Of a DNA stretch of 64,000 nt, positions 1-64,000 are shown one piece after another. The stretch spans positions 4,149-68,148 of the forward strand of contig OMYS01000002.1 in assembly GCA_900315305.1 (NCBI GenBank), written 5' to 3'. Both the position numbers and the translations under genes were made by a program. Positions within the stretch are counted from its first letter, which is position 1. Every line of letters starts with the position of its first letter. Source of the stretch: an uncultured Eubacteriales bacterium (GTDB lineage: Bacteria > Bacillota > Clostridia > Lachnospirales > Lachnospiraceae). Below the pieces are notes generated by a model, which worked only from the letters and a program-made list of their open reading frames with translations, ran no database searches and was not told the origin of the DNA.

Positions 1-674
1 CGGCGGGCCTTGAGAGCGCCGGCGACGGTCATGACGCCCTTTACGATAAATGGTCTGCCCGCCTCCTCGATGATGTCGCTGAGCTCCTCCTCGGATTTCC
101 GTCCGGCCGGCGGCACACAGTTCTTGAGGAACGGAAGGCCGGCGGCGTCAATGTCCATCGCAACGGCAAATGAACCGCTCTTCTTCACCTCATGCATTCT
201 CTCGCCGAGCGTCGCGGCATCCCACGGCTTGACGGTCGGAACGCCCAGGCCGCCGCAGGCGCGGATCGCATCCGCAGCCGAGGCCATGATGGCCGGGTTT
301 ACGCCGTCGCCGGTGAAGGCGGCGATGCCGTTCTCCCTGCATGCGCGGACCAGGATATTGCTGTACTGCATGAAATCATATTTGTCACCGTAGTGTCGGC
401 GCACGTCGCCGATCGGCCCCGCGAAGACCGGAATGTCGAATTCCTTACCGAAGGCGCGGAAGGTCGTGTCGACTGTCTTATTTTCCGTGATGGTGTCCAT
501 ATTGATGCGGATCTTCTGCCAGGCGTCGTAGTTGCGGACCGCGACGTCGCCGGTTCCCTTCGCGCCGGGGCCCGGGATGTGGTTTCCGCAGGCTCTTCCG
601 TCGCAGACCGGACACGCGTGGCAGTACCGGCCGACACAGTTCTTGGCGTTCATCAGTAATTCATCGTATGTCAT
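1..674 (-). CDS. FMN-dependent alpha-hydroxy-acid dehydrogenase family protein (lactate oxidase/glycolate oxidase-like), runs off window start
   Basis: Manual translation from ATG at 674 (RBS GGAGG upstream) gives MTYDELLMNAKNCVGRYCHACPVCDGRACG...FAGPIG...MDIDAAG...FIVKGVMTV, open to position 1. Absent from the ORF track because its stop lies outside the window. Confidence 0.8.
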   Translation of the reverse strand, partial: MTYDELLMNAKNCVGRYCHACPVCDGRACGNHIPGPGAKGTGDVAVRNYDAWQKIRINMDTITENKTVDTTFRAFGKEFDIPVFAGPIGDVRRHYGDKYDFMQYSNILVRACRENGIAAFTGDGVNPAIMASAADAIRACGGLGVPTVKPWDAATLGERMHEVKKSGSFAVAMDIDAAGLPFLKNCVPPAGRKSEEELSDIIEEAGRPFIVKGVMTVAGALKAR

Positions 675-1006
675 AATCGTTCCCTCCATGTTTCATCAGT
701 TTTCCAAGGGGTGCTGTATAATTACAAAAACTGTATCACTCGCAGAGGGAAAGTGCAAAGGGATGAAGAAAAAAGTGAAGACAGCTTCGATTCCGGACGG
801 TATATGAACGAAAATATACGCCGGCTTGTGCCGGGGAAACTTTGATGGAATGGTTGAGAACCGGGTGCATTTTGCTGTATGATAGTTATATTAAGAACGT
901 GAAATTCGTCAATACGCACAGAAAATGCGCGGCTCGTACCGGGTGTCCGATGTTCTGGCAGTGGGCAGCGTATTGTGCGGCGTGACGGGACTGGAGGACA
1001 TGACAG

Positions 1007-2389
1007 ATGAAACTGAGCGGGAAGAGCAGAGCCGCGTTCGGATTCGGAGCGTTCGGCAAGGATGTCGTGTATATGCTGATATCGGGCTACATGCTGTACT
1101 ACTACAACGTGGTCCTCGGCATCAGCTCTGTATTTATCGGCGGAATGATGATGGCCGCGCGCATTTTTGATGCGCTGAATGATCCGTTCATGGGCATTAT
1201 CGTCGCGAAGACGAAGACACGCTGGGGCCGGTTCCGCCCGTGGATTTTTACGGGCACGGTCCTCAATGCGGTCGTCATTTACGCGCTGTTCTCGGCGCCT
1301 TCTTCCGCTTCGACAAATGCAATGAAGGTCTGGTGCAGCGTCTTCTATGTCCTCTGGGGCGTGACCTACACGATGATGGACATCCCGTTCTGGTCGATGA
1401 TTCCGGCGATCACGGAGCCGGGGAAGGACCGCGAGGGGCTGACGTCGCTTGCGCGCGCCTCCGCGGGTGTCGGTGACGCAGTCCCGACCGTCCTCACGAT
1501 GGTCGTCGTGCCCGTCCTCGGAGGCGGCGCATCGCTCATGAATTACCGCATCGGCTTTCGCTGGTGGGCGATTCTGATCGCGGCGGTGTTCGTCATTTCC
1601 GAGGTCGTGTTCTGCGCCTTTGTGCCGGAGCCGGCGCAGGAGGAGGACATGAAGAGCGAGGGCCTCGGAGAGATGTTCCGGGCCCTGTTCCACAACGACC
1701 AGGCGGTGACGATCGTCGTGTCCATCATTTTCGTCTACACGGCGCTCAATATCGTTGGCAACCTGATCCTGTATTTCTTCCAGTTCGATGTCGGAAATAC
1801 GGGCGCATACAGCGTGTTTACGGCCGTCTGCTTCCTTGCGCAGGTCCTTCTCATGGCAGCAGTTCCGCTGCTCCGCAGGAAGGCGGACAAGATCAGACTG
1901 TTCATGGCCGGCTTTATCCTGCAGCTCGCCGGCTTTCTCGTGATCCTTCTGATGTCCGCGGGCCGCGCGTACGACGGCGGCCGCTGGTGGATTCTCTGCG
2001 TCCCGGGCATCCTCGTCTACGGCGGCTACGGGATCCAGAACGTGCTCCTCACGGTCTTTCTCGCGGACTCCGTCGACTACGGGGAAATGATGCATGGCAC
2101 GAGAGAGGATTCCGTCATTTTCTCGATGCAGACCTTCACGGTGAAGCTTGCCTCGGGACTTGCCGTCTTCATCGCGGGCATTGTGATCCGCGTGATTAAC
2201 CTCGATCGGAACGCGGCCGTCCAGTCGGCGGGAACGCTCGGCGGTCTTCGCATGAGCATGACGGTTATGCCCGCCATCCTGCTTGTCGTCGGCATGATCA
2301 TTTTCCGGAAATGCTTCCGCCTGGATGCGGCGCGCATGGAGGAAATTTCGGCGGAGCTTAAGAAGCGTCACACCTCACAAGAAAAATGA
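1007..2389 (+). CDS. Glycoside-pentoside-hexuronide (MelB-like) sugar:cation symporter, MFS
   Basis: About 12 hydrophobic segments; family motifs ARIFDALNDPFMG, TRWGRFRPW, DIPFWSMIP, ADSVDYGE; RBS GGAGG. Confidence 0.9.
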   Translation: MKLSGKSRAAFGFGAFGKDVVYMLISGYMLYYYNVVLGISSVFIGGMMMAARIFDALNDPFMGIIVAKTKTRWGRFRPWIFTGTVLNAVVIYALFSAPSSASTNAMKVWCSVFYVLWGVTYTMMDIPFWSMIPAITEPGKDREGLTSLARASAGVGDAVPTVLTMVVVPVLGGGASLMNYRIGFRWWAILIAAVFVISEVVFCAFVPEPAQEEDMKSEGLGEMFRALFHNDQAVTIVVSIIFVYTALNIVGNLILYFFQFDVGNTGAYSVFTAVCFLAQVLLMAAVPLLRRKADKIRLFMAGFILQLAGFLVILLMSAGRAYDGGRWWILCVPGILVYGGYGIQNVLLTVFLADSVDYGEMMHGTREDSVIFSMQTFTVKLASGLAVFIAGIVIRVINLDRNAAVQSAGTLGGLRMSMTVMPAILLVVGMIIFRKCFRLDAARMEEISAELKKRHTSQEK

Positions 2390-2422
2390 AGCTCCGGAAA
2401 GAGATAAAGCTTTCCTTAACGC

Positions 2423-2466
2423 AGAAACCGGCGTGGGCGGCAGAGGCCGCCCGCGCCGGTTTCTTT
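2423..2466 (+). terminator. Intrinsic terminator after symporter
   Basis: 19-bp stem agaaaccggcgtgggcggc/gccgcccgcgccggtttct with T-rich tail. Confidence 0.75.
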
Positions 2467-2719
2467 GCGTCATGCGACAAAAAAGCCACAGAGATTTTGG
2501 ATGATTTTCCATATTGCATAAATCCAACCGCATTTCTTATACTACAATCACAACAAACAACCGCAACGAACAATCACAGGAATCATTTCAGAAACCAATC
2601 ACTTCATGTTCCGGCGCCATCTCGGGCGCCTGAGAAAACCTTCTATTATCAGATCCAACTTCATTTGCCGCAGTACGCCTCCGGGCGTTAAACATAGCTG
2701 CGGGGAAGGAGGTGCGCTG

Positions 2720-2887
2720 ATGGGTGAACTGTCCGAATTCTGGCTGGAGGAAGACGGAGTCGCAACGGTAGAGATCGTCCTGATCCTTCTCGTTCTGATC
2801 GCTCTCGTCCTGGTATTCAAGACCCAGATCTCAACTGTTCTCAGGAACATCCTCAGCAAGGTATCATCCCAGAGCAATAGTGTCTGA
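2720..2887 (+). CDS. Flp1-like type IVb pilin (55 aa)
   Basis: MGELSEFWLEEDG|VATVEIVLILLVLIALVLVF: G cleavage site, E at +5, hydrophobic helix; RBS AAGGAGG. Confidence 0.85.
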   Translation: MGELSEFWLEEDGVATVEIVLILLVLIALVLVFKTQISTVLRNILSKVSSQSNSV

Positions 2888-3052
2888 TTGCTCACTCCCC
2901 ACAACGTGAACCGAAGCGGCGTCTGTCCGGCGCAAAGAATAATCCTGATGGGTAAACCATGCCCGAAAATGGTGGCAGATCAGGTCAGGACGCTCAGAAG
3001 AGGACAGCGCATGGCAGGCGCTGCGGACGTTCACACACAGCAGGATTTATGT

Positions 3053-4537
3053 ATGAAAAAGAGAACTGGCACGGCGAAAGCCGGCATCACAATCTATATG
3101 ACGCTCACGCTCCTAGTCATGGTGTCCCTGATCACGGGCGCCATCAAGGCGGCAAAGGTCCAGGCGGGCCGCGCCGCAGCCGCGAACGGGGCCGATCAGG
3201 CGGTCTTTTCCGTGCTCGCCCACTACGACAGGCAGATGATGGAGAAATACGGCATTTTCTGCGTGAACGCGGGAGCCGCGGAGGCGCTCGGCCTTGGCGG
3301 CGTCACGGATATGCTGGATGATTCCATGAATTATCTGCTTGTGCCGAATAAAGGCAGGGCTGTATTTGGCGGAAAGAACCTCCTCTCTCTGGCAAATGAG
3401 GGGACGGCTCTCTCGGGCTATACGCTGCTCACAGACCAGCAGGGAAAGCCGTTCGAGGCGCAGGCCATTCAGTGCGTGAAGGACACGGCGGCCCTCTCTG
3501 TGATCGAGGCCCTGCAGAGGAAGGCCGCGGGGGCGAAGAGCACGGAGGCTGCCGGGGCAGGTGAGCTTGCGGAGGCGGAGAAGACAAGCTACGCGGATCT
3601 GAAGGCAAAGGCTGCGGAGGCGAAACCCGGGGAGGCGGCGGAGTCGGACACTCCCTCGGAGGTGCCGGATCCGCCGGCGGACTTTAAGGATCCGCTTCCC
3701 CTTTTTGAGACGATCAGGAGCAAGAGTCTGCTTGAATTTGTCGCACCGAATGGAATCTCGGATAAATCGGCGTCTGCGGACGATCTATCCGGGGCATCGC
3801 CGAGGGAGTCCGGAATCGGCGTGATCGATGTGAGCGGCTGCGCGTCGGGAGGAACCGATTATCTCCTGTATGTCGAATATCTCCGGGAACATTTCAGCTC
3901 ATACGGAGATCCGTCGGGACAGTCGGCCCTCGCCTATCAGCTCGAGTACATTCTCGGCGGGAAGGCGACCGATAAAAAGAATCTCGAGTCCGTTGTCCTG
4001 AGGCTCCTTCTTGTGAGGGAAGGCATCAATATCGCGTTCCTTTATGCGGATCCCGCAAAATGCAGGGAGCTGGATACAACCTCGCTCACGATCGCGGGCC
4101 TTATGGGAATCCCGGAGCTGTATCCGGCTGTCCGGCTGGTCCTGGCCGCAGGCTGGGCGTATGCGGAGAGCGTGATCGATGTGCGGGCGCTTCTCGAGGG
4201 AAAGCGGGTCGCGGCGGTGAAGACGCCGTCGAGCTGGCAGGTCGGTCTCGGCTCGCTCGAGACGCTCATTTCCAATCCGGGAGGACTGACAAAGGATATC
4301 CCCGGGGGACTCGGCTACGATGAATACCTCGGGATCTTTCTTCTGACAAAGAAAAATACAGAGCTGACCCCGCGGGCCCTGGCTATGATTCAGTCGGAGA
4401 TACGCGGGAGCGGAAACGGCTATGAACAGTTCCGCGTCGACTGCTGCCTCGATTCCCTGAGCGTCAGGTACAAGGTGCGGTCCGAGTCTCTGGTGACCTT
4501 TGAGGTGGAAAAAACGGCCGGCTACAGAGATCTGTAG
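3053..4537 (+). CDS. Tad-locus pseudopilin-like protein (DUF5702-like)
   Basis: N-terminal KAG|ITIYMTLTLLVMVSL pilin-like helix; YQLEYILGGK..D..NL motif; sits between Flp1 and TadE-like genes; start moved to MKKRT. Confidence 0.7.
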   Translation: MKKRTGTAKAGITIYMTLTLLVMVSLITGAIKAAKVQAGRAAAANGADQAVFSVLAHYDRQMMEKYGIFCVNAGAAEALGLGGVTDMLDDSMNYLLVPNKGRAVFGGKNLLSLANEGTALSGYTLLTDQQGKPFEAQAIQCVKDTAALSVIEALQRKAAGAKSTEAAGAGELAEAEKTSYADLKAKAAEAKPGEAAESDTPSEVPDPPADFKDPLPLFETIRSKSLLEFVAPNGISDKSASADDLSGASPRESGIGVIDVSGCASGGTDYLLYVEYLREHFSSYGDPSGQSALAYQLEYILGGKATDKKNLESVVLRLLLVREGINIAFLYADPAKCRELDTTSLTIAGLMGIPELYPAVRLVLAAGWAYAESVIDVRALLEGKRVAAVKTPSSWQVGLGSLETLISNPGGLTKDIPGGLGYDEYLGIFLLTKKNTELTPRALAMIQSEIRGSGNGYEQFRVDCCLDSLSVRYKVRSESLVTFEVEKTAGYRDL

Positions 4538-4568
4538 GGATCTCTGACCGGGGAAGGGAGGAAATGCT

Positions 4569-5297
4569 GTGAATGGCTGTGCCGCGGAGTATAAAAATCA
4601 GAAACCGTCTCAGGAAAACCGGCGAATCAGGGCCGCGGCGCAGGCATCTCTCACGCTGGAGGCCGCGCTCGTGCTGCCGCTGTACCTGATGGCCTGCGTG
4701 GTTCTCATTTCCGTGATGAACGCGGTGAGAATTCAGGGAGAGCGGAATCTCGAGCTGTCCAATAAGGCCCGGAAAATGGCGGCCGCAGCTTCCCTTGCAG
4801 GGGAGCGGGCGGACGGGTTCTGGATTGATATCAGCTCGAATTATTATTACCGGTATCCGTTTTCTGTTCCGGGAGCGGAGGGTGTCCGGATTGCGACAAG
4901 GGCGAGGGTGTATCCGTGGGTTGGAGCGGATGCGGACGCATTTTCAGAGGGGACGGGCGGCGCGGGCGCTTCTATGGTCTATGTGACTGAAAATGAAAGC
5001 GTATACCACACGCACGCGGACTGTTCGCACCTCGATCTCACGATTATAAAGACAACGACGGATGAGGTCGGAAGCCTACGGAATGCGGACGGCGGAAAAT
5101 ACAAGCCATGCAGCGGTTTCCCGAAGGGCTATGAGGGACCCGTCTATGTCTCGGAGAGCGGAGACTATTATTATCCGACGGAAAATTACGGGAGCCTCAC
5201 GCGCCATGTCAGCATTGTGAGCGCGGATGAATGCGGGAATCTCCCGCTCTGCACAAGATGCGCCCAGATGGACGCGAGGGAAGGGAAAACACGATGA
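4569..5297 (+). CDS. TadE-like pilus assembly protein with Cys/His-rich C-terminus
   Basis: AS|LTLEAALVLP motif; VYHTHADCSHL...CTRC; GTG start after GGGAGG. Confidence 0.75.
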   Translation: MNGCAAEYKNQKPSQENRRIRAAAQASLTLEAALVLPLYLMACVVLISVMNAVRIQGERNLELSNKARKMAAAASLAGERADGFWIDISSNYYYRYPFSVPGAEGVRIATRARVYPWVGADADAFSEGTGGAGASMVYVTENESVYHTHADCSHLDLTIIKTTTDEVGSLRNADGGKYKPCSGFPKGYEGPVYVSESGDYYYPTENYGSLTRHVSIVSADECGNLPLCTRCAQMDAREGKTR

Positions 5298-5713
5298 CAA
5301 GAGCGGTTATTGCGGGAATTTATCTCGGCATCTGTGCGCTGACAGATATCAGGACGAGGCGTATATCGGTTTTACTTTCTATAGTTGCAGCGCTCGTTGG
5401 GGCCAGTCTTGCCATATACAGTCGCCGCGCGCCGCAGGAGGTGCTGCTCGGCGTGCTCCCCGGCCTTCTGATGATGGCCCTGTCATGGCTCACGCGGGGC
5501 GCGGTCGGAATCGGGGACGGAATCGTCATAACGGTTGCGGGCCTGTTCCTTGAGCCGGGGCAGCTGCTCGGGGCCTGGCTTGCCGGAAGCTTTTTTGCGG
5601 CAGTCGCGGCGGGCATTCTTTTTATCCGCACAAGGAAAGGAAAGAATGAGATCCCATATGTGCTGTTTCTGCTCGCGGGGTATCTTGCGGCGATGCTGGC
5701 CGGGGGAGGATAA
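5294..5713 (+). CDS. A24 family prepilin peptidase
   Basis: TDIRTRRI and GIGDG aspartate motifs, IPYVLFL; ATGA overlap with the upstream stop. Confidence 0.85.
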   Translation: MTRAVIAGIYLGICALTDIRTRRISVLLSIVAALVGASLAIYSRRAPQEVLLGVLPGLLMMALSWLTRGAVGIGDGIVITVAGLFLEPGQLLGAWLAGSFFAAVAAGILFIRTRKGKNEIPYVLFLLAGYLAAMLAGGG

Positions 5714-5725
5714 GGGAGGACAGAT

Positions 5726-6139
5726 ATGTCAGTGAGAGAAAGAAAAAGAGAAAAAGAGAGGCGCAGGCGCCTTATGGCGCGGGCCTCATTTACCATCGAG
5801 ACGGCCCTTCTCATGCCGGTCCTGATCTTTGCGATCATCATGTCTGTTTATCTCACTGTTCACGTGATGAACAGGACGGTGCTCGCGTCCTCGTGTGTGG
5901 AACAGGCTGTCAGCGGGCGCAGTCAGGAGGTGAATGTCCTGTTCGCGTCGGGGGCAGTCTCATGGAAGCGGGCGGATGATGAGAATGCCCGGACCGTGAG
6001 CGCGCAGGCGGCGACGCTCCACTACAGCGGGAGTGAGCTGTGGCAGTCGGAATCCACGGCGACCTATCAGAAAATCCGGCCGGTCACGGCCATACGCATC
6101 GCAAGAAAGGCATGGACGCTGAAACATGAACTACGCTGA
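5726..6139 (+). CDS. TadE-like pilus assembly protein
   Basis: AS|FTIETALLMP motif followed by a TM helix; RBS GGGAGG. Confidence 0.75.
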   Translation: MSVRERKREKERRRRLMARASFTIETALLMPVLIFAIIMSVYLTVHVMNRTVLASSCVEQAVSGRSQEVNVLFASGAVSWKRADDENARTVSAQAATLHYSGSELWQSESTATYQKIRPVTAIRIARKAWTLKHELR

Positions 6140-8111
6140 GTACAGACGTGATCTCAATCACTGCTACATGATTCTGAAAACAGACGAAGAGGGAGAGGCG
6201 GCTCCGGAATGGCAGACGGGTATTCTGGAGGCGAACCGGATTCCGGGACTGCTGCCGATGGCAGAGGAGCACATCGACAATGAGACCTGCTACAGATATG
6301 ACGTCACATCGGTACAGCCGTTTGATATCTTCTGCAGAATGAAGCGGATCGGAAAAGACGACCTGAAGAAGATGCTCGTGAGCCTCGTGACGTCGCTCGG
6401 TGCGCTCGATGATTACCTGCTCGATGCGGACCATCTGCTTCTGGACCCGGAGTATCTGTACATCGACGGTGTCGCAGAGGAGCTCCGGATTCCGTATGTG
6501 CCCTGCAGAAGTCGGGATATCCGCGAGTCGCTCCGTGAGCTGATGGAATACCTGCTTCTCCGCGTCGATCACGAGGACCAGGAGTGCGTCGTATTTGCGA
6601 GCAGAATCCTGCACGAGCTGAAGGAAGTGAACACAGAGCTCTCCGACCTGCCGGGACTCCTCACAAATGACGGCCTGCATCATCGCCCATCGGGCCCGGA
6701 GCATGCGGATCCGGAGGAGCTGCTTGCGGATGCGGCACGCACCGAGGCTGCCGGTTCGTCCCGGAGCCTATATGACGGCTTGGGTACGGATGGCGGGAAT
6801 TTCACAGGAGAAAAGAGTGAACGAAGGCGGGACAGGAAACGTGGTCCTGTCAGGAAAATGAGAGGTGCCCATGGAACAGGAAGCGGTATGGGAGCTCGAG
6901 CAGGAGCTGCTGACGAGCGTCATGGCGGAAATCGAGGAACAGATCCGGCTGGAGCTGTCCGGCAGGATACTGTCCGAGCTGTGCTCGCGGAAGAAAAAAG
7001 AAAGCTGATCCCGGAGGCAAAGACCGTTCAAATCGCGCTTGCGGGGGCCGCCGTGGCAGCCGCGGTATATCTCTTCCTTCATGCCGGCATTCTGATCTAC
7101 GCAAGCCCTGCGGAGGCGGCCCTGGCAGCCGCGGCTGCTGCTGCAGCTGTTCTTGCGGCGGGCTTTGCCCTTATTCGGAGACGCCGGAAGAAGGAAGCGG
7201 CAGGCGCGGCGTACGTCGCGGACCTTCGCGGGCAGCGGAGCGGAAGGACCGTCCAGGAAGTGCCCGAAATGAGCTCGCCTGCAGCACAGCGGAGCCGCCA
7301 GATGCAGAGAAACGAGGAGAACCTCCATGAAAAGCCGTCTGCGGCGTATCGGGAATACCAGCCCGGAGCCGGAGGACAGAATTCGGAAGCTTTACCGCCT
7401 GCGGCGCATCGGGGACATCAGACCGAAGCCGGAGGACAGAATTCGGAAGCTTTACCGCCTGCGGCGCATCGGGGACATCAGACCGAAGCCGGAGGACAGA
7501 ATCCGGAAGCTTCACCACCTGCGGAGTATTGGGGCCGTCAGGGAGCGGATCGTGCAGAGACAGCTTCAGATATGAATCTGTGGGAGAAGCCCCATATGAA
7601 CATGCAGGAAAGTCCGTCACAGGCTCGTTATGCAGCGCCAGGGGCAGAATACGGAGGAGATGAGAGCGAAGAATTCCGCCCGGATTCTGTCCTGCAGAGT
7701 GCGGGAGCCGGAAATGGTCAGATATACGGAGATGACTCGGACGAGACCGTGCTTCTCGGAGCCGGCGGCATAGCGGATGCTTCGCCGCGCGGCATGAGCG
7801 CCGAGCTTGTCCCGGCGCACAGCGGAACGGACCTTCCGGTCATCCGCCTCGAGGGAAGGGAAGTCCTGGTCGGCAAGCACGCGCGGGCTGTTGATGTGGT
7901 TCTGCCATCTGGAACGGTCAGCAGAATCCACGCGAGACTCTTTATGAGTGGCGGCGAGTACTACCTGTCCGATCTCGGTTCAAAAAACGGGACGAGTGTC
8001 GACGGGCACATGGCCGTGGGCAATGAGGAAATCCGGCTGACGGACGGCGCTGGCGTAAAATTCGCGGATCTGGAATATGTGTTCAGAAGAAGCGGCGGGA
8101 GCAGGAGGTGA
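6126..8111 (+). CDS. DUF6382-like N-terminal domain + TM segments + C-terminal FHA domain protein
   Basis: N-terminal YRRDLNHCYMIL...NRIPGLLP...YDVTS; two TM helices; FHA motifs VGK..., VSRIHARL, DLGSKNGTSV. Confidence 0.8.
   Translation: MNYAEYRRDLNHCYMILKTDEEGEAAPEWQTGILEANRIPGLLPMAEEHIDNETCYRYDVTSVQPFDIFCRMKRIGKDDLKKMLVSLVTSLGALDDYLLDADHLLLDPEYLYIDGVAEELRIPYVPCRSRDIRESLRELMEYLLLRVDHEDQECVVFASRILHELKEVNTELSDLPGLLTNDGLHHRPSGPEHADPEELLADAARTEAAGSSRSLYDGLGTDGGNFTGEKSERRRDRKRGPVRKMRGAHGTGSGMGARAGAADERHGGNRGTDPAGAVRQDTVRAVLAEEKRKLIPEAKTVQIALAGAAVAAAVYLFLHAGILIYASPAEAALAAAAAAAAVLAAGFALIRRRRKKEAAGAAYVADLRGQRSGRTVQEVPEMSSPAAQRSRQMQRNEENLHEKPSAAYREYQPGAGGQNSEALPPAAHRGHQTEAGGQNSEALPPAAHRGHQTEAGGQNPEASPPAEYWGRQGADRAETASDMNLWEKPHMNMQESPSQARYAAPGAEYGGDESEEFRPDSVLQSAGAGNGQIYGDDSDETVLLGAGGIADASPRGMSAELVPAHSGTDLPVIRLEGREVLVGKHARAVDVVLPSGTVSRIHARLFMSGGEYYLSDLGSKNGTSVDGHMAVGNEEIRLTDGAGVKFADLEYVFRRSGGSRR
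7335..7535 (+). repeat. In-frame 60-bp tandem repeat (about 3.3 copies; 20-aa unit AGGQNSEALPPAAHRGHQTE)
   Basis: Lines 7381-7440 and 7441-7500 are identical; degenerate copies flank them. Confidence 0.95.
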
Positions 8112-8156
8112 ACGACTCGGTCATTGAATGGCTGAGAATTCCCGCTCGGTCATCCC

Positions 8157-8188
8157 AAAAGACGCCCGGTCTTGCCTGACCGGGCGTC
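8157..8188 (-). terminator. Intrinsic terminator between convergent FHA and HIT genes
   Basis: Perfect 11-bp stem gacgcccggtc/gaccgggcgtc; AAAA on its left gives a U-tail on the minus strand. Confidence 0.7.
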
Positions 8189-8259
8189 GAATTGCTGACT
8201 TGAAGGTGATCATAGGGTTTGCGAGCGGGGCAGCCGTACGCTGAAGAGATGCCTTCGAA

Positions 8260-8676
8260 TCAGTCAGCGGCAGCATTGAACTTTGCAACGATGTCCGCCT
8301 TGTCCGCGTCTGTCAGCTCACCCTGCTTCCAGTTCGCAACGATCGGCTCTGTACCGGCGTAGCGCGGAATCAGGTGAATATGGAAATGAAATACGGTCTG
8401 GCCGGCAGCCTCTCCGTTGTTCTGGACAATGTTGAAGCCGTCGCAGTTCATCGCCTTTGTGAGGCGGGTCGCCATCTTCTTGGCAAGAACAAATGCTCTC
8501 GCGCAGACGTCCTCCGGAATTTCATAGATATTCGCGTAATGCTTCTTCGGAAGAATCAGCGCGTGCCCCTTGGAAGCCGGGCCTGCGTCCAGAATGACGG
8601 TGAATTCGTCATCCTCATAGAGCTTGGTTGTCGGAATGTCTCCGTTTGCGAGTTTGCAGAAAATGCAGTCTGACAT
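8260..8676 (-). CDS. HIT family nucleotide hydrolase
   Basis: MSDCIFCK start, GHALILPKKH, HFHIH triad; RBS GGGAGG. Confidence 0.92.
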   Translation of the reverse strand: MSDCIFCKLANGDIPTTKLYEDDEFTVILDAGPASKGHALILPKKHYANIYEIPEDVCARAFVLAKKMATRLTKAMNCDGFNIVQNNGEAAGQTVFHFHIHLIPRYAGTEPIVANWKQGELTDADKADIVAKFNAAAD

Positions 8677-8722
8677 AAGATTACCTCCCTTATGATGTTC
8701 TGTGGCGGCGGAAAATACCGCC

Positions 8723-9340
8723 TTAGATGATGCTTCTGTATCTGTCATGTGGCTGATTCCCACGCGGCTTCCTGTAGAGAAGGACAGCGGCGATAAATCC
8801 GGAAATCAGGCCGGCGATGTGCGCGGTGGCCGCGATATTTGAGCCGACGAAGCTGAAATACACGGAGAAGGCGAGCATAACCAGCATCTGCCGTATACTG
8901 AGGCCGGCCGCCTGGCCCTTGTTGCGGATGACGATGTAAATGACAGCCCCCATGACGGCGAAGATCGCGCCGGACGCTCCGACGGATACGACGTTGGCGT
9001 CTGCAGCTGCGTAATACCGCCAGGCGGCGATGTTGGCGGCAAGCCCGCACAGGACGTACAGGACCGCGTATTTTACATGGCCGAGCAGGTACTCGAGACT
9101 GGTGCCGAGGACAAACAGCATGACCATGTTGTTCAGGAGATGCTGCATGCCGGAATGCATAAACATCGCCGTAAACAGTCTCCAGTACTGACCGGATGAG
9201 ATATACGGGACATAGGCGCCTCCGGCCCTGATCAGGACACCGGTGTCAAGCGTGCTCCCGAAAAAGATTTCATCGAAGAAAAATACAGCCACATTGATGG
9301 CGATCAGCGCGTATGTGACGAAGGCGTTCCTGTTTCTCAA
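8723..9340 (-). CDS. Rhomboid family intramembrane serine protease
   Basis: WRLFTAMFMH, HLLNNM, GASG catalytic Ser, AHIAG. TTG start at 9340 follows GGGAGG; the longer ORF to 9409 runs into a repeat element. Confidence 0.88.
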   Translation of the reverse strand: MRNRNAFVTYALIAINVAVFFFDEIFFGSTLDTGVLIRAGGAYVPYISSGQYWRLFTAMFMHSGMQHLLNNMVMLFVLGTSLEYLLGHVKYAVLYVLCGLAANIAAWRYYAAADANVVSVGASGAIFAVMGAVIYIVIRNKGQAAGLSIRQMLVMLAFSVYFSFVGSNIAATAHIAGLISGFIAAVLLYRKPRGNQPHDRYRSII

Positions 9341-9378
9341 GCTTTCCTCCCTGTGACGCCCGGAAAAGCATCCGTTTT

Positions 9379-9402
9379 CTCGGTTTTCCGAGGGGTGCTG
9401 AA
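9379..9402. repeat. REP/MITE-like element, right-half copy (A)
   Basis: ctcggttttccgaggggtgctgaa matches 47008-47031 at 23/24 nt. Confidence 0.7.
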
Positions 9403-9420
9403 TCATCATAAACTCCGTTT

Positions 9421-9444
9421 ATTATAGCACAGATGTGCTATAAT
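9421..9444. promoter_or_regulatory. Back-to-back extended -10 elements (TGnTATAAT on both strands)
   Basis: Perfect inverted repeat attatagcaca-ga-tgtgctataat between divergent rhomboid and aminotransferase genes. Confidence 0.65.
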
Positions 9445-9497
9445 GTGGCACAGCAGCCGGCAAACTGCCGGAAGACCTACAAGGAACGGAGAACGAT

Positions 9498-10676
9498 ATG
9501 AAAATTTATAAGCATGCCGACAGGCTGGACCATTTTCAGACAGGAATCTTTGCCGCAATGGATGAGAAAAAGGACGAACTCATCAGGCAGGGAAGAAAAG
9601 TATATAACCTTTCCATCGGAACTCCTGATTTCAAACCGATGAAGCATATCATGGACGCAGTTCGAGAATCGGTGGGGAGACCTGAGGACTACAAATATGC
9701 GCTCACAGACTCGGACGCCATGCTCGATGCGCTGATCGGATATTACAAGAGACGCTTTGGTGTTGAGCTTGAGAAGGATGAGATCACGGGCGTACACGGC
9801 ACGCAGGAGGGCATGGGCCATCTCGGAATGGCCATGTGCAATCCTGGCGACTATGTGCTGCTTCCGGACCCGGGATATCCGATCTATGAGGCCGGCTCCT
9901 ATTTCGGAGGAGCGGAGGTCTACTACTACGATCTTCTTGAGAAAAATGACTATCTTCCGGTCCTTGAGGACATTCCGGAGGAAATTCTGTACAAGACAAG
10001 ATATATGGTCGTGTCCTATCCGTCGAACCCCGTCGGTGCGGCCGCGCCGAAATCCATGTACGAAAAGCTGATCGCGTACGCGCGCAAGTATGATTTCTTT
10101 ATTATCAACGACATGGCCTATTCGGATATCATTTTCGACGGCAGAGAGTCATTCTCGATGCTTTCGCTTCCGGGCGGAAAAGAGGTCGGCGTCGAGTTCT
10201 TCTCGCTCTCGAAGTCCTTTAATCTCACCGGCCTCCGTCTGTCCTACCTGATTGGAAATCCGTCGATTGTCGGTGCGCTGAAGCTGCTCCGCAGCCAGTA
10301 TGACTTCGGTATTTCTTATCCGGCGCAGAAGGCTGCGATCGCCGCTCTGACCGGCCCGATGGATGAGGTGAGAGCTCAGTGTGATGAATATCAGCGGCGC
10401 CGCGATGCGATCTGCGGCGGCCTGAGAAGGATCGGCTGGGACGCAAAGGACTCCCAGGGCACCATGTTCACATGGATCAAGGTGCCCGAGGGATATACGT
10501 CCGAGTCCTGCATTTCTACGCTTCTTGAGACCTGCGGCGTCGTGGGAACGCCCGGAACTGCCTTCGGACCGAAGGGCGAGGGCTACATCCGGTTTGCTCT
10601 CGTGAAGCCGGTTGAGGAGCTGAACGAAATCGTCGATATCATCGGGAAGAATTTCCCACTGCATCCGGCGAAGTAA
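9498..10676 (+). CDS. PLP-dependent class I/II aminotransferase (LL-DAP aminotransferase-like)
   Basis: IGTPD, DPGYPIY, YPSNPVG, DMAYSDI, SLSKSFNLTGLRL (PLP Lys), GEGYIRFAL. Confidence 0.9.
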   Translation: MKIYKHADRLDHFQTGIFAAMDEKKDELIRQGRKVYNLSIGTPDFKPMKHIMDAVRESVGRPEDYKYALTDSDAMLDALIGYYKRRFGVELEKDEITGVHGTQEGMGHLGMAMCNPGDYVLLPDPGYPIYEAGSYFGGAEVYYYDLLEKNDYLPVLEDIPEEILYKTRYMVVSYPSNPVGAAAPKSMYEKLIAYARKYDFFIINDMAYSDIIFDGRESFSMLSLPGGKEVGVEFFSLSKSFNLTGLRLSYLIGNPSIVGALKLLRSQYDFGISYPAQKAAIAALTGPMDEVRAQCDEYQRRRDAICGGLRRIGWDAKDSQGTMFTWIKVPEGYTSESCISTLLETCGVVGTPGTAFGPKGEGYIRFALVKPVEELNEIVDIIGKNFPLHPAK

Positions 10677-10677
10677 T

Positions 10678-10718
10678 AAAAAGACGTCCGTTCGGAAAAT
10701 CTTTTCCGGACGGACGTC
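10678..10718. terminator. Probable bidirectional terminator between convergent genes
   Basis: Stem gacgtccgttcggaaaa/ttttccggacggacgtc with an A-tract on its left. Confidence 0.75.
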
Positions 10719-10773
10719 GCTTTCACCAGATGTTTCTGAAGAGCAGATGATTGACGGACGCTCTGCTGAGGAA

Positions 10774-11841
10774 TTACTTCCGGCGGTATGTCTCGATCAG
10801 GTTCGTGATGATGCCGATGGCATCCGTGTTCTTGCTGCCCTCCATGGCGGTGATATATTTGTCCTTGTCTGTATAAAGCTCATTGACTGCGGCTACAAGC
10901 TTTTCTGTCGAGAGGTCCTCTTCCTCGATGACGATGGAGAAGCCCTGCTTTTCAAAGGAGTGTGCGTTCAGGATCTGGTCGCCGCGGCTCGCCTTCGCGG
11001 AGAGCGGGATGAGCAGGTTCGGCTTCTTCAGGGCAAGCAGCTCACAGATCGCATTTGCTCCGGCGCGTGAGATCGCGACATCGGCTGCCGCAAACAGGTC
11101 CGGAAGCTCTTCCTTGATATATTCGTACTGGCGGTACCCTTCTGTGCCCTTCAGAGACTCGTCGAGCTTGCCTTTTCCGCAGAGATGAATGACGTCGTAG
11201 GTCTTAAGGAGCTCCGGCAGAGCGGCGCGGACAGCGTTGTTGACGGCGACGGCGCCGAGCGATCCGCCGATGACGATGATGACCGGTTTGTTTCCGGAAA
11301 GTTTGGCAAATGCAAGGCCCTTCTCGCGACTTCCCGCAAGAAGCTCAGCGCGGATCGGCGTGCCGGTCAGGATGCCCTTGCCGTCTCTGATTTCACTCAC
11401 GGTCTCCGGGAAGTTGCAGCAGACCTTTGTCGCCGCCGGGATGCAGAGCTTGTTCGCAAGGCCCGGGGTCATATCGGATTCATGACAGATGACCGGGATG
11501 TGAAGGCTCTTTGCGGCTCTGACGACCGGGACGGACACGAAGCCGCCCTTCGAAAAGACAATGTCGGGGTTTATTTTCTTCAGGGCCTTCTTCGCGTCAC
11601 CGATTCCCTTGATGACGCGGAACGGGTCCGTGAAATTCTTGAGATCAAAATAGCGGCGGAACTTTCCTGTTGAAATTCCATAATACGGGATATCGAAATC
11701 CGCGATCAGCTTCTTTTCGATTCCATCATAGGAACCGATGTAGCTGATATCATATCCGAGCTCTCTGAGCTTCGGGATGAGCGCGATATTCGGGGTTACG
11801 TGGCCGGCGGTGCCTCCGCCTGTCAGAACGATTTTCTTCAT
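10774..11841 (-). CDS. murG: UDP-GlcNAc:lipid I N-acetylglucosaminyltransferase
   Basis: GGGTAGHVTP, KGGFVSVPV, HESD, GGSLGA, SRAGA, DQILNA. Confidence 0.95.
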   Translation of the reverse strand: MKKIVLTGGGTAGHVTPNIALIPKLRELGYDISYIGSYDGIEKKLIADFDIPYYGISTGKFRRYFDLKNFTDPFRVIKGIGDAKKALKKINPDIVFSKGGFVSVPVVRAAKSLHIPVICHESDMTPGLANKLCIPAATKVCCNFPETVSEIRDGKGILTGTPIRAELLAGSREKGLAFAKLSGNKPVIIVIGGSLGAVAVNNAVRAALPELLKTYDVIHLCGKGKLDESLKGTEGYRQYEYIKEELPDLFAAADVAISRAGANAICELLALKKPNLLIPLSAKASRGDQILNAHSFEKQGFSIVIEEEDLSTEKLVAAVNELYTDKDKYITAMEGSKNTDAIGIITNLIETYRRK

Positions 11842-12023
11842 GTTGATCCGCGGCGAAGCCTCTTTCGCCGCCCTCCTTCCTGATGTGAGCTGAAGTACAT
11901 ATTGTCTGTGTCCGAGCGCGCTTCCGGCGCCGCCTGCCGGTCCGCGGACTTAGGTATAAAACACGCCGGGGGCCTCCATTTTCCGGGAGAAAATACATGT
12001 TTTATGCTATACTTCAGGTAGCG

Positions 12024-12088
12024 GTAACTATTTGCGCTCTCAGCTTCAGAACGCTTTGCGCTCCTCGCTGCGGGTGCTGAATAATTGC
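12024..12088. repeat. REP/MITE-like element, copy B
   Basis: Starts gtaactatt and ends gggtgctgaataattgc; 12052-12074 matches 50396-50418 at 21/23 nt. Confidence 0.7.
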
Positions 12089-12268
12089 CAGATATGTACG
12101 AAACCTGTCTGCGGCAGGGCGAACAGTATGGCCTGGCTGCCCTGTCAGCTGTCTCAGCTATCATAGTACGAACACGGCGGTTTGGCAAACCGGTCTTGCA
12201 GATCCTGAAAACAAATGCCGGATTTGTGAGCGGGCAGCATCGGGCAGAGATGGAAGGAGGCGCTTTAT

Positions 12269-13954
12269 ATGAGGCTTACATTTGTCGGAGCTGATCACGA
12301 GGTGACCGGAAGCTGCCATTACCTCGAGGCGGCGGGAAAGAAAATCCTGGTCGATTACGGAATGGAGCAGGGGCGGAATGTGTGGGAGAATGTGCCGCTT
12401 CCCGCGAAGGCCGCGGACATCGATTATGTCTTTGTGACTCACGCGCACATTGACCACACGGGTCTTCTGCCTCTTCTCGGCGCGCAGGGCTTTCACGGAA
12501 AAATTTTTGCGACACGCGCCACAACAGACCTGTGCGAGATTATGCTGCTCGATTCGGCGGGAATTCAGGAATTCGAGGCGGAGTGGAGAAACCGCAAGGG
12601 CAAGAGAAAGGGAGAGGCCCCGTATGTGCCGATTTACACGTCCGAGGACGCGACACGCATCATGAAGTACTTTGTTCCGTGCCCGTATAACATGGAGATT
12701 GATGTCTGCGACGGGATTCGGATCCGCTTCACAGATGTCGGCCATCTTCTCGGATCGGCGGCGATCGAGGTGTGGCTCACGGAGGAGGGAAAGACGAAGA
12801 AGATTGTCTTTTCGGGCGATATCGGAAATACGAACCAGCCGCTCATCCGCGATCCGGAGACCATCACCGATGCGGATTATCTCGTGACGGAGTCGACGTA
12901 CGGTGACAGGAGTCACGGGCCGAGGACCGATTATGTCCGGGACCTCGCGGAGGTGATCCAGCGGACCTTTGACCGCGGCGGCAATATCGTGATCCCTTCA
13001 TTTGCCGTCGGACGCACGCAGGAAATGCTCTACTTCATCCGGCAGATCAAGGAGCAGCACCTGATTCAGAACCATGACGGGTTTGATGTCTATGTGGATT
13101 CTCCACTGGCTGTCCGCGCCACGAGCGTCTTCAATGAAAATGCGCGGGAGTGCTTTGATGACGAGGCGGAGTCACTTATCAATCAGGGAATCAACCCGAT
13201 TTCATTTCCGGGACTGAAGCTTGCGACGACGCCGGATGAGTCGAAGAACATCAATTTTGTGGAGGAACCGAAGGTCATTATCTCAGCGAGCGGTATGTGC
13301 GACGCGGGACGGATCAAACACCATCTGAAGCACAATCTCTGGAGAGAGGAATCGACGATTCTGTTCGTCGGCTATCAGAGTGAGGGAACACTGGGAAGAA
13401 GACTGCTGGAAGGCGTAAAAGAGGTCACGCTGTTCGGCGAGGAAATTCATGTCGCGGCGGAGATTTGCGCGCTTCCGGGAATTTCCGGGCACGCGGACCA
13501 GCAGGGCCTTCTCAATTGGGCGGCAGGCTTTACGGGCACGCCGCCGCGGCGCGTCTTTGTCGTTCACGGCGAGGACTCGGTTGTCGATATTTACGCGGGT
13601 CTGCTCCATGAGCGGCTCGGCTACAGCGCAGTCGCGCCGTATTCGGGAACAGTCTGGAATCTTCTGACTGATAAATGCGAGTTCGAGGCGAAGCCGGTCC
13701 CGTATGTGAAGCGCGATGCCAATGGAAATCCGGTCCGCGAGACAGAGAGCGGCGGTATGTCGACTCCGTACAGACGGCTCGAGAACACGGCGGAGCGGCT
13801 TCTCGCATTTGTGCATGAGGCGAGAGGCTTTACTAATAAGGACCTTGCCAAGTATACAGATCAGCTGACGGCGCTTCTCAATAAATGGGAGGGCATCGGG
13901 AGCAGCGGCAGAGACAAAAATTCAAGAAGAGATCAGGAAACATGCGGACGCTGA
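12269..13954 (+). CDS. MBL-fold beta-CASP ribonuclease (YSH1/CPSF73-like)
   Basis: GADHEVTGSC, THAHIDH, GHLLGSA, ESTYG, PSFAVGRTQE, SGHAD. Confidence 0.9.
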   Translation: MRLTFVGADHEVTGSCHYLEAAGKKILVDYGMEQGRNVWENVPLPAKAADIDYVFVTHAHIDHTGLLPLLGAQGFHGKIFATRATTDLCEIMLLDSAGIQEFEAEWRNRKGKRKGEAPYVPIYTSEDATRIMKYFVPCPYNMEIDVCDGIRIRFTDVGHLLGSAAIEVWLTEEGKTKKIVFSGDIGNTNQPLIRDPETITDADYLVTESTYGDRSHGPRTDYVRDLAEVIQRTFDRGGNIVIPSFAVGRTQEMLYFIRQIKEQHLIQNHDGFDVYVDSPLAVRATSVFNENARECFDDEAESLINQGINPISFPGLKLATTPDESKNINFVEEPKVIISASGMCDAGRIKHHLKHNLWREESTILFVGYQSEGTLGRRLLEGVKEVTLFGEEIHVAAEICALPGISGHADQQGLLNWAAGFTGTPPRRVFVVHGEDSVVDIYAGLLHERLGYSAVAPYSGTVWNLLTDKCEFEAKPVPYVKRDANGNPVRETESGGMSTPYRRLENTAERLLAFVHEARGFTNKDLAKYTDQLTALLNKWEGIGSSGRDKNSRRDQETCGR

Positions 13955-14040
13955 GCCGCTCTTTACAAAATAATTAAGAACCGTGGGAGAATGTCAAGGC
14001 CGAATGCGGGTGCAGGACGTTCTCAGATCTGCTGATAAAC

Positions 14041-14077
14041 AAAAGGCGGCCCGCCGGAAATACCCCGGCGGACCGCT
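14041..14077 (-). terminator. Intrinsic terminator of the TSCPD gene
   Basis: GC-rich stem gcgg-c-ccgccgg/ccggcgg-a-ccgc preceded by AAAA. Confidence 0.6.
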
Positions 14078-14083
14078 TACAGT

Positions 14084-14326
14084 TCACTCGTTCAGGGCTA
14101 CCTTCAGCGCCTTTGCGAGCTGATCAGGACATGAGGTGTTCTTGAAGCCGCAGGTCGTGCCCTCGAGCTTGTCGATGACCTCGTGCGCGTCCATACCCTC
14201 GACCAGCTTGCCGATACCCTTCAGGTTTCCGTTGCAGCCGCCTGTGAAGCGCACATTGTGGACGGTGCTGCCGTCGAGATCAAATTCAATGAGCTGAGAG
14301 CAGGTGCCCTTTGTTTTATATCGCAT
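14084..14326 (-). CDS. TSCPD-domain (TIGR03905-like) small protein
   Basis: YKTKGTCS..I.FD, FTGGCNGNLKGI, CG.K.TSCPDQLA. Confidence 0.9.
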   Translation of the reverse strand: MRYKTKGTCSQLIEFDLDGSTVHNVRFTGGCNGNLKGIGKLVEGMDAHEVIDKLEGTTCGFKNTSCPDQLAKALKVALNE

Positions 14327-14418
14327 ATCTTACCTCCATATTTGATAGCTGTTCAGCACAACGAGGAAACGCAAAGCGTTTCGAGTCTGGGAATGCTGAA
14401 TGTTGTCACGAATAAGTC

Positions 14419-14492
14419 GCATTATAACACAGCCCGTCCGGAAGGCAATCCCCGGTTGGCGTTGGAACACGTCCGGCTCTGTGCTATAATGC
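14419..14492. promoter_or_regulatory. Divergent extended -10 promoter pair (TSCPD gene / luxS operon)
   Basis: gcattataacacag (14419-14432) and ctgtgctataatgc (14479-14492) are inverted repeats (13/14 nt), each containing TGnTATAAT. Confidence 0.6.
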
Positions 14493-14623
14493 ACATCGAC
14501 GTGAAAATGTATATGCACGGGTCCGGCTGCGACTGGAGACCGGAATGTTATTTCCGGCACAGATTCGTGTGCGCACGGGACCGGAACGGGTACGGGCTGC
14601 CCGTACAGATAAGGAGACATATT

Positions 14624-15103
14624 ATGGAAAAAATTACGAGCTTTACAATCAACCACCTGAAGCTTGAGCCGGGCGTCTATGTATCCCGGAAGGACAAATA
14701 CGGAGATGCGGTCATCACGACCTTCGATCTCCGCATGACAACTCCGAACAAGGAGCCGGTCATGAACACGGCTGAGGTTCATACGATCGAGCACCTCGGC
14801 GCCACCTATCTCCGCAACGATCCTGAGTTCGCGGACAAAACGGTCTATTTCGGACCGATGGGCTGCCGGACCGGCTTCTACATGTTGCTTGCGGGCGACT
14901 ACAGCTCAAAGGACGTCGTTCCGCTTGTTACGAAGATGTTCGAGTTCATCCGCGATTTCCGCGGTGAGGTTCCGGGAGCGGCTCCGCGCGACTGCGGCAA
15001 TTATCTGGATCAGAATCTCGGCATGGCCAATTGGCTTGCAAACCGGTATCTGAACAATGTGCTCTACAACATCGACGAGAAGCACCTCGTTTATCCGGAA
15101 TAA
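14624..15103 (+). CDS. luxS: S-ribosylhomocysteine lyase (AI-2 synthase)
   Basis: SFTINH, TFDLRM..PN, HTIEHL, GPMGCRTGFY, CGNY; RBS AAGGAG. Confidence 0.95.
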   Translation: MEKITSFTINHLKLEPGVYVSRKDKYGDAVITTFDLRMTTPNKEPVMNTAEVHTIEHLGATYLRNDPEFADKTVYFGPMGCRTGFYMLLAGDYSSKDVVPLVTKMFEFIRDFRGEVPGAAPRDCGNYLDQNLGMANWLANRYLNNVLYNIDEKHLVYPE

Positions 15104-15166
15104 ATCCAACGAAACAGGCGCAGTCGTTGCGGCTGCGCAATTGAAAAACCGACAGGAGATAAGAAA

Positions 15167-15862
15167 ATGAAAATCGGCATTATCGGCGCGATGTCCGCGG
15201 AGGTCGCCGCGCTCAAATCCAAGATGAAGCTGGCCGGCACGAAGAGAAGGGCCGGCATGGAATTCTGCGAGGGAACGATCGGAAATACGGACGTCGTCAT
15301 CGTGCAGAGCGGTGTCGGCAAGGTCAACGCCGGATGCTGCGTGCAGATCCTGGCAGATCTCTTCGATGTGACACATATCATCAATACGGGCGTCGCCGGA
15401 TCCCTGAACAACGACATCAATATCGGCGACATCGTCGTCTCGACGGATGCCCTCTACCATGATGTCGACGCGACTGTCTTCGGCTACGCGAAGGGCGAGG
15501 TGCCGCAGCTCGGCACAGCCTCCTTTACGGCTGATGAAATGCTGCGGGCGTCGGCTGTCCGTGCAATTCGCGAGGCGGACCCGGACATTCAGGTCTTCGA
15601 GGGAAGAGTCGCGAGCGGCGATCAGTTTATCTGTGACAGAGCGGTGAAGAACAGGATCCGCGACACCTTCCACGCGGACTGCTGTGAGATGGAGGGAGCT
15701 GCGATTGCCCAGGCATCCTGGATCAACGGGATCCCGTTCGTCATCGTCCGCGCTATTTCCGACAAGGCCGACGAGAGTGTGACGGTGTCCTACGATGAGT
15801 TTGAGGGCAAGGCGGCAGAGCACTGCGCAAGGCTCGTCGAATATATGGTGAGACATTTCTGA
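15167..15862 (+). CDS. mtnN: 5'-methylthioadenosine/S-adenosylhomocysteine nucleosidase
   Basis: IGIIGAM..E, SGVGKVNA, INTGVAG, SGDQFI, EMEGAAIAQ, RAISD. Confidence 0.95.
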   Translation: MKIGIIGAMSAEVAALKSKMKLAGTKRRAGMEFCEGTIGNTDVVIVQSGVGKVNAGCCVQILADLFDVTHIINTGVAGSLNNDINIGDIVVSTDALYHDVDATVFGYAKGEVPQLGTASFTADEMLRASAVRAIREADPDIQVFEGRVASGDQFICDRAVKNRIRDTFHADCCEMEGAAIAQASWINGIPFVIVRAISDKADESVTVSYDEFEGKAAEHCARLVEYMVRHF

Positions 15863-15866
15863 AGTC

Positions 15867-16124
15867 ATGCGGGTCTGGGGAAAAATCTGTAAGGACAATC
15901 ATCTCCTGCGGGACGCCGTCGTGGAAACCTTTGACGACACCCGCACGCACTGCATTTTTCATGCGCTGAGTGAAATCTGCATGCAGCTTGACCTCGCGGT
16001 GCCCGCGTGGCTCGACTCAAATGTGAAGGAATTCGGGCGGCGCGCAAAGACGAGATTCAGACAGGACAGCTTTATAGAAGAAATAGATTTTGACTACCTC
16101 GAGATCGAGATCCTCGAGGAGTGA
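15867..16124 (+). CDS. Conserved hypothetical small protein
   Basis: 85-aa ORF tightly packed between mtnN and greA with normal codon usage. Confidence 0.7.
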   Translation: MRVWGKICKDNHLLRDAVVETFDDTRTHCIFHALSEICMQLDLAVPAWLDSNVKEFGRRAKTRFRQDSFIEEIDFDYLEIEILEE

Positions 16125-16147
16125 CGGAAACAGAGGTTGATAGAAAC

Positions 16148-16651
16148 ATGTACGACAGACTGACACAGGGCGACATTGACAAGATGAAGGCCGAGATCTA
16201 CCACAGGAAAAATGTAGAGCGGCCGAAGCTGATCGAGGAGGTCAAGACCGCCGCGGCGCAGGGCGACCGCAGCGAGAACTTCGAGTACTATGCCGCAAAG
16301 CGTGCGAAGCGTCAGAACGACAGCCGGATCAACTATCTCGAAAATATGATCCGCACCGCGAAGATTGTCGAGGACACGGGCGCAGCCGATGAGGTCTCGA
16401 TGGACAAGACGGTCGAGGTGTATTTTCCGGATGACGATGAGACGGAGACATACCGGATCGTGACGACCATCCGCGGAAATTCGCTGGAGGGACTCATTTC
16501 CATTGATTCGCCGATCGGAAAAGCGATCATGCACCACAAGGTCGGCGACACCTGCACGGTCCATGTGAACGATCAGGTGAGCTACGACGTCGTGATTCGG
16601 CACATCGGCGAGGCTGTGTCAGAGGACAACGATACGATCAAGAGCTTCTAA
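16148..16651 (+). CDS. greA: GreA/GreB family transcription elongation factor
   Basis: QGDRSENFEYYAAKR, SRINYLE, ISIDSPIGKAI. Confidence 0.88.
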   Translation: MYDRLTQGDIDKMKAEIYHRKNVERPKLIEEVKTAAAQGDRSENFEYYAAKRAKRQNDSRINYLENMIRTAKIVEDTGAADEVSMDKTVEVYFPDDDETETYRIVTTIRGNSLEGLISIDSPIGKAIMHHKVGDTCTVHVNDQVSYDVVIRHIGEAVSEDNDTIKSF

Positions 16652-16711
16652 TGTGGGCAGGCGCGGCTGTACTCTGCAAATCTGTCGGAGGACAACGATA
16701 CGATCAAGAGC
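16617..16711 (+). repeat. Direct duplication of the greA 3' end (24 nt exact, 66-nt offset)
   Basis: gaggacaacgatacgatcaagagc at 16622-16645 and 16688-16711. Confidence 0.9.
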
Positions 16712-16781
16712 GTTTGACGAATGATACGCGGACTCTGAGTCCGGAGTGCATGCGCGATCGACTGCGAAAGGATACAGCATA

Positions 16782-17285
16782 ATGAACAATGACAGCGTGA
16801 TCAATACACTACTTAACTCCATGATCCTTTACAATGAGGCCGATCCGCTCCGGATCCAGCACTCGGTCAAGGTACACAGCTTCGCGAAGCTCATCGCGGA
16901 AAATGAAAAGCTCTCGGCGGAGACGGTACAGCTGATCGAGATTGCGGCGATTCTGCACGACGTCGGCATCCGTGCGGCGGAGAAAAAATACGGCCATCAG
17001 AACGGCAAGCTGCAGGAGCAGGAGGGCCCCGCAGTTGCGGAGGACCTGATGAGAAAAGCCGGCGTAGATGACGAGGAGCTGATCGGGCGCGTGAAGTACC
17101 TGATCGGCCATCACCACACCTACACGAACATCGATGGGGCCGACTATCAGATCCTCGTCGAGGCGGACTTCCTCGTCAATCTGTTTGAGGACAAGGAGCC
17201 GGTCAGCGCCGTGAAGCATGTGCGGGACCGCATTTTCAAGACAGCGTCCGGCATAAAGCTTATTGAGACGATGTACGGGATCTGA
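16782..17285 (+). CDS. HD domain phosphohydrolase
   Basis: HSVKVH, AAILHDVG, HHH, EADFLVN. Confidence 0.88.
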   Translation: MNNDSVINTLLNSMILYNEADPLRIQHSVKVHSFAKLIAENEKLSAETVQLIEIAAILHDVGIRAAEKKYGHQNGKLQEQEGPAVAEDLMRKAGVDDEELIGRVKYLIGHHHTYTNIDGADYQILVEADFLVNLFEDKEPVSAVKHVRDRIFKTASGIKLIETMYGI

Positions 17286-17575
17286 GAAGAAGCAGGTTCT
17301 GTCTGGCTGTGATACGTAAGCAAAGGCCAGCGGGGAGGCGCCCATTAACCAGAATGTCATTTGTGCGGAGCTGTCAGACGACCTGTCAGGCGGCGTTCGT
17401 CAATCTGCCCGAGGACCTGCCGGATGGTGTTCGTCAATTTGCTAATGAAACAGGGAAATCTTTGTGCGGCTCGAACATGGCGCCTGAGTCTCTCCTTCGA
17501 TATACTGTAACCATAAGATAACAGCCGGCGGAAAACGGTGGCCGGCAGAGAGATGTATCAGGAGGAGAAGAGAAA

Positions 17576-18682
17576 ATGGCAAGCCTTTCACTGGAGCATA
17601 TTGATAAGACATACCCGAACGGATTCAAAGCTGTCAAGGATTTCAACCTTGATGTCAAAGATAAGGAATTCATCATTTTTGTCGGCCCGTCTGGCTGCGG
17701 AAAGTCCACAACACTTCGTATGATCGCTGGTCTTGAGGACATCACAGGCGGTACATTAAAGATCGACGGCAAGGTCATGAACGATGTTGAGCCGAAGGAC
17801 CGTGATATCGCGATGGTCTTCCAGAACTACGCTCTGTATCCGCATATGACAGTTTATGATAACATGGCATTCGGCCTCAAGCTTCGTAAGGTTCCGAAGG
17901 ACGAGATCGACAAGAAGGTCCGCGAGGCAGCAAAGATCCTCGACCTTGACAAGCTTCTTGATCGTAAGCCGAAGGCTCTTTCCGGTGGTCAGAGACAGCG
18001 TGTCGCGATGGGCCGTGCAATTGTCCGTAAGCCGAAGGTATTCCTCATGGACGAGCCGCTGTCCAACCTCGATGCAAAGCTTCGTGTCCAGATGAGAACT
18101 GAGATCTCCAAGCTTCATCAGAGACTGGGCGCAACAATCATCTACGTCACACATGACCAGACAGAGGCTATGACCCTCGGAACAAGAATCGTTGTCATGA
18201 AGGACGGCGTTGTTCAGCAGATCGATACACCGCAGAACCTGTATGATCACCCGATCAATCAGTTCGTCGCAGGCTTCATCGGCTCTCCGCAGATGAACTT
18301 CATGGACGCTGCAGTTTCCGTCAAGGGCCAGACAGTCACAGTCAAGGTCGGCGACCACACACTGACAGTTCCGGCAGACAAGTCCAAGAAGCTTGTTCCG
18401 TATGACGGCAAGACGGTCGTCCTCGGCATTCGTCCGGAGGATGTCCATGATGACGAGGAGTATGTCGCTGCTCATCAGGACAGCAAGATCTCTGCTCCGA
18501 TCCGTGTCTACGAGCTTCTCGGCGCTGAAGTATTCCTGTACTTCGATTTCGCAGGCGCTCAGATGACAGCCCGCGTCATGCCGACAACACCGGCACGTGC
18601 TGGCGACACAGTCACATTCGCGCTCGATATGAACAAGACACATTATTTCGACAAGGACACACAGAAGACGATCACAGACTGA
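17576..18682 (+). CDS. MsmX/MalK-like multiple-sugar ABC transporter ATPase (no permease genes nearby)
   Basis: GPSGCGKST, VFQNYALYPHM, LSGGQRQR, DEPLSNLD, C-terminal TOBE-like region. Confidence 0.93.
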   Translation: MASLSLEHIDKTYPNGFKAVKDFNLDVKDKEFIIFVGPSGCGKSTTLRMIAGLEDITGGTLKIDGKVMNDVEPKDRDIAMVFQNYALYPHMTVYDNMAFGLKLRKVPKDEIDKKVREAAKILDLDKLLDRKPKALSGGQRQRVAMGRAIVRKPKVFLMDEPLSNLDAKLRVQMRTEISKLHQRLGATIIYVTHDQTEAMTLGTRIVVMKDGVVQQIDTPQNLYDHPINQFVAGFIGSPQMNFMDAAVSVKGQTVTVKVGDHTLTVPADKSKKLVPYDGKTVVLGIRPEDVHDDEEYVAAHQDSKISAPIRVYELLGAEVFLYFDFAGAQMTARVMPTTPARAGDTVTFALDMNKTHYFDKDTQKTITD

Positions 18683-18708
18683 TCGCCGGTCTGAGAGATA
18701 TTTACAAG

Positions 18709-18743
18709 AGGGAGAGCTTCCGCGTGGAGGCTCTCCCTTTTTT
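18709..18743 (+). terminator. Intrinsic terminator
   Basis: agggagagcttcc/ggaggctctccct stem plus T-tract. Confidence 0.8.
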
Positions 18744-18960
18744 GTATGCAGCCGGATAGATACCGCTCTGAGATTCACGGCCGCGTATGATTCTTGGCGC
18801 GTGTGAACGGCAACCCTTTGTCTGCTATACAGAATTCTGCTATTGGTGATTCTTTCAGAGAATGATATAATCGCAGTAGAGCGTGCTTTGCACGCGGATC
18901 CAGAAGCTGTATTTCTGCGTGGAAATTTTTCCGCGCCGGAACTATTTTCATGGGAGGAAA

Positions 18961-20550
18961 ATGAAAATCATGATCAACTGGAAAAACTTTGATGAGCTTG
19001 CGGCATATGATGAGCTGAAAAAGACGACTCCTGTCAATCTGAAGGAAGTCATGTCCGGCGAGAACGGCGCTGAACGTGTCAAAAAGTACAGCGTTCCGAT
19101 GGCTGAAGGCTTCACATACAACTACGCGGCAAAGGCAGTCGATGACGACATCCTCGCGGTCCTTGTCAAGCTTGCCGATGAGGCACAGCTCGCTGAAAAA
19201 TATGAGGATCTTTACAACGGCGATGTGATCAACACAGGCGAGAAGCGCCTTGTTCTTCATCAGCTCTGCAGAGGCCAGCTCGGCAAGGACGTCATCGCGG
19301 ACGGCGTGAACAAGAGAGACTTCTATGTTGAGCAGCAGAAGAGAATCGCTGATTTCGCAAATAAGGTCCATGCGGGCGAGATCGCAAATGAGAAGGGCGA
19401 GAAGTTCACGACGGCAGTTCAGATCGGTATCGGCGGTTCCGACCTCGGCCCGAGAGCTATGTACCTCGCACTTGAGAACTGGGCGAAGAAGAACGGCAAG
19501 TTCAAGATGGAAGCGAAGTTCATTTCCAATGTTGATCCGGACGATGCATCTGCTGTCCTCGCTTCGGTCGATGTTGAGCATTCCCTGTTCATTCTCGTCT
19601 CTAAGTCAGGAACGACACTTGAGACACTGACAAACCAGTCATTTGTCATGGATGCGCTGAAGAAGGCGGGCCTCGATCCGGCAAAGCACATGATCGCCGT
19701 CACATCCGAGACATCTCCGCTCGCACACAGCGACGCATATCTCGACGCATTCTTCATGGATGACTATATCGGCGGCCGTTACTCCTCCTCCTCAGCAGTA
19801 GGCGGAGCGGTTCTCTCACTGGCATTCGGCCCGGATGTATTCGCGGACTTCCTCGAGGGCGCGGCTGCAGAGGACAGAATGGCGAAGGAGAAGGACCCGC
19901 TGAAGAACGCAGATATGCTTGATGCGCTGATCGGCGTCTATGAGCGCAATATTCTCGGCATGCCGGCGACAGCTGTTCTGCCGTACTCACAGGCACTGTC
20001 CCGCTTCCCGGCACATCTTCAGCAGCTCGACATGGAGTCAAACGGCAAGTCCGTCAACCGTTTCGGTCAGCCGGTCGACTATGTGACAGGACCGATCATC
20101 TTCGGCGAGCCCGGCACAAACGGCCAGCATTCCTTCTATCAGCTGCTTCATCAGGGCAAGACGATTGTCCCGCTTCAGTTCGTCGGCTACAAGAACAGCC
20201 AGCTCGCGAACGATGTCGTGATCGAGGGAACAACGAGCCAGCAGAAGCTGAAGGCAAATGTCGCCGCTCAGATCGTTGCATTCGCGTGCGGCAAGTCTGA
20301 CGAGAACCTCAACAAGAACTTCGAGGGCGGCCGTCCGTCCAGCATCATCATCGGCGATCAGGTCAATCCGCGCACACTCGGCGCTCTGCTCGCTCATTTT
20401 GAGAACAAGGTCATGTTCCAGGGCTTCGTCTGGAACGTGAACAGCTTCGACCAGGAAGGCGTTCAGCTCGGCAAGAAGCTCGCGAAGAGAGTCCTTGCCC
20501 GTGATACAGAGGGTGCCCTCACAGTTTACAGCGATCTGCTTGGAATCTGA
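18961..20550 (+). CDS. pgi: Glucose-6-phosphate isomerase
   Basis: IGIGGSDLGP, SKSGTTLET, IGGRYS, QQLDMESNGK, FDQEGVQLGK; RBS GGGAGG before 18961. Confidence 0.95.
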   Translation: MKIMINWKNFDELAAYDELKKTTPVNLKEVMSGENGAERVKKYSVPMAEGFTYNYAAKAVDDDILAVLVKLADEAQLAEKYEDLYNGDVINTGEKRLVLHQLCRGQLGKDVIADGVNKRDFYVEQQKRIADFANKVHAGEIANEKGEKFTTAVQIGIGGSDLGPRAMYLALENWAKKNGKFKMEAKFISNVDPDDASAVLASVDVEHSLFILVSKSGTTLETLTNQSFVMDALKKAGLDPAKHMIAVTSETSPLAHSDAYLDAFFMDDYIGGRYSSSSAVGGAVLSLAFGPDVFADFLEGAAAEDRMAKEKDPLKNADMLDALIGVYERNILGMPATAVLPYSQALSRFPAHLQQLDMESNGKSVNRFGQPVDYVTGPIIFGEPGTNGQHSFYQLLHQGKTIVPLQFVGYKNSQLANDVVIEGTTSQQKLKANVAAQIVAFACGKSDENLNKNFEGGRPSSIIIGDQVNPRTLGALLAHFENKVMFQGFVWNVNSFDQEGVQLGKKLAKRVLARDTEGALTVYSDLLGI

Positions 20551-20565
20551 TCAGGCAGACATGAT

Positions 20566-21528
20566 ATGTATGTACGGGACCGCCGCCTTACGCAGCGGTC
20601 CCGTCTGAAATTCGAGGTATTTCTATTGGCGGAAAATGCAAGTCTTGCGAACTCTCTCGCCGAGCTGAGGCGCCTGACAGGGCTCGATCTCAGACTGGCG
20701 GATGATTCGGACACAGATGAGGAGACCGGCGAGAGGCTGCGGATGCTCGTCGGCGCCTATCGTGAAAAATACGACCGCGGCAGCTTTGTCCGGTCTCTGC
20801 TGCGCGGTGAAATTCCGGAGGCGGACCTCTACACGAGGGCAGCTCATTTTCATCTGCAGGAGGATGGACGGTGGATCCTCTACGTCATCGAATGCGAATC
20901 GGGCGTTGAGGATGCGGCCAAGGTCATGAAGCATCTGTTTGTCACACAGTCGTCGGACCTTCTGGTCACACTGGACAGCCATCGGCTTGCGCTTCTGAAG
21001 ACGGCGCGGTCGAAAATGAAGCCCGGTCTGGAGGCGCACACGATTGTCGACATGCTGAACACGGAGGCGATGATCGCCGCGCGCGTCGGATTTGAGCCGG
21101 TGCCGCGGGCACTCGCGGATATGCCGCGGGCCTGCCGGGAGGCGGGGCTCTCCCTTGAGATCGGCCGGATTTTCTATGGCAATGAAACAGTGCTTCAGTA
21201 CTCGAAGCTCGGAATCGGCCGGCTGATTCACGACCTTCCGGACGAGACGTGCCGGCTGTTCCTCAGTGAGGTGTTCGGGGACGGCAGCCCGGATGACTTC
21301 GATGATGAGACAGTCGCGATCATCAATGCATTTTTTGAAAATAATCTCAATATTTCCGAGACAGCAAGACAGCTGTACGTTCACCGCAATACGCTGGTCT
21401 ACAGGCTCGAAAAGCTCCGCCAGGCGACGGGACTTGACCTCAGGGTCTTTGACGACGCGGTCGAGCTGAAGCTTGCGATGATGGTGAACGCCTGCATGAA
21501 AGAGCGGGAAGCCAAGAGAAAGAACTGA
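20566..21528 (+). CDS. PucR/CdaR family transcriptional regulator
   Basis: C-terminal NLNISETARQLYVHRNTLVYRLEK..TGLDL HTH. Confidence 0.9.
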   Translation: MYVRDRRLTQRSRLKFEVFLLAENASLANSLAELRRLTGLDLRLADDSDTDEETGERLRMLVGAYREKYDRGSFVRSLLRGEIPEADLYTRAAHFHLQEDGRWILYVIECESGVEDAAKVMKHLFVTQSSDLLVTLDSHRLALLKTARSKMKPGLEAHTIVDMLNTEAMIAARVGFEPVPRALADMPRACREAGLSLEIGRIFYGNETVLQYSKLGIGRLIHDLPDETCRLFLSEVFGDGSPDDFDDETVAIINAFFENNLNISETARQLYVHRNTLVYRLEKLRQATGLDLRVFDDAVELKLAMMVNACMKEREAKRKN

Positions 21529-21645
21529 CCCTACCTGATGGACAGGTTCTGGGGGCCATGAACACCTGTCTGCCGGACAGGCAGAGCAGGTCATAAGAGA
21601 ATTCATTTGACAGAGACGATATAAAAAAAACGAGGAGGATAATTT

Positions 21646-23907
21646 ATGAAACTTCACGACGGAGGCGTTTATCTTCTGCACGGCACGGAGCTTGCGGAAG
21701 AGAATCCGATCGGCGCGGCTGAGGCGAAGAAGGGCACGATGGCCTATGGAATCCTGAAGGCCCACAACACGTCGGATTCTATGACGGACCTTAAGATTAA
21801 ATTCGATGCGCTGACTTCCCATGATATCACCTATGTCGGCATTATTCAGACGGCGAGAGCGTCGGGACTTGAGAAGTTCCCGCTGCCATATATCCTGACG
21901 AACTGTCACAATTCGCTGTGCGCAGTCGGCGGAACAATCAATGAGGATGATCACATGTTCGGCCTGACGGCCGCAAAGAAGTACGGCGGCGTCTATGTCC
22001 CGCCGATGCAGGCCGTGATCCATCAGTATGCGCGTGAGATGCTCGCCGGCGGCGGAAAGATGATCCTCGGCTCCGATTCCCACACCAGATACGGTGCGCT
22101 GGGAACCATGGCTATGGGCGAGGGCGGACCGGAGCTCGTCAAGCAGCTGCTGAACCGTACCTATGACATCAAGATGCCGGGCGTTGTCGCTGTCTATCTG
22201 ACAGGCGATGTGCAGCCGGGCGTCGGTCCGCAGGATATCGCGCTCGCGATCATCGGCGCGGTCTTCAAGAACGGCTATGTCAAGAACAAGGTCATGGAGT
22301 TCGTCGGACCGGGCGTGAAGAACCTGTCCATGGATTACCGGATCGGCGTCGATGTCATGACGACGGAGACGACCTGCCTCTCCTCAATCTGGACGACGGA
22401 TGCAAAGACGGAGGAGTACCTCGCGATCCACGGCCGTCCGGAGGACTACAAGGAGCTGGAGCCGGCTGACGTCGCGTACTACGACGGTTGCATCGAGATC
22501 GACCTCGGCACGATCAAGCCGATGATCGCTCTGCCGTATCATCCGAGCATGGCATTTACAATCGATGAGGTAAATGCAGATCCGTACGATTTCCTGAAGG
22601 CGACGGAAGAGCGCGCGAAGGTTTCATTTGGCGATAAGGTCAAGGTGGACCTCGTCTCCAAGATTCATAACGGAAAGATCCAGGTCGACCAGGGCATCAT
22701 TGCAGGCTGCGCGGGCGGTGGCTTCGAGAACATCTGCGACGCCGCGGACATCCTGCGCGGAAAGAGCATCGGCTCCGGCGCGTTCACACTGAATGTCTAC
22801 CCGGCATCCATGCCGATCTTCAAGGAGCTCGTGAAGAACGGCGTCTTCTCTGACCTGATCGAGACAGGCGCAGTCATCAAGACGGCCTTCTGCGGACCGT
22901 GCTTCGGCGCCGGCGACACACCGGCAAACAATGCGTTCTCGATCCGTCACTCGACGCGCAACTTCCCGAACCGCGAGGGCTCGAAGGTCCAGGAGGGTCA
23001 GATTTCCTCCGTCGCGCTGATGGACGCGCGCTCAATCGCAGCGACCGCAGCGAACAAGGGCATTCTGACCTCGGCTCAGGAGTACACGGGCGATTACACG
23101 AAGCCGAAGTATTTCTTCGATTCTCAGATCTATGCGAACCGCGTCTTCGACAGCCACGGCGTCGCGGATCCGGACACAGAGCTTCAGCTCGGCCCGAACA
23201 TCAAGGACTGGCCGAATATGGCGGAGCTTCCGGAGAACCTTCTGCTCAAGGTTGTCTCTGAGATCCATGATCCGGTCACGACAACCGATGAGCTGATTCC
23301 GTCCGGTGAGACATCCTCCTACCGCTCGAACCCGCTCAGACTGGCATCCTTTGCCCTGTCCAGAAAGGACCCGGCTTATGTCGGCCGCGCGAAGGAGGTA
23401 CAGAAGGGTGAGAAGGCAATCGAGGAAGGAAAGGACCCGGTCCAGGCAGTTCCGGAGGTCGGCGCTGTCGCCGAGACAGTCCGCGGTGCATTTGCAGATA
23501 TGGATTTCTCGAACACGGGCATCGGCTCCACGATCTTTGCTGTGAAGCCGGGCGACGGCTCTGCGCGCGAGCAGGCCGCCTCCTGCCAGAAGGTCCTCGG
23601 CGGATGGGCGAATATCGCAAATGAATACGCGACGAAGCGCTATCGCTCGAACCTCATTAACTGGGGCATGCTGCCGTTCCTGTTCGCAGGCGACGACAAG
23701 GAACTTCCGTTCGCAAATGGCGACTGGCTGTTCATTCCGGGCGTGAAGAAGGCTGTCGAGGAGAAGGCGCCGGAAATTTCCGCATACACGGTCAGAGACG
23801 GGAAGCTTGAGAAATTCGCTCTGACGCTCGGTGATCTGACGGATGATGAGCGCGAGATCATCACGGACGGCTGCCTGATCAACTACTACAGAAAGCATCA
23901 GGTATAA
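21646..23907 (+). CDS. Aconitase-family (YbhJ-like) hydratase
   Basis: GSDSHTR, GCAGG and CGPCFG Fe-S ligands, [25 protein letters not shown] swivel domain. Confidence 0.88.
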
Positions 23908-24351
23908 ATGGACAAGTTCATTCTGCTGTTCGGCTTTGATGATGAAAAGGGGCGGGAGCAGGCTTCCGCTCTTGCCTCGAAGGCGAAGATCCTCGATATC
24001 GGGATCCGGGCAGTCGGGCCGGACCGGTACGACGCTCCGCTGTTTTCGCTTACGGATGAGACTCCTGATAATCAGGCTTCATCAAACCATGCAGAAAGTA
24101 TGCACGGCGCGGGAGGCCGGAGAAAGGGCCGCGGGACGCCTGTCCGCGGCTCACTTCCCTGCCGGATGCTGGTCCTCGGCGGGATCGAGGACGCCGATCT
24201 TGATTTTCTCCTTCCGATGATCGGCAGCTGCGGAATTACGCAGAACGACCTCAAGGCAATGCTCACGCCGACAAATGCGGTGTGGACGCCGCGCAGGCTC
24301 TGCACGGAGCTGGCCGGTGAGCACGCGGCCATGTGGAAGGACAGGCGGTAA
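23908..24351 (+). CDS. DUF3783-like protein with low-complexity insertion
   Basis: ILLFGF..., KAMLTPTNAVWTPRRLCTELAGEH; abuts the hydratase stop. Confidence 0.7.
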   Translation: MDKFILLFGFDDEKGREQASALASKAKILDIGIRAVGPDRYDAPLFSLTDETPDNQASSNHAESMHGAGGRRKGRGTPVRGSLPCRMLVLGGIEDADLDFLLPMIGSCGITQNDLKAMLTPTNAVWTPRRLCTELAGEHAAMWKDRR

Positions 24352-24380
24352 TTGTTACAAATCAGGTGCTGAATAATTAC
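24348..24380. repeat. REP/MITE-like element, short copy (F)
   Basis: gtgctgaataattac (24366-24380) is the exact reverse complement of the left end of copy C (44702-44716). Confidence 0.6.
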
Positions 24381-24388
24381 CAAATTAG

Positions 24389-24432
24389 AAAGCCTCTGTC
24401 ATGCAGCTCAGACTGCCTGGCAGAGGCTTTTT
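24389..24432 (+). terminator. Intrinsic terminator of the hydratase operon
   Basis: aaagcctctgtca/tggcagaggcttt stem, inner gcag/ctgc, T-tract. Confidence 0.8.
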
Positions 24433-24560
24433 TATGAGTGTGCTATGTATTTTTACACGAACAAAATTGTCCGAGTCGATCGAATTGTTGAAAAAATATC
24501 AGACAATATAAACAAATCAAGATTGTAGAAAGGAAAACGAAAAATTCTTGTAAAAATGAC

Positions 24561-24589
24561 TTGACAATTGTGTTAAGCGGGGGTATAGT
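24561..24589 (+). promoter_or_regulatory. Near-consensus sigma-A promoter with A-rich UP region
   Basis: TTGACA (24561-66), 17-nt spacer, TATAGT (24584-89); A-tracts upstream. Confidence 0.85.
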
Positions 24590-24595
24590 ACAAGT

Positions 24596-25958
24596 AACAA
24601 AGGAAATGAAGAACAAATTCCTCATTTCCGAAACATCACCTGAAAGAGAAGCTTCAAGAAAAGATTTCGGATGTGGTTAATCCGAAAAGCTCCCAGGACT
24701 AGTTATAAGACGAGAAGGGAGAATCAGAAGGAAAAGCTTCCATCAGGAACCAGCAGAGAAAGGAGGGCGAAGTCCAGTGGATACGTTAGAAGATCCGATC
24801 TACAAAGCTCCCCAATATGATAAAGGCAGAATCGGCAGTTCCCGACAGTGAAAGCCTTTTCTCTGAACGGTATAGTGTATACCAGAAATAATCAGTGAGA
24901 TTATAATTCATAACCGAAAAGGTAAATATCGAGCCGGTTAGTCATATTGTGGTACCTGCTGAAGAAAAACGAATTGTCTCAGCTATCTGACAGAAAGCCA
25001 TGAGTCCAGATGATCCAGGAGATCGAGGTTACAGGCCGACGGTGTTCAGAAGCTGAAAGATATCAGTTCATTTTTCGGAATATCGATGATCGACGTTCAA
25101 GTAATCAACCTGACAGTTATCTTGAGAGGAAGATTTGAGGAAGAGCCGAAGAGGAAATATCAGAAGGAGAAATCCGATGAAGAGAATTCCGAAAAAGCTT
25201 TGAAGAATTGGAATCTGAAGAGGTCCTGGGACAGAAATTCCGATGAGTGATCGGAGGAAGAGAAATCCTGAGGATGGAATCCGAAGAGAAAATCCGAGGA
25301 AGATTCGAGGATGAGAAAATCGGAGGGTGTTATTTCAGAAGATCGATTTTATCGGTCCCGTGAACAATGGAAAGTCAGTACCGGTAGTATTGACGAGTGT
25401 GGTTGCGGAATTGGATGAAAGATTCGAGGAACAATATCCAAAGAATGATCAATCTGAAGAAAGAATCCGAAGAAAAGAATCGAAGTTCATGCTGAGAGCC
25501 GTAAAGAAGAGGAATCAGATGCAGTGTCTGGCGGATGAGGAATCAGGAAACGGTTGAAGTCAGGAAATGATGAATACAAGCGACATCGAAAAAGTGATAT
25601 TAAATTTCTAAAATCTAAGAGATGAGCCGGGAATAAAAATAAACCTTCAGATATAGATTCAGAATCAATGCAGCGGATCCCGTAGTTAGACTCCTTCATA
25701 AGGAGATGCAAAAGGTCAGAGGAATCGGGAAACTTCGAGTACAGTCGCGAAAGCGAATAGTGAAAGAAGGCAGAACAGCCTGAGAAATCTGATATCCACA
25801 AGAAGCAAAGAAACGAGATTTCGAGTACGTGACGAGAATCTTACAAGGCAACATTGTTCAATGAGAAAGGAATTCTTAATTGAATAACGAAGAGAATTAG
25901 GCGGCCGCCGTATTTAGCAGATAAGAATGTTAAGTGCGACGGCCGTCTTCTTTTTTTT
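24596..25958 (+). ncRNA. Candidate large (~1.36 kb) structured non-coding RNA
   Basis: Promoter-to-terminator unit with no credible ORF, strong purine skew, lower GC than its flanks and many local hairpins (see findings). Transcription and RNA function are inferred. Confidence 0.55.
25899..25958 (+). terminator. Long intrinsic terminator closing the candidate ncRNA
   Basis: aggcggccg-c-cgtatttagca / tgttaagtgcg-a-cggccgtct (about 20 bp with G-U pairs), then 8 T at 25951-58. Confidence 0.85.
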
Positions 25959-26083
25959 GTCTAATTCTGGTAAACAACGATATGAAAGTGTATTTGTGGT
26001 TCCGGATCGATCGCGTTAATATGTAGAGGGTGCATGACAGACAGCTGCCCTGCATGAAGAGGATAGAGAGTGGGAGAGGACAT

Positions 26084-26893
26084 ATGGCTGGTTTTGATCC
26101 GAAAAAAGATATTGTATATGAGGACGAGAGCATTCTCGTTGTGAACAAGCCTGCGGGACTGGCGGTCCAGACCCGGCGGGTGACAACCGATGACCTTGAG
26201 AGCGCGCTTCGCCGGTACCTCGGCGGAACGTGCTCTTTGTACGTTCTGCACCGTCTGGACCAGCCAGTCGAGGGCTTGCTTGTTTTTGCGAAGACAAAGA
26301 AGGCCGCTGCATCACTCAGCAGACAGCTGACGGATGGCCGGATGCACAAGGTTTACCGCGCAAGGGTTGACGGGACCATTCCGGCAGAAGAGGGGACGCT
26401 GACAGATTGGCTGATTCACGACGCGAGAAAGAATGTCACGCGAGTCGTGGACGAGAGGCTGGTCCGCGGCGCGAGAAAGAACGTCACACGGGTCGTGGAT
26501 GAGAGGCTGATCCACGACACGGGAAAGAATGTCACGCGGATCGTGGATAAGAATGAAACTCCCGCGTGTGACACTGCGGGAACTGCAGATTATGCGCGCC
26601 GCAGCAAGAAGCCTGCAGGTGGAAGCGGCTCAGCTGTCCGCGGCGCAAAAAAGGCCGTCCTCACATACCGTAAGATCAGCGCTGATGAGGTGGAGATTGA
26701 GCTTCAGACGGGACGGCCGCACCAGATTCGGGCCCAGCTTGCGCACGCGGGCATGCCGATCCGCGGGGATCAGAAATACGGGCACGGCATGAACAAGTCG
26801 AAGCTGTATCTGAGCGCGTGCCGCCTCTCATTTGTCCATCCGGAGACAGGAGAGAAGAAAACCTTCGCGATCGAGCCATTTGAGCGCGGCTGA
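26084..26893 (+). CDS. RluA family pseudouridine synthase with repeat insertion
   Basis: VNKPAGL, HRLDQPVEG catalytic Asp, LQTGRPHQIRAQL, IRGDQKYG, LSACRLSFVHP. Confidence 0.9.
   Translation: MAGFDPKKDIVYEDESILVVNKPAGLAVQTRRVTTDDLESALRRYLGGTCSLYVLHRLDQPVEGLLVFAKTKKAAASLSRQLTDGRMHKVYRARVDGTIPAEEGTLTDWLIHDARKNVTRVVDERLVRGARKNVTRVVDERLIHDTGKNVTRIVDKNETPACDTAGTADYARRSKKPAGGSGSAVRGAKKAVLTYRKISADEVEIELQTGRPHQIRAQLAHAGMPIRGDQKYGHGMNKSKLYLSACRLSFVHPETGEKKTFAIEPFERG
26411..26554 (+). repeat. In-frame 48-bp tandem repeat x3 (16-aa units)
   Basis: LIHDARKNVTRVVDER / LVRGARKNVTRVVDER / LIHDTGKNVTRIVDKN. Confidence 0.9.
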
Positions 26894-27139
26894 TGCCGCT
26901 GATGAACACATCCGCTGATGCGCAGGCGTGCCGGGTCTTGTGCACTGCGGCCGGGACTTATGCAGCAAAAATAAAGTAAGAAATAATGGATACAGACCTG
27001 AGAAAATGTACATAATCATTATATGCGGATGCGCAGGTCAGCACATGTACTGAAAAAGTGCATAGTATATTGCGGGTAATTGTGGTAATATTAAACATAT
27101 TGTTACTGACGTAATGAGCTAAGGAAGGCGGTAGGACAG

Positions 27140-27451
27140 ATGATAGAAGATACCATCAAGGCTGTCAAGGAGGCCGAGAAGCAGGCCAGCCAGATAGCGG
27201 CCGATGCCGAGGTGAAGGCCAATGAACTGCTGAAGAAGGCCGACAGCGATGCGGAGGGAATCCGCGAGGAATCGAAGAAGGCATCACGCATTGCCTATGA
27301 GGAACGCATGGAACAGGCAAAGGCTGACGGCGCCAAGGTTCTTGAAAAGGCTGACGCGGACGACCGGAAGGCGGCGGAGGACCTGAAAAAGCAGGCTTCA
27401 CTGAAGGAACGGGAGGCCGTGCAGGCCGTTATTGATGCCGTTCTGGCCTGA
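27140..27451 (+). CDS. V/A-type ATPase peripheral stalk subunit G/H
   Basis: Charged coiled coil IKAVKEAEKQA...; first gene of the V-ATPase operon. Confidence 0.8.
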   Translation: MIEDTIKAVKEAEKQASQIAADAEVKANELLKKADSDAEGIREESKKASRIAYEERMEQAKADGAKVLEKADADDRKAAEDLKKQASLKEREAVQAVIDAVLA

Positions 27452-27558
27452 AAAAGGACAGACAGTCATTGGCGGATTCGGCGAAGCAGCGCGACAAAGC
27501 TTGTAACGCTGCGGAGCATACAGGCCGCATGATCAGCTGACAGGAGGTGAGATTTTGC

Positions 27559-30047
<2,489 letters not shown>

Positions 30048-30062
30048 GGAGAAGGCAAAGTA

Positions 30063-30653
30063 ATGGCAGGAGCAGAAAACATTGTCAATGAGATCCTGCG
30101 GGAGGCCCGGGAGAAGGCGGACGGCACGCTGTCTGAGGCGAAGCGGAAGGCGGATATGACCGTCTCTTCCGCACATGCGGACGGAGTGGCCGAGATGTCC
30201 GCGGCTGCCGAGAGGGCGGAGAAAGCTGCCTCGGACTACGCGAAGCGCGTAGAGTCCCAGGTGGGGCTTCGCAGACGTCAGGCGCTCCTCTCTGCCAGAC
30301 AGGATATCATTGAGACAGTTATTGAGAAGGCATATCAGACGCTGAGCAGCCAGAGCGACGAGGCATATTTCGAGATGATCGAGAAGCTCGTCGGGCGGTA
30401 CGCGCAGCCGGAGAAGGGCGAGATTTTGTTCTCCGCCCGTGATCTCGGGCGGCTTCCGGACGGCCTCACTGCGGCTGTGGAGAAGGCGGCGGCCGGACGG
30501 GGAGGGAGTCTTACGGTATCAGAGACCCCGGCCGGAATCGAGAACGGCTTCATCCTGCGCTACGGCGGAATTGAAGAGAACTGCACGCTGGAGGCGCTGT
30601 TCGACGATAAAATCGACGAGCTCCGCGACAGGGTGCGCGAGGTACTTTGGTAA
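30063..30653 (+). CDS. ntpE: V/A-type ATPase subunit E
   Basis: Coiled-coil N-terminus, GFILRYGGIEENCTLE; operon position. Confidence 0.9.
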   Translation: MAGAENIVNEILREAREKADGTLSEAKRKADMTVSSAHADGVAEMSAAAERAEKAASDYAKRVESQVGLRRRQALLSARQDIIETVIEKAYQTLSSQSDEAYFEMIEKLVGRYAQPEKGEILFSARDLGRLPDGLTAAVEKAAAGRGGSLTVSETPAGIENGFILRYGGIEENCTLEALFDDKIDELRDRVREVLW

Positions 30654-30668
30654 AAAAGGAGTTCACGG

Positions 30669-31640
30669 ATGGGTGATAACAGCTATATTTATGCAGTTGC
30701 AAGGATCCGTGTGAAGGAAAAATATCTCCTCTCCGACGCTGATGTCAGCCAGATGGCCGGAATGCCGGACGCAAAGACCGTCATGGCATTTTTGACGGAC
30801 AGGGGCTGGGGAGATGCGGGCGCAGCCATGACTGCGGACGCCATGCTCGCGGCAGAGGAGGAGAAGACCCGGAAGCTCGTTCAAGAGCTTCGGATTGATC
30901 AGAGCGTATTTGACCTTCTGTCCTATCCGCAGCTGTACCACAATCTGAAGGCGGGGATCAAGGAGATCTGCACCTCAGAGGAAAATAAAAAAGCCTTTTA
31001 TCCGGATGAACGCTTTGGACGCGAACAGATTCTGAAGATCCTTGAGGAGAAAAACTGGAAGGCTCTTCCGGAGCATATGCGCGAGGCGGCTGAGAGAGCC
31101 TATGAGACGATGCTGAAGACGCGCGACGGTCAGAAGTGCGATATCATCGTTGACCGTGCCTGCCTGGAGGCAATGGAACAGGCGGGAAGAAAGTCGAAGC
31201 ATCGTGTTCTCCGCGACTACGAGGAGTCAACGGTGGCAGTCACGGACATCAAGATCGCGGCGCGCGCCCAGAAAACCGGGAAGAACCTCGCTTTTCTGAA
31301 GGAGGCGCTGGCGCCGTGTGAGCAGCTCGATGTCAGGCGGCTGGCCATAGCAGCCTCGGAGAATCAGGAGTCTCTTCTCACTTATCTTGAGGGACATGGC
31401 TTCCGGGAGGCTGCCGAGGCACTGAAGGAGTCGCCGTCCGCGTTTGAGCGCTGGTGCGACAACCGTCTCATTGAGACGATCCGCCCCCAGAAGACCAATC
31501 CGGCATCTATGGGACCGATCATTGCCTATTACCTGGCCCGTCAGAACGAAATCAAGACGGTTCGGATCATCCTCACAGCGAAGGCCAATGGCTTTTCGGA
31601 GGAAGCGACCCGGGAAAGGGTAAGGGAAATGTATGTATAA
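30669..31640 (+). CDS. ntpC: V/A-type ATPase subunit C (d)
   Basis: YIYAVARIRVKE, IIAYYLARQNEIKTVRIIL, RERVREMYV. Confidence 0.92.
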   Translation: MGDNSYIYAVARIRVKEKYLLSDADVSQMAGMPDAKTVMAFLTDRGWGDAGAAMTADAMLAAEEEKTRKLVQELRIDQSVFDLLSYPQLYHNLKAGIKEICTSEENKKAFYPDERFGREQILKILEEKNWKALPEHMREAAERAYETMLKTRDGQKCDIIVDRACLEAMEQAGRKSKHRVLRDYEESTVAVTDIKIAARAQKTGKNLAFLKEALAPCEQLDVRRLAIAASENQESLLTYLEGHGFREAAEALKESPSAFERWCDNRLIETIRPQKTNPASMGPIIAYYLARQNEIKTVRIILTAKANGFSEEATRERVREMYV

Positions 31641-31962
31641 AATTGCGGTCATGGGTGATTACGACAGCATTTACGGCTTTGCGGCGCTCGGCCTCACGAC
31701 ATTTCCGGTCGATATGGACGGAGATATGGAGGAGGCCGCGAAGGAGCTTAGGACCATTGCGGCAAGTGACTACGGCGTGATCTACATCACGGAGGCGCTT
31801 GCGGCAAAGCTGAAGAAGGAGATTGACCGGTACGCAGACCAGCTCCTGCCGGCAATTATCCTGATTCCGGGGGTCAGCGGCAACACGGGAGCCGGAGTGA
31901 GTCAGGTAAAGAAATCGGTTGAACAGGCGGTCGGTTCCGACATCCTGTTCAGCAGCGACTGA
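31633..31962 (+). CDS. V/A-type ATPase subunit F
   Basis: MYKIAVMGD.DSI.GF.ALG, PAIILIPG, VEQAVG. Confidence 0.92.
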   Translation: MYKIAVMGDYDSIYGFAALGLTTFPVDMDGDMEEAAKELRTIAASDYGVIYITEALAAKLKKEIDRYADQLLPAIILIPGVSGNTGAGVSQVKKSVEQAVGSDILFSSD

Positions 31963-32055
31963 GCAAACGCGAAAAACGGAGTATATAAGAGCGGTACGGG
32001 ATGCCTGTGAGGGGCACCTGCACCGGCCTTGCGCAAAAGAAAGGCATTGATAGAC

Positions 32056-33825
32056 ATGAGCACTGGAACAATCATTAAAGTTGCGGGCCCGCTGGTTGTC
32101 GCAGGAGGTATGCGCGACGCGAACATGTTTGACGTCGTGCGTGTCTCCCGCGAGCGTCTGATCGGTGAGATCATCGAAATGCACGGCGACCGGGCCTCTA
32201 TTCAGGTATATGAAGAGACACAGGGTCTCGGACCGGGCGAGCCGGTCGAATCTATGAACGAGCCGCTCTCAGTTGAGCTCGGGCCCGGACTGATCGGCTC
32301 GATCTACGATGGAATTCAGCGTCCGCTGAACAAAATCATGGAGAAGACGCACAGCAACCTGCTGTCCCGCGGCGTCGAGGTGCCGGCTCTTGATCATGAG
32401 AAGAAATGGCAGTTCAACGCGACCGCGAAGGCCGGCGATCAGGTTGTTGCCGGTGATATCCTCGGAACGGTCGAGGAGACACCGGTCGTCACGCAGAAGA
32501 TCATGGTTCCGTTCGGCACGGAGGGAACGATCGTCAGCATTCAGTCGGGGAGCTTCACGATCGATGAGACGATCGCAACGGTTCAGACAAAGAACGGACT
32601 GAAGAATCTGACGATGATGCAGAAATGGCCGGTTCGAAAGGGCCGCCCGTACGCGAAGAAGCTTCCGCCGGACATGCCGCTTGTCACGGGCCAGCGAGTT
32701 ATTGACGCATTCTTCCCGATCGCCAAGGGCGGTACGGCGGCCATCCCGGGGCCGTTCGGTTCAGGAAAGACGGTCACACAGCATCAGCTCGCGAAGTGGT
32801 CAGAGGCAGATATCGTCATTTACATCGGCTGCGGCGAGCGCGGCAACGAGATGACCGATGTTCTGAATGAGTTCCCGGAGCTCAAGGACCCGCGCACCGG
32901 AGAATCGCTGATGCAGAGAACGGTGCTGATCGCGAATACATCAGATATGCCGGTTGCGGCCCGCGAGGCGTCGATTTATACAGGCATCACGATGGCGGAA
33001 TATTTCCGCGACATGGGGTATTCGGTGGCCCTGATGGCAGACTCCACATCGCGTTGGGCGGAGGCTCTGCGTGAGATGTCCGGCCGTCTCGAGGAGATGC
33101 CCGGTGAGGAAGGCTATCCGGCTTATCTCGGCTCCCGCCTCGCACAGTTCTACGAGCGGGCCGGCCGCGTCATTTCACTCGGTAAGGAAGGAAGAGAGGG
33201 CTCTCTTTCGGCGATCGGAGCCGTATCCCCGCCAGGCGGTGATATTTCCGAGCCGGTCTCACAGGCGACGCTCCGCATCGTCAAGGTCTTCTGGGGACTT
33301 GATGCGAACCTTGCCTACCAGCGCCATTTCCCGGCGATCAACTGGCTGACATCCTACAGCCTGTATCTCGATGATATGGAGCCGTGGTTCAACAAGCATG
33401 TCGATCCGGCATGGATGGAGACCCGTCAGCATCTGATGAGCCTTCTGCAGGATGAGGCGAACCTGAACGAGATCGTCAAGATGGTCGGTATGGACGCGCT
33501 CTCTCCGCAGGACCGTCTGAAAATGGAAACCGCGCGGTCGATCCGTGAGGACTTCCTGCATCAGAATTCCTTCGATGAGATCGATACCTACACGTCCCTG
33601 AAGAAGCAGTTCTACATGATGCGGCTGGTGTACGCATTTTATGAGCAGGGCACGAAGGCACTCGCGCAGGGCGCAAGCATCAACGACGTCGTCAAGCTGC
33701 CTGTCCGCGAGGAAATCGGACGCTACAAGTATACGCATGAGGAACAGATCGGCGAGCGCTATCAGAAGATCACGGAGGATCTGGCGACGCAGATGGCCAA
33801 CACAATCGGAAAGGAGGACCTGTGA
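32056..33825 (+). CDS. ntpA: V/A-type ATPase catalytic subunit A
   Basis: [10 protein letters not shown]-loop, [27 protein letters not shown]. Confidence 0.97.
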
Positions 33826-33828
33826 TCC

Positions 33829-35199
33829 ATGGCTAAGGAATATCGTACAATTCAGGAAGTCGCGGGACCTCTGATGCTCGTGAAGGGCGTCGAGAACGTC
33901 AAGTACAACGAGCTCGGCGAGATTGAGCTGGCCTCCGGCGAGACAAGAAAATGCAAGGTCCTCGAGGTGGACGGCGACAAGGCTCTCGTCCAGCTCTTTG
34001 AGTCCGCGACAGGTATCAACCTCTCCAACTCAAAGGTCAGATTCCTGGGACGGGCAATGGAGCTTGGCGTGTCGGAGGACATGCTCGGGCGCGTCTTCGA
34101 CGGCATGGGCCGTACGATTGACGGCGGCCCGGAGATCCTTCCGGACAAGCGCATGGACATCAACGGTCTGCCGATGAACCCGGCGGCGAGAGCATATCCG
34201 TCGGAGTTCATTCAGACAGGTGTTTCCGCGATCGACGGACTGAACACGCTGGTCCGCGGCCAGAAGCTGCCGATTTTCTCGGCCTCCGGTCTTCCGCACA
34301 ACCAGCTGGCTGCACAGATCGCGCGTCAGGCGAAGGTCCGCGGAACCGATGAGCCGTTCGCCGTCGTCTTCGCGGCGATGGGCATCACCTTCGAGGAGGC
34401 GAATTTCTTCCAGGAATCCTTCCGGGAGACAGGCGCGATCGACAGAACGGTGCTGTTCATCAACCTCGCCAACGACCCGGCTGTCGAGCGTATTTCGACG
34501 CCGCGTATGGCACTGACAGCGGCAGAGTACCTTGCATTTGAAAAGGATATGCACGTGCTCGTCATTATGACGGATATCACAAACTACGCGGATGCGCTCC
34601 GCGAGGTCTCCGCGGCCCGCAAGGAGGTCCCGGGACGCCGCGGATATCCGGGCTATATGTACACGGACCTCGCTCAGCTGTACGAACGCGCCGGCCGCCA
34701 GAGAGGAAAGAAGGGCTCGATCACACTGATCCCGATCCTGACCATGCCAGAGGACGATAAGACGCACCCGATCCCCGACCTTACCGGATATATCACAGAG
34801 GGCCAGGTCATTCTGTCAAGAGAGCTCTATCGGAAGGGCATCAAGCCGCCGATCGATGTTCTGCCGTCCCTGTCCCGTCTGAAGGATAAGGGTATCGGCG
34901 AGGGAAAGACAAGAGCAGATCATGCGGCGACTATGAACCAGCTCTTTGCGGCGTATGCGCGCGGCAAGGACGCGAAGGAGCTCATGACAATTCTCGGCGA
35001 GGCCGCTCTGACGGATATCGATCTTCTGTACGCGAAATTCGCGGATGAATTCGAGAAGCGGTATGTGAATCAGGGGTATAAGACAGACCGCAGCATCGAG
35101 GAGACGCTCGATCTTGGCTGGGACCTTCTGAGAATCCTTCCGAGATCCGAGCTGAAGAGAATTCCGGACGCGATGCTTGACGAATACTATAAGCGTTAA
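33829..35199 (+). CDS. ntpB: V/A-type ATPase subunit B
   Basis: [43 protein letters not shown]. Confidence 0.97.
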
Positions 35200-35210
35200 C
35201 TACGAGTCGG

Positions 35211-35395
35211 GCGTGTTCACAGGCGCAGATAAAAGATATGCTTGCATATCTTTTTGGGAGCGCCTGTGAACGCATCCGACGACAGTCGGAGCATCTTGCG
35301 CATTCTGCGCAAGGAGCTCAGAACTTCGTTCTGCGCAAGTGATAAGCTCGACGAGAGTTGCCGGGCCAGTGATAAGTCCGACGAGATTGTCAGAA
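35211..35395. other. Multi-hairpin intercistronic element between ntpB and ntpD
   Basis: Stems 35215-26/35260-71 and 35231-41/35244-54, plus three small hairpins. Confidence 0.7.
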
Positions 35396-35413
35396 CCCTA
35401 AAGGAGAGTAATC

Positions 35414-36079
35414 TTGGCAAGTATAACTGTCAGCCCTACCCGGATGGAGCTCACCCGTCTCAAGAAGAAGCTTGTGACGGCCGTGAAGGGGCACCGTCTT
35501 CTGAAGGACAAGCGGGATGAGCTCATGCGTGAGTTCCTCGATCTTGTCCGGGAGGATATGGAGCTCCGCGTGAAGGTCGAGAAGGGCATAAAGGACGCAA
35601 ACAGAAATTTCGTTCTCGCGAAAGCAGGCATGTCAGAGGAGACACTTCGCGCGGCTCTGATGGCACCCAAGCAGGAAGTTTATCTGAAACAGGATAAAAA
35701 GAATGTAATGAGTGTTGACATCCCGGTTTTTGACTACGATACTAGAACAGCGGACAAAAATGATATATATTCCTATGGTTTTGCTTTTACGTCCGGTGAT
35801 CTGGACGGCGCTGTTCAGTCTCTGTCAGATATTCTGCCGGATATGCTGAAGCTCGCAGAGGTTGAAAAATCCTGTCAGCTGATGGCGTCCGAGATCGAGA
35901 AGACCAGGCGCCGCGTCAACGCGCTGGAGCATGTGATCATTCCGGAGACCCAGGAGGGAATCCGGTACATCACGATGAAGCTGGATGAAAATGAGCGAAG
36001 CACACAGGTCCGCCTGATGAAGATCAAAGACATGATGCTGGAGGACGCTCATAACTACAGTGAAAAAGAGAATAATTAA
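35414..36079 (+). CDS. ntpD: V/A-type ATPase subunit D
   Basis: PTRMELTRLK, GHRLLKDKRDEL, EIEKTRRRVNALE; TTG start after AAGGAG. Confidence 0.95.
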   Translation: MASITVSPTRMELTRLKKKLVTAVKGHRLLKDKRDELMREFLDLVREDMELRVKVEKGIKDANRNFVLAKAGMSEETLRAALMAPKQEVYLKQDKKNVMSVDIPVFDYDTRTADKNDIYSYGFAFTSGDLDGAVQSLSDILPDMLKLAEVEKSCQLMASEIEKTRRRVNALEHVIIPETQEGIRYITMKLDENERSTQVRLMKIKDMMLEDAHNYSEKENN

Positions 36080-38633
36080 GTATATCGCATTGTTTGCTAT
36101 ATTCTGCGGCGGAGTGGCGCTGTTTTCCAATCTGTTTTTTATCAGCCGCCAGCAGACCTTATCAGCGTCGGATCTCTCAGATCCGACGCTTCCTGTCATG
36201 TGCATCGATATTGACGGGAATAAAATCGACCAGCTGAACGGGTTCACCTCAGAGATGAACGCGCAGGACATGCGCGATGCGCTGATTCCGATCTCTTCCA
36301 AGCGGACGGTGACCGTCTCCTACAAGGCGTACAAGAATACGATCCAGTCTGTGTCCTACGAGGTGACGACTCCGGACACCGGTGAGGTTGTCGAAAATGC
36401 AAAGATCGGCAACTTTACGTCGGACGGGGACTACATGACGGCGTCGTTCACGCTGAGCAAGCCGATTCTGATGAACCGCGAGTACCCGATCTGCTTTACG
36501 ATTCAGACCGCTGATACCACCGTGTACTATTACGCGAGCCTGATCCAGCGCTCTGATCCGGTCACGAGCAACTACGTGCAGTTCGTCTATGACTTCTATC
36601 AGAACAGTCTGAATGCGGAGACATCCGCCGATCTGAATTCGTATCTTGAGACGGACAATACGATCACAAACAACACGTATACGAATGTCAACCTGCAGTC
36701 GACCTTGAAGCAGATCAGCTGGGGCTCACTTGCGCCGACCCTGTTCCGCAAGGCAGTCCCGAAGATCACGGAGATCAATGACAACACCTGCTCGATGACA
36801 AATGAATACATCCTGAGCGCCGCCAATGATGCGGGAGAGACAGAGTACTACCGCGTCACGGAATTCTACCGGATGCGCTACTACAACAGCAAGATGTACC
36901 TGCTCAATTTCACGAGAGATGCGGAGCAGATCTACGACGGCAGCAGCGGGGCGGCGGTCACGGCCTCCGGCGTCAATCTCGGAGTCGCCAGCAAGTCCGT
37001 CCAGTATATGTCGGACGATGCCGGCGATCTGGTTGCATTTGTCCAGAACGGGGCTCTGTGGGAATTCAACTCGTCATCGGAGAAGCTGTCGGAGGTGTTC
37101 TCATTTTCGGATGGGACATCGGCGGATGAGCGGTACGACAACACGGACTGCGACATCAAGATTATCAGGACCTACGAGGGCGGCGGACTGGACTTCATGG
37201 TCTACGGCTACATGAGCCGCGGAGAGCATGAGGGCCAGATGGGCATCATGGTCTGCCACTACAACGCGGAGTCATCGGTCGTGACGGAGCAGGTCTTTAT
37301 TCCGTACAATAAGTCCTGGCAGCTGCTGAAGCACGATATCGCCCGCCTTTCCTATATGAATACGGACGGCGATATCTATCTCTACCTGGACCGCAGTCTG
37401 TATCGGATCAAGAACGGAACCAATCAGGCGGAGACGCTGCTCACGGACATCACGCCGGAGTGCTTCGTGGCCAATACGGACAATAATATGGTCGCATACC
37501 AGAATGAGATGAAGGAGAACGCGTCCCAGACGGTCACGGTCATGGACCTTGACAGCGGGAAGACGAAGACAATCAGCGCGGGGAGCGGGCAGTACATCAA
37601 GGCGCTCGGCTTCTTCGGCGATGACTTCATGTACGGATTTGCGAACCAGTCTGATTTCGTCGCGGACGCATCGGGAACGGTGACATTTCCGATGTGCGAG
37701 CTGAAGGTCGAAGCATTTGACGGGACAGTAAAGAAGGATTACAAGGCGGACGGCATCTACATCAAGTCTGTGACGATGGAGCCGGGACTTGCCGAGCTCA
37801 CGCGCGTGACGAAGAACAGCGACGGATCCTATGCGGCGGCGAGTGATGACACGATTCTGAACAGCTCTGCCGGCTCAAGCTCTGTGGTCAAGGTCTCGAC
37901 AAGCAATACGACGCGGCAGGGAACGACGGTCACGCTTGCGATGCCGTCGACGGTCTCGAATATAAAGCCGGCGGTCGGAAGCTTCCAGGTCCAGTATGCC
38001 GGCAGTGAGTCGGCGGACTTAAACCTTGGCAGTGACAGCGGGGATTACTACTATGTCTACGCGTACGGCGGCCTGCAGGGCGTCTATTCCTCCGCGGCGA
38101 CAGCTGTCGCGACGGCGGATGCCGATGTCGGTACGGTCGTTGACTCGGAGGGCCAGTATGTCTATGAGCGCGGCGCACGGGCGACAGAGACGGAGCTGAA
38201 CAATGATGACATCCCGTCGGCGTTCCTGTCCGGAGAGACAAATGCGGACAAGCTGCAGCAGCTGCTCGATGAGGCGGCCGGGTCATCCGACAGCTCTGCG
38301 TCTTCGGCCGATTCACTGGCAGAGGATACAGAGAGCACTGCGTCAGGGACATCTTCGTCCTCGGGTTCTGATATCCGGGTGATCAATCTGACAGGCTGCA
38401 CGCTCGACGATGTCCTCTACGAGGTCTCGCAGGGACGCGCTGTCGCGACGAGGCTTGCGGACGGGTCAGCGGCTGTGATCGTCGGCTATAACCAGTACAA
38501 CACGCTGCTCTATGACTTCAGCACGGGCAAGCACTACTATATGGGCATCAACGACTCGACGGCGAGCATGCAGGCGGCGGGCAATATCTTCGTCTCCTAT
38601 GTCAAGCCGCAGGCGACACTGAAGGACGGCTGA
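36060..38633 (+). CDS. Large membrane-anchored/secreted hypothetical protein (857 aa)
   Basis: N-terminal basic residues plus hydrophobic helix, normal codon usage, Ser-rich linker near the C-terminus; overlaps the ntpD end by 20 nt. Confidence 0.85.
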   Translation: MKKRIIKYIALFAIFCGGVALFSNLFFISRQQTLSASDLSDPTLPVMCIDIDGNKIDQLNGFTSEMNAQDMRDALIPISSKRTVTVSYKAYKNTIQSVSYEVTTPDTGEVVENAKIGNFTSDGDYMTASFTLSKPILMNREYPICFTIQTADTTVYYYASLIQRSDPVTSNYVQFVYDFYQNSLNAETSADLNSYLETDNTITNNTYTNVNLQSTLKQISWGSLAPTLFRKAVPKITEINDNTCSMTNEYILSAANDAGETEYYRVTEFYRMRYYNSKMYLLNFTRDAEQIYDGSSGAAVTASGVNLGVASKSVQYMSDDAGDLVAFVQNGALWEFNSSSEKLSEVFSFSDGTSADERYDNTDCDIKIIRTYEGGGLDFMVYGYMSRGEHEGQMGIMVCHYNAESSVVTEQVFIPYNKSWQLLKHDIARLSYMNTDGDIYLYLDRSLYRIKNGTNQAETLLTDITPECFVANTDNNMVAYQNEMKENASQTVTVMDLDSGKTKTISAGSGQYIKALGFFGDDFMYGFANQSDFVADASGTVTFPMCELKVEAFDGTVKKDYKADGIYIKSVTMEPGLAELTRVTKNSDGSYAAASDDTILNSSAGSSSVVKVSTSNTTRQGTTVTLAMPSTVSNIKPAVGSFQVQYAGSESADLNLGSDSGDYYYVYAYGGLQGVYSSAATAVATADADVGTVVDSEGQYVYERGARATETELNNDDIPSAFLSGETNADKLQQLLDEAAGSSDSSASSADSLAEDTESTASGTSSSSGSDIRVINLTGCTLDDVLYEVSQGRAVATRLADGSAAVIVGYNQYNTLLYDFSTGKHYYMGINDSTASMQAAGNIFVSYVKPQATLKDG

Positions 38634-38722
38634 GAGTGAGGAAGCCGCTCTGTCCACCCATGACGAGGAACGCGGCGCGTTCCGAGTCTGAAAAAATATA
38701 AAACAATAGGAAATGAGCGAGT

Positions 38723-38764
38723 AGGCCGCTGCCGGATCTTTCCGGCGGCGGCCTGCTTTTTTTT
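38723..38764 (+). terminator. Intrinsic terminator
   Basis: aggccgctgccgg/ccggcggcggcct plus 8 T. Confidence 0.85.
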
Positions 38765-38891
38765 GTTAAAGCCGGACTGCGCGGGTGAAAGGGCGGCGAA
38801 GGAATTCATTGGATTTGCAGGGGTCACAGATGGCTGTGCATTTTTCGTGAATAAAATGTGAACAAAAAAGGATTTTTATCGGGTATATGCC

Positions 38892-38951
38892 TTGACTCAG
38901 GTCCCGTTTATGTCTATCATAATCTCTATGCATCAGAAATATCAGAAAATC
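38892..38951 (+). promoter_or_regulatory. Sigma-A promoter of the liv operon with a possible CodY-like box
   Basis: TTGACT-17-TATCAT (38892-38920); aaatatcagaaaatc (38937-51) matches AATTTTCWGAAAATT at 12/15. Confidence 0.45.
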
Positions 38952-39080
38952 TGCTCGAAGCATAAGAATAACTGATGAAAATCGGCGAATTCCGTTCTTT
39001 GATAAGAGATTGTGATGGATGACATGTCCATCTGTTCTGATCGGAGATGTAGTATATTTCCTAAAGGAGGAGTGTATATT

Positions 39081-40367
39081 ATGGAAATGAGAAAATTCAC
39101 AAGCCTTGTGCTGGCGGCAGCCATGGGCGCGGGTCTTCTCGCAGGCTGCGGCAGCTCTTCATCAACGTCTTCATCGACCGCTTCATCGGCGGCAGCAACG
39201 GCATCTGTTGTGACGGATACCACGTCGACAACGACGGCAAACGCTTCCAGCGGCGATACATTCAAGATCGGCGTCATCGGACCGCTGACAGGCGGCGCTT
39301 CCGCATACGGCACAGCCGTTCTCTACGGCGCGCAGGTTGCGGCAAATGAGATCAACGCGGCCGGCGGTATCAACGGCTATCAGGTCGAGATCGTCTCCGC
39401 AGATGATGAGAACGACGCACAGAAGTCCGTCAACTGCTACAATACACTGAAGGACAAGGGCATGCAGATCCTTGCCGGAACAGTTACATCCAATCCGTGC
39501 ATCGCGGTCGCTGATTACACGAAGCAGGACAACATGTTCCAGATCACACCGTCAGGCTCCGCTGAGAAGTGCATCGCGAACGACAACGTCTTCCGTACAT
39601 GCTTCGCAGATCCGGAGCAGGGTACACTTTCCGCTGACTACATGAGCGAGAACAAGCTCGGCAAGAAGGTCGGTATCATTTACGATCAGTCCGATTCCTA
39701 CTCTTCAGGCATCCATGACGCATTTGTCAAGGAAGCAAAGAAGGATGGCCTCGACGTCGTATCTGATGAGGCATTCAACGCGGACAACAAGACAGACTTC
39801 TCTGTCCAGATCCAGGCTGCTCAGGATGCGGGCGCTGACATCCTCTTCCTTCCGTTCTACTACACAGAGGCTTCCCTCGTTCTGCAGCAGGCGAAGAAGA
39901 TGAACTACTCACCGCTGTTCTTCGGCTGCGACGGTATGGATGGTATCCTTACGGTCGATGGCTTTGACAAGAGCCTTGCCGAGGGCCTGATGCTGATGGC
40001 TCCGTTCTCCGCTTCCGCGACAGACGAGAAGACACAGGCATTCGATACAGCATATGAGAAGCTGTCCGGCGGCGAAGCTCCGAACCAGTTCGGCGCTGAT
40101 GAGTACGATACACTGTACGCGATCAAGGCTGCTGCCGAGAAGGAAAATGTCACTCCGTCCATGAGCGTCTCCGATATCTGCGAGGCCATGAAGAAGGGCA
40201 TGACAGAGATCCAGATCTCCGGTCTGACATCTGATTCCATCACATGGGACAAGTCCGGTGCTCCGACAAAGAGCCCGCGTGTCTACGTCATCAAGAACGG
40301 CGAGTATGTTGAGGAGTCCACATCTGATTCCGCAGCGACATCCACAGCAGCATCGACTGCTTCATGA
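39081..40367 (+). CDS. Branched-chain amino acid ABC transporter substrate-binding lipoprotein (LivJ/K-like)
   Basis: Lipobox LLAGC, IGVIGPLTG, INAAGGING, Ser/Thr-rich termini; RBS AAGGAGG. Confidence 0.9.
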   Translation: MEMRKFTSLVLAAAMGAGLLAGCGSSSSTSSSTASSAAATASVVTDTTSTTTANASSGDTFKIGVIGPLTGGASAYGTAVLYGAQVAANEINAAGGINGYQVEIVSADDENDAQKSVNCYNTLKDKGMQILAGTVTSNPCIAVADYTKQDNMFQITPSGSAEKCIANDNVFRTCFADPEQGTLSADYMSENKLGKKVGIIYDQSDSYSSGIHDAFVKEAKKDGLDVVSDEAFNADNKTDFSVQIQAAQDAGADILFLPFYYTEASLVLQQAKKMNYSPLFFGCDGMDGILTVDGFDKSLAEGLMLMAPFSASATDEKTQAFDTAYEKLSGGEAPNQFGADEYDTLYAIKAAAEKENVTPSMSVSDICEAMKKGMTEIQISGLTSDSITWDKSGAPTKSPRVYVIKNGEYVEESTSDSAATSTAASTAS

Positions 40368-40396
40368 CGGGAAATCCAAGCATAACATAATCAGAA

Positions 40397-40434
40397 GAAG
40401 CTGCCGCGCCGGCCTGTTCCGACGCGGCAGCTTC
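40397..40434 (+). terminator. Intercistronic hairpin after the substrate-binding gene (attenuator or mRNA stabiliser)
   Basis: 12-bp perfect stem gaagctgccgcg/cgcggcagcttc with no U-tail. Confidence 0.55.
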
Positions 40435-40539
40435 AGCCAATTTTAACCCATTGAAAGCGGCTTCGAAGAGTTTCGAGGCCAGGCTTCGAATCATTTCGAA
40501 CTGCTTTCAATACACTGAAGACAAAGGTCCGGTAAAACT

Positions 40540-41424
40540 ATGAACTTTCTGAATTATCTGATCAGCGGCATCAGCCTCGGCGCCGTCTACGCGATCATCG
40601 CTCTGGGCTACACGATGGTCTACGGCATCGCCAATATGCTGAACTTCGCGCACGGCGATTTCATCATGGTCGGAAGCTATATCATTTACGTGCTCGTCTC
40701 GAATCAGGGCATGAATCCGATCGCCGCGCTTCTCATTTCCATTGTGTGCTGCGCGGGCATCGGTGTTCTCACGGAGAAGGTCGCGTATAAACCGCTCCGC
40801 AACGCAAAATCACGTCTCGCCGTCTTGATCACGGCAATCGGCGTCAGCTACTTCCTTGAAAATGGGGCGCTCCTCATTTTCGGGTCGAACACGAAGGCCT
40901 TCCCGTCCATCGTCAACTGGTCGGGCGTCACGCTCTTCGGCGGACAGGTCAAGATCCAGGGAACGACGATCGTGACGATCCTTGCATCTGTCATTATTCT
41001 TGTTGTTCTTCAGTGGTTTGTCCACAAGACAAAGGAAGGCCAGGCGATGCTCGCCGTCGCTGAGAATTACGGGACGGCCACTCTGATGGGCGTCAACGTC
41101 AACCACACGATTTCCATCACGTTCCTGATCGGCTCGGGTCTCGCGGCCATCGCGGGCGCTCTCATGTGCAGCGCATACCCGTCCCTGACTCCGTACACGG
41201 GCGCAATGCCGGGCATCAAGGCATTTGTCGCGGCTGTCCTCGGAGGAATCGGCTCGATTCCGGGCGCTATGATCGGAGGCATTCTTCTCGGTGTCATCGA
41301 GAACCTGAGCAAGGCATATATTTCCTCGCAGCTCTCCGACGCAATCGTATTCAGTATCCTGATTATCGTTCTGCTTGTGAAGCCTACGGGCATCCTCGGC
41401 AAGAAGGTTCAGGTCAAGGTCTGA
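40540..41424 (+). CDS. livH: BCAA ABC transporter permease
   Basis: YAIIALGYTMVYG..NFAHG, KAFVAAVLGGIGSIPGA. Confidence 0.92.
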   Translation: MNFLNYLISGISLGAVYAIIALGYTMVYGIANMLNFAHGDFIMVGSYIIYVLVSNQGMNPIAALLISIVCCAGIGVLTEKVAYKPLRNAKSRLAVLITAIGVSYFLENGALLIFGSNTKAFPSIVNWSGVTLFGGQVKIQGTTIVTILASVIILVVLQWFVHKTKEGQAMLAVAENYGTATLMGVNVNHTISITFLIGSGLAAIAGALMCSAYPSLTPYTGAMPGIKAFVAAVLGGIGSIPGAMIGGILLGVIENLSKAYISSQLSDAIVFSILIIVLLVKPTGILGKKVQVKV

Positions 41425-41439
41425 CGGAGGGAGCACTTT

Positions 41440-42531
41440 ATGAGCAAAACGAAGACATTGTCAAAAACCGGCAGGGATCATCTGATCACCTACGGAATGG
41501 TTATTATTATTTATATTGTCGTTGAGATTCTGCTGCACGCGGGCCTGATCAACAACCAGATGCAGGGACTTCTCGTTCCGGTCTGCTACTATTCGGTCTG
41601 CGCGGTCGCCCTGAACCTCTGCGTCGGTATTCTCGGCGAGCTGTCACTCGGCCACGCGGGCTTTATGTGTGTCGGCGCGTTTGCGAGCGCAATCTGGTCT
41701 TATCAAATGCAGAGCACTTCGATGCCGGCCGGGCTCCGCTTCTTCATCGCATTCCTGATCGGCATCGCGGCGGCGATGATCATCGGCGTGATCATCGGTA
41801 TCCCGGTTCTCCGCCTGAACGGCGACTACCTCGCAATCGTGACGCTTGCATTCGGCGAGATCATCAAGAACCTGAACAGCGCCCTGTTCCTCGGCATCGA
41901 CAGCAAGGGCATCCACCTGTCACTCAAGTCGGCCATCTACCTGAACCTCGAGGACGGTGTGGACCCGATCGTCAACGGCGCGCAGGGTATCGCGGGAACG
42001 CCGCGCGACGCGAACTTCACGATCGCGGTCATTGTGCTTCTCATTTCCCTGTTTATCGTCCAGAACCTGATCGATTCGCGTGACGGACGCGCCATCATGG
42101 CGATCCGCGACAACCGGATCGCGGCTGAGGCGACGGGAATCAACGTCACAAAATATAAGATGCTTGCATTTGTCATCTCGGCGGGCATCGCGGGAGCGGC
42201 AGGCGTCCTCTACTCGCACAACATTTCCACGCTCGTGTCCCAGTCCCAGTATTTCGGCTACAACGTGTCGATTCTGATTCTGGTCTACGTCGTGCTCGGC
42301 GGCATCGGAAATATGCGCGGATCGGTCATCGCGACGGCCATCCTCTATATTCTCCCGGAGCTGCTCCGCGGACTCAACAAGTACCGTATGTTCGTATATT
42401 CAATTGTCCTCATCGTCATGATGCTGCTCAACTGGGCTCCGGCCGCGGTCATGTTCCGCAAGAAGCTGTTTGCGCGTTTCAGGAAAAATGAAGGCACCGC
42501 TGAAGGAGGTCGCAAGAATGGCACTGCTTGA
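41440..42531 (+). CDS. livM: BCAA ABC transporter permease
   Basis: GELSLGHAGF, LRLNGDYLAIVTLAFGEI, VVLGGIG. Confidence 0.92.
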   Translation: MSKTKTLSKTGRDHLITYGMVIIIYIVVEILLHAGLINNQMQGLLVPVCYYSVCAVALNLCVGILGELSLGHAGFMCVGAFASAIWSYQMQSTSMPAGLRFFIAFLIGIAAAMIIGVIIGIPVLRLNGDYLAIVTLAFGEIIKNLNSALFLGIDSKGIHLSLKSAIYLNLEDGVDPIVNGAQGIAGTPRDANFTIAVIVLLISLFIVQNLIDSRDGRAIMAIRDNRIAAEATGINVTKYKMLAFVISAGIAGAAGVLYSHNISTLVSQSQYFGYNVSILILVYVVLGGIGNMRGSVIATAILYILPELLRGLNKYRMFVYSIVLIVMMLLNWAPAAVMFRKKLFARFRKNEGTAEGGRKNGTA

Positions 42532-43279
42532 TGTTACAAATCTGAGTATCCGCTTCGGTGGTCTTCTGGCCGTCGATGATTTTGAGCTGCATATAGAGAA
42601 GGGCGAGCTCTACGGCCTCATCGGGCCGAACGGCGCCGGCAAGACGACCGTCTTCAACATGCTGACAGGCGTCTACAAGCCGACGACGGGAATCATTAAG
42701 CTCGACGGCAAGGACATCACCGGACACAAGACGACGGAGATCAACAAGGACGGCATCGCCCGTACCTTCCAGAATATCCGCCTCTTCGACCAGATGTCCG
42801 TCATCGACAACGTCAAGGTCGGACTGCACAACCACTACAAGTACAGCAGCATCTCGGGAATCCTCAAGCTTCCGGGAAGCCGCCGGGTGGAGAAGGAGAT
42901 CGACGAGAAGGCCATGGAGCTTCTCGGGGTCTTCGGCATGCAGAACGTTCGCGACGAGCTCTCGACCAATCTTCCGTACGGCCAGCAGAGAAAGCTGGAG
43001 ATTGCCCGCGCGCTTGCGACGGAACCGAAGCTTCTGCTGCTCGATGAGCCGGCCGCCGGTATGAACCCGAATGAGACGAAGGAGCTGATGGACACGATCG
43101 CCTTTATCCGTGAGAAGTTCGGCATCACGATTCTTCTGATTGAGCACGACATGAAGCTCGTCTCCGGTATCTGTGAGAAGCTGACAGTCCTGAACTTCGG
43201 CCGCATCCTGGCGCAGGGCGCGACGAAGGAGGTTCTGAGCAATCCGGAGGTCATCAAGGCATATCTGGGAAATGAATAA
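42518..43279 (+). CDS. livG: BCAA ABC transporter ATPase
   Basis: GPNGAGKTT, RTFQNIRLF, LPYGQQRKLEIA, DEPAAG. Confidence 0.93.
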   Translation: MALLDVTNLSIRFGGLLAVDDFELHIEKGELYGLIGPNGAGKTTVFNMLTGVYKPTTGIIKLDGKDITGHKTTEINKDGIARTFQNIRLFDQMSVIDNVKVGLHNHYKYSSISGILKLPGSRRVEKEIDEKAMELLGVFGMQNVRDELSTNLPYGQQRKLEIARALATEPKLLLLDEPAAGMNPNETKELMDTIAFIREKFGITILLIEHDMKLVSGICEKLTVLNFGRILAQGATKEVLSNPEVIKAYLGNE

Positions 43280-43291
43280 CGGAGATTAGAT

Positions 43292-44005
43292 ATGGAGACT
43301 ATTCTTAAGGTAGAGAACCTTCAGGTCAGCTACGGCATGATCAAGGCGCTGAAGGGAATCTCATTTGAAGTAAATAAGGGAGAGATCGTCGCTCTGATCG
43401 GCTCGAACGGAGCCGGCAAGACGACGACGCTGCACGCAATTTCGGGACTGATCCCGGCGGCGGGCGGCCATATTGTCTACAAGGGACAGGATCTGACAAA
43501 GGTGCCGGGCTACAAGATCGTCGGCATGGGCATCGCACAGGTCCCGGAGGGACGCCGCGTCTTTTCGGGCATGTCCGTCCTGAATAACCTGAAGCTCGGC
43601 GCGTACACGCGAAAGGACAAGAGTGAGATCGCGGAGACGCTCGAGTATGTCTACAAGCGCTTCCCGCGCCTCAAGGAGAGACAGAATCAGCTGGCGGGCA
43701 CGCTGTCCGGCGGCGAGCAGCAGATGCTTGCGATGGGACGCGCCCTGATGTCCCATCCGGACATCGTCCTCATGGACGAGCCGTCGATGGGTCTCTCGCC
43801 TCTTCTTGTCAATGAAATCTTCGATATCATTCAGCAGATCCACAGCGAGGGGACGACGGTCCTACTGGTCGAGCAGAACGCGAAGAAGGCGCTCGCGATC
43901 GCGGACCGCGCCTACGTGCTTGAGACAGGAAAGATCACGCTGTCCGGCGATGCGAAGGAGCTGCTGAATAACGATCAGGTCAGAAAAGCGTATCTCGGTG
44001 AATAA
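43292..44005 (+). CDS. livF: BCAA ABC transporter ATPase
   Basis: GSNGAGKTT, VPEGRRVF, LSGGEQQMLA, DEPSMGLSP, VEQNA. Confidence 0.93.
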   Translation: METILKVENLQVSYGMIKALKGISFEVNKGEIVALIGSNGAGKTTTLHAISGLIPAAGGHIVYKGQDLTKVPGYKIVGMGIAQVPEGRRVFSGMSVLNNLKLGAYTRKDKSEIAETLEYVYKRFPRLKERQNQLAGTLSGGEQQMLAMGRALMSHPDIVLMDEPSMGLSPLLVNEIFDIIQQIHSEGTTVLLVEQNAKKALAIADRAYVLETGKITLSGDAKELLNNDQVRKAYLGE

Positions 44006-44015
44006 TGGAGGGACG

Positions 44016-44651
44016 ATGATGAACCAGAAGATAGTGATCGCGATTAACCGCGAGTATGGCAGCGGCGGACGGACCATCGGCGAGATGCTGGCCCGCGAGC
44101 TGAATATCGGCTACTATGACAAGGACATTTACAGGATGGCGTCTGAGCTCTCGGGAATCAATGAGGAGCTCTTTGTAAAGGCGTCCATGGATTTCCGCGG
44201 CACACCGCTCTTCAAGGCCTCTGAGCCGTATACAGGGGCGATGATCGGCCCTGAGAGCAGTGAGTTCACCTCAAAGAAGAACCTCTTCGCGTATCAGGCG
44301 AAGACAATCAAGGAGCTCGCGGCGAAGGAGCCCTGCGTCATCGTGGGAAAGGCGGCCGGCTTCGTTCTGAAAAATGAAGCGAATCTTGTCCGCGTCTTCG
44401 TGCACGCCCCGTACTGGTTCCTCCGCCAGGAGGCGGCAAAGCGCAATTCCCTGACAGACAGGGAGCTCGATAAGTACATCGAGAAGGAGAACAAGCGGCG
44501 CGCGGACTATAATTATTACTATACAGGTGAAAAGTGGGACGATGCCCACAACTATGATCTGTGCGTGGACGCATCGAAACTCGGCTTTGAGAAATGCGTG
44601 AAAATCATCGAGGGGTATATGAAGGTTCGCTTTGACGGACTTCAGTTCTGA
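44016..44651 (+). CDS. Cytidylate kinase-like family protein
   Basis: IAINREYGSGG, CVIVGK, YNYYTGEKW...YDLC. Confidence 0.88.
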   Translation: MMNQKIVIAINREYGSGGRTIGEMLARELNIGYYDKDIYRMASELSGINEELFVKASMDFRGTPLFKASEPYTGAMIGPESSEFTSKKNLFAYQAKTIKELAAKEPCVIVGKAAGFVLKNEANLVRVFVHAPYWFLRQEAAKRNSLTDRELDKYIEKENKRRADYNYYYTGEKWDDAHNYDLCVDASKLGFEKCVKIIEGYMKVRFDGLQF

Positions 44652-44701
44652 CGTGCGGCTTTCATTTCCGCCGGATCTGTGATATGATTCGATAGTTATG
44701 T

Positions 44702-44762
44702 GTAATTATTCAGCACAAGGAGGGACGCGAAGCGTCCCGAGTTTGGGGTGCTGAATAGTTGC
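44702..44762. repeat. REP/MITE-like element, full copy (C)
   Basis: Terminal inverted repeats gtaattattcagcac / gtgctgaatagttgc; inner hairpin gggacgc-gaa-gcgtccc. Confidence 0.8.
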
Positions 44763-44802
44763 TGTTACGTGAAGTAAGTATAGCAGCGAGGAGAGCATCG
44801 AA

Positions 44803-46194
44803 ATGGAGAAGCTTGTTACAGTAAGAGATATCTATAAGGACAGGGAGAAGTACCTGGACAAGAAGATCTCGATCGGCGGCTGGGTCCGCTCGATCCGCGA
44901 TTCGAAGACATTCGGATTCATGGTCGTTCATGACGGCACGTATTTCAATACGCTTCAGGTCGTTTTCCACGACGGGATGAGCAATTTCAGCGAGATCGCA
45001 CATCTCAATGTCGGCACCGCAGTCATCGTCCGCGGAACACTGGTCGCGACGCCGCAGGCGAAGCAGCCGTTTGAGATTCAGGCCGATGAGGTGGACATCG
45101 AGGGACCGTCCAGCCCGGACTACCCGCTGCAGAAAAAGCGCCACACGCTCGAGTATCTGCGCACGATGCCGCATCTCCGCGCGCGCACAAATACATTCCA
45201 GGCGACCTTCCGCGTCCGCTCGCTGATTGCCTACGCGATCCACAAGTTCTTCCAGGAGCGCGGCTTTGTCTACGTCCACACGCCGCTCATCACGGCATCT
45301 GACGCAGAGGGCGCCGGCGAAATGTTCCAGGTCACAACGCTCGACCTTGAGCATCTTCCGAAAAATGAAGACGGCACCGTCGACTACAGCAAGGATTTCT
45401 TCGGCACGGAGACGAATCTCACGGTATCCGGCCAGCTGCAGGGCGAGACGTTCGCGCAGGCGTTCCGTAACATCTATACGTTCGGACCGACGTTCCGCGC
45501 TGAGAATTCCAACACGACGCGCCACGCGGCTGAGTTCTGGATGATCGAGCCGGAGATCGCATTTGCTGACCTCGAGGATGACATGGACCTCGCCGAGGAC
45601 ATGCTGAAGTATATCATCAACTACGTTCTCGAGAATGCTCCCGAGGAAATGCAGTTCTTTAATTCATTTGTCGACAAGGGACTGCTCGAGAGACTGCAGC
45701 ACGTCGCGTCCTCTGACTTCGAGCGCGTCGATTACACGGACGCAATCGACATTCTCCAGAAGTCCGGCGAGAAGTTCGAGTACAAGCCGGAGTGGGGCAA
45801 GGAGCTCCAGACGGAGCACGAGAGATACCTCACGGAGAAGGTCTTCAAGAAGCCGATCTTCGTCATCAATTTCCCGAAGGACTGCAAGGCCTTCTACATG
45901 AAGCAGAATCCGGACGGAAAGACCGTCGCGGCTATGGACTGCCTGGTCCCGGGAATCGGTGAAATCATGGGCGGCTCCGAGCGTGAGGCTGATCTTGAGA
46001 AGCTCACGAGGCGCATGAAGGAGCTGAACATGAGCATGGACCAGTACGACTTCTACCTCGACCTGCGCAGATACGGCAGCTGCCGCCATGCGGGCTACGG
46101 CCTCGGCTTCGAGCGCTGCGTCATGTACCTGACGGGCATGCAGAACATCAGAGACGTCCTTCCGTATCCGAGAACGGTCGGAAGCCTCGTATAA
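44803..46194 (+). CDS. asnS: Asparagine--tRNA ligase
   Basis: [51 protein letters not shown]. Confidence 0.96.
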
Positions 46195-46361
46195 CTCGTA
46201 TAATATGTAATTGTCCAGTCCCCCTTGGAAAACTGATGAAATCCGGACAGAGAGCTTGCTCGACGGACGGCTCCATCAGTTTTCCAATGGGCGGACAAGC
46301 GGCGAAGCCGCTCTGTCCGCCCCGGGCGAGGAAGTCCGGGAGCTGAATAAATGAAATAACG

Positions 46362-46400
46362 AAGAGAGCACTCCGCGGCGTCGGGGTGCCCTCTTTTTTT
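46362..46400 (+). terminator. Intrinsic terminator downstream of asnS
   Basis: aagagagcactcc/ggggtgccctctt plus 7 T. Confidence 0.75.
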
Positions 46401-46722
46401 GAGGTCTTCGCAGACGCCGGCCTGAGAAAGTGCGCGGAACCGGCCATGGCAACGGTGTTCCGCGCGAATTTTATGTCTTGAGACCTGACTTGACAGCCGG
46501 AAGAGTATGGAAACGGTAACGGTCGATTTCTGCCTTTGCATACGCAGATAACAGGAAGAAAACCTGCGCAACATGCACAAATTAATGAGTGAAACTCTGT
46601 GTGAAATCGACAAAGTACAAAATATATGACAATAGAATATTGCAAAAGCACCTCTGGAAGCTTATGATAGTGACATCAGAAATGGAAACAATTCCATCAA
46701 GAATTCCAACGAGGTGACTGCC

Positions 46723-46956
46723 ATGACCGATCGTGAAAATGAGGAATACAAAATCGACGAGTGGACAACATATATCTGCGATAATCTGAAGGCGCACTGC
46801 GACTTCTACGACCGCTCGGAGACATATCGGATGGTCGATACGATCGATTATGATGACCACGCGGAGGCGGAGAGGCTCTGCGGCTTGTACGCCCGGGAGC
46901 TCACGAAGCCGCAAACGACATACACTGGCGTAGAGCCGTTCCGGTATGCCGTCTGA
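46723..46956 (+). CDS. Small acidic hypothetical protein (77 aa)
   Basis: RBS GAGGTG 6 nt before ATG; GC3-biased codons; downstream terminator. Confidence 0.55.
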   Translation: MTDRENEEYKIDEWTTYICDNLKAHCDFYDRSETYRMVDTIDYDDHAEAERLCGLYARELTKPQTTYTGVEPFRYAV

Positions 46957-46968
46957 ATTTCTTTTGAT

Positions 46969-47036
46969 AAACTATTCAGCACCCCGGACTCGGAACGCTG
47001 CGCGTTCCTCGGTTTTCTGAGGGGTGCTGAATTTTA
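46969..47036. repeat. REP/MITE-like element, full copy (D)
   Basis: aaactattcagcacccc ... ggggtgctgaatttta; inner hairpin ggaacgc-tgc-gcgttcc. Confidence 0.8.
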
Positions 47037-47053
47037 TAAAACCTTCTCCTTCC

Positions 47054-47093
47054 GGGAGGTCTCTGCGGCAAGGCAGGGACCTCCCACTCTTTT
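47054..47093 (+). terminator. Intrinsic terminator
   Basis: gggaggtctctgc/gcagggacctccc stem with short T-tail. Confidence 0.6.
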
Positions 47094-47159
47094 GCCATAA
47101 TTCAGCGCCGCTATGGTAAAATAGATGAGTAACACAGAATACGCAAAGGAGAAGCAGAA

Positions 47160-47912
47160 ATGAAGTTCATTTCCTGGAATGTGAACGGCCTCCGGGCTGT
47201 TCTGAAGAAGGATTTCATGGATACATTTGCGGCGCTTGACGCCGATATTTTCTGCCTGCAGGAGACGAAAATGCAGGAGGGGCAGGCGACGCTTGACCTG
47301 CCGGGCTACGAGCAGTATTTCAATTACGCCGAAAGAAAGGGCTACTCGGGGACGGCCATTTTCACAAGGAAGACGCCGCTTCATGTCACGTACGGGCTCG
47401 GGATCCCGGAGCACGACACAGAGGGGCGGGTCATCACGCTGGAGTATCCGGATTTTTATTTTATTACGGTCTACACGCCGAACGCGCAGGACGGGCTGAA
47501 GCGGATCGACTACCGGATGAAGTGGGAGGATGATTTCCTCGCCTATGTGAAGGAGCTCGATCAGAAGAAGCCGGTGATCTGGTGCGGCGATCTCAACGTC
47601 GCGCACGAGGAGATTGACCTGAAGAACCCGAAGACGAACCGGGGCCATGCGGGCTTCTCGGACCAGGAGCGGGCGGCGATGACGAGAACGCTCGGCAGCG
47701 GCTTTATCGATACCTGGCGGTATTTCCATCCGGACACGACGGGAGTTTACTCCTGGTGGTCCTATCGCTTTCATGCGAGGGAGAACAACGCGGGGTGGCG
47801 CATCGACTATTTTATCTGCTCGGAGCGGCTTAAGGACAGGCTCGTGAGTGCGGACATCCACACGGACATTATGGGGTCTGACCACTGCCCGGTGGAGCTG
47901 GTGATCCGGTAA
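47160..47912 (+). CDS. xth: Exodeoxyribonuclease III / AP endonuclease
   Basis: SWNVNGLRA, CLQETK, GYSGTA, GDLNVAH, GWRIDY, SDHCP. Confidence 0.95.
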   Translation: MKFISWNVNGLRAVLKKDFMDTFAALDADIFCLQETKMQEGQATLDLPGYEQYFNYAERKGYSGTAIFTRKTPLHVTYGLGIPEHDTEGRVITLEYPDFYFITVYTPNAQDGLKRIDYRMKWEDDFLAYVKELDQKKPVIWCGDLNVAHEEIDLKNPKTNRGHAGFSDQERAAMTRTLGSGFIDTWRYFHPDTTGVYSWWSYRFHARENNAGWRIDYFICSERLKDRLVSADIHTDIMGSDHCPVELVIR

Positions 47913-47988
47913 AGATAACGAGCGAGCTCTCCATCCGGATTTCATCGTTTCCAAGAGACGCTGAATCATTGCAAGAAAGGAATATGAA

Positions 47989-49104
47989 ATGTACGATTAT
48001 CTGATTGTCGGCGCCGGCCTCTTTGGCTCGGTATTTGCCGCTGAAGCTGTCAAAAATGGCAAGAAGGTCCTTGTTGTGGACAGAAGACCGAATATTGCGG
48101 GAAATGTCTACACGGAAAATATAGAGGGAATTCAGGTCCACAAGTACGGGGCGCATATTTTCCACACGAATGATAAGCGCGTCTGGTCCTATGTCAATTC
48201 ATTTGCGGAATTTAACCGTTTCACGAATTCGCCGGTCGCAAACTACAAGGGCGAGCTCTATTCGCTCCCGTTCAACATGTACACATTTAATAAAATGTGG
48301 GGCGTCGTGACGCCAGAGGAGGCCGCCGCGAAGATTGAGGAGCAGAGACGCGAGGCAGGCATTACGGAGCCGAAGAACCTCGAGGAGCAGGCGATCAGCC
48401 TTGTCGGTACCGACATCTACGAGAAGCTGATCAAGGGCTATACAGAGAAGCAGTGGGGGCGGCCGTGCACGGAGCTTCCGGCCTTCATCATCCGGAGACT
48501 CCCCGTCCGATATACCTTTGACAATAATTACTTTAACGCGCTCTATCAGGGAATCCCGATCGGCGGGTACACGAAGATGGTCAGCCACATGCTGGAGGGC
48601 GCGGAGGTGCGGCTCTCCTGCGACTATCTGAAAATGAAGGACGAGCTCGATTCTCTCGCGGATAAGGTGATCTACACCGGCCCGATCGACGAGTACTTCG
48701 GCTACAGTCTCGGATGTCTCGAGTACCGCTCGGTCCGCTTTGAGACGGAGGTGCTGGACAAGCCGAATTTCCAGGGCAACGCCGCGGTGAATTATACGGA
48801 TCGCGAGACGCCGTGGACCCGGATCATCGAGCACAAGTGGTTTGAGTTTGGAAAGGACGAGGCGGGAAATGACCTGCCGAAGACGGTCATTTCCCGTGAA
48901 TATTCGTCCGAATGGAAGGTGGGCGACGAGCCGTACTATCCGGTTAATGATGAAAAGAACGGCGCGCTCTATCAGGAATACAGGAAGCTCGCAGACCGCG
49001 AGAAGAAGGTAATCTTCGGCGGAAGACTCGGCGAGTACAAGTATTACGACATGGATAAGGTCATCGCGTCGGCACTCGACGTGAGCGCCCGCGAGCTGGG
49101 CTGA
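47989..49104 (+). CDS. glf: UDP-galactopyranose mutase
   Basis: VGAGLFG, HKYGAHIFHT, YTEKQWG, TRIIEHK, EPYYP, GRLGEYKYYDM. Confidence 0.96.
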   Translation: MYDYLIVGAGLFGSVFAAEAVKNGKKVLVVDRRPNIAGNVYTENIEGIQVHKYGAHIFHTNDKRVWSYVNSFAEFNRFTNSPVANYKGELYSLPFNMYTFNKMWGVVTPEEAAAKIEEQRREAGITEPKNLEEQAISLVGTDIYEKLIKGYTEKQWGRPCTELPAFIIRRLPVRYTFDNNYFNALYQGIPIGGYTKMVSHMLEGAEVRLSCDYLKMKDELDSLADKVIYTGPIDEYFGYSLGCLEYRSVRFETEVLDKPNFQGNAAVNYTDRETPWTRIIEHKWFEFGKDEAGNDLPKTVISREYSSEWKVGDEPYYPVNDEKNGALYQEYRKLADREKKVIFGGRLGEYKYYDMDKVIASALDVSARELG

Positions 49105-49226
49105 GGCCTGCTCGCGGAAGCATGCTTCAGGACGGTGCCGGCGGGCTTCAGCACGTCGGGGTCAGTCGTGGGCCGGCGCCGTACCGACTGCCACGTCTGC
49201 AGCTGCCGTGCTGTGATGTATCGGAT

Positions 49227-50339
49227 TCAGCCGTGGGCCGGCGCGACGCTCGATGGGAGGTACTCGTGCACGGTCTTGTCGTCGAGATGCTCTCCGATGA
49301 CGATCAGGACCTCCTGGCCTGCCTCGGAGGGCTTCAGCTCGAGACCGTCCCGCGTCGCGTTGACTTCGTACCAGGCCGGCTCTGCCCCGGATTTTTCTGC
49401 CGAGGCGGTCTCTGAGGTCTCGACGGAGAAGCCCTCCTTCAGGCCCGCCTGGCTGGCCGGGATAAAGCCCTTGATCCGCATGATATGACCGCATTTCTTA
49501 TCGTCAAACATCTTTTTTACGGTCTCGCGCAGCTGCGCGGCTGTCATATGGACGTTGTAGCTGAAGAGCGAGTCGAAGCCGTTTCCGTCCTCGAGAGGCA
49601 TTTTCACATGAGAAGAGAGAAGAATCCCCGCATCGGCGAGTGCCCCGAGGTCTTCGTCCGTGAAATTCTTCCAGTCCTTCAGAACGACGACGCTGTGCGG
49701 GTCGGGCCGCTGCACTTTAGCGGAGCGCGCGGAGGCGTCTGTTCCGTTTCCGTCCGCCGGGGCTTCATTTTCCGGGAGAGTAAAACGGCGGCGGCACTTG
49801 AAGCGCTCCATTGCCCGGTTTAAGTGAGCGACAGCGCCGCGGATCTCCTCCGGCGATGCGTCCTCTGTGCGGCTTAAGATAATCCGGCCGGCGTCCGCTG
49901 TCTGCGAGACGAGCATGTACTCAGACTCGTCGGAGAGCTTCTCCGGGAGGCGCGCGTCGACAATTGCGAGGACGCTGCCGGGCTCATAGAGACGGTCGAT
50001 CGGATCGTCGTGCAGGACGTCAAAGAACTCGTCGACGTCGTAAATGCCCGAGGGTTCGACGATTACGCGTGTGTAGCCGAGCATGCCGAGCGTGATGAGC
50101 TTCGTCTTGTATCTGCGTCGGTGGCAGTCATAGTCGCCGACGGGTGCCGTGACCATCTCGAGGTCGCAGTTGTCGCCGAGAAGGTCATTTAAGAGCAGGG
50201 CGTCGACGTTGATGGAGCCGTAGTCGTTCTCCAGAATGCAGACGCGCTCGCCCCTTGACAGAAGATACTTTGCGTAGCGTCTGATAAATGTTGTTTTTCC
50301 GGATCCGAGAAATCCGGTGATGAGATCTATTTTCGGCAT
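49227..50339 (-). CDS. CobW/P47K family (COG0523-like) GTPase
   Basis: ITGFLGSGKTT, ENDYG, VEPSG, RIKG, VIGEHL; RBS AAGGAG. Confidence 0.85.
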   Translation of the reverse strand: MPKIDLITGFLGSGKTTFIRRYAKYLLSRGERVCILENDYGSINVDALLLNDLLGDNCDLEMVTAPVGDYDCHRRRYKTKLITLGMLGYTRVIVEPSGIYDVDEFFDVLHDDPIDRLYEPGSVLAIVDARLPEKLSDESEYMLVSQTADAGRIILSRTEDASPEEIRGAVAHLNRAMERFKCRRRFTLPENEAPADGNGTDASARSAKVQRPDPHSVVVLKDWKNFTDEDLGALADAGILLSSHVKMPLEDGNGFDSLFSYNVHMTAAQLRETVKKMFDDKKCGHIMRIKGFIPASQAGLKEGFSVETSETASAEKSGAEPAWYEVNATRDGLELKPSEAGQEVLIVIGEHLDDKTVHEYLPSSVAPAHG

Positions 50340-50367
50340 ATATACTCCTTTCAGAAAATAACAGCAA

Positions 50368-50425
50368 GTATTCAATTCAGCACCCGGAGCCGGAGCGCTT
50401 TACGCTCCTTGCTGCGGGCGGAATC
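50368..50425. repeat. REP/MITE-like element, degenerate copy (E)
   Basis: aattcagcaccc left end; ggagcg-cttta-cgctcc hairpin; 21/23-nt match to copy B. Confidence 0.65.
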
Positions 50426-50427
50426 AT

Positions 50428-52257
50428 TTACAGCTCATCGAGCAGCAGGTCGGCCTTTCCCTTGTGATAGTTGCCCGCATACAGGAACTGCGTCCTGCCG
50501 GATGATTCTCTTACATCATACAACAGAACTCCCTCTGAGGAACCCATATTGATGATTGTGTCGCTCTGTCTGGCAAATAAAGAGCTGTACACAGCCTTGT
50601 GGACCCTTCCGCACAGGTAGGAGGCACCGACATTTCCGGCATCCGAGCTGTAATACAGGACATAGCCATTGCCGGAGGAAGTGAAGGTGGCCGGCTCGTC
50701 ATCAGCGGTCATGTCCACGAGCGTCACGGGACTTGTCCAAGATTTGCCTGTGCTGTCATTTGCGCGAAGCAGACGGATCGCGGATACGCCGCCGTCATAG
50801 AGCTCCTCCTCATAAACAAGCGTGAGCCTTCCGCCGGTCAGCACGAGGTCCGCGTCCTCAAGGTTCCGGCTTTTGGAGAGAACGGTCCCGATCTCCGTGT
50901 AATTCCCCGCGGTGTCCGTCCTGTAGAGGACAAAGGTATAGGTTCCGTTGGCGGCATTCGGGTCCGCGTTGTTGACCTTTCCCCGGATCTTTGTGACCGT
51001 GAAATAAAATGTCCCGTTTACATTGAGAAGCGTCGGATCGATGCAGAGGTCAGATGCCTTCCAGAGCACCTTGTGAAAGGCGACGTTATAATTCCCATCG
51101 AGACGGATCATACCGACCTGCTTCAGGGCGTTGCTGTACAGGATGGTCCTCGTGCTCTCATCGACAGAGAACCAGTTCATGGAAATATTATAATTTCCGT
51201 AATTGCCGGAGCAGCGGGCGCCGTCCGGCGTAAATACCGCGAATTTTCCGCCGACACTTGTGATGATCCGGTCGCCGAGAAATTTTGCGTCTCCGTTATT
51301 CAGCCCGGAAATGCAGAACCTGTTCTTTGCGGAGGCTGCCGTGCTCCCGGACTGGCCGCTGCCTGCGATTCCGTACCAGCCGATCCCCTCATAGCGCCAG
51401 CCGACAGCGACGAGATGATCGCGCTCCCCGCTGCTCGCCGTATAATGGTGCGCGCCGGCCCCTGTGCAGTTCGGGTTGTACAGCCGGTAGAGCGGCCTGC
51501 CGGACGAAGAGGCGCTGTTCCAGGCAACCCCCTCGAAGCGCCAGCCGACAGCGACGAGATGGTCGCGCTCGGCGCCGCTCATCGTGTAGTGATGATCGCC
51601 GGCGTTCGGATTGTAGAGGCGGTATACAGGCGAGCCCGACGATACAGGCGCCGTCCAGCCGATTCCCTCGTAGGTCCATCCGGCCGAGCGCAGCTGGTCC
51701 CGCTCGCCGGTGCTTCCCGTATAAAAATGCTCGCCCGAGTTCGGATTGTAGAGACGGTACATATCCGATCCGGCCGCGGCTCCGACAAGAGCCGCGGAGG
51801 AATTCTGCCCGCTGTCCGCCGCAGAAAATGAAGAGCTCCCGGAAGCCTCCGGCTCTCCGGTCTGCGCAGAGGCGCTTTCGGACGCATCCCTGCCGGGCCG
51901 AGAAGAATCGGTACCGGTGTCTGACGGAGCGGAAGCACTGCCGCCCGTGCTGGTGCCGGACTGAGTGGAACTGCTGTCTTCTGGCGGCATGGCGGATGAG
52001 GAAGCAGTTCCGGAAGCTGCGGCGGCCTCCGGTGAAGCCGTACCGGTTTCAGCTCCGTTTCCTGCGCCGACTGTCTGTCCGGAGGCGGCCTGGATGCGTG
52101 CCTGTTCCGGGGAAGCTTCTCCGCCGGGACCTGCTCCGGACGCCGTCTCAGCGGCGAGAACGGCCCTTTCTGTCAGATGAAGAGCACTCCCGCCGAATGT
52201 GAGGGCAAGAGCAGCTGCGCAGGACGCGGCCAGAAAAACAGACAGGTATCGTTTCAT
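50428..52257 (-). CDS. Secreted protein: signal peptide, Ser/Ala/Gly-rich linker, three RLYNPN (DUF5648-type) repeats, C-terminal beta-rich domain
   Basis: MKRYLSVFLAASCAAALAL; repeats YRLYNPNxGxHxYT...E...L...GW.YEG..W. Confidence 0.85.
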   Translation of the reverse strand: MKRYLSVFLAASCAAALALTFGGSALHLTERAVLAAETASGAGPGGEASPEQARIQAASGQTVGAGNGAETGTASPEAAAASGTASSSAMPPEDSSSTQSGTSTGGSASAPSDTGTDSSRPGRDASESASAQTGEPEASGSSSFSAADSGQNSSAALVGAAAGSDMYRLYNPNSGEHFYTGSTGERDQLRSAGWTYEGIGWTAPVSSGSPVYRLYNPNAGDHHYTMSGAERDHLVAVGWRFEGVAWNSASSSGRPLYRLYNPNCTGAGAHHYTASSGERDHLVAVGWRYEGIGWYGIAGSGQSGSTAASAKNRFCISGLNNGDAKFLGDRIITSVGGKFAVFTPDGARCSGNYGNYNISMNWFSVDESTRTILYSNALKQVGMIRLDGNYNVAFHKVLWKASDLCIDPTLLNVNGTFYFTVTKIRGKVNNADPNAANGTYTFVLYRTDTAGNYTEIGTVLSKSRNLEDADLVLTGGRLTLVYEEELYDGGVSAIRLLRANDSTGKSWTSPVTLVDMTADDEPATFTSSGNGYVLYYSSDAGNVGASYLCGRVHKAVYSSLFARQSDTIINMGSSEGVLLYDVRESSGRTQFLYAGNYHKGKADLLLDEL

Positions 52258-52454
52258 AGCAGATAAAATCCTCCCCAAAAATTTATAGACATGCGCGAAC
52301 TTATGTTCTATAATAACCATACGATACTCGCAGCGCCGCCCTGTGTCAAGCGGAAACTTGGAGCAGCAGCGGCAGAGAAGAGAACGGGTTACTATTCGCG
52401 ACCGCATGTGATGCTGGATGCGTGTGAACTGTAAGAGAACGGAAGAGAGGAAAA

Positions 52455-53732
52455 ATGGGTACGGCTGAAATGATCTTCTTGTATGTATTGCTGCTGGTGG
52501 TAATTTTACTCATGGCTGTCATCCTGATTCGTCAGGGGAGGCAGGGTGGCACACTGCCCCCGGGACGGGACAGTCACGACGAGCTGGTCCGCATTGCGCA
52601 GCGGGTCGAGAGTGGCAACCGCGCGAACCAGGAGGCGAGCGCGCAGCTTCGGGCCGAGGTGTCGGACGCGCTGCGGAGAGGACTGAAGACGCAGTCCGAG
52701 CAGCTCCTTAATGCGTCGAAGTTGCAGACTGATTCGCTCGTAAATCTGCAGGACCGCGTGATCCGTACGCTGCAGACGGAGACGGACCGGCTTCAGCAGT
52801 CAAATGAGGAAAAACTCGAGGAGATCCGCGGCGTCGTCAGCGACAAGCTCGACCGGACATTAAATGAGCGGCTCGACTCGAATTTCAAGACGATCGGGGA
52901 CCAGCTCGGGCGGCTGTACCATTCGCTCGGCGAGCTGCAGTCTCTTTCGGAGGGTGTGACGGACCTCAACCGGACACTGTCCAATGTGAAGACGCGGGGC
53001 ACCTGGGGCGAGGTGCAGCTGGGCCGGATTCTCGAGCAGACGCTGACGCGCGCCCAGTACGATGAGAATGTCGCGACGAAGAAAAACTCCTCCGACCGGG
53101 TTGAATTTGCCGTGAAATTTCCGGCCCAGGACGGGACGGGGGACACAGTCTATCTTCCGATCGACTCGAAGTTCCCGACCGATCTCTACAACCATATCGT
53201 GGACGCGTCTTCCAGAGGGGATCAGGAGGCAATGGATGCGGCCGTTACGGCTCTGAAGAACCGCATGCTGGATGAGGCCCGGACCATCAGAGACAAATAT
53301 CTGGACCCGCCGCGCACGACGAACTACGCGATCATGTTCCTTCCGACGGAGGGGCTGTACGCGGAGGTCCTCCGGATCGAGGGTCTCTCCGAAAAATGCC
53401 AGAATCTCGGGATCCTCATCGCGGGACCGACGACAATCACGGCGATCCTCAATTCCCTGCAGGCCGGCTTCCGCAGCATCGCGCTCTCGCAGAAGAGTGT
53501 CGAGGTCATGAAGCTGCTCGAGGCCGTGAAGGCCCAGTTTGGCCGGATGGACGAGGAGATCACGAAGACGCAGAAGAAGCTCTCCGAGGCGGTGTCCTCG
53601 ACGGACAAGCTTCATCACAGGACGCAGATCATCACGCGCAGAATGCGGAATATCGGCGACATGGATATCGATGAGGCGAAATCGGTCCTCGACCTTGAGG
53701 ATGGGGCAGATATGGACGGAAGCTCTATGTAA
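52455..53732 (+). CDS. rmuC: DNA recombination protein RmuC
   Basis: N-terminal TM helix, coiled coil, KTRGTWGEVQL, PIDSKFP, FLPTEGLYAE, GPTT. Confidence 0.93.
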   Translation: MGTAEMIFLYVLLLVVILLMAVILIRQGRQGGTLPPGRDSHDELVRIAQRVESGNRANQEASAQLRAEVSDALRRGLKTQSEQLLNASKLQTDSLVNLQDRVIRTLQTETDRLQQSNEEKLEEIRGVVSDKLDRTLNERLDSNFKTIGDQLGRLYHSLGELQSLSEGVTDLNRTLSNVKTRGTWGEVQLGRILEQTLTRAQYDENVATKKNSSDRVEFAVKFPAQDGTGDTVYLPIDSKFPTDLYNHIVDASSRGDQEAMDAAVTALKNRMLDEARTIRDKYLDPPRTTNYAIMFLPTEGLYAEVLRIEGLSEKCQNLGILIAGPTTITAILNSLQAGFRSIALSQKSVEVMKLLEAVKAQFGRMDEEITKTQKKLSEAVSSTDKLHHRTQIITRRMRNIGDMDIDEAKSVLDLEDGADMDGSSM

Positions 53733-53833
53733 GATTGATCAAAGACATTGATGGCTCCGCATGAAAAGGCAGGGCAGCAGGAGGCGCGGCTTCACAGGCA
53801 ATGCGGATGGCCGGGGCCGGGAAGGGAGAAGGT

Positions 53834-56800
53834 ATGGCGCTTACACTGTATACGGGCGGCTCGGGGGCCGGAAAGACACACGCGGTCTTTGAGCGCATCA
53901 TTGAAGAGTCCATGCGGGAGCCGGGCAGGCGGTTTATCGTCCTCGTCCCGGAGCAGTTCACGATGCAGACGCAGAAGATGCTGGTCCGCCAGCATCCGCG
54001 CCACGGCATTCTGAATATAGATGTGCTTTCATTTAACAGACTGGCTTACCGCGTCTTCTCCGAGACGGGAGAGGAGAGCGAGGAGCTGCTCGAGGAGATC
54101 GGAAAGACATTTATGCTCGAGAAGATCGCGCTCGATCTGAAGAAGCAGCTTCCCTACTACGGGGCGACGCTGGCAAGGCCGCAGAATCTCGCGGAGATGA
54201 AGGCACTGATCTCCGAGCTGATGCTGTACGATGTCTCACCGGAGCAGCTGGCCGGCGCGGTGACGGCGGAGGAGAAGGCAAAGAGCAGTCCGTTTGCGAT
54301 GAAGATTTCAGACACGGCACATGTCTACGCCGAGTTCAGGGAGCGTCTCGCCGGAACCTATATGACGGCTGAGGAGGTCCCTGACCGTCTGGTCGACATC
54401 GTCGACCGGTCGGAGCTCGTCCGTGATTCCGTGATTGCGCTCGACGGCTTTACGGGCTTTACGCCTGTTCAGCTGAAGCTGATCGGAAAGCTGATGGACC
54501 TCGTGAAGGATATGTATGTGACAGTCACGCTGGATCAGTATGAGCAGCCGTTCGGGCCGTATCGGAAGACCGGTCTCTTTGCGCTCAGCCACACGACGAC
54601 GCAGGCCCTGAAGAAGCTCGCGGAGGAGCATCACGTGCCGGTGGCAAAGCCTGTGTTTATTCCTGAAAATGAACACAGCCGCCATGCGGGCTCTCCCGAG
54701 CTGCAGTTCCTCGAGGCGTCTCTGTTCCGCGACAGGAGGCACGGACACTGGCAGGAGGAGCCGCACGATGTCCGCGTATTTGCGGCGCAGAATCCACGGA
54801 AGGAGATCGAGGAGACGGCGCTTGAGATCAGCCGTCTGGTGCGCGGGGAGGGATACCGGTACCGCGACATTGCCGTCGTGACCGGGGACCTTGCGTCGTA
54901 CGGCGACTATGTGCGGCAGGTATTTTCGGAATGGAACATACCGTATTTCCTTGACCAGAAGCGGGCCCTCGTCAGCAATCCGTTTATCGAGTACCTCCGC
55001 GCCGCGATGCAGGCCTGCGCGGAGGACTATTCCTACGAGGGCATTTTCCGCATGCTGAAGAGCGGAATGACGGACTTCACGGCGGATGAGATCGAGCATC
55101 TGGAGAACTATGTCCGGGGCTGCGGCATCCGCGGCAAGAAGAAATGGCGGACGAGGTTTATCAGGAGCTATCAGGGCGAGGACCCCGGAGAGGTCCCGCT
55201 GCTCGACGGGGTGCGTGAGCGCCTTCTTGAGCTGCTGGACCCGCTCGCGGACGCATTCGGACGCCGCGGCGGAACGGTGCGCGAGAAGTCGGAGGCGGTC
55301 TATGATTTCTGCGTCCGGACACACGCGGAGGAGAAGCTTCGCGCGCGCACAAAATGGTTTGACGAAAATGACAGGCCCGATCTCGCCAGAGAATACGATC
55401 AGGTCTATCCGTACGTCTGTCATTTTCTGGATAAGCTGACGGCTGTCCTCGGCGAGGAAAAGATCTCAATGAAGAACTACCAGGCGCTTCTGGAGGCCGG
55501 CTTCGCGGAGGCGCGCGTCGCGATCATTCCGCCGGGATCGGATCAGGTCATGGTCGGCGACGTGGAGCGGAGCCGGATCGGGGACGTGAAGGTCCTGTTC
55601 TTTGTGGGCGTCAACGAGGGCGTGATCCCGAAAATGGTCAGGGGAGGCGGTACTTTAAATGATGCGGACCGCAGCACACTCAGCGACCGTGAGATCACGC
55701 TGAAGCCGACTGCGCGTGAAAATCTCTACATCGAGCGCTTTTACCTCTACATGACACTTGCAAAGCCGTCCCGGAAGCTCATTCTCATGTACAGCGCGGC
55801 CAATATGGCCGGTGAGGTGATGAAGCCCGCATATCTGATCGGAGCGGTAAGGCGCCTCTTCCCGAAGCTTGAGGAGAGACATGCCCAGACGGATATCAGG
55901 CAGCGCTTCGAGCGGCCGGAGACAGGCGTGCGCCTTGTCACGGAGGGACTTGAGTCCATTGACACGAAGGCAGTGACGCCTGAGTTTCTCGAGCTCTTCT
56001 CGTGGTACCGGCGGCAGCCGGTGTATGCCCGGAAGATGGACATTCTCCTTGAGGCGGCGGGAAGGCGGAAGCCGAAGGACCGCATCGGGCGGGCGGCCGC
56101 GGAGGCGCTGTACGGGAAGAATCTGCACAATTCGGCGTCGCGCCTTGAGCAGTTCTGCGCCTGCAGGTTCGCTCATTTTCTGAAGTATGGGCTGAGACTG
56201 AAGGAGAGAGCCGAGTTCCTGTTCAATCCGATGGATCTCGGAACGGTCATGCACCGGTCGCTCGAGCTCTTTGCGGGATCGGCCGGGCCGGACAGAGAGA
56301 AGTGGCAGCATTTTGCGGAGGACAACGAGCTGCGGAACGGCCGAGCGTCCGACAGCATGCGGCAGGCCGTCGCTGAGAGCGGGAGCGACGTGCTTCACGA
56401 CACAGCCAGAAATGAGTACCAGATCAGGCGTATGGACCGGCTGATGTCCGCGACCGCGTGGGCGCAGACCGAGCAGATCGTAGCGGGAGATTTTGTGCCC
56501 GCCGGGATGGAGACCGTCTTCTCCGGAAATGAGGACATCGAAGCGGCGCGGATTAGTCTCCCGGGCGGCGCGGAGCTCACACTGACAGGGCGGATTGACC
56601 GGATCGACATCTGTGACGAGGACGGAGTGACACTGGTCCGCGTCATCGATTATAAGACAGGGAGAAAGGAGTTCAGTCTGCGGGACGTCTACTACGGCCT
56701 GCAGCTGCAGCTCGTTATTTACATGGAGGCGGCCCTTGAGCTGCTCAGGAAGCAGGGAAAGCACCCGGTCCCGGCGGGCATCTTCTACTACCGGGTCATG

Positions 56801-57277
56801 GACCCTGTCGTCGCGTATCAGCCGGGTGAGACGGGAAGCGAGCTGGCAAAGCGGATTTTAAAGGAGCTGATTCTGTCCGGCATCGTGATTGGAGACGAGA
56901 AGACGGCGGAGCATTTCGATCATGCGCTGAAGGAGAGCGGGACCGGCTCAGACGTCGTGCCGGTGAAGAGAACGAAGAAGGGCATCTCGAAGACGTCGCA
57001 TATGATCTCTGCCGGCGATTACGGGACGGTCAGCACCTATGTCCGGCGGAAGGTGATGGACGCCGGCTGCGCGATTCTTTCCGGAAGCGCGGAGATCAAT
57101 CCGTACGCGACGGCCGATCTCAAGGACACGGCGTGCCAGTTCTGCGAGTACAGAGGCATCTGCGGCTTTGACAGGAGGATACCGGGATATCAGTACCGCC
57201 TGATCGATAAGATGAGTCAGGACGACGCGGTTCTCAGGATGGAGGGAGAAGACGATGGCGATCAGCTGGACAAATGA
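53834..57277 (+). CDS. addB: AddAB helicase-nuclease subunit B
   Basis: GGSGAGKT, VPEQFT, SFNRLA, RecB-family GRIDRID...IDYKTG, Fe-S cysteines FCAC...CQFCEYRGIC. Confidence 0.92.
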   Translation: MALTLYTGGSGAGKTHAVFERIIEESMREPGRRFIVLVPEQFTMQTQKMLVRQHPRHGILNIDVLSFNRLAYRVFSETGEESEELLEEIGKTFMLEKIALDLKKQLPYYGATLARPQNLAEMKALISELMLYDVSPEQLAGAVTAEEKAKSSPFAMKISDTAHVYAEFRERLAGTYMTAEEVPDRLVDIVDRSELVRDSVIALDGFTGFTPVQLKLIGKLMDLVKDMYVTVTLDQYEQPFGPYRKTGLFALSHTTTQALKKLAEEHHVPVAKPVFIPENEHSRHAGSPELQFLEASLFRDRRHGHWQEEPHDVRVFAAQNPRKEIEETALEISRLVRGEGYRYRDIAVVTGDLASYGDYVRQVFSEWNIPYFLDQKRALVSNPFIEYLRAAMQACAEDYSYEGIFRMLKSGMTDFTADEIEHLENYVRGCGIRGKKKWRTRFIRSYQGEDPGEVPLLDGVRERLLELLDPLADAFGRRGGTVREKSEAVYDFCVRTHAEEKLRARTKWFDENDRPDLAREYDQVYPYVCHFLDKLTAVLGEEKISMKNYQALLEAGFAEARVAIIPPGSDQVMVGDVERSRIGDVKVLFFVGVNEGVIPKMVRGGGTLNDADRSTLSDREITLKPTARENLYIERFYLYMTLAKPSRKLILMYSAANMAGEVMKPAYLIGAVRRLFPKLEERHAQTDIRQRFERPETGVRLVTEGLESIDTKAVTPEFLELFSWYRRQPVYARKMDILLEAAGRRKPKDRIGRAAAEALYGKNLHNSASRLEQFCACRFAHFLKYGLRLKERAEFLFNPMDLGTVMHRSLELFAGSAGPDREKWQHFAEDNELRNGRASDSMRQAVAESGSDVLHDTARNEYQIRRMDRLMSATAWAQTEQIVAGDFVPAGMETVFSGNEDIEAARISLPGGAELTLTGRIDRIDICDEDGVTLVRVIDYKTGRKEFSLRDVYYGLQLQLVIYMEAALELLRKQGKHPVPAGIFYYRVMDPVVAYQPGETGSELAKRILKELILSGIVIGDEKTAEHFDHALKESGTGSDVVPVKRTKKGISKTSHMISAGDYGTVSTYVRRKVMDAGCAILSGSAEINPYATADLKDTACQFCEYRGICGFDRRIPGYQYRLIDKMSQDDAVLRMEGEDDGDQLDK

Positions 57278-60200
57278 GCAGAAGGCGGTGATTACGACCC
57301 GCGGAAAAAATATTCTCGTCTCGGCGGCAGCGGGATCGGGCAAGACCGCGGTGCTTGTGGAGCGGATTCTTTCCAGAATCACGAGTGACACGGACCCCGT
57401 TTCGATCGATGAGCTGCTGATCGTGACCTTTACGAAGGCAGCCGCCGGAGAAATGAAGAACCGAATCCTGAGCAGACTTGAGGACGCGGCAGAGCAGGAC
57501 CCGGACAACGCGTATCTCGCGGACCAGGTACGCCGCGTCGGAGGGGCCCAGATCACGACGATTGACGGCTTCTGCTCCTATGTCATCCGGAATTACGGCC
57601 AGTCCATTGAGCTTGCGCCGGGCTTCCGCGTCGCGGAGGAGGGCGAGACAAAGCTGATGAAGAAGGACGCCGTGTCGGAGATTCTCGAGGAAGCGTACGC
57701 GTCGACTGACCCGGATGAGCAGGAGCGGTTCGGTTCATTTGTCGAGACCTTTGCGACGGGCAAGACAGATACGTCGCTCGAGGACCTGATTCTCCGCGTG
57801 TTTGAGGCGGCCGAGAGCAGCCCGGACCCGCACGGCTGGCTTGCGCACTGCCGCCATGAAAATGAGGCCTCCTCGCCGGAGACGCTCTTTCAGACAGATT
57901 GGATGAAGATGTTCCGGGAGGCGGCGGAGGAGAACGCGGAGATGGCGCTCTCCCTGGCAGAGAAAAATGCGCTTCTTGCGCACAGCGCGGAGGGCCCGTC
58001 CGCCTATATTCCGACGGGAGATGCATATCTTACACTTGCGGAGAATGTCCTTGCGGCAGTCAGGGGCGATGATTTCTACTGGCAGACCCGTCTCGCGCTG
58101 TACGGGACGGAGATTCCGGTCCTTAGCCGAAAGAAGCCGGCAGAGGGAGAGAACCCCTATCTCCGGGAGACCTTCAAGGCGACGCGGGATGCCTTGAAAA
58201 AGATTTTAGACGAGCTCAAGGAGCAGTACTTCTTCCTGCCGGCGGATGACGCGGCAGCAAGTCTCCGCGACGGGGCCGGGCCGCTCGATATGCTGCTCGA
58301 TCTCACGGAGCGCATGCGGGACCGCTACGCCGAGATGAAGGAAGAGAAAAATGTCCTCGACTTCAGCGATCTCGAGCACGATGCGCTCCGGATCCTCCGG
58401 AAGGACGGGGAGCGGACCTATGCGGCGCGTGAGCTTGCAGGGCAGTACAGGGAGGTCATGATCGACGAGTACCAGGACAGCAACTACCTGCAGGAGGCAA
58501 TTCTCACGGCAGTGAGCCGGATCGAGGACGGGGAGCCGAATTATTTCTGTGTCGGCGATGTCAAGCAGAGCATCTACAGCTTCCGGCAGGCAAGGCCGGA
58601 GCTGTTCATGGAGAAATACCATAGCTACAAGGGCGGAAGCGGAGACGGAGTCAGAATCGATCTGCACCGGAACTTCAGAAGCCGCGGCGAGGTGGTCGAC
58701 ACAGTCAACGGTATCTTCCGCCAGATCATGCGGAGCGAGGTCGGCGGCGTCGATTATGACGATGACGCCGCGCTTGTAAAGGGCGCTGCATTTGCCGATA
58801 AGGATGAGAAAAAAATCACGGACCCTGCGGCTGACTACAGGACCGAGATCATGCCCGTCTTCACGGAGGAAGACGCGGAGCTCATGGACGACACGGGATC
58901 GGCGGCCGCGAGGGAGCTCGAGGCGAGAGCGGTCGGGACCAGGATCCGCCGGATGGTCGGACACGAGAAGATTCTCGATCAGAAGACGGGAGAGCTCAGG
59001 CCCATTCAGTATAAGGATATCGTGATTCTCCTCCGGACGACGGCGGAGTGGAGCGACGTGTTTACGCGCGTCTTAGACGGCATGCATATCCCCTGCTATA
59101 CCTCCTCGAAGGAGGGCTATTTCGGCGCGCTCGAGGTCGTCACCGTCCTCAATTATCTGCGGATTATCGACAACCCGCAGCAGGACATCCCGTTCACGGC
59201 CGTCCTCACATCGGCATTTGCGGGACTTGAGGCGGAGGACCTGGCGCTTGTCCGCGCAAGAGACGGTGCTGCCTCCTATTCCGGCAGCACGGAGAGGGCA
59301 AATGTCTCGATGTATGACGCCGCGCGCTTTTACGCACAGCACGGAGAGGAGCATGCGCTTCGGGAAAAGCTCGGAGAGTTCTTCTCATTTTATGACAGAA
59401 TCCGGGACAGCGTGCACGACACGCCGCTGCACGAGCTGATCGACCGTGTCATCACAGAGTCCGGCTTCGGTGAGTACGCGGCGGCTCTTCCGGGAGGCCT
59501 GCAGAGAACCGTGAACCTTCGCATGCTGGTTGACAAGGCGATTGCATTTGAGCACACGAGCTATGTCGGCCTCTTTAATTTCGTCCGCTACATCGAGAAC
59601 CTGCAGAAGGAAAATGTCGATTTCGGCGAGCTGAGCACGATCACGGAGCACGAGGATGTCGTGAGAATTTACAGCATACATAAGAGCAAGGGCCTGGAAT
59701 ATCCGGTCGTCTTCGTGTGCGGCATGGGCAAGAAATTCAACACGCGGGAAATGAAGGCCGCCGTTCTGATTCATCCGGAGATGGGCGTCGCGTCTGATTA
59801 CGTCGATTTCCGGCACCGCGTGCGCGTGCCGACCCTGAAGAAATGCGCCGTGAAGCAGAGGCTTCTGCGCGACCGGATCGGCGAGGAGCTGAGGGTCCTC
59901 TACGTTGCGCTCACGCGCGCGAAGCAGAAGCTGATTCTCACCGGCTCTCTGAAAAATGAAGAGAGCTTTGAGAGCCTTACATCGGATGCCCCGCTGTCGG
60001 AGACAAAGCTTTCGGCCGGCTTTATTGTCCGGGCCGGTACCTTCTGGGACTGGGTCATTCCCGCGGCGAAGCGGATGCTGGACGCGGAGAACAGAGCAGC
60101 CATGAAGACGATGACGGCTGATGAGCGGGAAAAAATGCTGATGCATGACGGCGGGAGAAAGCTCTCCGGCTCCTTCCTTGTCTTTACGCCGGTCCGGCCG

Positions 60201-61259
60201 TCCGAGCTGGCCGCGGACGAGGTGGACACACAGGTGAGAAGGGCGGACGCGCTCACGGCACTTGAGAGCGTGAGGTCTGCCCATATCTACGACGCGGGCA
60301 TGCGCTCTTTGATCAACTCGCGGGCGGCCTGGACGTATCCGTTCGCGGGCAGTGAGACGATCCCGGTTGAGGTCTCCGTGTCGGAGCTGAAAACCGGCCG
60401 CTACACGGACCGGGATGAAGAATTTGCGGAGAGCGATGACATGGCGCAGCTCTATCCGGAGGAAGAGGATGAGGAACCGACAGTGCCGGATTTCATCCGG
60501 CAGCGGGACATGAGGCGGGCTGCCGCAGAAGCGAAGCCTTCTGAACAGAAAACAGTGCCCGGCGCCGCTCCGGATTCTTCGGAGCCAGCCGCTGAGGCGG
60601 GCCTTGCTGCGTCCGGCTCCACGCGCGGAACCGCGTATCACAGAGTCATGCAGCTCATTTCCTTTGCGGAGGCAGATGAGGGCGGCGGAGAGCCAGTGAA
60701 GACTGCGGATTTGAAGCCGACGAGGGGCGGGGCAGCTGTGCCTGGCGAGGATACAGCGTCATCCGAGGGCAAAGTATCGGTGAAAAGCAGGACGGTCTCA
60801 GATTGTGAAAGTGTCTATGGAAATCTCGTCCGCCAGCTTGAGAGACTGAAAAAATCCGGAAAGCTCAGCGCAGAGGAGGCAGACCTCGTCGATCTCCGGC
60901 GCGTTGCAATGATGGCGGCAAGCCCGATGGGAAGACGGATGGCAGAGGCCGAGAGGCGAGGCGATCTGTACAGAGAGCAGCCCTTCGTTCTCGGAGTTGC
61001 CGCGTCTGAAATCCGGAGCGAGTGGCCGGACGACGAGATGATCTTTGTACAGGGAATCATCGATGCGTTCTTCTATGAGGAGGACGGTATCGTTCTGCTC
61101 GACTACAAGACAGACCGCGTGCGGGACCCGGCGGAGCTGACCGACCGGTACCGCGTGCAGCTTACGCAGTATCGCGAGGCATTGGAGCGCGTGACCGGCA
61201 AAGACGTGAAGGAGACCTATATCTGGTCCTTCCGCCTGGGGCGGGCCATACTTATGTAA
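57255..61259 (+). CDS. addA: AddAB helicase-nuclease subunit A
   Basis: VSAAAGSGKT, VTFTKAAA, MIDEYQD, VGDVKQSIYSFR, SIHKSKGLE, LYVALTRAK, QGIIDAFF...LDYKTD. Confidence 0.95.
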   Translation: MAISWTNEQKAVITTRGKNILVSAAAGSGKTAVLVERILSRITSDTDPVSIDELLIVTFTKAAAGEMKNRILSRLEDAAEQDPDNAYLADQVRRVGGAQITTIDGFCSYVIRNYGQSIELAPGFRVAEEGETKLMKKDAVSEILEEAYASTDPDEQERFGSFVETFATGKTDTSLEDLILRVFEAAESSPDPHGWLAHCRHENEASSPETLFQTDWMKMFREAAEENAEMALSLAEKNALLAHSAEGPSAYIPTGDAYLTLAENVLAAVRGDDFYWQTRLALYGTEIPVLSRKKPAEGENPYLRETFKATRDALKKILDELKEQYFFLPADDAAASLRDGAGPLDMLLDLTERMRDRYAEMKEEKNVLDFSDLEHDALRILRKDGERTYAARELAGQYREVMIDEYQDSNYLQEAILTAVSRIEDGEPNYFCVGDVKQSIYSFRQARPELFMEKYHSYKGGSGDGVRIDLHRNFRSRGEVVDTVNGIFRQIMRSEVGGVDYDDDAALVKGAAFADKDEKKITDPAADYRTEIMPVFTEEDAELMDDTGSAAARELEARAVGTRIRRMVGHEKILDQKTGELRPIQYKDIVILLRTTAEWSDVFTRVLDGMHIPCYTSSKEGYFGALEVVTVLNYLRIIDNPQQDIPFTAVLTSAFAGLEAEDLALVRARDGAASYSGSTERANVSMYDAARFYAQHGEEHALREKLGEFFSFYDRIRDSVHDTPLHELIDRVITESGFGEYAAALPGGLQRTVNLRMLVDKAIAFEHTSYVGLFNFVRYIENLQKENVDFGELSTITEHEDVVRIYSIHKSKGLEYPVVFVCGMGKKFNTREMKAAVLIHPEMGVASDYVDFRHRVRVPTLKKCAVKQRLLRDRIGEELRVLYVALTRAKQKLILTGSLKNEESFESLTSDAPLSETKLSAGFIVRAGTFWDWVIPAAKRMLDAENRAAMKTMTADEREKMLMHDGGRKLSGSFLVFTPVRPSELAADEVDTQVRRADALTALESVRSAHIYDAGMRSLINSRAAWTYPFAGSETIPVEVSVSELKTGRYTDRDEEFAESDDMAQLYPEEEDEEPTVPDFIRQRDMRRAAAEAKPSEQKTVPGAAPDSSEPAAEAGLAASGSTRGTAYHRVMQLISFAEADEGGGEPVKTADLKPTRGGAAVPGEDTASSEGKVSVKSRTVSDCESVYGNLVRQLERLKKSGKLSAEEADLVDLRRVAMMAASPMGRRMAEAERRGDLYREQPFVLGVAASEIRSEWPDDEMIFVQGIIDAFFYEEDGIVLLDYKTDRVRDPAELTDRYRVQLTQYREALERVTGKDVKETYIWSFRLGRAILM

Positions 61260-61269
61260 GTCCCAGACC

Positions 61270-61298
61270 TTGCAAGATCAGCGCATTTTCGGTATATT
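61270..61298 (+). promoter_or_regulatory. Probable sigma-A promoter of prfB
   Basis: TTGCAA-17-TATATT. Confidence 0.55.
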
Positions 61299-61379
61299 AA
61301 AAAGTACAGCCGCGTTCACTCGCGGCGAGTAAAATATCACAAAAGCCTGCATGTACAGGCGTGAAAGAGGGTGAGACTA

Positions 61380-62520
61380 TTGGTAGAGTTAGATCCGATC
61401 AAGCTTGAACTGAATTCCTACGACCAGCCATTAGTTGAAATGAGGGACTCACTTTGACCTCGCTGTCAAAGAGAAGAGAATTCAGGAATTAAACAGAGAA
61501 ATGGAAGATCCTCATTTCTGGGACAATCCGGATGAGGCAACAAAAAAGCAGAGACTTCTCGGAAATCTGAAGAACGACGTGGAGACATATAATAAGCTCG
61601 TCTCCGACCACGATGATATCCGGGACATGATCGAGATGGCCGACGAAGAGCCGGATCCGTCCATCGTTCCGGAGGTCGAGGAGATGTTCGAGGATTTCAA
61701 GAATAAATTCGAGACGCTTCGCATGAAGACACTGCTCTCCGGCGAGTATGACGACTGCAACGCGATTGTTACGCTCCACGCGGGCACAGGCGGAACCGAG
61801 GCCATGGACTGGACGAGTATGCTCTATCGCATGTACTCGAGGTGGGCGGAATCCCACGGCTTCCAGGTAGAGGTCCTCGACAGCCTCGACGGCGATGAGG
61901 CGGGACTGAAATCCATCACGTTCCAGGTAAACGGCGAGAACGCGTACGGACTTCTGAAGTCCGAGCACGGCGTACACCGGCTCGTCCGGATCAGCCCGTT
62001 CAACGCGAACGGCAAGAGACAGACTTCATTTTCCGCATGCGAGGTCATGCCGGACATCGAGGAGGATCTTGACATCGAGATCGATCCGAAGGATATCCGG
62101 ATTGATACATACCGCTCGTCGGGTGCCGGCGGCCAGCATATCAACAAGACATCGTCGGCCATCCGGATCACGCATTTCCCGACGGGAATCGTTGTCACCT
62201 GCCAGAATGAGCGCTCTCAGTTCCAGAACAAGGACAAGGCGTTCCAGGAACTGAAGATCAAGCTGTTCATGCTGAAGCAGCAGGAAAATGCAGAGAAGCT
62301 CGATGACATCCGCGGCAAGGTCACGGACATCGCCTGGGGCAACCAGATCCGCTCGTATTTCCTGCAGCCGTATCAGCTGATCAAGGACCTGCGGACCGGC
62401 GAGGAGCAGACCAATGCGCAGAAGGTACTGGACGGCGGCATCGATCCGTTCATCAACGCGTACCTCAAGTGGATTGCACTCGGGAACAAGGATCAGAAGG
62501 ACAAGACAGAAGCGAGATAA
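61380..62520 (+). CDS. prfB: Peptide chain release factor 2 (programmed +1 frameshift)
   Basis: TTG start, 25 codons to CTT-TGA-C (61452-58), continuing in the +1 frame as DLAVKEKRIQELNREMEDPHFW...; SPF and GGQ motifs. Confidence 0.95.
61443..61458 (+). promoter_or_regulatory. prfB +1 frameshift cassette
   Basis: Internal SD AGGG, then CTT TGA C. Confidence 0.93.
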
Positions 62521-62604
62521 CAAGCATTGCAGCAGCCATCCGCAAAACGGCCGGATGAGCCTGAATCAGTGAGTCAGGCGGGATTCAGAAGAAAGGCTGA
62601 AAAT

Positions 62605-63828
62605 ATGATCAATATAGCGATTATGGGTTATGGCACCGTAGGTGCAGGCGTATTCAAGGTTCTTAAAATGAACAGCGAGGCGATCACACGCCGCGTCGGT
62701 CACAGACTGAATATCAAGTATGTTCTGGATCTCAGGGACTTTCCGGGTGATCCGGCTGAGGATGTGCTGACGCACGACTTCAACGACATCCTGAATGACG
62801 ACTCTGTCAGCATCGTCGTGGAGACAATGGGCGGTCTGAAGCCGGCCTATAACTTCACGAAGGAGCTTCTTCTCGCGGGCAAAAATGTCTGCACGTCCAA
62901 CAAGGAGCTGGTCGCTGAGCACGGCGTTGAGCTTCGCTCTATTGCGCACGATATGAACTGCAACTATCTCTTTGAGGCGAGCTGCGGCGGCGGTATTCCG
63001 ATCATCCGCGTTCTCAATTCTTCGCTCACGGCCGAGGAAATCGAGGAAGTGACGGGTATTCTGAACGGAACGACGAACTATATCCTGACGAGCATGACGC
63101 AGGAGGGCGCAGACTTTAACGACGCGCTCAAGGAGGCTCAGAAGAAGGGCTTCGCGGAGCTTCATCCGGAGGCTGATATTGAGGGAATGGACGCGTGCCG
63201 CAAGATCGCGATCCTCTCCTCCCTTGCCTATGGCAAGCATGTTAATTATAACTACGTGCCGACAGAGGGAATCACGAATGTCGATGCGACGGATATCCGC
63301 TACGCAAAGGAGCTCGGCGTAGTGATCAAGCTTCTTGCGACGAGCCGCCGCGAGAAGGAAGGCACATGGGCGATGGTCGCACCGATGATGATCGGCAGCG
63401 AGAACCCGCTCTCTGCTGTTGACGGTGTCATGAACGCGGTCATGGTCAAGGGCAACGCAGTCGGAACGACTATGTTCTATGGCAGCGGCGCAGGCTCTCT
63501 CCCGACGGCGAGCGCTGTGTGCGGCGACGTGATCGATGCGGCAAAGCATCTGCACACGACAATCAAGACAGATTCCGGCACAGGCGTCACGATGCGGCTG
63601 ATGAAGATCGACAACGTGGCCCGTCCGTTCTTTGTCCGCTTCAGCGGAACAGAGGATGAGGCAAGGGCTGCATTCGGTGATATCCACGATGTTATCCGTC
63701 TTGACGGCGTGAGCGGCGAATTCGGCTTCCTTACACCGACCATGAAGGAGGGCGATTTCAAGGCTGCGGCAGAGAAATCCGGCAAAGTGATCAAGTGGTA
63801 CAGAAGAGGAAAGAAAGAAGAACAGTAA
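62605..63828 (+). CDS. hom: Homoserine dehydrogenase
   Basis: GYGTVGAG, TSNKEL, FEASCGGGIP, GILNGTTNYIL, DACRKIAIL, GSGAGSLPTASAV. Confidence 0.93.
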   Translation: MINIAIMGYGTVGAGVFKVLKMNSEAITRRVGHRLNIKYVLDLRDFPGDPAEDVLTHDFNDILNDDSVSIVVETMGGLKPAYNFTKELLLAGKNVCTSNKELVAEHGVELRSIAHDMNCNYLFEASCGGGIPIIRVLNSSLTAEEIEEVTGILNGTTNYILTSMTQEGADFNDALKEAQKKGFAELHPEADIEGMDACRKIAILSSLAYGKHVNYNYVPTEGITNVDATDIRYAKELGVVIKLLATSRREKEGTWAMVAPMMIGSENPLSAVDGVMNAVMVKGNAVGTTMFYGSGAGSLPTASAVCGDVIDAAKHLHTTIKTDSGTGVTMRLMKIDNVARPFFVRFSGTEDEARAAFGDIHDVIRLDGVSGEFGFLTPTMKEGDFKAAAEKSGKVIKWYRRGKKEEQ

Positions 63829-64000
63829 ATGCTGACAGTCAAGAAGTTCGCCGGCTCTTCGGCCGGCTCTCCGGAGCAGCTCCGGAACGTGGCCAGGCGG
63901 TGCATCGAGGACTATGAAAAGGGCGATGATATTGTCGCTGTCATTTCATCGGGCGATACGCTGGCCGGAGCGCTGAGGAAACAGGCGGGCGTTATCAGCG
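63829..64000 (+). CDS. Aspartokinase-like protein, 5' fragment running off the window end, with divergent motifs
   Basis: MLTVKKFAGSSAGSPEQLRNVARRCIEDYEKGDDIVAVISSGDTL...; ATG immediately follows the hom stop. Confidence 0.7.
   Translation, partial: MLTVKKFAGSSAGSPEQLRNVARRCIEDYEKGDDIVAVISSGDTLAGALRKQAGVIS

Follow-up and report, generated by a model that had tools for sequence, protein, structure and literature searches.

What is the product of a bacterial transcription unit that has a strong promoter and a terminator of its own and lacks any long open reading frame (ORF)? Such a unit occupies positions 24561-25958 of the 64-kb stretch of Lachnospiraceae DNA analysed here (the window). The original prediction, made by inspection of the letters, took it for an insulated gene of 1.36 kb encoding a large non-coding RNA, possibly of a new class. 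The Lachnospiraceae are among the most abundant bacteria of the gut and the rumen, and we know of very few regulatory RNAs in this family. The comparisons set out below leave very little doubt that the unit encodes a real, conserved structured RNA family, one that is Lachnospiraceae-wide and previously uncatalogued.

Boundaries of the transcription unit

The unit is delimited by the following elements.

24561-24589, + strand: sigma-A-type promoter (-35 TTGACA at 24561-24566, 17-nt spacer, -10 TATAGT at 24584-24589)
24602-24629, + strand: 5'-terminal hairpin (12-bp stem, 4-nt loop), inside the variable 5' leader (24596-24760)
25900-25958, + strand: intrinsic terminator (25900-25910 paired with 25937-25947, and after the stem a U-rich tract, with T8 ending at 25958)

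The promoter, TTGACA-17-TATAGT, matches the consensus at 11 of 12 positions and places the predicted start near 24596. In all 48 homologous loci the top promoter match combines an exact TTGACA with a good -10 element 17 nt further on, and it stands 22-406 nt upstream of SD1, the first ribosome-binding site described below; because the length of the 5' leader varies over this range among the homologues, the leader lies outside the conserved core. On the side of the upstream operon, a hairpin followed by a T-run can be read directly in the sequence at approximately 24391-24435, and was missed by the terminator scanner because its loop is long. The stem of the closing terminator covaries, with compensatory changes in 9 of its 13 pairs. 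All three boundary elements of the original prediction are thus confirmed, and the sequence supports the interpretation of the interval as a predicted stand-alone promoter-to-terminator transcription unit.

The composition of the unit is also distinct, with a G+C fraction of 0.35-0.45 against 0.55-0.62 in the flanks and a strong excess of G and A; a recount of positions 25261-25320 returned the same 44 purines and 25 G+C that had been counted by hand. As had been claimed, there is no long ORF on the + strand, where the maximum is 76 amino acids (25327-25557); the longest on the - strand has 104 amino acids. Neither of these two ORFs has a Pfam match, and a reading of the unit as a coding region or pseudogene was rejected on these grounds. 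Misassembly, a concern raised at the outset, does not account for the unit, which is found whole in two other species at 92-93% identity.

A structured RNA family confined to the Lachnospiraceae

Covariance models located homologues in 24 of 36 genomes of the same genus. Across the Lachnospiraceae, represented by rumen and gut MAGs, at least 33 of the 400 genera sampled carried the RNA, and an improved model found it in 3 of 12 genomes of the family. No homologue was detected by covariance model in approximately 385 genomes from other families of the class. The gene is single-copy in each genome. The RNAs range from about 0.5 to 1.4 kb in total, the shortest homologues having approximately 500 nt, and the conserved core amounts to only some 350-400 nt, distributed over islands that lie about 150-840 nt apart (154-837); approximately 300 nt of conserved, covarying RNA fall outside both of the mini-ORFs introduced below. 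The 1.36-kb length is therefore no property of the class, the copy in the window being inflated by lineage-specific expansions that include purine-rich repeats.

Rfam 15 yielded no match at its gathering thresholds in the 64-kb window or in 10 shorter homologues. When the cut-off was relaxed to E values up to 10 for the window and up to 1 for four compact homologues, only small unrelated families appeared below threshold (miRNA, snoRNA, small sRNA and leader models), and none of OLE, ROOL, GOLLD, raiA, HEARO, RNase P or tmRNA was matched. ARAGORN likewise found no tRNA or tmRNA in positions 24300-26100. A literature search, which was not exhaustive, found no earlier description of the family. 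As this conserved structured family has no counterpart among the Rfam 15 models, the suggestion of a new class was reasonable.

Looser searches produced chance matches. In a pattern scan of genome contigs, 10 of 28 matches proved to be coincidental, lying in unrelated DNA that included a protein-coding stretch conserved in Alphaproteobacteria, which we read as Mfd. Five exact 17-mer matches in IMG/VR were also attributed to chance, as none was accompanied by a model match, and the one locus inspected among them was coding DNA; an association with phages was accordingly rejected.

A compact core closed by a pseudoknot

The search for homologues and covariation that had been proposed as a check revealed multiple helices with compensatory changes across species, the pattern that defines a large structured non-coding RNA. 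The core consists of four comparatively supported elements.

24810-24820 with 24942-24952, + strand: helix P2, an inverted repeat (CCCCAAUAUGA with UCAUAUUGUGG)
24825-24829 with 24956-24960, + strand: pseudoknot PK (GGCAG with CUGCU)
24830-24836 with 24933-24939, + strand: helix P3
24854-24861 with 24916-24923, + strand: helix P4, enclosing hairpins P5 (24869-24883) and P6 (24888-24904)

These helices were first spotted by eye and then tested by counting pairs across the alignment. P2 is paired in 96% of cells, with compensatory changes in 7 of 10 pairs, and P3 in 83%, with compensation in all 7. For PK, whose 5' arm lies in the P2/P3 internal loop and whose 3' arm lies just 3' of P2, the figures are 97% and 3 of 5 pairs, other genera carrying variants such as GGUAA/UUACC, GGUAU/AUACC and GAUGG/CCAUC. 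P4 reaches just 77%, owing to register slips in the alignment, with compensatory changes in 5 of 8 pairs, and the hairpins it encloses, P5 and P6, are variable in both length and sequence. Taken together, P2, PK, P3 and P4 are paired in 88% of cells, as compared with 36-45% in slid controls, and 22 of their 30 pairs show compensatory change; none of 500 shuffles reached the observed values. G-U pairs are accommodated on the + strand only, in agreement with the orientation of the promoter and the terminator. The comparative counts show that the conserved parts are predicted to fold into a single compact core in which P2, P3 and P4 are nested and PK clamps the P2/P3 loop.

The case for structure is made by sequence comparison and not by thermodynamics. 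The folding energy of single sequences is unremarkable (z = -1.3 and -1.4), and RNAalifold applied to MAFFT alignments recovered either P2 alone or the terminator alone. Among the hairpins that had been listed from the single sequence, P5 and the 5'-terminal hairpin correspond to features in relatives and all others do not. The proposed closing helix, cagagaaa/tttctctg, is restricted to the three closest species and competes with the covarying P4, and the listed hairpins from 25239 to 25441 fall within a lineage-specific expansion.

Long-range contacts and the expansion segment

Both strands of the P3/P4 junction are predicted to pair with a conserved island far downstream, one of the two contacts being graded as probable.

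24838-24846 with 25626-25634, + strand: long-range helix LR1 (GUUCCCGAC with GCCGGGAAU), comparative
24926-24930 with 25596-25600, + strand: probable long-range helix LR2 (AUAUC in the P4/P3 junction with GAUAU in island 2)
25596-25634, + strand: island 2, comprising the LR2 3' arm, a conserved UUUCUAA (25605-25611), P7, GA and the LR1 3' arm
25613-25616 with 25620-25623, + strand: hairpin P7
24995-25580, + strand: lineage-specific expansion, with purine-rich repeats of degenerate, GAnGAGAAAUCCGA-like sequence around 25130-25560

LR1 joins the P3/P4 junction to island 2, making a second pseudoknot. It is paired in 89% of cells, against 25-49% in slid controls, and 7 of its 9 pairs show compensatory change; the partners in nine distant genera were picked by a search for complementarity, which biases these figures by selection, and they lie in the same conserved context. 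LR2 is probably a long-range helix as well: complementarity within a species exceeded that of pairings between species in every one of 5000 permutations, and the variants AAAUC/GAUUU, UAUCC/GGAUA, AUAUG/CAUAU and UUAUAG/CUAUAA were encountered. Across genera, island 2 takes the form ACUUUCUAAGUAAG, a stretch of 4 to more than 150 nt, and CUUACGA followed by GCAGGGAAU. The stem of P7 covaries and often carries a GNRA loop.

The variable segments loop out from this framework, contributing in the present genome about 700 extra nucleotides of purine-rich repeats. Seven repeat families (D1-D7) can be distinguished within the expansion, which is alignable only to the two species with 92-93% identity; in other lineages the same site holds unrelated repeats or only some 150-250 nt. 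The window copy is rich in GGA. A CsrA sponge of the CsrB/RsmZ type was considered and rejected as a property of the family, since other lineages have unrelated A-rich or AT-rich repeats, or a short site, at this position.

Two conserved mini-ORFs embedded in the structure

The claim that the unit is non-coding stands insofar as no long ORF is present; it overlooked two mini-ORFs, each preceded by a ribosome-binding (Shine-Dalgarno, SD) site, which rank among the best-conserved elements of the RNA.

24761-24767, + strand: SD1 (AGGAGGG), 10 nt ahead of the ORF1 start and GGAGG-like in nearly all 48 sequences
24777-24851, + strand: ORF1 (GUG start, 24 sense codons, UGA stop)
25863-25871, + strand: SD2 (GAGAAAGGA), preceding ORF2
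25880-25900, + strand: ORF2 (UUG AAU AAC GAA GAG AAU UAG), about six codons

ORF1, whose SD site and start codon stand immediately 5' of the core, passes through the 5' arms of P2, PK, P3 and LR1 and terminates beside LR1. The column of its start codon contains ATG (25), TTG (14) and GTG (8) and no other triplet, and the distance from the start to P2 is a multiple of three in 26 of 29 other genera, the spacers measuring 24, 27, 30, 33 or 36 nt. Indels that break the frame are almost confined to loci in which ORF1 has already been truncated by an early stop. Its modal length is 15 codons, ending in the P3 5' arm, and in nine genera it is reduced to 2-5 codons. The openness of the frame as such is not special, given that a run of at least 14 codons is open in 20 of 29 genera for ORF1 and in 16 of 29 for the +1 frame. 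Nor is the peptide conserved in the way that frame and start are: its apparent amino acid conservation (QYESG) is due to the base pairing of P2 and PK, and covariation in the pairs alters the residues encoded (Q to L, Y to C, E to K, V or D). On the strength of the start codons and the spacing, the ORF1 initiation site is likely to be functional.

ORF2, of 5-7 codons, is present in all loci of the same-genus type and in 19 of 30 others. It has a conserved opening, UUG AAU AAY GAA, specifying a peptide M-N-N/K-E-x-x, and the nucleotide sequence is conserved too. In the window the terminator stem begins with the last base of the ORF2 stop codon. Across genera the stop ends between -3 and +2 nt from the start of the stem, and bases of the stop codon pair at the foot of the stem. 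TAA, TAG and TGA interchange at this fixed distance, and a variant of 12 codons likewise ends at the stem. This arrangement of an SD site and a short ORF overlapping an intrinsic terminator is the geometry of a leader-peptide attenuator. A search for antiterminator pairing in 14 3' domains with RNAalifold gave only the terminator. In several relatives we noticed by eye a CCUC-like stretch 25-35 nt before SD2, which could mask that site. Conservation of the stop position leads us to favour, with some reserve, a functional coupling of ORF2 to the terminator.

A variable gene downstream

Directly downstream, on the same strand, lies a gene for an RluA-family pseudouridine synthase (rlu), both in the window and in most of the genus. 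Among 28 other genera, the gene following the RNA encodes a PseudoU_synth_2 protein in 10 and a TPR protein in 3, the remainder being diverse; rlu is directly downstream in at least one further case (G471). A different gene thus follows the RNA in about 60% of other genera, and the constant association with one downstream gene that an attenuator would display is lacking. The upstream neighbours vary more than the downstream rlu. In two loci (L023 and L047), rlu has an extended -10 promoter of its own after the terminator. An rlu orthologue is absent from four RNA-positive genomes and present in most RNA-negative ones, and nothing resembling the RNA was found upstream of rlu in 12 RNA-negative genomes, even with the search filters off. 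An obligate partnership was rejected, as each occurs without the other. The inconstancy of the downstream gene and the separate promoter of rlu weaken the case for a purely cis-regulatory role.

A proposed translation-coupled riboregulator and its alternatives

The core overlaps ORF1 and the terminator touches the stop codon of ORF2, so ribosomes probably control both the folding and the 3' end of this RNA. Our preferred interpretation, to which we assign a probability of roughly 0.55, is that of a single-copy, Lachnospiraceae-specific structured RNA that engages ribosomes at two points and works as a translation-coupled riboregulator. A folded core and a translated ORF1 would be mutually exclusive states. 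A ribosome finishing ORF2 would cover the 5' arm of the terminator, and translation of ORF2 would in this way reduce termination or, in the completed transcript, open the 3' hairpin. The RNA would then set read-through into the downstream gene, often rlu, or its own stability and availability, or both. Transcription and translation are generally held to be poorly coupled in Firmicutes, which makes co-transcriptional gating of a terminator by an ORF of six codons kinetically demanding. In Escherichia coli, the translating ribosome represses almost completely those terminators that lie within a few nucleotides of a stop codon (PMC4824070). Control of read-through in cis may be the main output, with the odds somewhat against it. 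More tentative still is the possibility of a 'ribosome-gated' class of RNA, in which translation of ORF1 must unfold the core and the stop-in-stem arrangement of ORF2 gates the terminator or 3' hairpin, the molecule thereby reading out the translational state.

Instead of being governed by ribosomes, the RNA could act in trans or as a scaffold, in the manner of OLE, ROOL, GOLLD and raiA, with a core that binds a protein or forms a particle; the SD- and start-like elements would then recruit 30S or 70S particles as protection against 5' exonuclease (STAB-SD-type), or be structural. A complex core with multiple pseudoknots, a strong and conserved promoter, a single-copy gene with its own terminator, an inconstant downstream gene and an unconserved ORF1 peptide that is cut short in nine genera all suit such a molecule. 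It is hard to explain in these terms, without translation of ORF2, why three stop codons interchange at the foot of the terminator, or, without translation of ORF1, why spacer indels come in multiples of three, and we regard a scaffold as rather unlikely. A giant 5' leader or attenuator of rlu, with ORF2 as a leader peptide sensing translation capacity or a ribosome-targeting compound, would draw on the geometry of ORF2 and the terminator, on the position of rlu directly after the RNA in the window, in the greater part of the genus and in 10 of 28 other genera, and on the greater variability of the upstream neighbours. The other genes that follow the RNA in most other genera, the independent occurrence of RNA and rlu, the 12 RNA-negative genomes with nothing like the RNA before rlu and the separate rlu promoters of L023 and L047 make that explanation improbable.

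Conserved SD sites and starts at both ORFs, the maintained frame of ORF1 and the conserved N-terminus of ORF2 (M-N-N/K-E) might be taken to indicate an mRNA for micro-peptides (about 15-24 and 6 amino acids), the structure merely tuning translation or stability. This is very unlikely, in view of ORF1 residues that change with covarying paired bases, of the nine genera in which ORF1 has shrunk to 2-5 codons around an intact core, and of the covarying RNA outside both ORFs. The unremarkable folding energy and the low-complexity, repetitive middle of the unit would fit a gene in decay, an intergenic spacer or a product of misassembly, with hairpins that arose by chance. The comparative data already contradict this last explanation, which we consider scarcely credible: compensatory changes and conservation extend over dozens of genera, promoter and terminator are conserved, the whole unit recurs in two other species and the internal ORFs have no Pfam match.

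Relation to known systems

Like the new RNA, OLE (RF01071), ROOL (RF03087), GOLLD (RF01998) and the raiA motif measure several hundred nucleotides, have covarying helices and pseudoknots, and are stand-alone genes in particular Firmicutes lineages; ROOL was first seen in rumen data. The new RNA differs from them in showing no covariance-model similarity at E values up to 10, no phage association detectable with the 17-mer probe in IMG/VR and large lineage-specific expansion segments. To our knowledge, none of the four possesses two conserved ribosome-binding sites and mini-ORFs integrated with the fold and the terminator.

With the attenuators of E. coli (pyrBI, pyrE) and the antibiotic-sensing ermC, vmlR, hflXr and yxjB leaders of Firmicutes, the new RNA shares a short SD-ORF abutting or overlapping an intrinsic terminator, and the principle that a ribosome which has reached the last codons of the ORF would obstruct the hairpin's 5' arm (PMC4824070). 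Those leaders are 100-300 nt long and regulate one gene, whereas here some 400-1300 nt of conserved structured RNA precede ORF2, the following gene is variable and the 14 3' domains yielded no alternative antiterminator helix. LR1, P2, PK and P3 resemble, in relation to ORF1, the Min Jou interaction of MS2, in that the arm of a long-range helix lies in or near an upstream frame and would have to be opened by a passing ribosome; the distal arm in MS2, an RNA phage, masks the replicase start, while that of LR1, in a cellular RNA, lies 90-250 nt before ORF2. Dual-function sRNAs (RNAIII/hld, SR1/SR1P, SgrS/SgrT) also combine a structured RNA with a small ORF, but they have a conserved functional peptide and known base-pairing seeds, in contrast to the unconserved peptide of ORF1. 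tmRNA, too, is a structured RNA in which a short internal frame, closed by a stop codon, lies between pseudoknots; its ORF lacks an SD and start of its own, both of which are present in the new RNA, which has no tRNA-like domain.

Conclusions

This family offers studies of structure and function a large RNA that is both new and well defined, with a strongly covarying core and two or three long-range contacts of the pseudoknot type, and its covariance models and 48-sequence alignment can seed an Rfam entry. It also illustrates that a bacterial RNA can grow threefold by means of expansion segments that leave the core untouched. The unusual trait is that sites for loading ribosomes are built into the architecture of the RNA, and the hypothesis that translation gates both folding and terminator function is directly testable. 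We know of no described RNA with such a mechanism; if the hypothesis is true, a ribosome-gated RNA would convert the translational state of the cell, or a ribosome-directed signal, into read-through, stability or the release of a partner.

A terminated unit with relatives across one family

The RNA unit (window 24561-25958, plus strand) is flanked upstream by genes for aconitase and a DUF3783 protein, and downstream by those for an RluA-family pseudouridine synthase (rlu) and a V-ATPase subunit. As the original prediction proposed, it opens with a sigma-A promoter, TTGACA-17-TATAGT (24561-24589, score 11/12), and reading of the sequence confirmed both terminators: a hairpin and T-run at ~24391-24435, 3' of the DUF3783 gene, and a closing hairpin with arms at 25900-25910 and 25937-25947 and a T-rich tract up to 25958. 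The contrast in composition is equally real (0.55-0.62 G+C in the flanks versus 0.35-0.45 within the unit, with a strong purine excess), and 25261-25320 does contain the 44 purines and 25 G+C counted by hand. The claim that no credible ORF is present stood in part: the longest plus-strand ORF is 76 aa, and neither it nor a 104-aa ORF of the unit matched Pfam, but two mini-ORFs, ORF1 and ORF2, each possess a Shine-Dalgarno sequence (SD1, SD2) and a start codon.

The suspected novelty is also reasonable. Rfam 15 at gathering thresholds gave 0 matches over the whole window, and allowing E up to 10 gave none that was relevant; shorter homologues, ten and later four, were all without match to Rfam. 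No earlier description was found in the literature searched, which is not proof of absence. Misassembly is excluded because a DNA search of relatives recovered full-length copies in two species at 92-93% identity. Beyond these two copies, conservation in 22 further same-genus genomes is confined to separate blocks: promoter-proximal DNA, islands 1 and 2, and the terminator region.

Features of the RNA and its relatives
24746-24886: island 1, conserved in same-genus genomes
25579-25669: island 2, conserved in same-genus genomes
25880-25900, plus strand: ORF2; its UAG ends on G25900, the base with which the terminator stem begins
25130-25560: repeat in the window, purine-rich GAnGAGAAAUCCGA-like units
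L053, ~1810-1990 (oriented coordinates): repeat of AT-rich units of ~45 nt
L023, ~1300-1440 (oriented coordinates): repeat of AAGAAAAAYCU units

Since only these blocks are conserved and the spacing of the two islands ranges from 154 to 837 nt among homologues, the window copy owes its purine-rich middle to a lineage-specific expansion. It is here, 3' of the 5' domain and 5' of island 2, that different lineages carry unrelated tandem or low-complexity repeats.

A pattern scan of named genomes found carriers among 'Lachnospiraceae bacterium' metagenome-assembled genomes from rumen and gut, including one from human gut. R1, a covariance model built on the 5' domain, detected single-copy homologues in 33/400 sampled genera of the family; in an order-wide search its matches were confined to Lachnospiraceae except for one weak match (E = 0.009). 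An improved model, R2, matched 3/12 family genomes, so the 8% prevalence is a floor. It found a single copy in the genome that the window comes from, and no match in ~385 genomes of the class outside this family. The probe used revealed no phage association.

A pseudoknotted core

Alignment reading resolves a nest of three helices (P2, P3 and P4), the hairpins P5 and P6 lying within P4, and a pseudoknot (PK) in which GGCAG of the P2/P3 internal loop pairs with CUGCC, 3-6 nt 3' of the P2 3' arm. In a model-based alignment of 28 sequences, 88% of core cells are paired, against 36-45% with partners slid, and 22/30 pairs have changed on both sides. The observed pairing was reached in 0/500 shuffles, a count that overstates significance given the phylogenetic non-independence of the homologues. 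Single-sequence folding energy is unremarkable.

Two long-range contacts, the second of them probable, tie island 2 to this core. For LR1, in which the P3-P4 strand GUUCCCGAC pairs with GYCGGGAAU of island 2, 89% of cells are paired (controls 25-49%) and 7/9 pairs are compensatory, some partners having been picked by complementarity search; fully paired variants of 8-9 bp, among them GUUUCCUGC/GCAGGAAAC and AUUCUUGC/GCAAGAAU, occur in distant genera. LR2, a probable long-range helix, would join AUAUC of the opposite junction strand to the opening GAUAU of island 2, and within-species complementarity exceeded cross-species pairings in 5000/5000 permutations. Because their 5' arms lie inside P3 and their partners outside P2, LR1 is, and LR2 would be, a further pseudoknot, and the conserved pieces should thus condense into a single core with the variable segments projecting from it.

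The family consensus of island 2 is ACUUUCUAAGUAAG-[insert, 4 to >150 nt]-CUUACGA-GCAGGGAAU; its hairpin covaries, with frequent GNRA loops. Its UUUCUAA(A/G) (window 25605-25611) is near-invariant in all homologues. This resembles the loop consensus of E. coli RluA substrates, psi-U-x-x-A-A-A, and might be a substrate of the adjoining synthase.

Two further hairpins also recur, their stems covarying and their A-rich loops conserved. One, with a GACGAGAAA loop, occupies 5' leaders (L004, L010, L019, L029, L038, L044, L050, L052), and the window's GAnGAGAAAUCCGA-like unit resembles its 3' half; the other, with a GUAAAGAAA loop, lies directly 3' of PK (L005, L023, L028, L029, L035, L038, L044, L050, L053, L058, L059). 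Both loops could be protein-binding or tertiary-contact sites.

Two mini-ORFs

All 48/48 loci have an exact TTGACA, a 17-nt spacer and a good -10, placed 22-406 nt upstream of SD1. Because this distance varies so much, the 5' leader is, by comparison of the loci, dispensable and the core begins at SD1. Every homologue has a GGAGG-type SD1 with an aligned start codon 6-10 nt further 3', which is ATG (n=25), TTG (n=14) or GTG (n=8) and no other codon. From this start to the CAA opening P2 there are 24, 27, 30, 33 or 36 nt, a multiple of three in 26/29 genera outside the window's genus. The modal ORF1 has 15 codons, its UAG/UAA stop lying within the P3 5' arm, two nt 5' of LR1.

The encoded peptide shows no conservation: an apparent QYESG motif maps onto P2 and PK and alters with every covariation of their paired bases. 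In nine genera a stop follows after 2-5 codons, one group is frame-shifted, and the frame is no more open than the +1 frame (20/29 versus 16/29). We conclude from these patterns that the initiation site is under selection and the peptide is not; passage of the ribosome into the core is probably selected.

ORF2 comprises an SD-like purine stretch 7-12 nt 5' of UUG AAU AAY GAA NNN NNN stop, the stop being TAA, TAG or TGA. Counted from where the terminator stem begins, the stop's last base lies at -3 to +2 nt in every same-genus-type locus and in 19/30 others; a 12-codon variant in L019 still ends exactly at the stem. The stem covaries among homologues, and the stop-codon bases pair at its foot. 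That three stops interchange at one constant structural position is difficult to account for unless ORF2 is translated. By eye, a CCUC-like/UUACCU stretch 25-35 nt 5' of SD2 is complementary to its GAGGUA in several 3' domains (L004, ~1915-1945; L011, L012, L008, L029), a lead suggesting that the ribosome-binding site could be masked.

The motif AAUUGAAUA (window 25878-25888), which includes the ORF2 start, is present in two or three copies per RNA in several lineages, with extra copies 3' of island 2 (L044, L050, L057, L072) or in the P5 region (L015, L023, L029, L035, L047); coding may therefore not be the whole reason for its conservation.

Relationship to the neighbouring synthase

In the window, in most of the genus and in 10/28 other genera, the next gene downstream is rlu, on the RNA's own strand; aconitase is the upstream neighbour in 7/30 other genera (74-86% identity to the L044 copy). 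The order aconitase-(DUF3783)-RNA-rlu (window 21646-26893) recurs in several genera (L044, L056, L059, L061, L068, L073, L074). Bacterial aconitases can moonlight as RNA-binding proteins.

An obligate leader-gene pair is a reading we reject, since each partner occurs without the other and rlu has its own promoter in two relatives. Orthologues, called at >200 bits against a profile of RNA-adjacent copies (paralogues <=150 bits), are present in most RNA-negative genomes and missing from four RNA-positive ones. In 12 RNA-negative genomes the DNA before rlu showed no resemblance to this RNA, even with filters off. L023 and L047 have an extended -10 promoter between the RNA terminator and the rlu start codon (TGTGGTACAAT at L023 1625-1660, TGTGTTACAAT at L047 7470-7500, oriented coordinates). 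The linkage therefore resembles ancestral synteny that may have been exploited for read-through.

The window's rlu protein (gene 26084-26893) has a threefold tandem repeat of ~15 residues (RKNVTRVVDERL x3, window 26414-26550), absent from orthologues, that adds ~40 aa to an otherwise ~230-aa protein. Several orthologues contain a single in-frame stop (TGA or TAA) within a six-frame match (G149:C16:5363-6034, G319:C36:47568-48272, G717:C131:10071-10574, G183, G438); pseudogenes, sequencing errors or recoding might account for them.

Conclusions

A ribosome translating ORF1 would have to melt P2, PK and P3, and on terminating would also cover the LR1 5' arm, so ORF1 translation should be incompatible with a folded core. 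At the other end, a ribosome completing ORF2 would sit on the terminator 5' arm, a geometry that almost abolishes termination in E. coli (PMC4824070).

The RNA is alike in kind to the large ornate RNAs OLE, ROOL, GOLLD and raiA but is not recognised by their covariance models; its 3' end shares the geometry of ribosome-mediated attenuators, yet it lacks their constant regulated gene. It is best filed as a new family uniting features of both. Transcription-translation coupling is weak in Firmicutes, a caveat for a co-transcriptional version of the model. Most economically, the RNA would be a translation-coupled riboregulator whose outputs may be read-through into the downstream gene and/or the integrity of its own 3' end and its availability.
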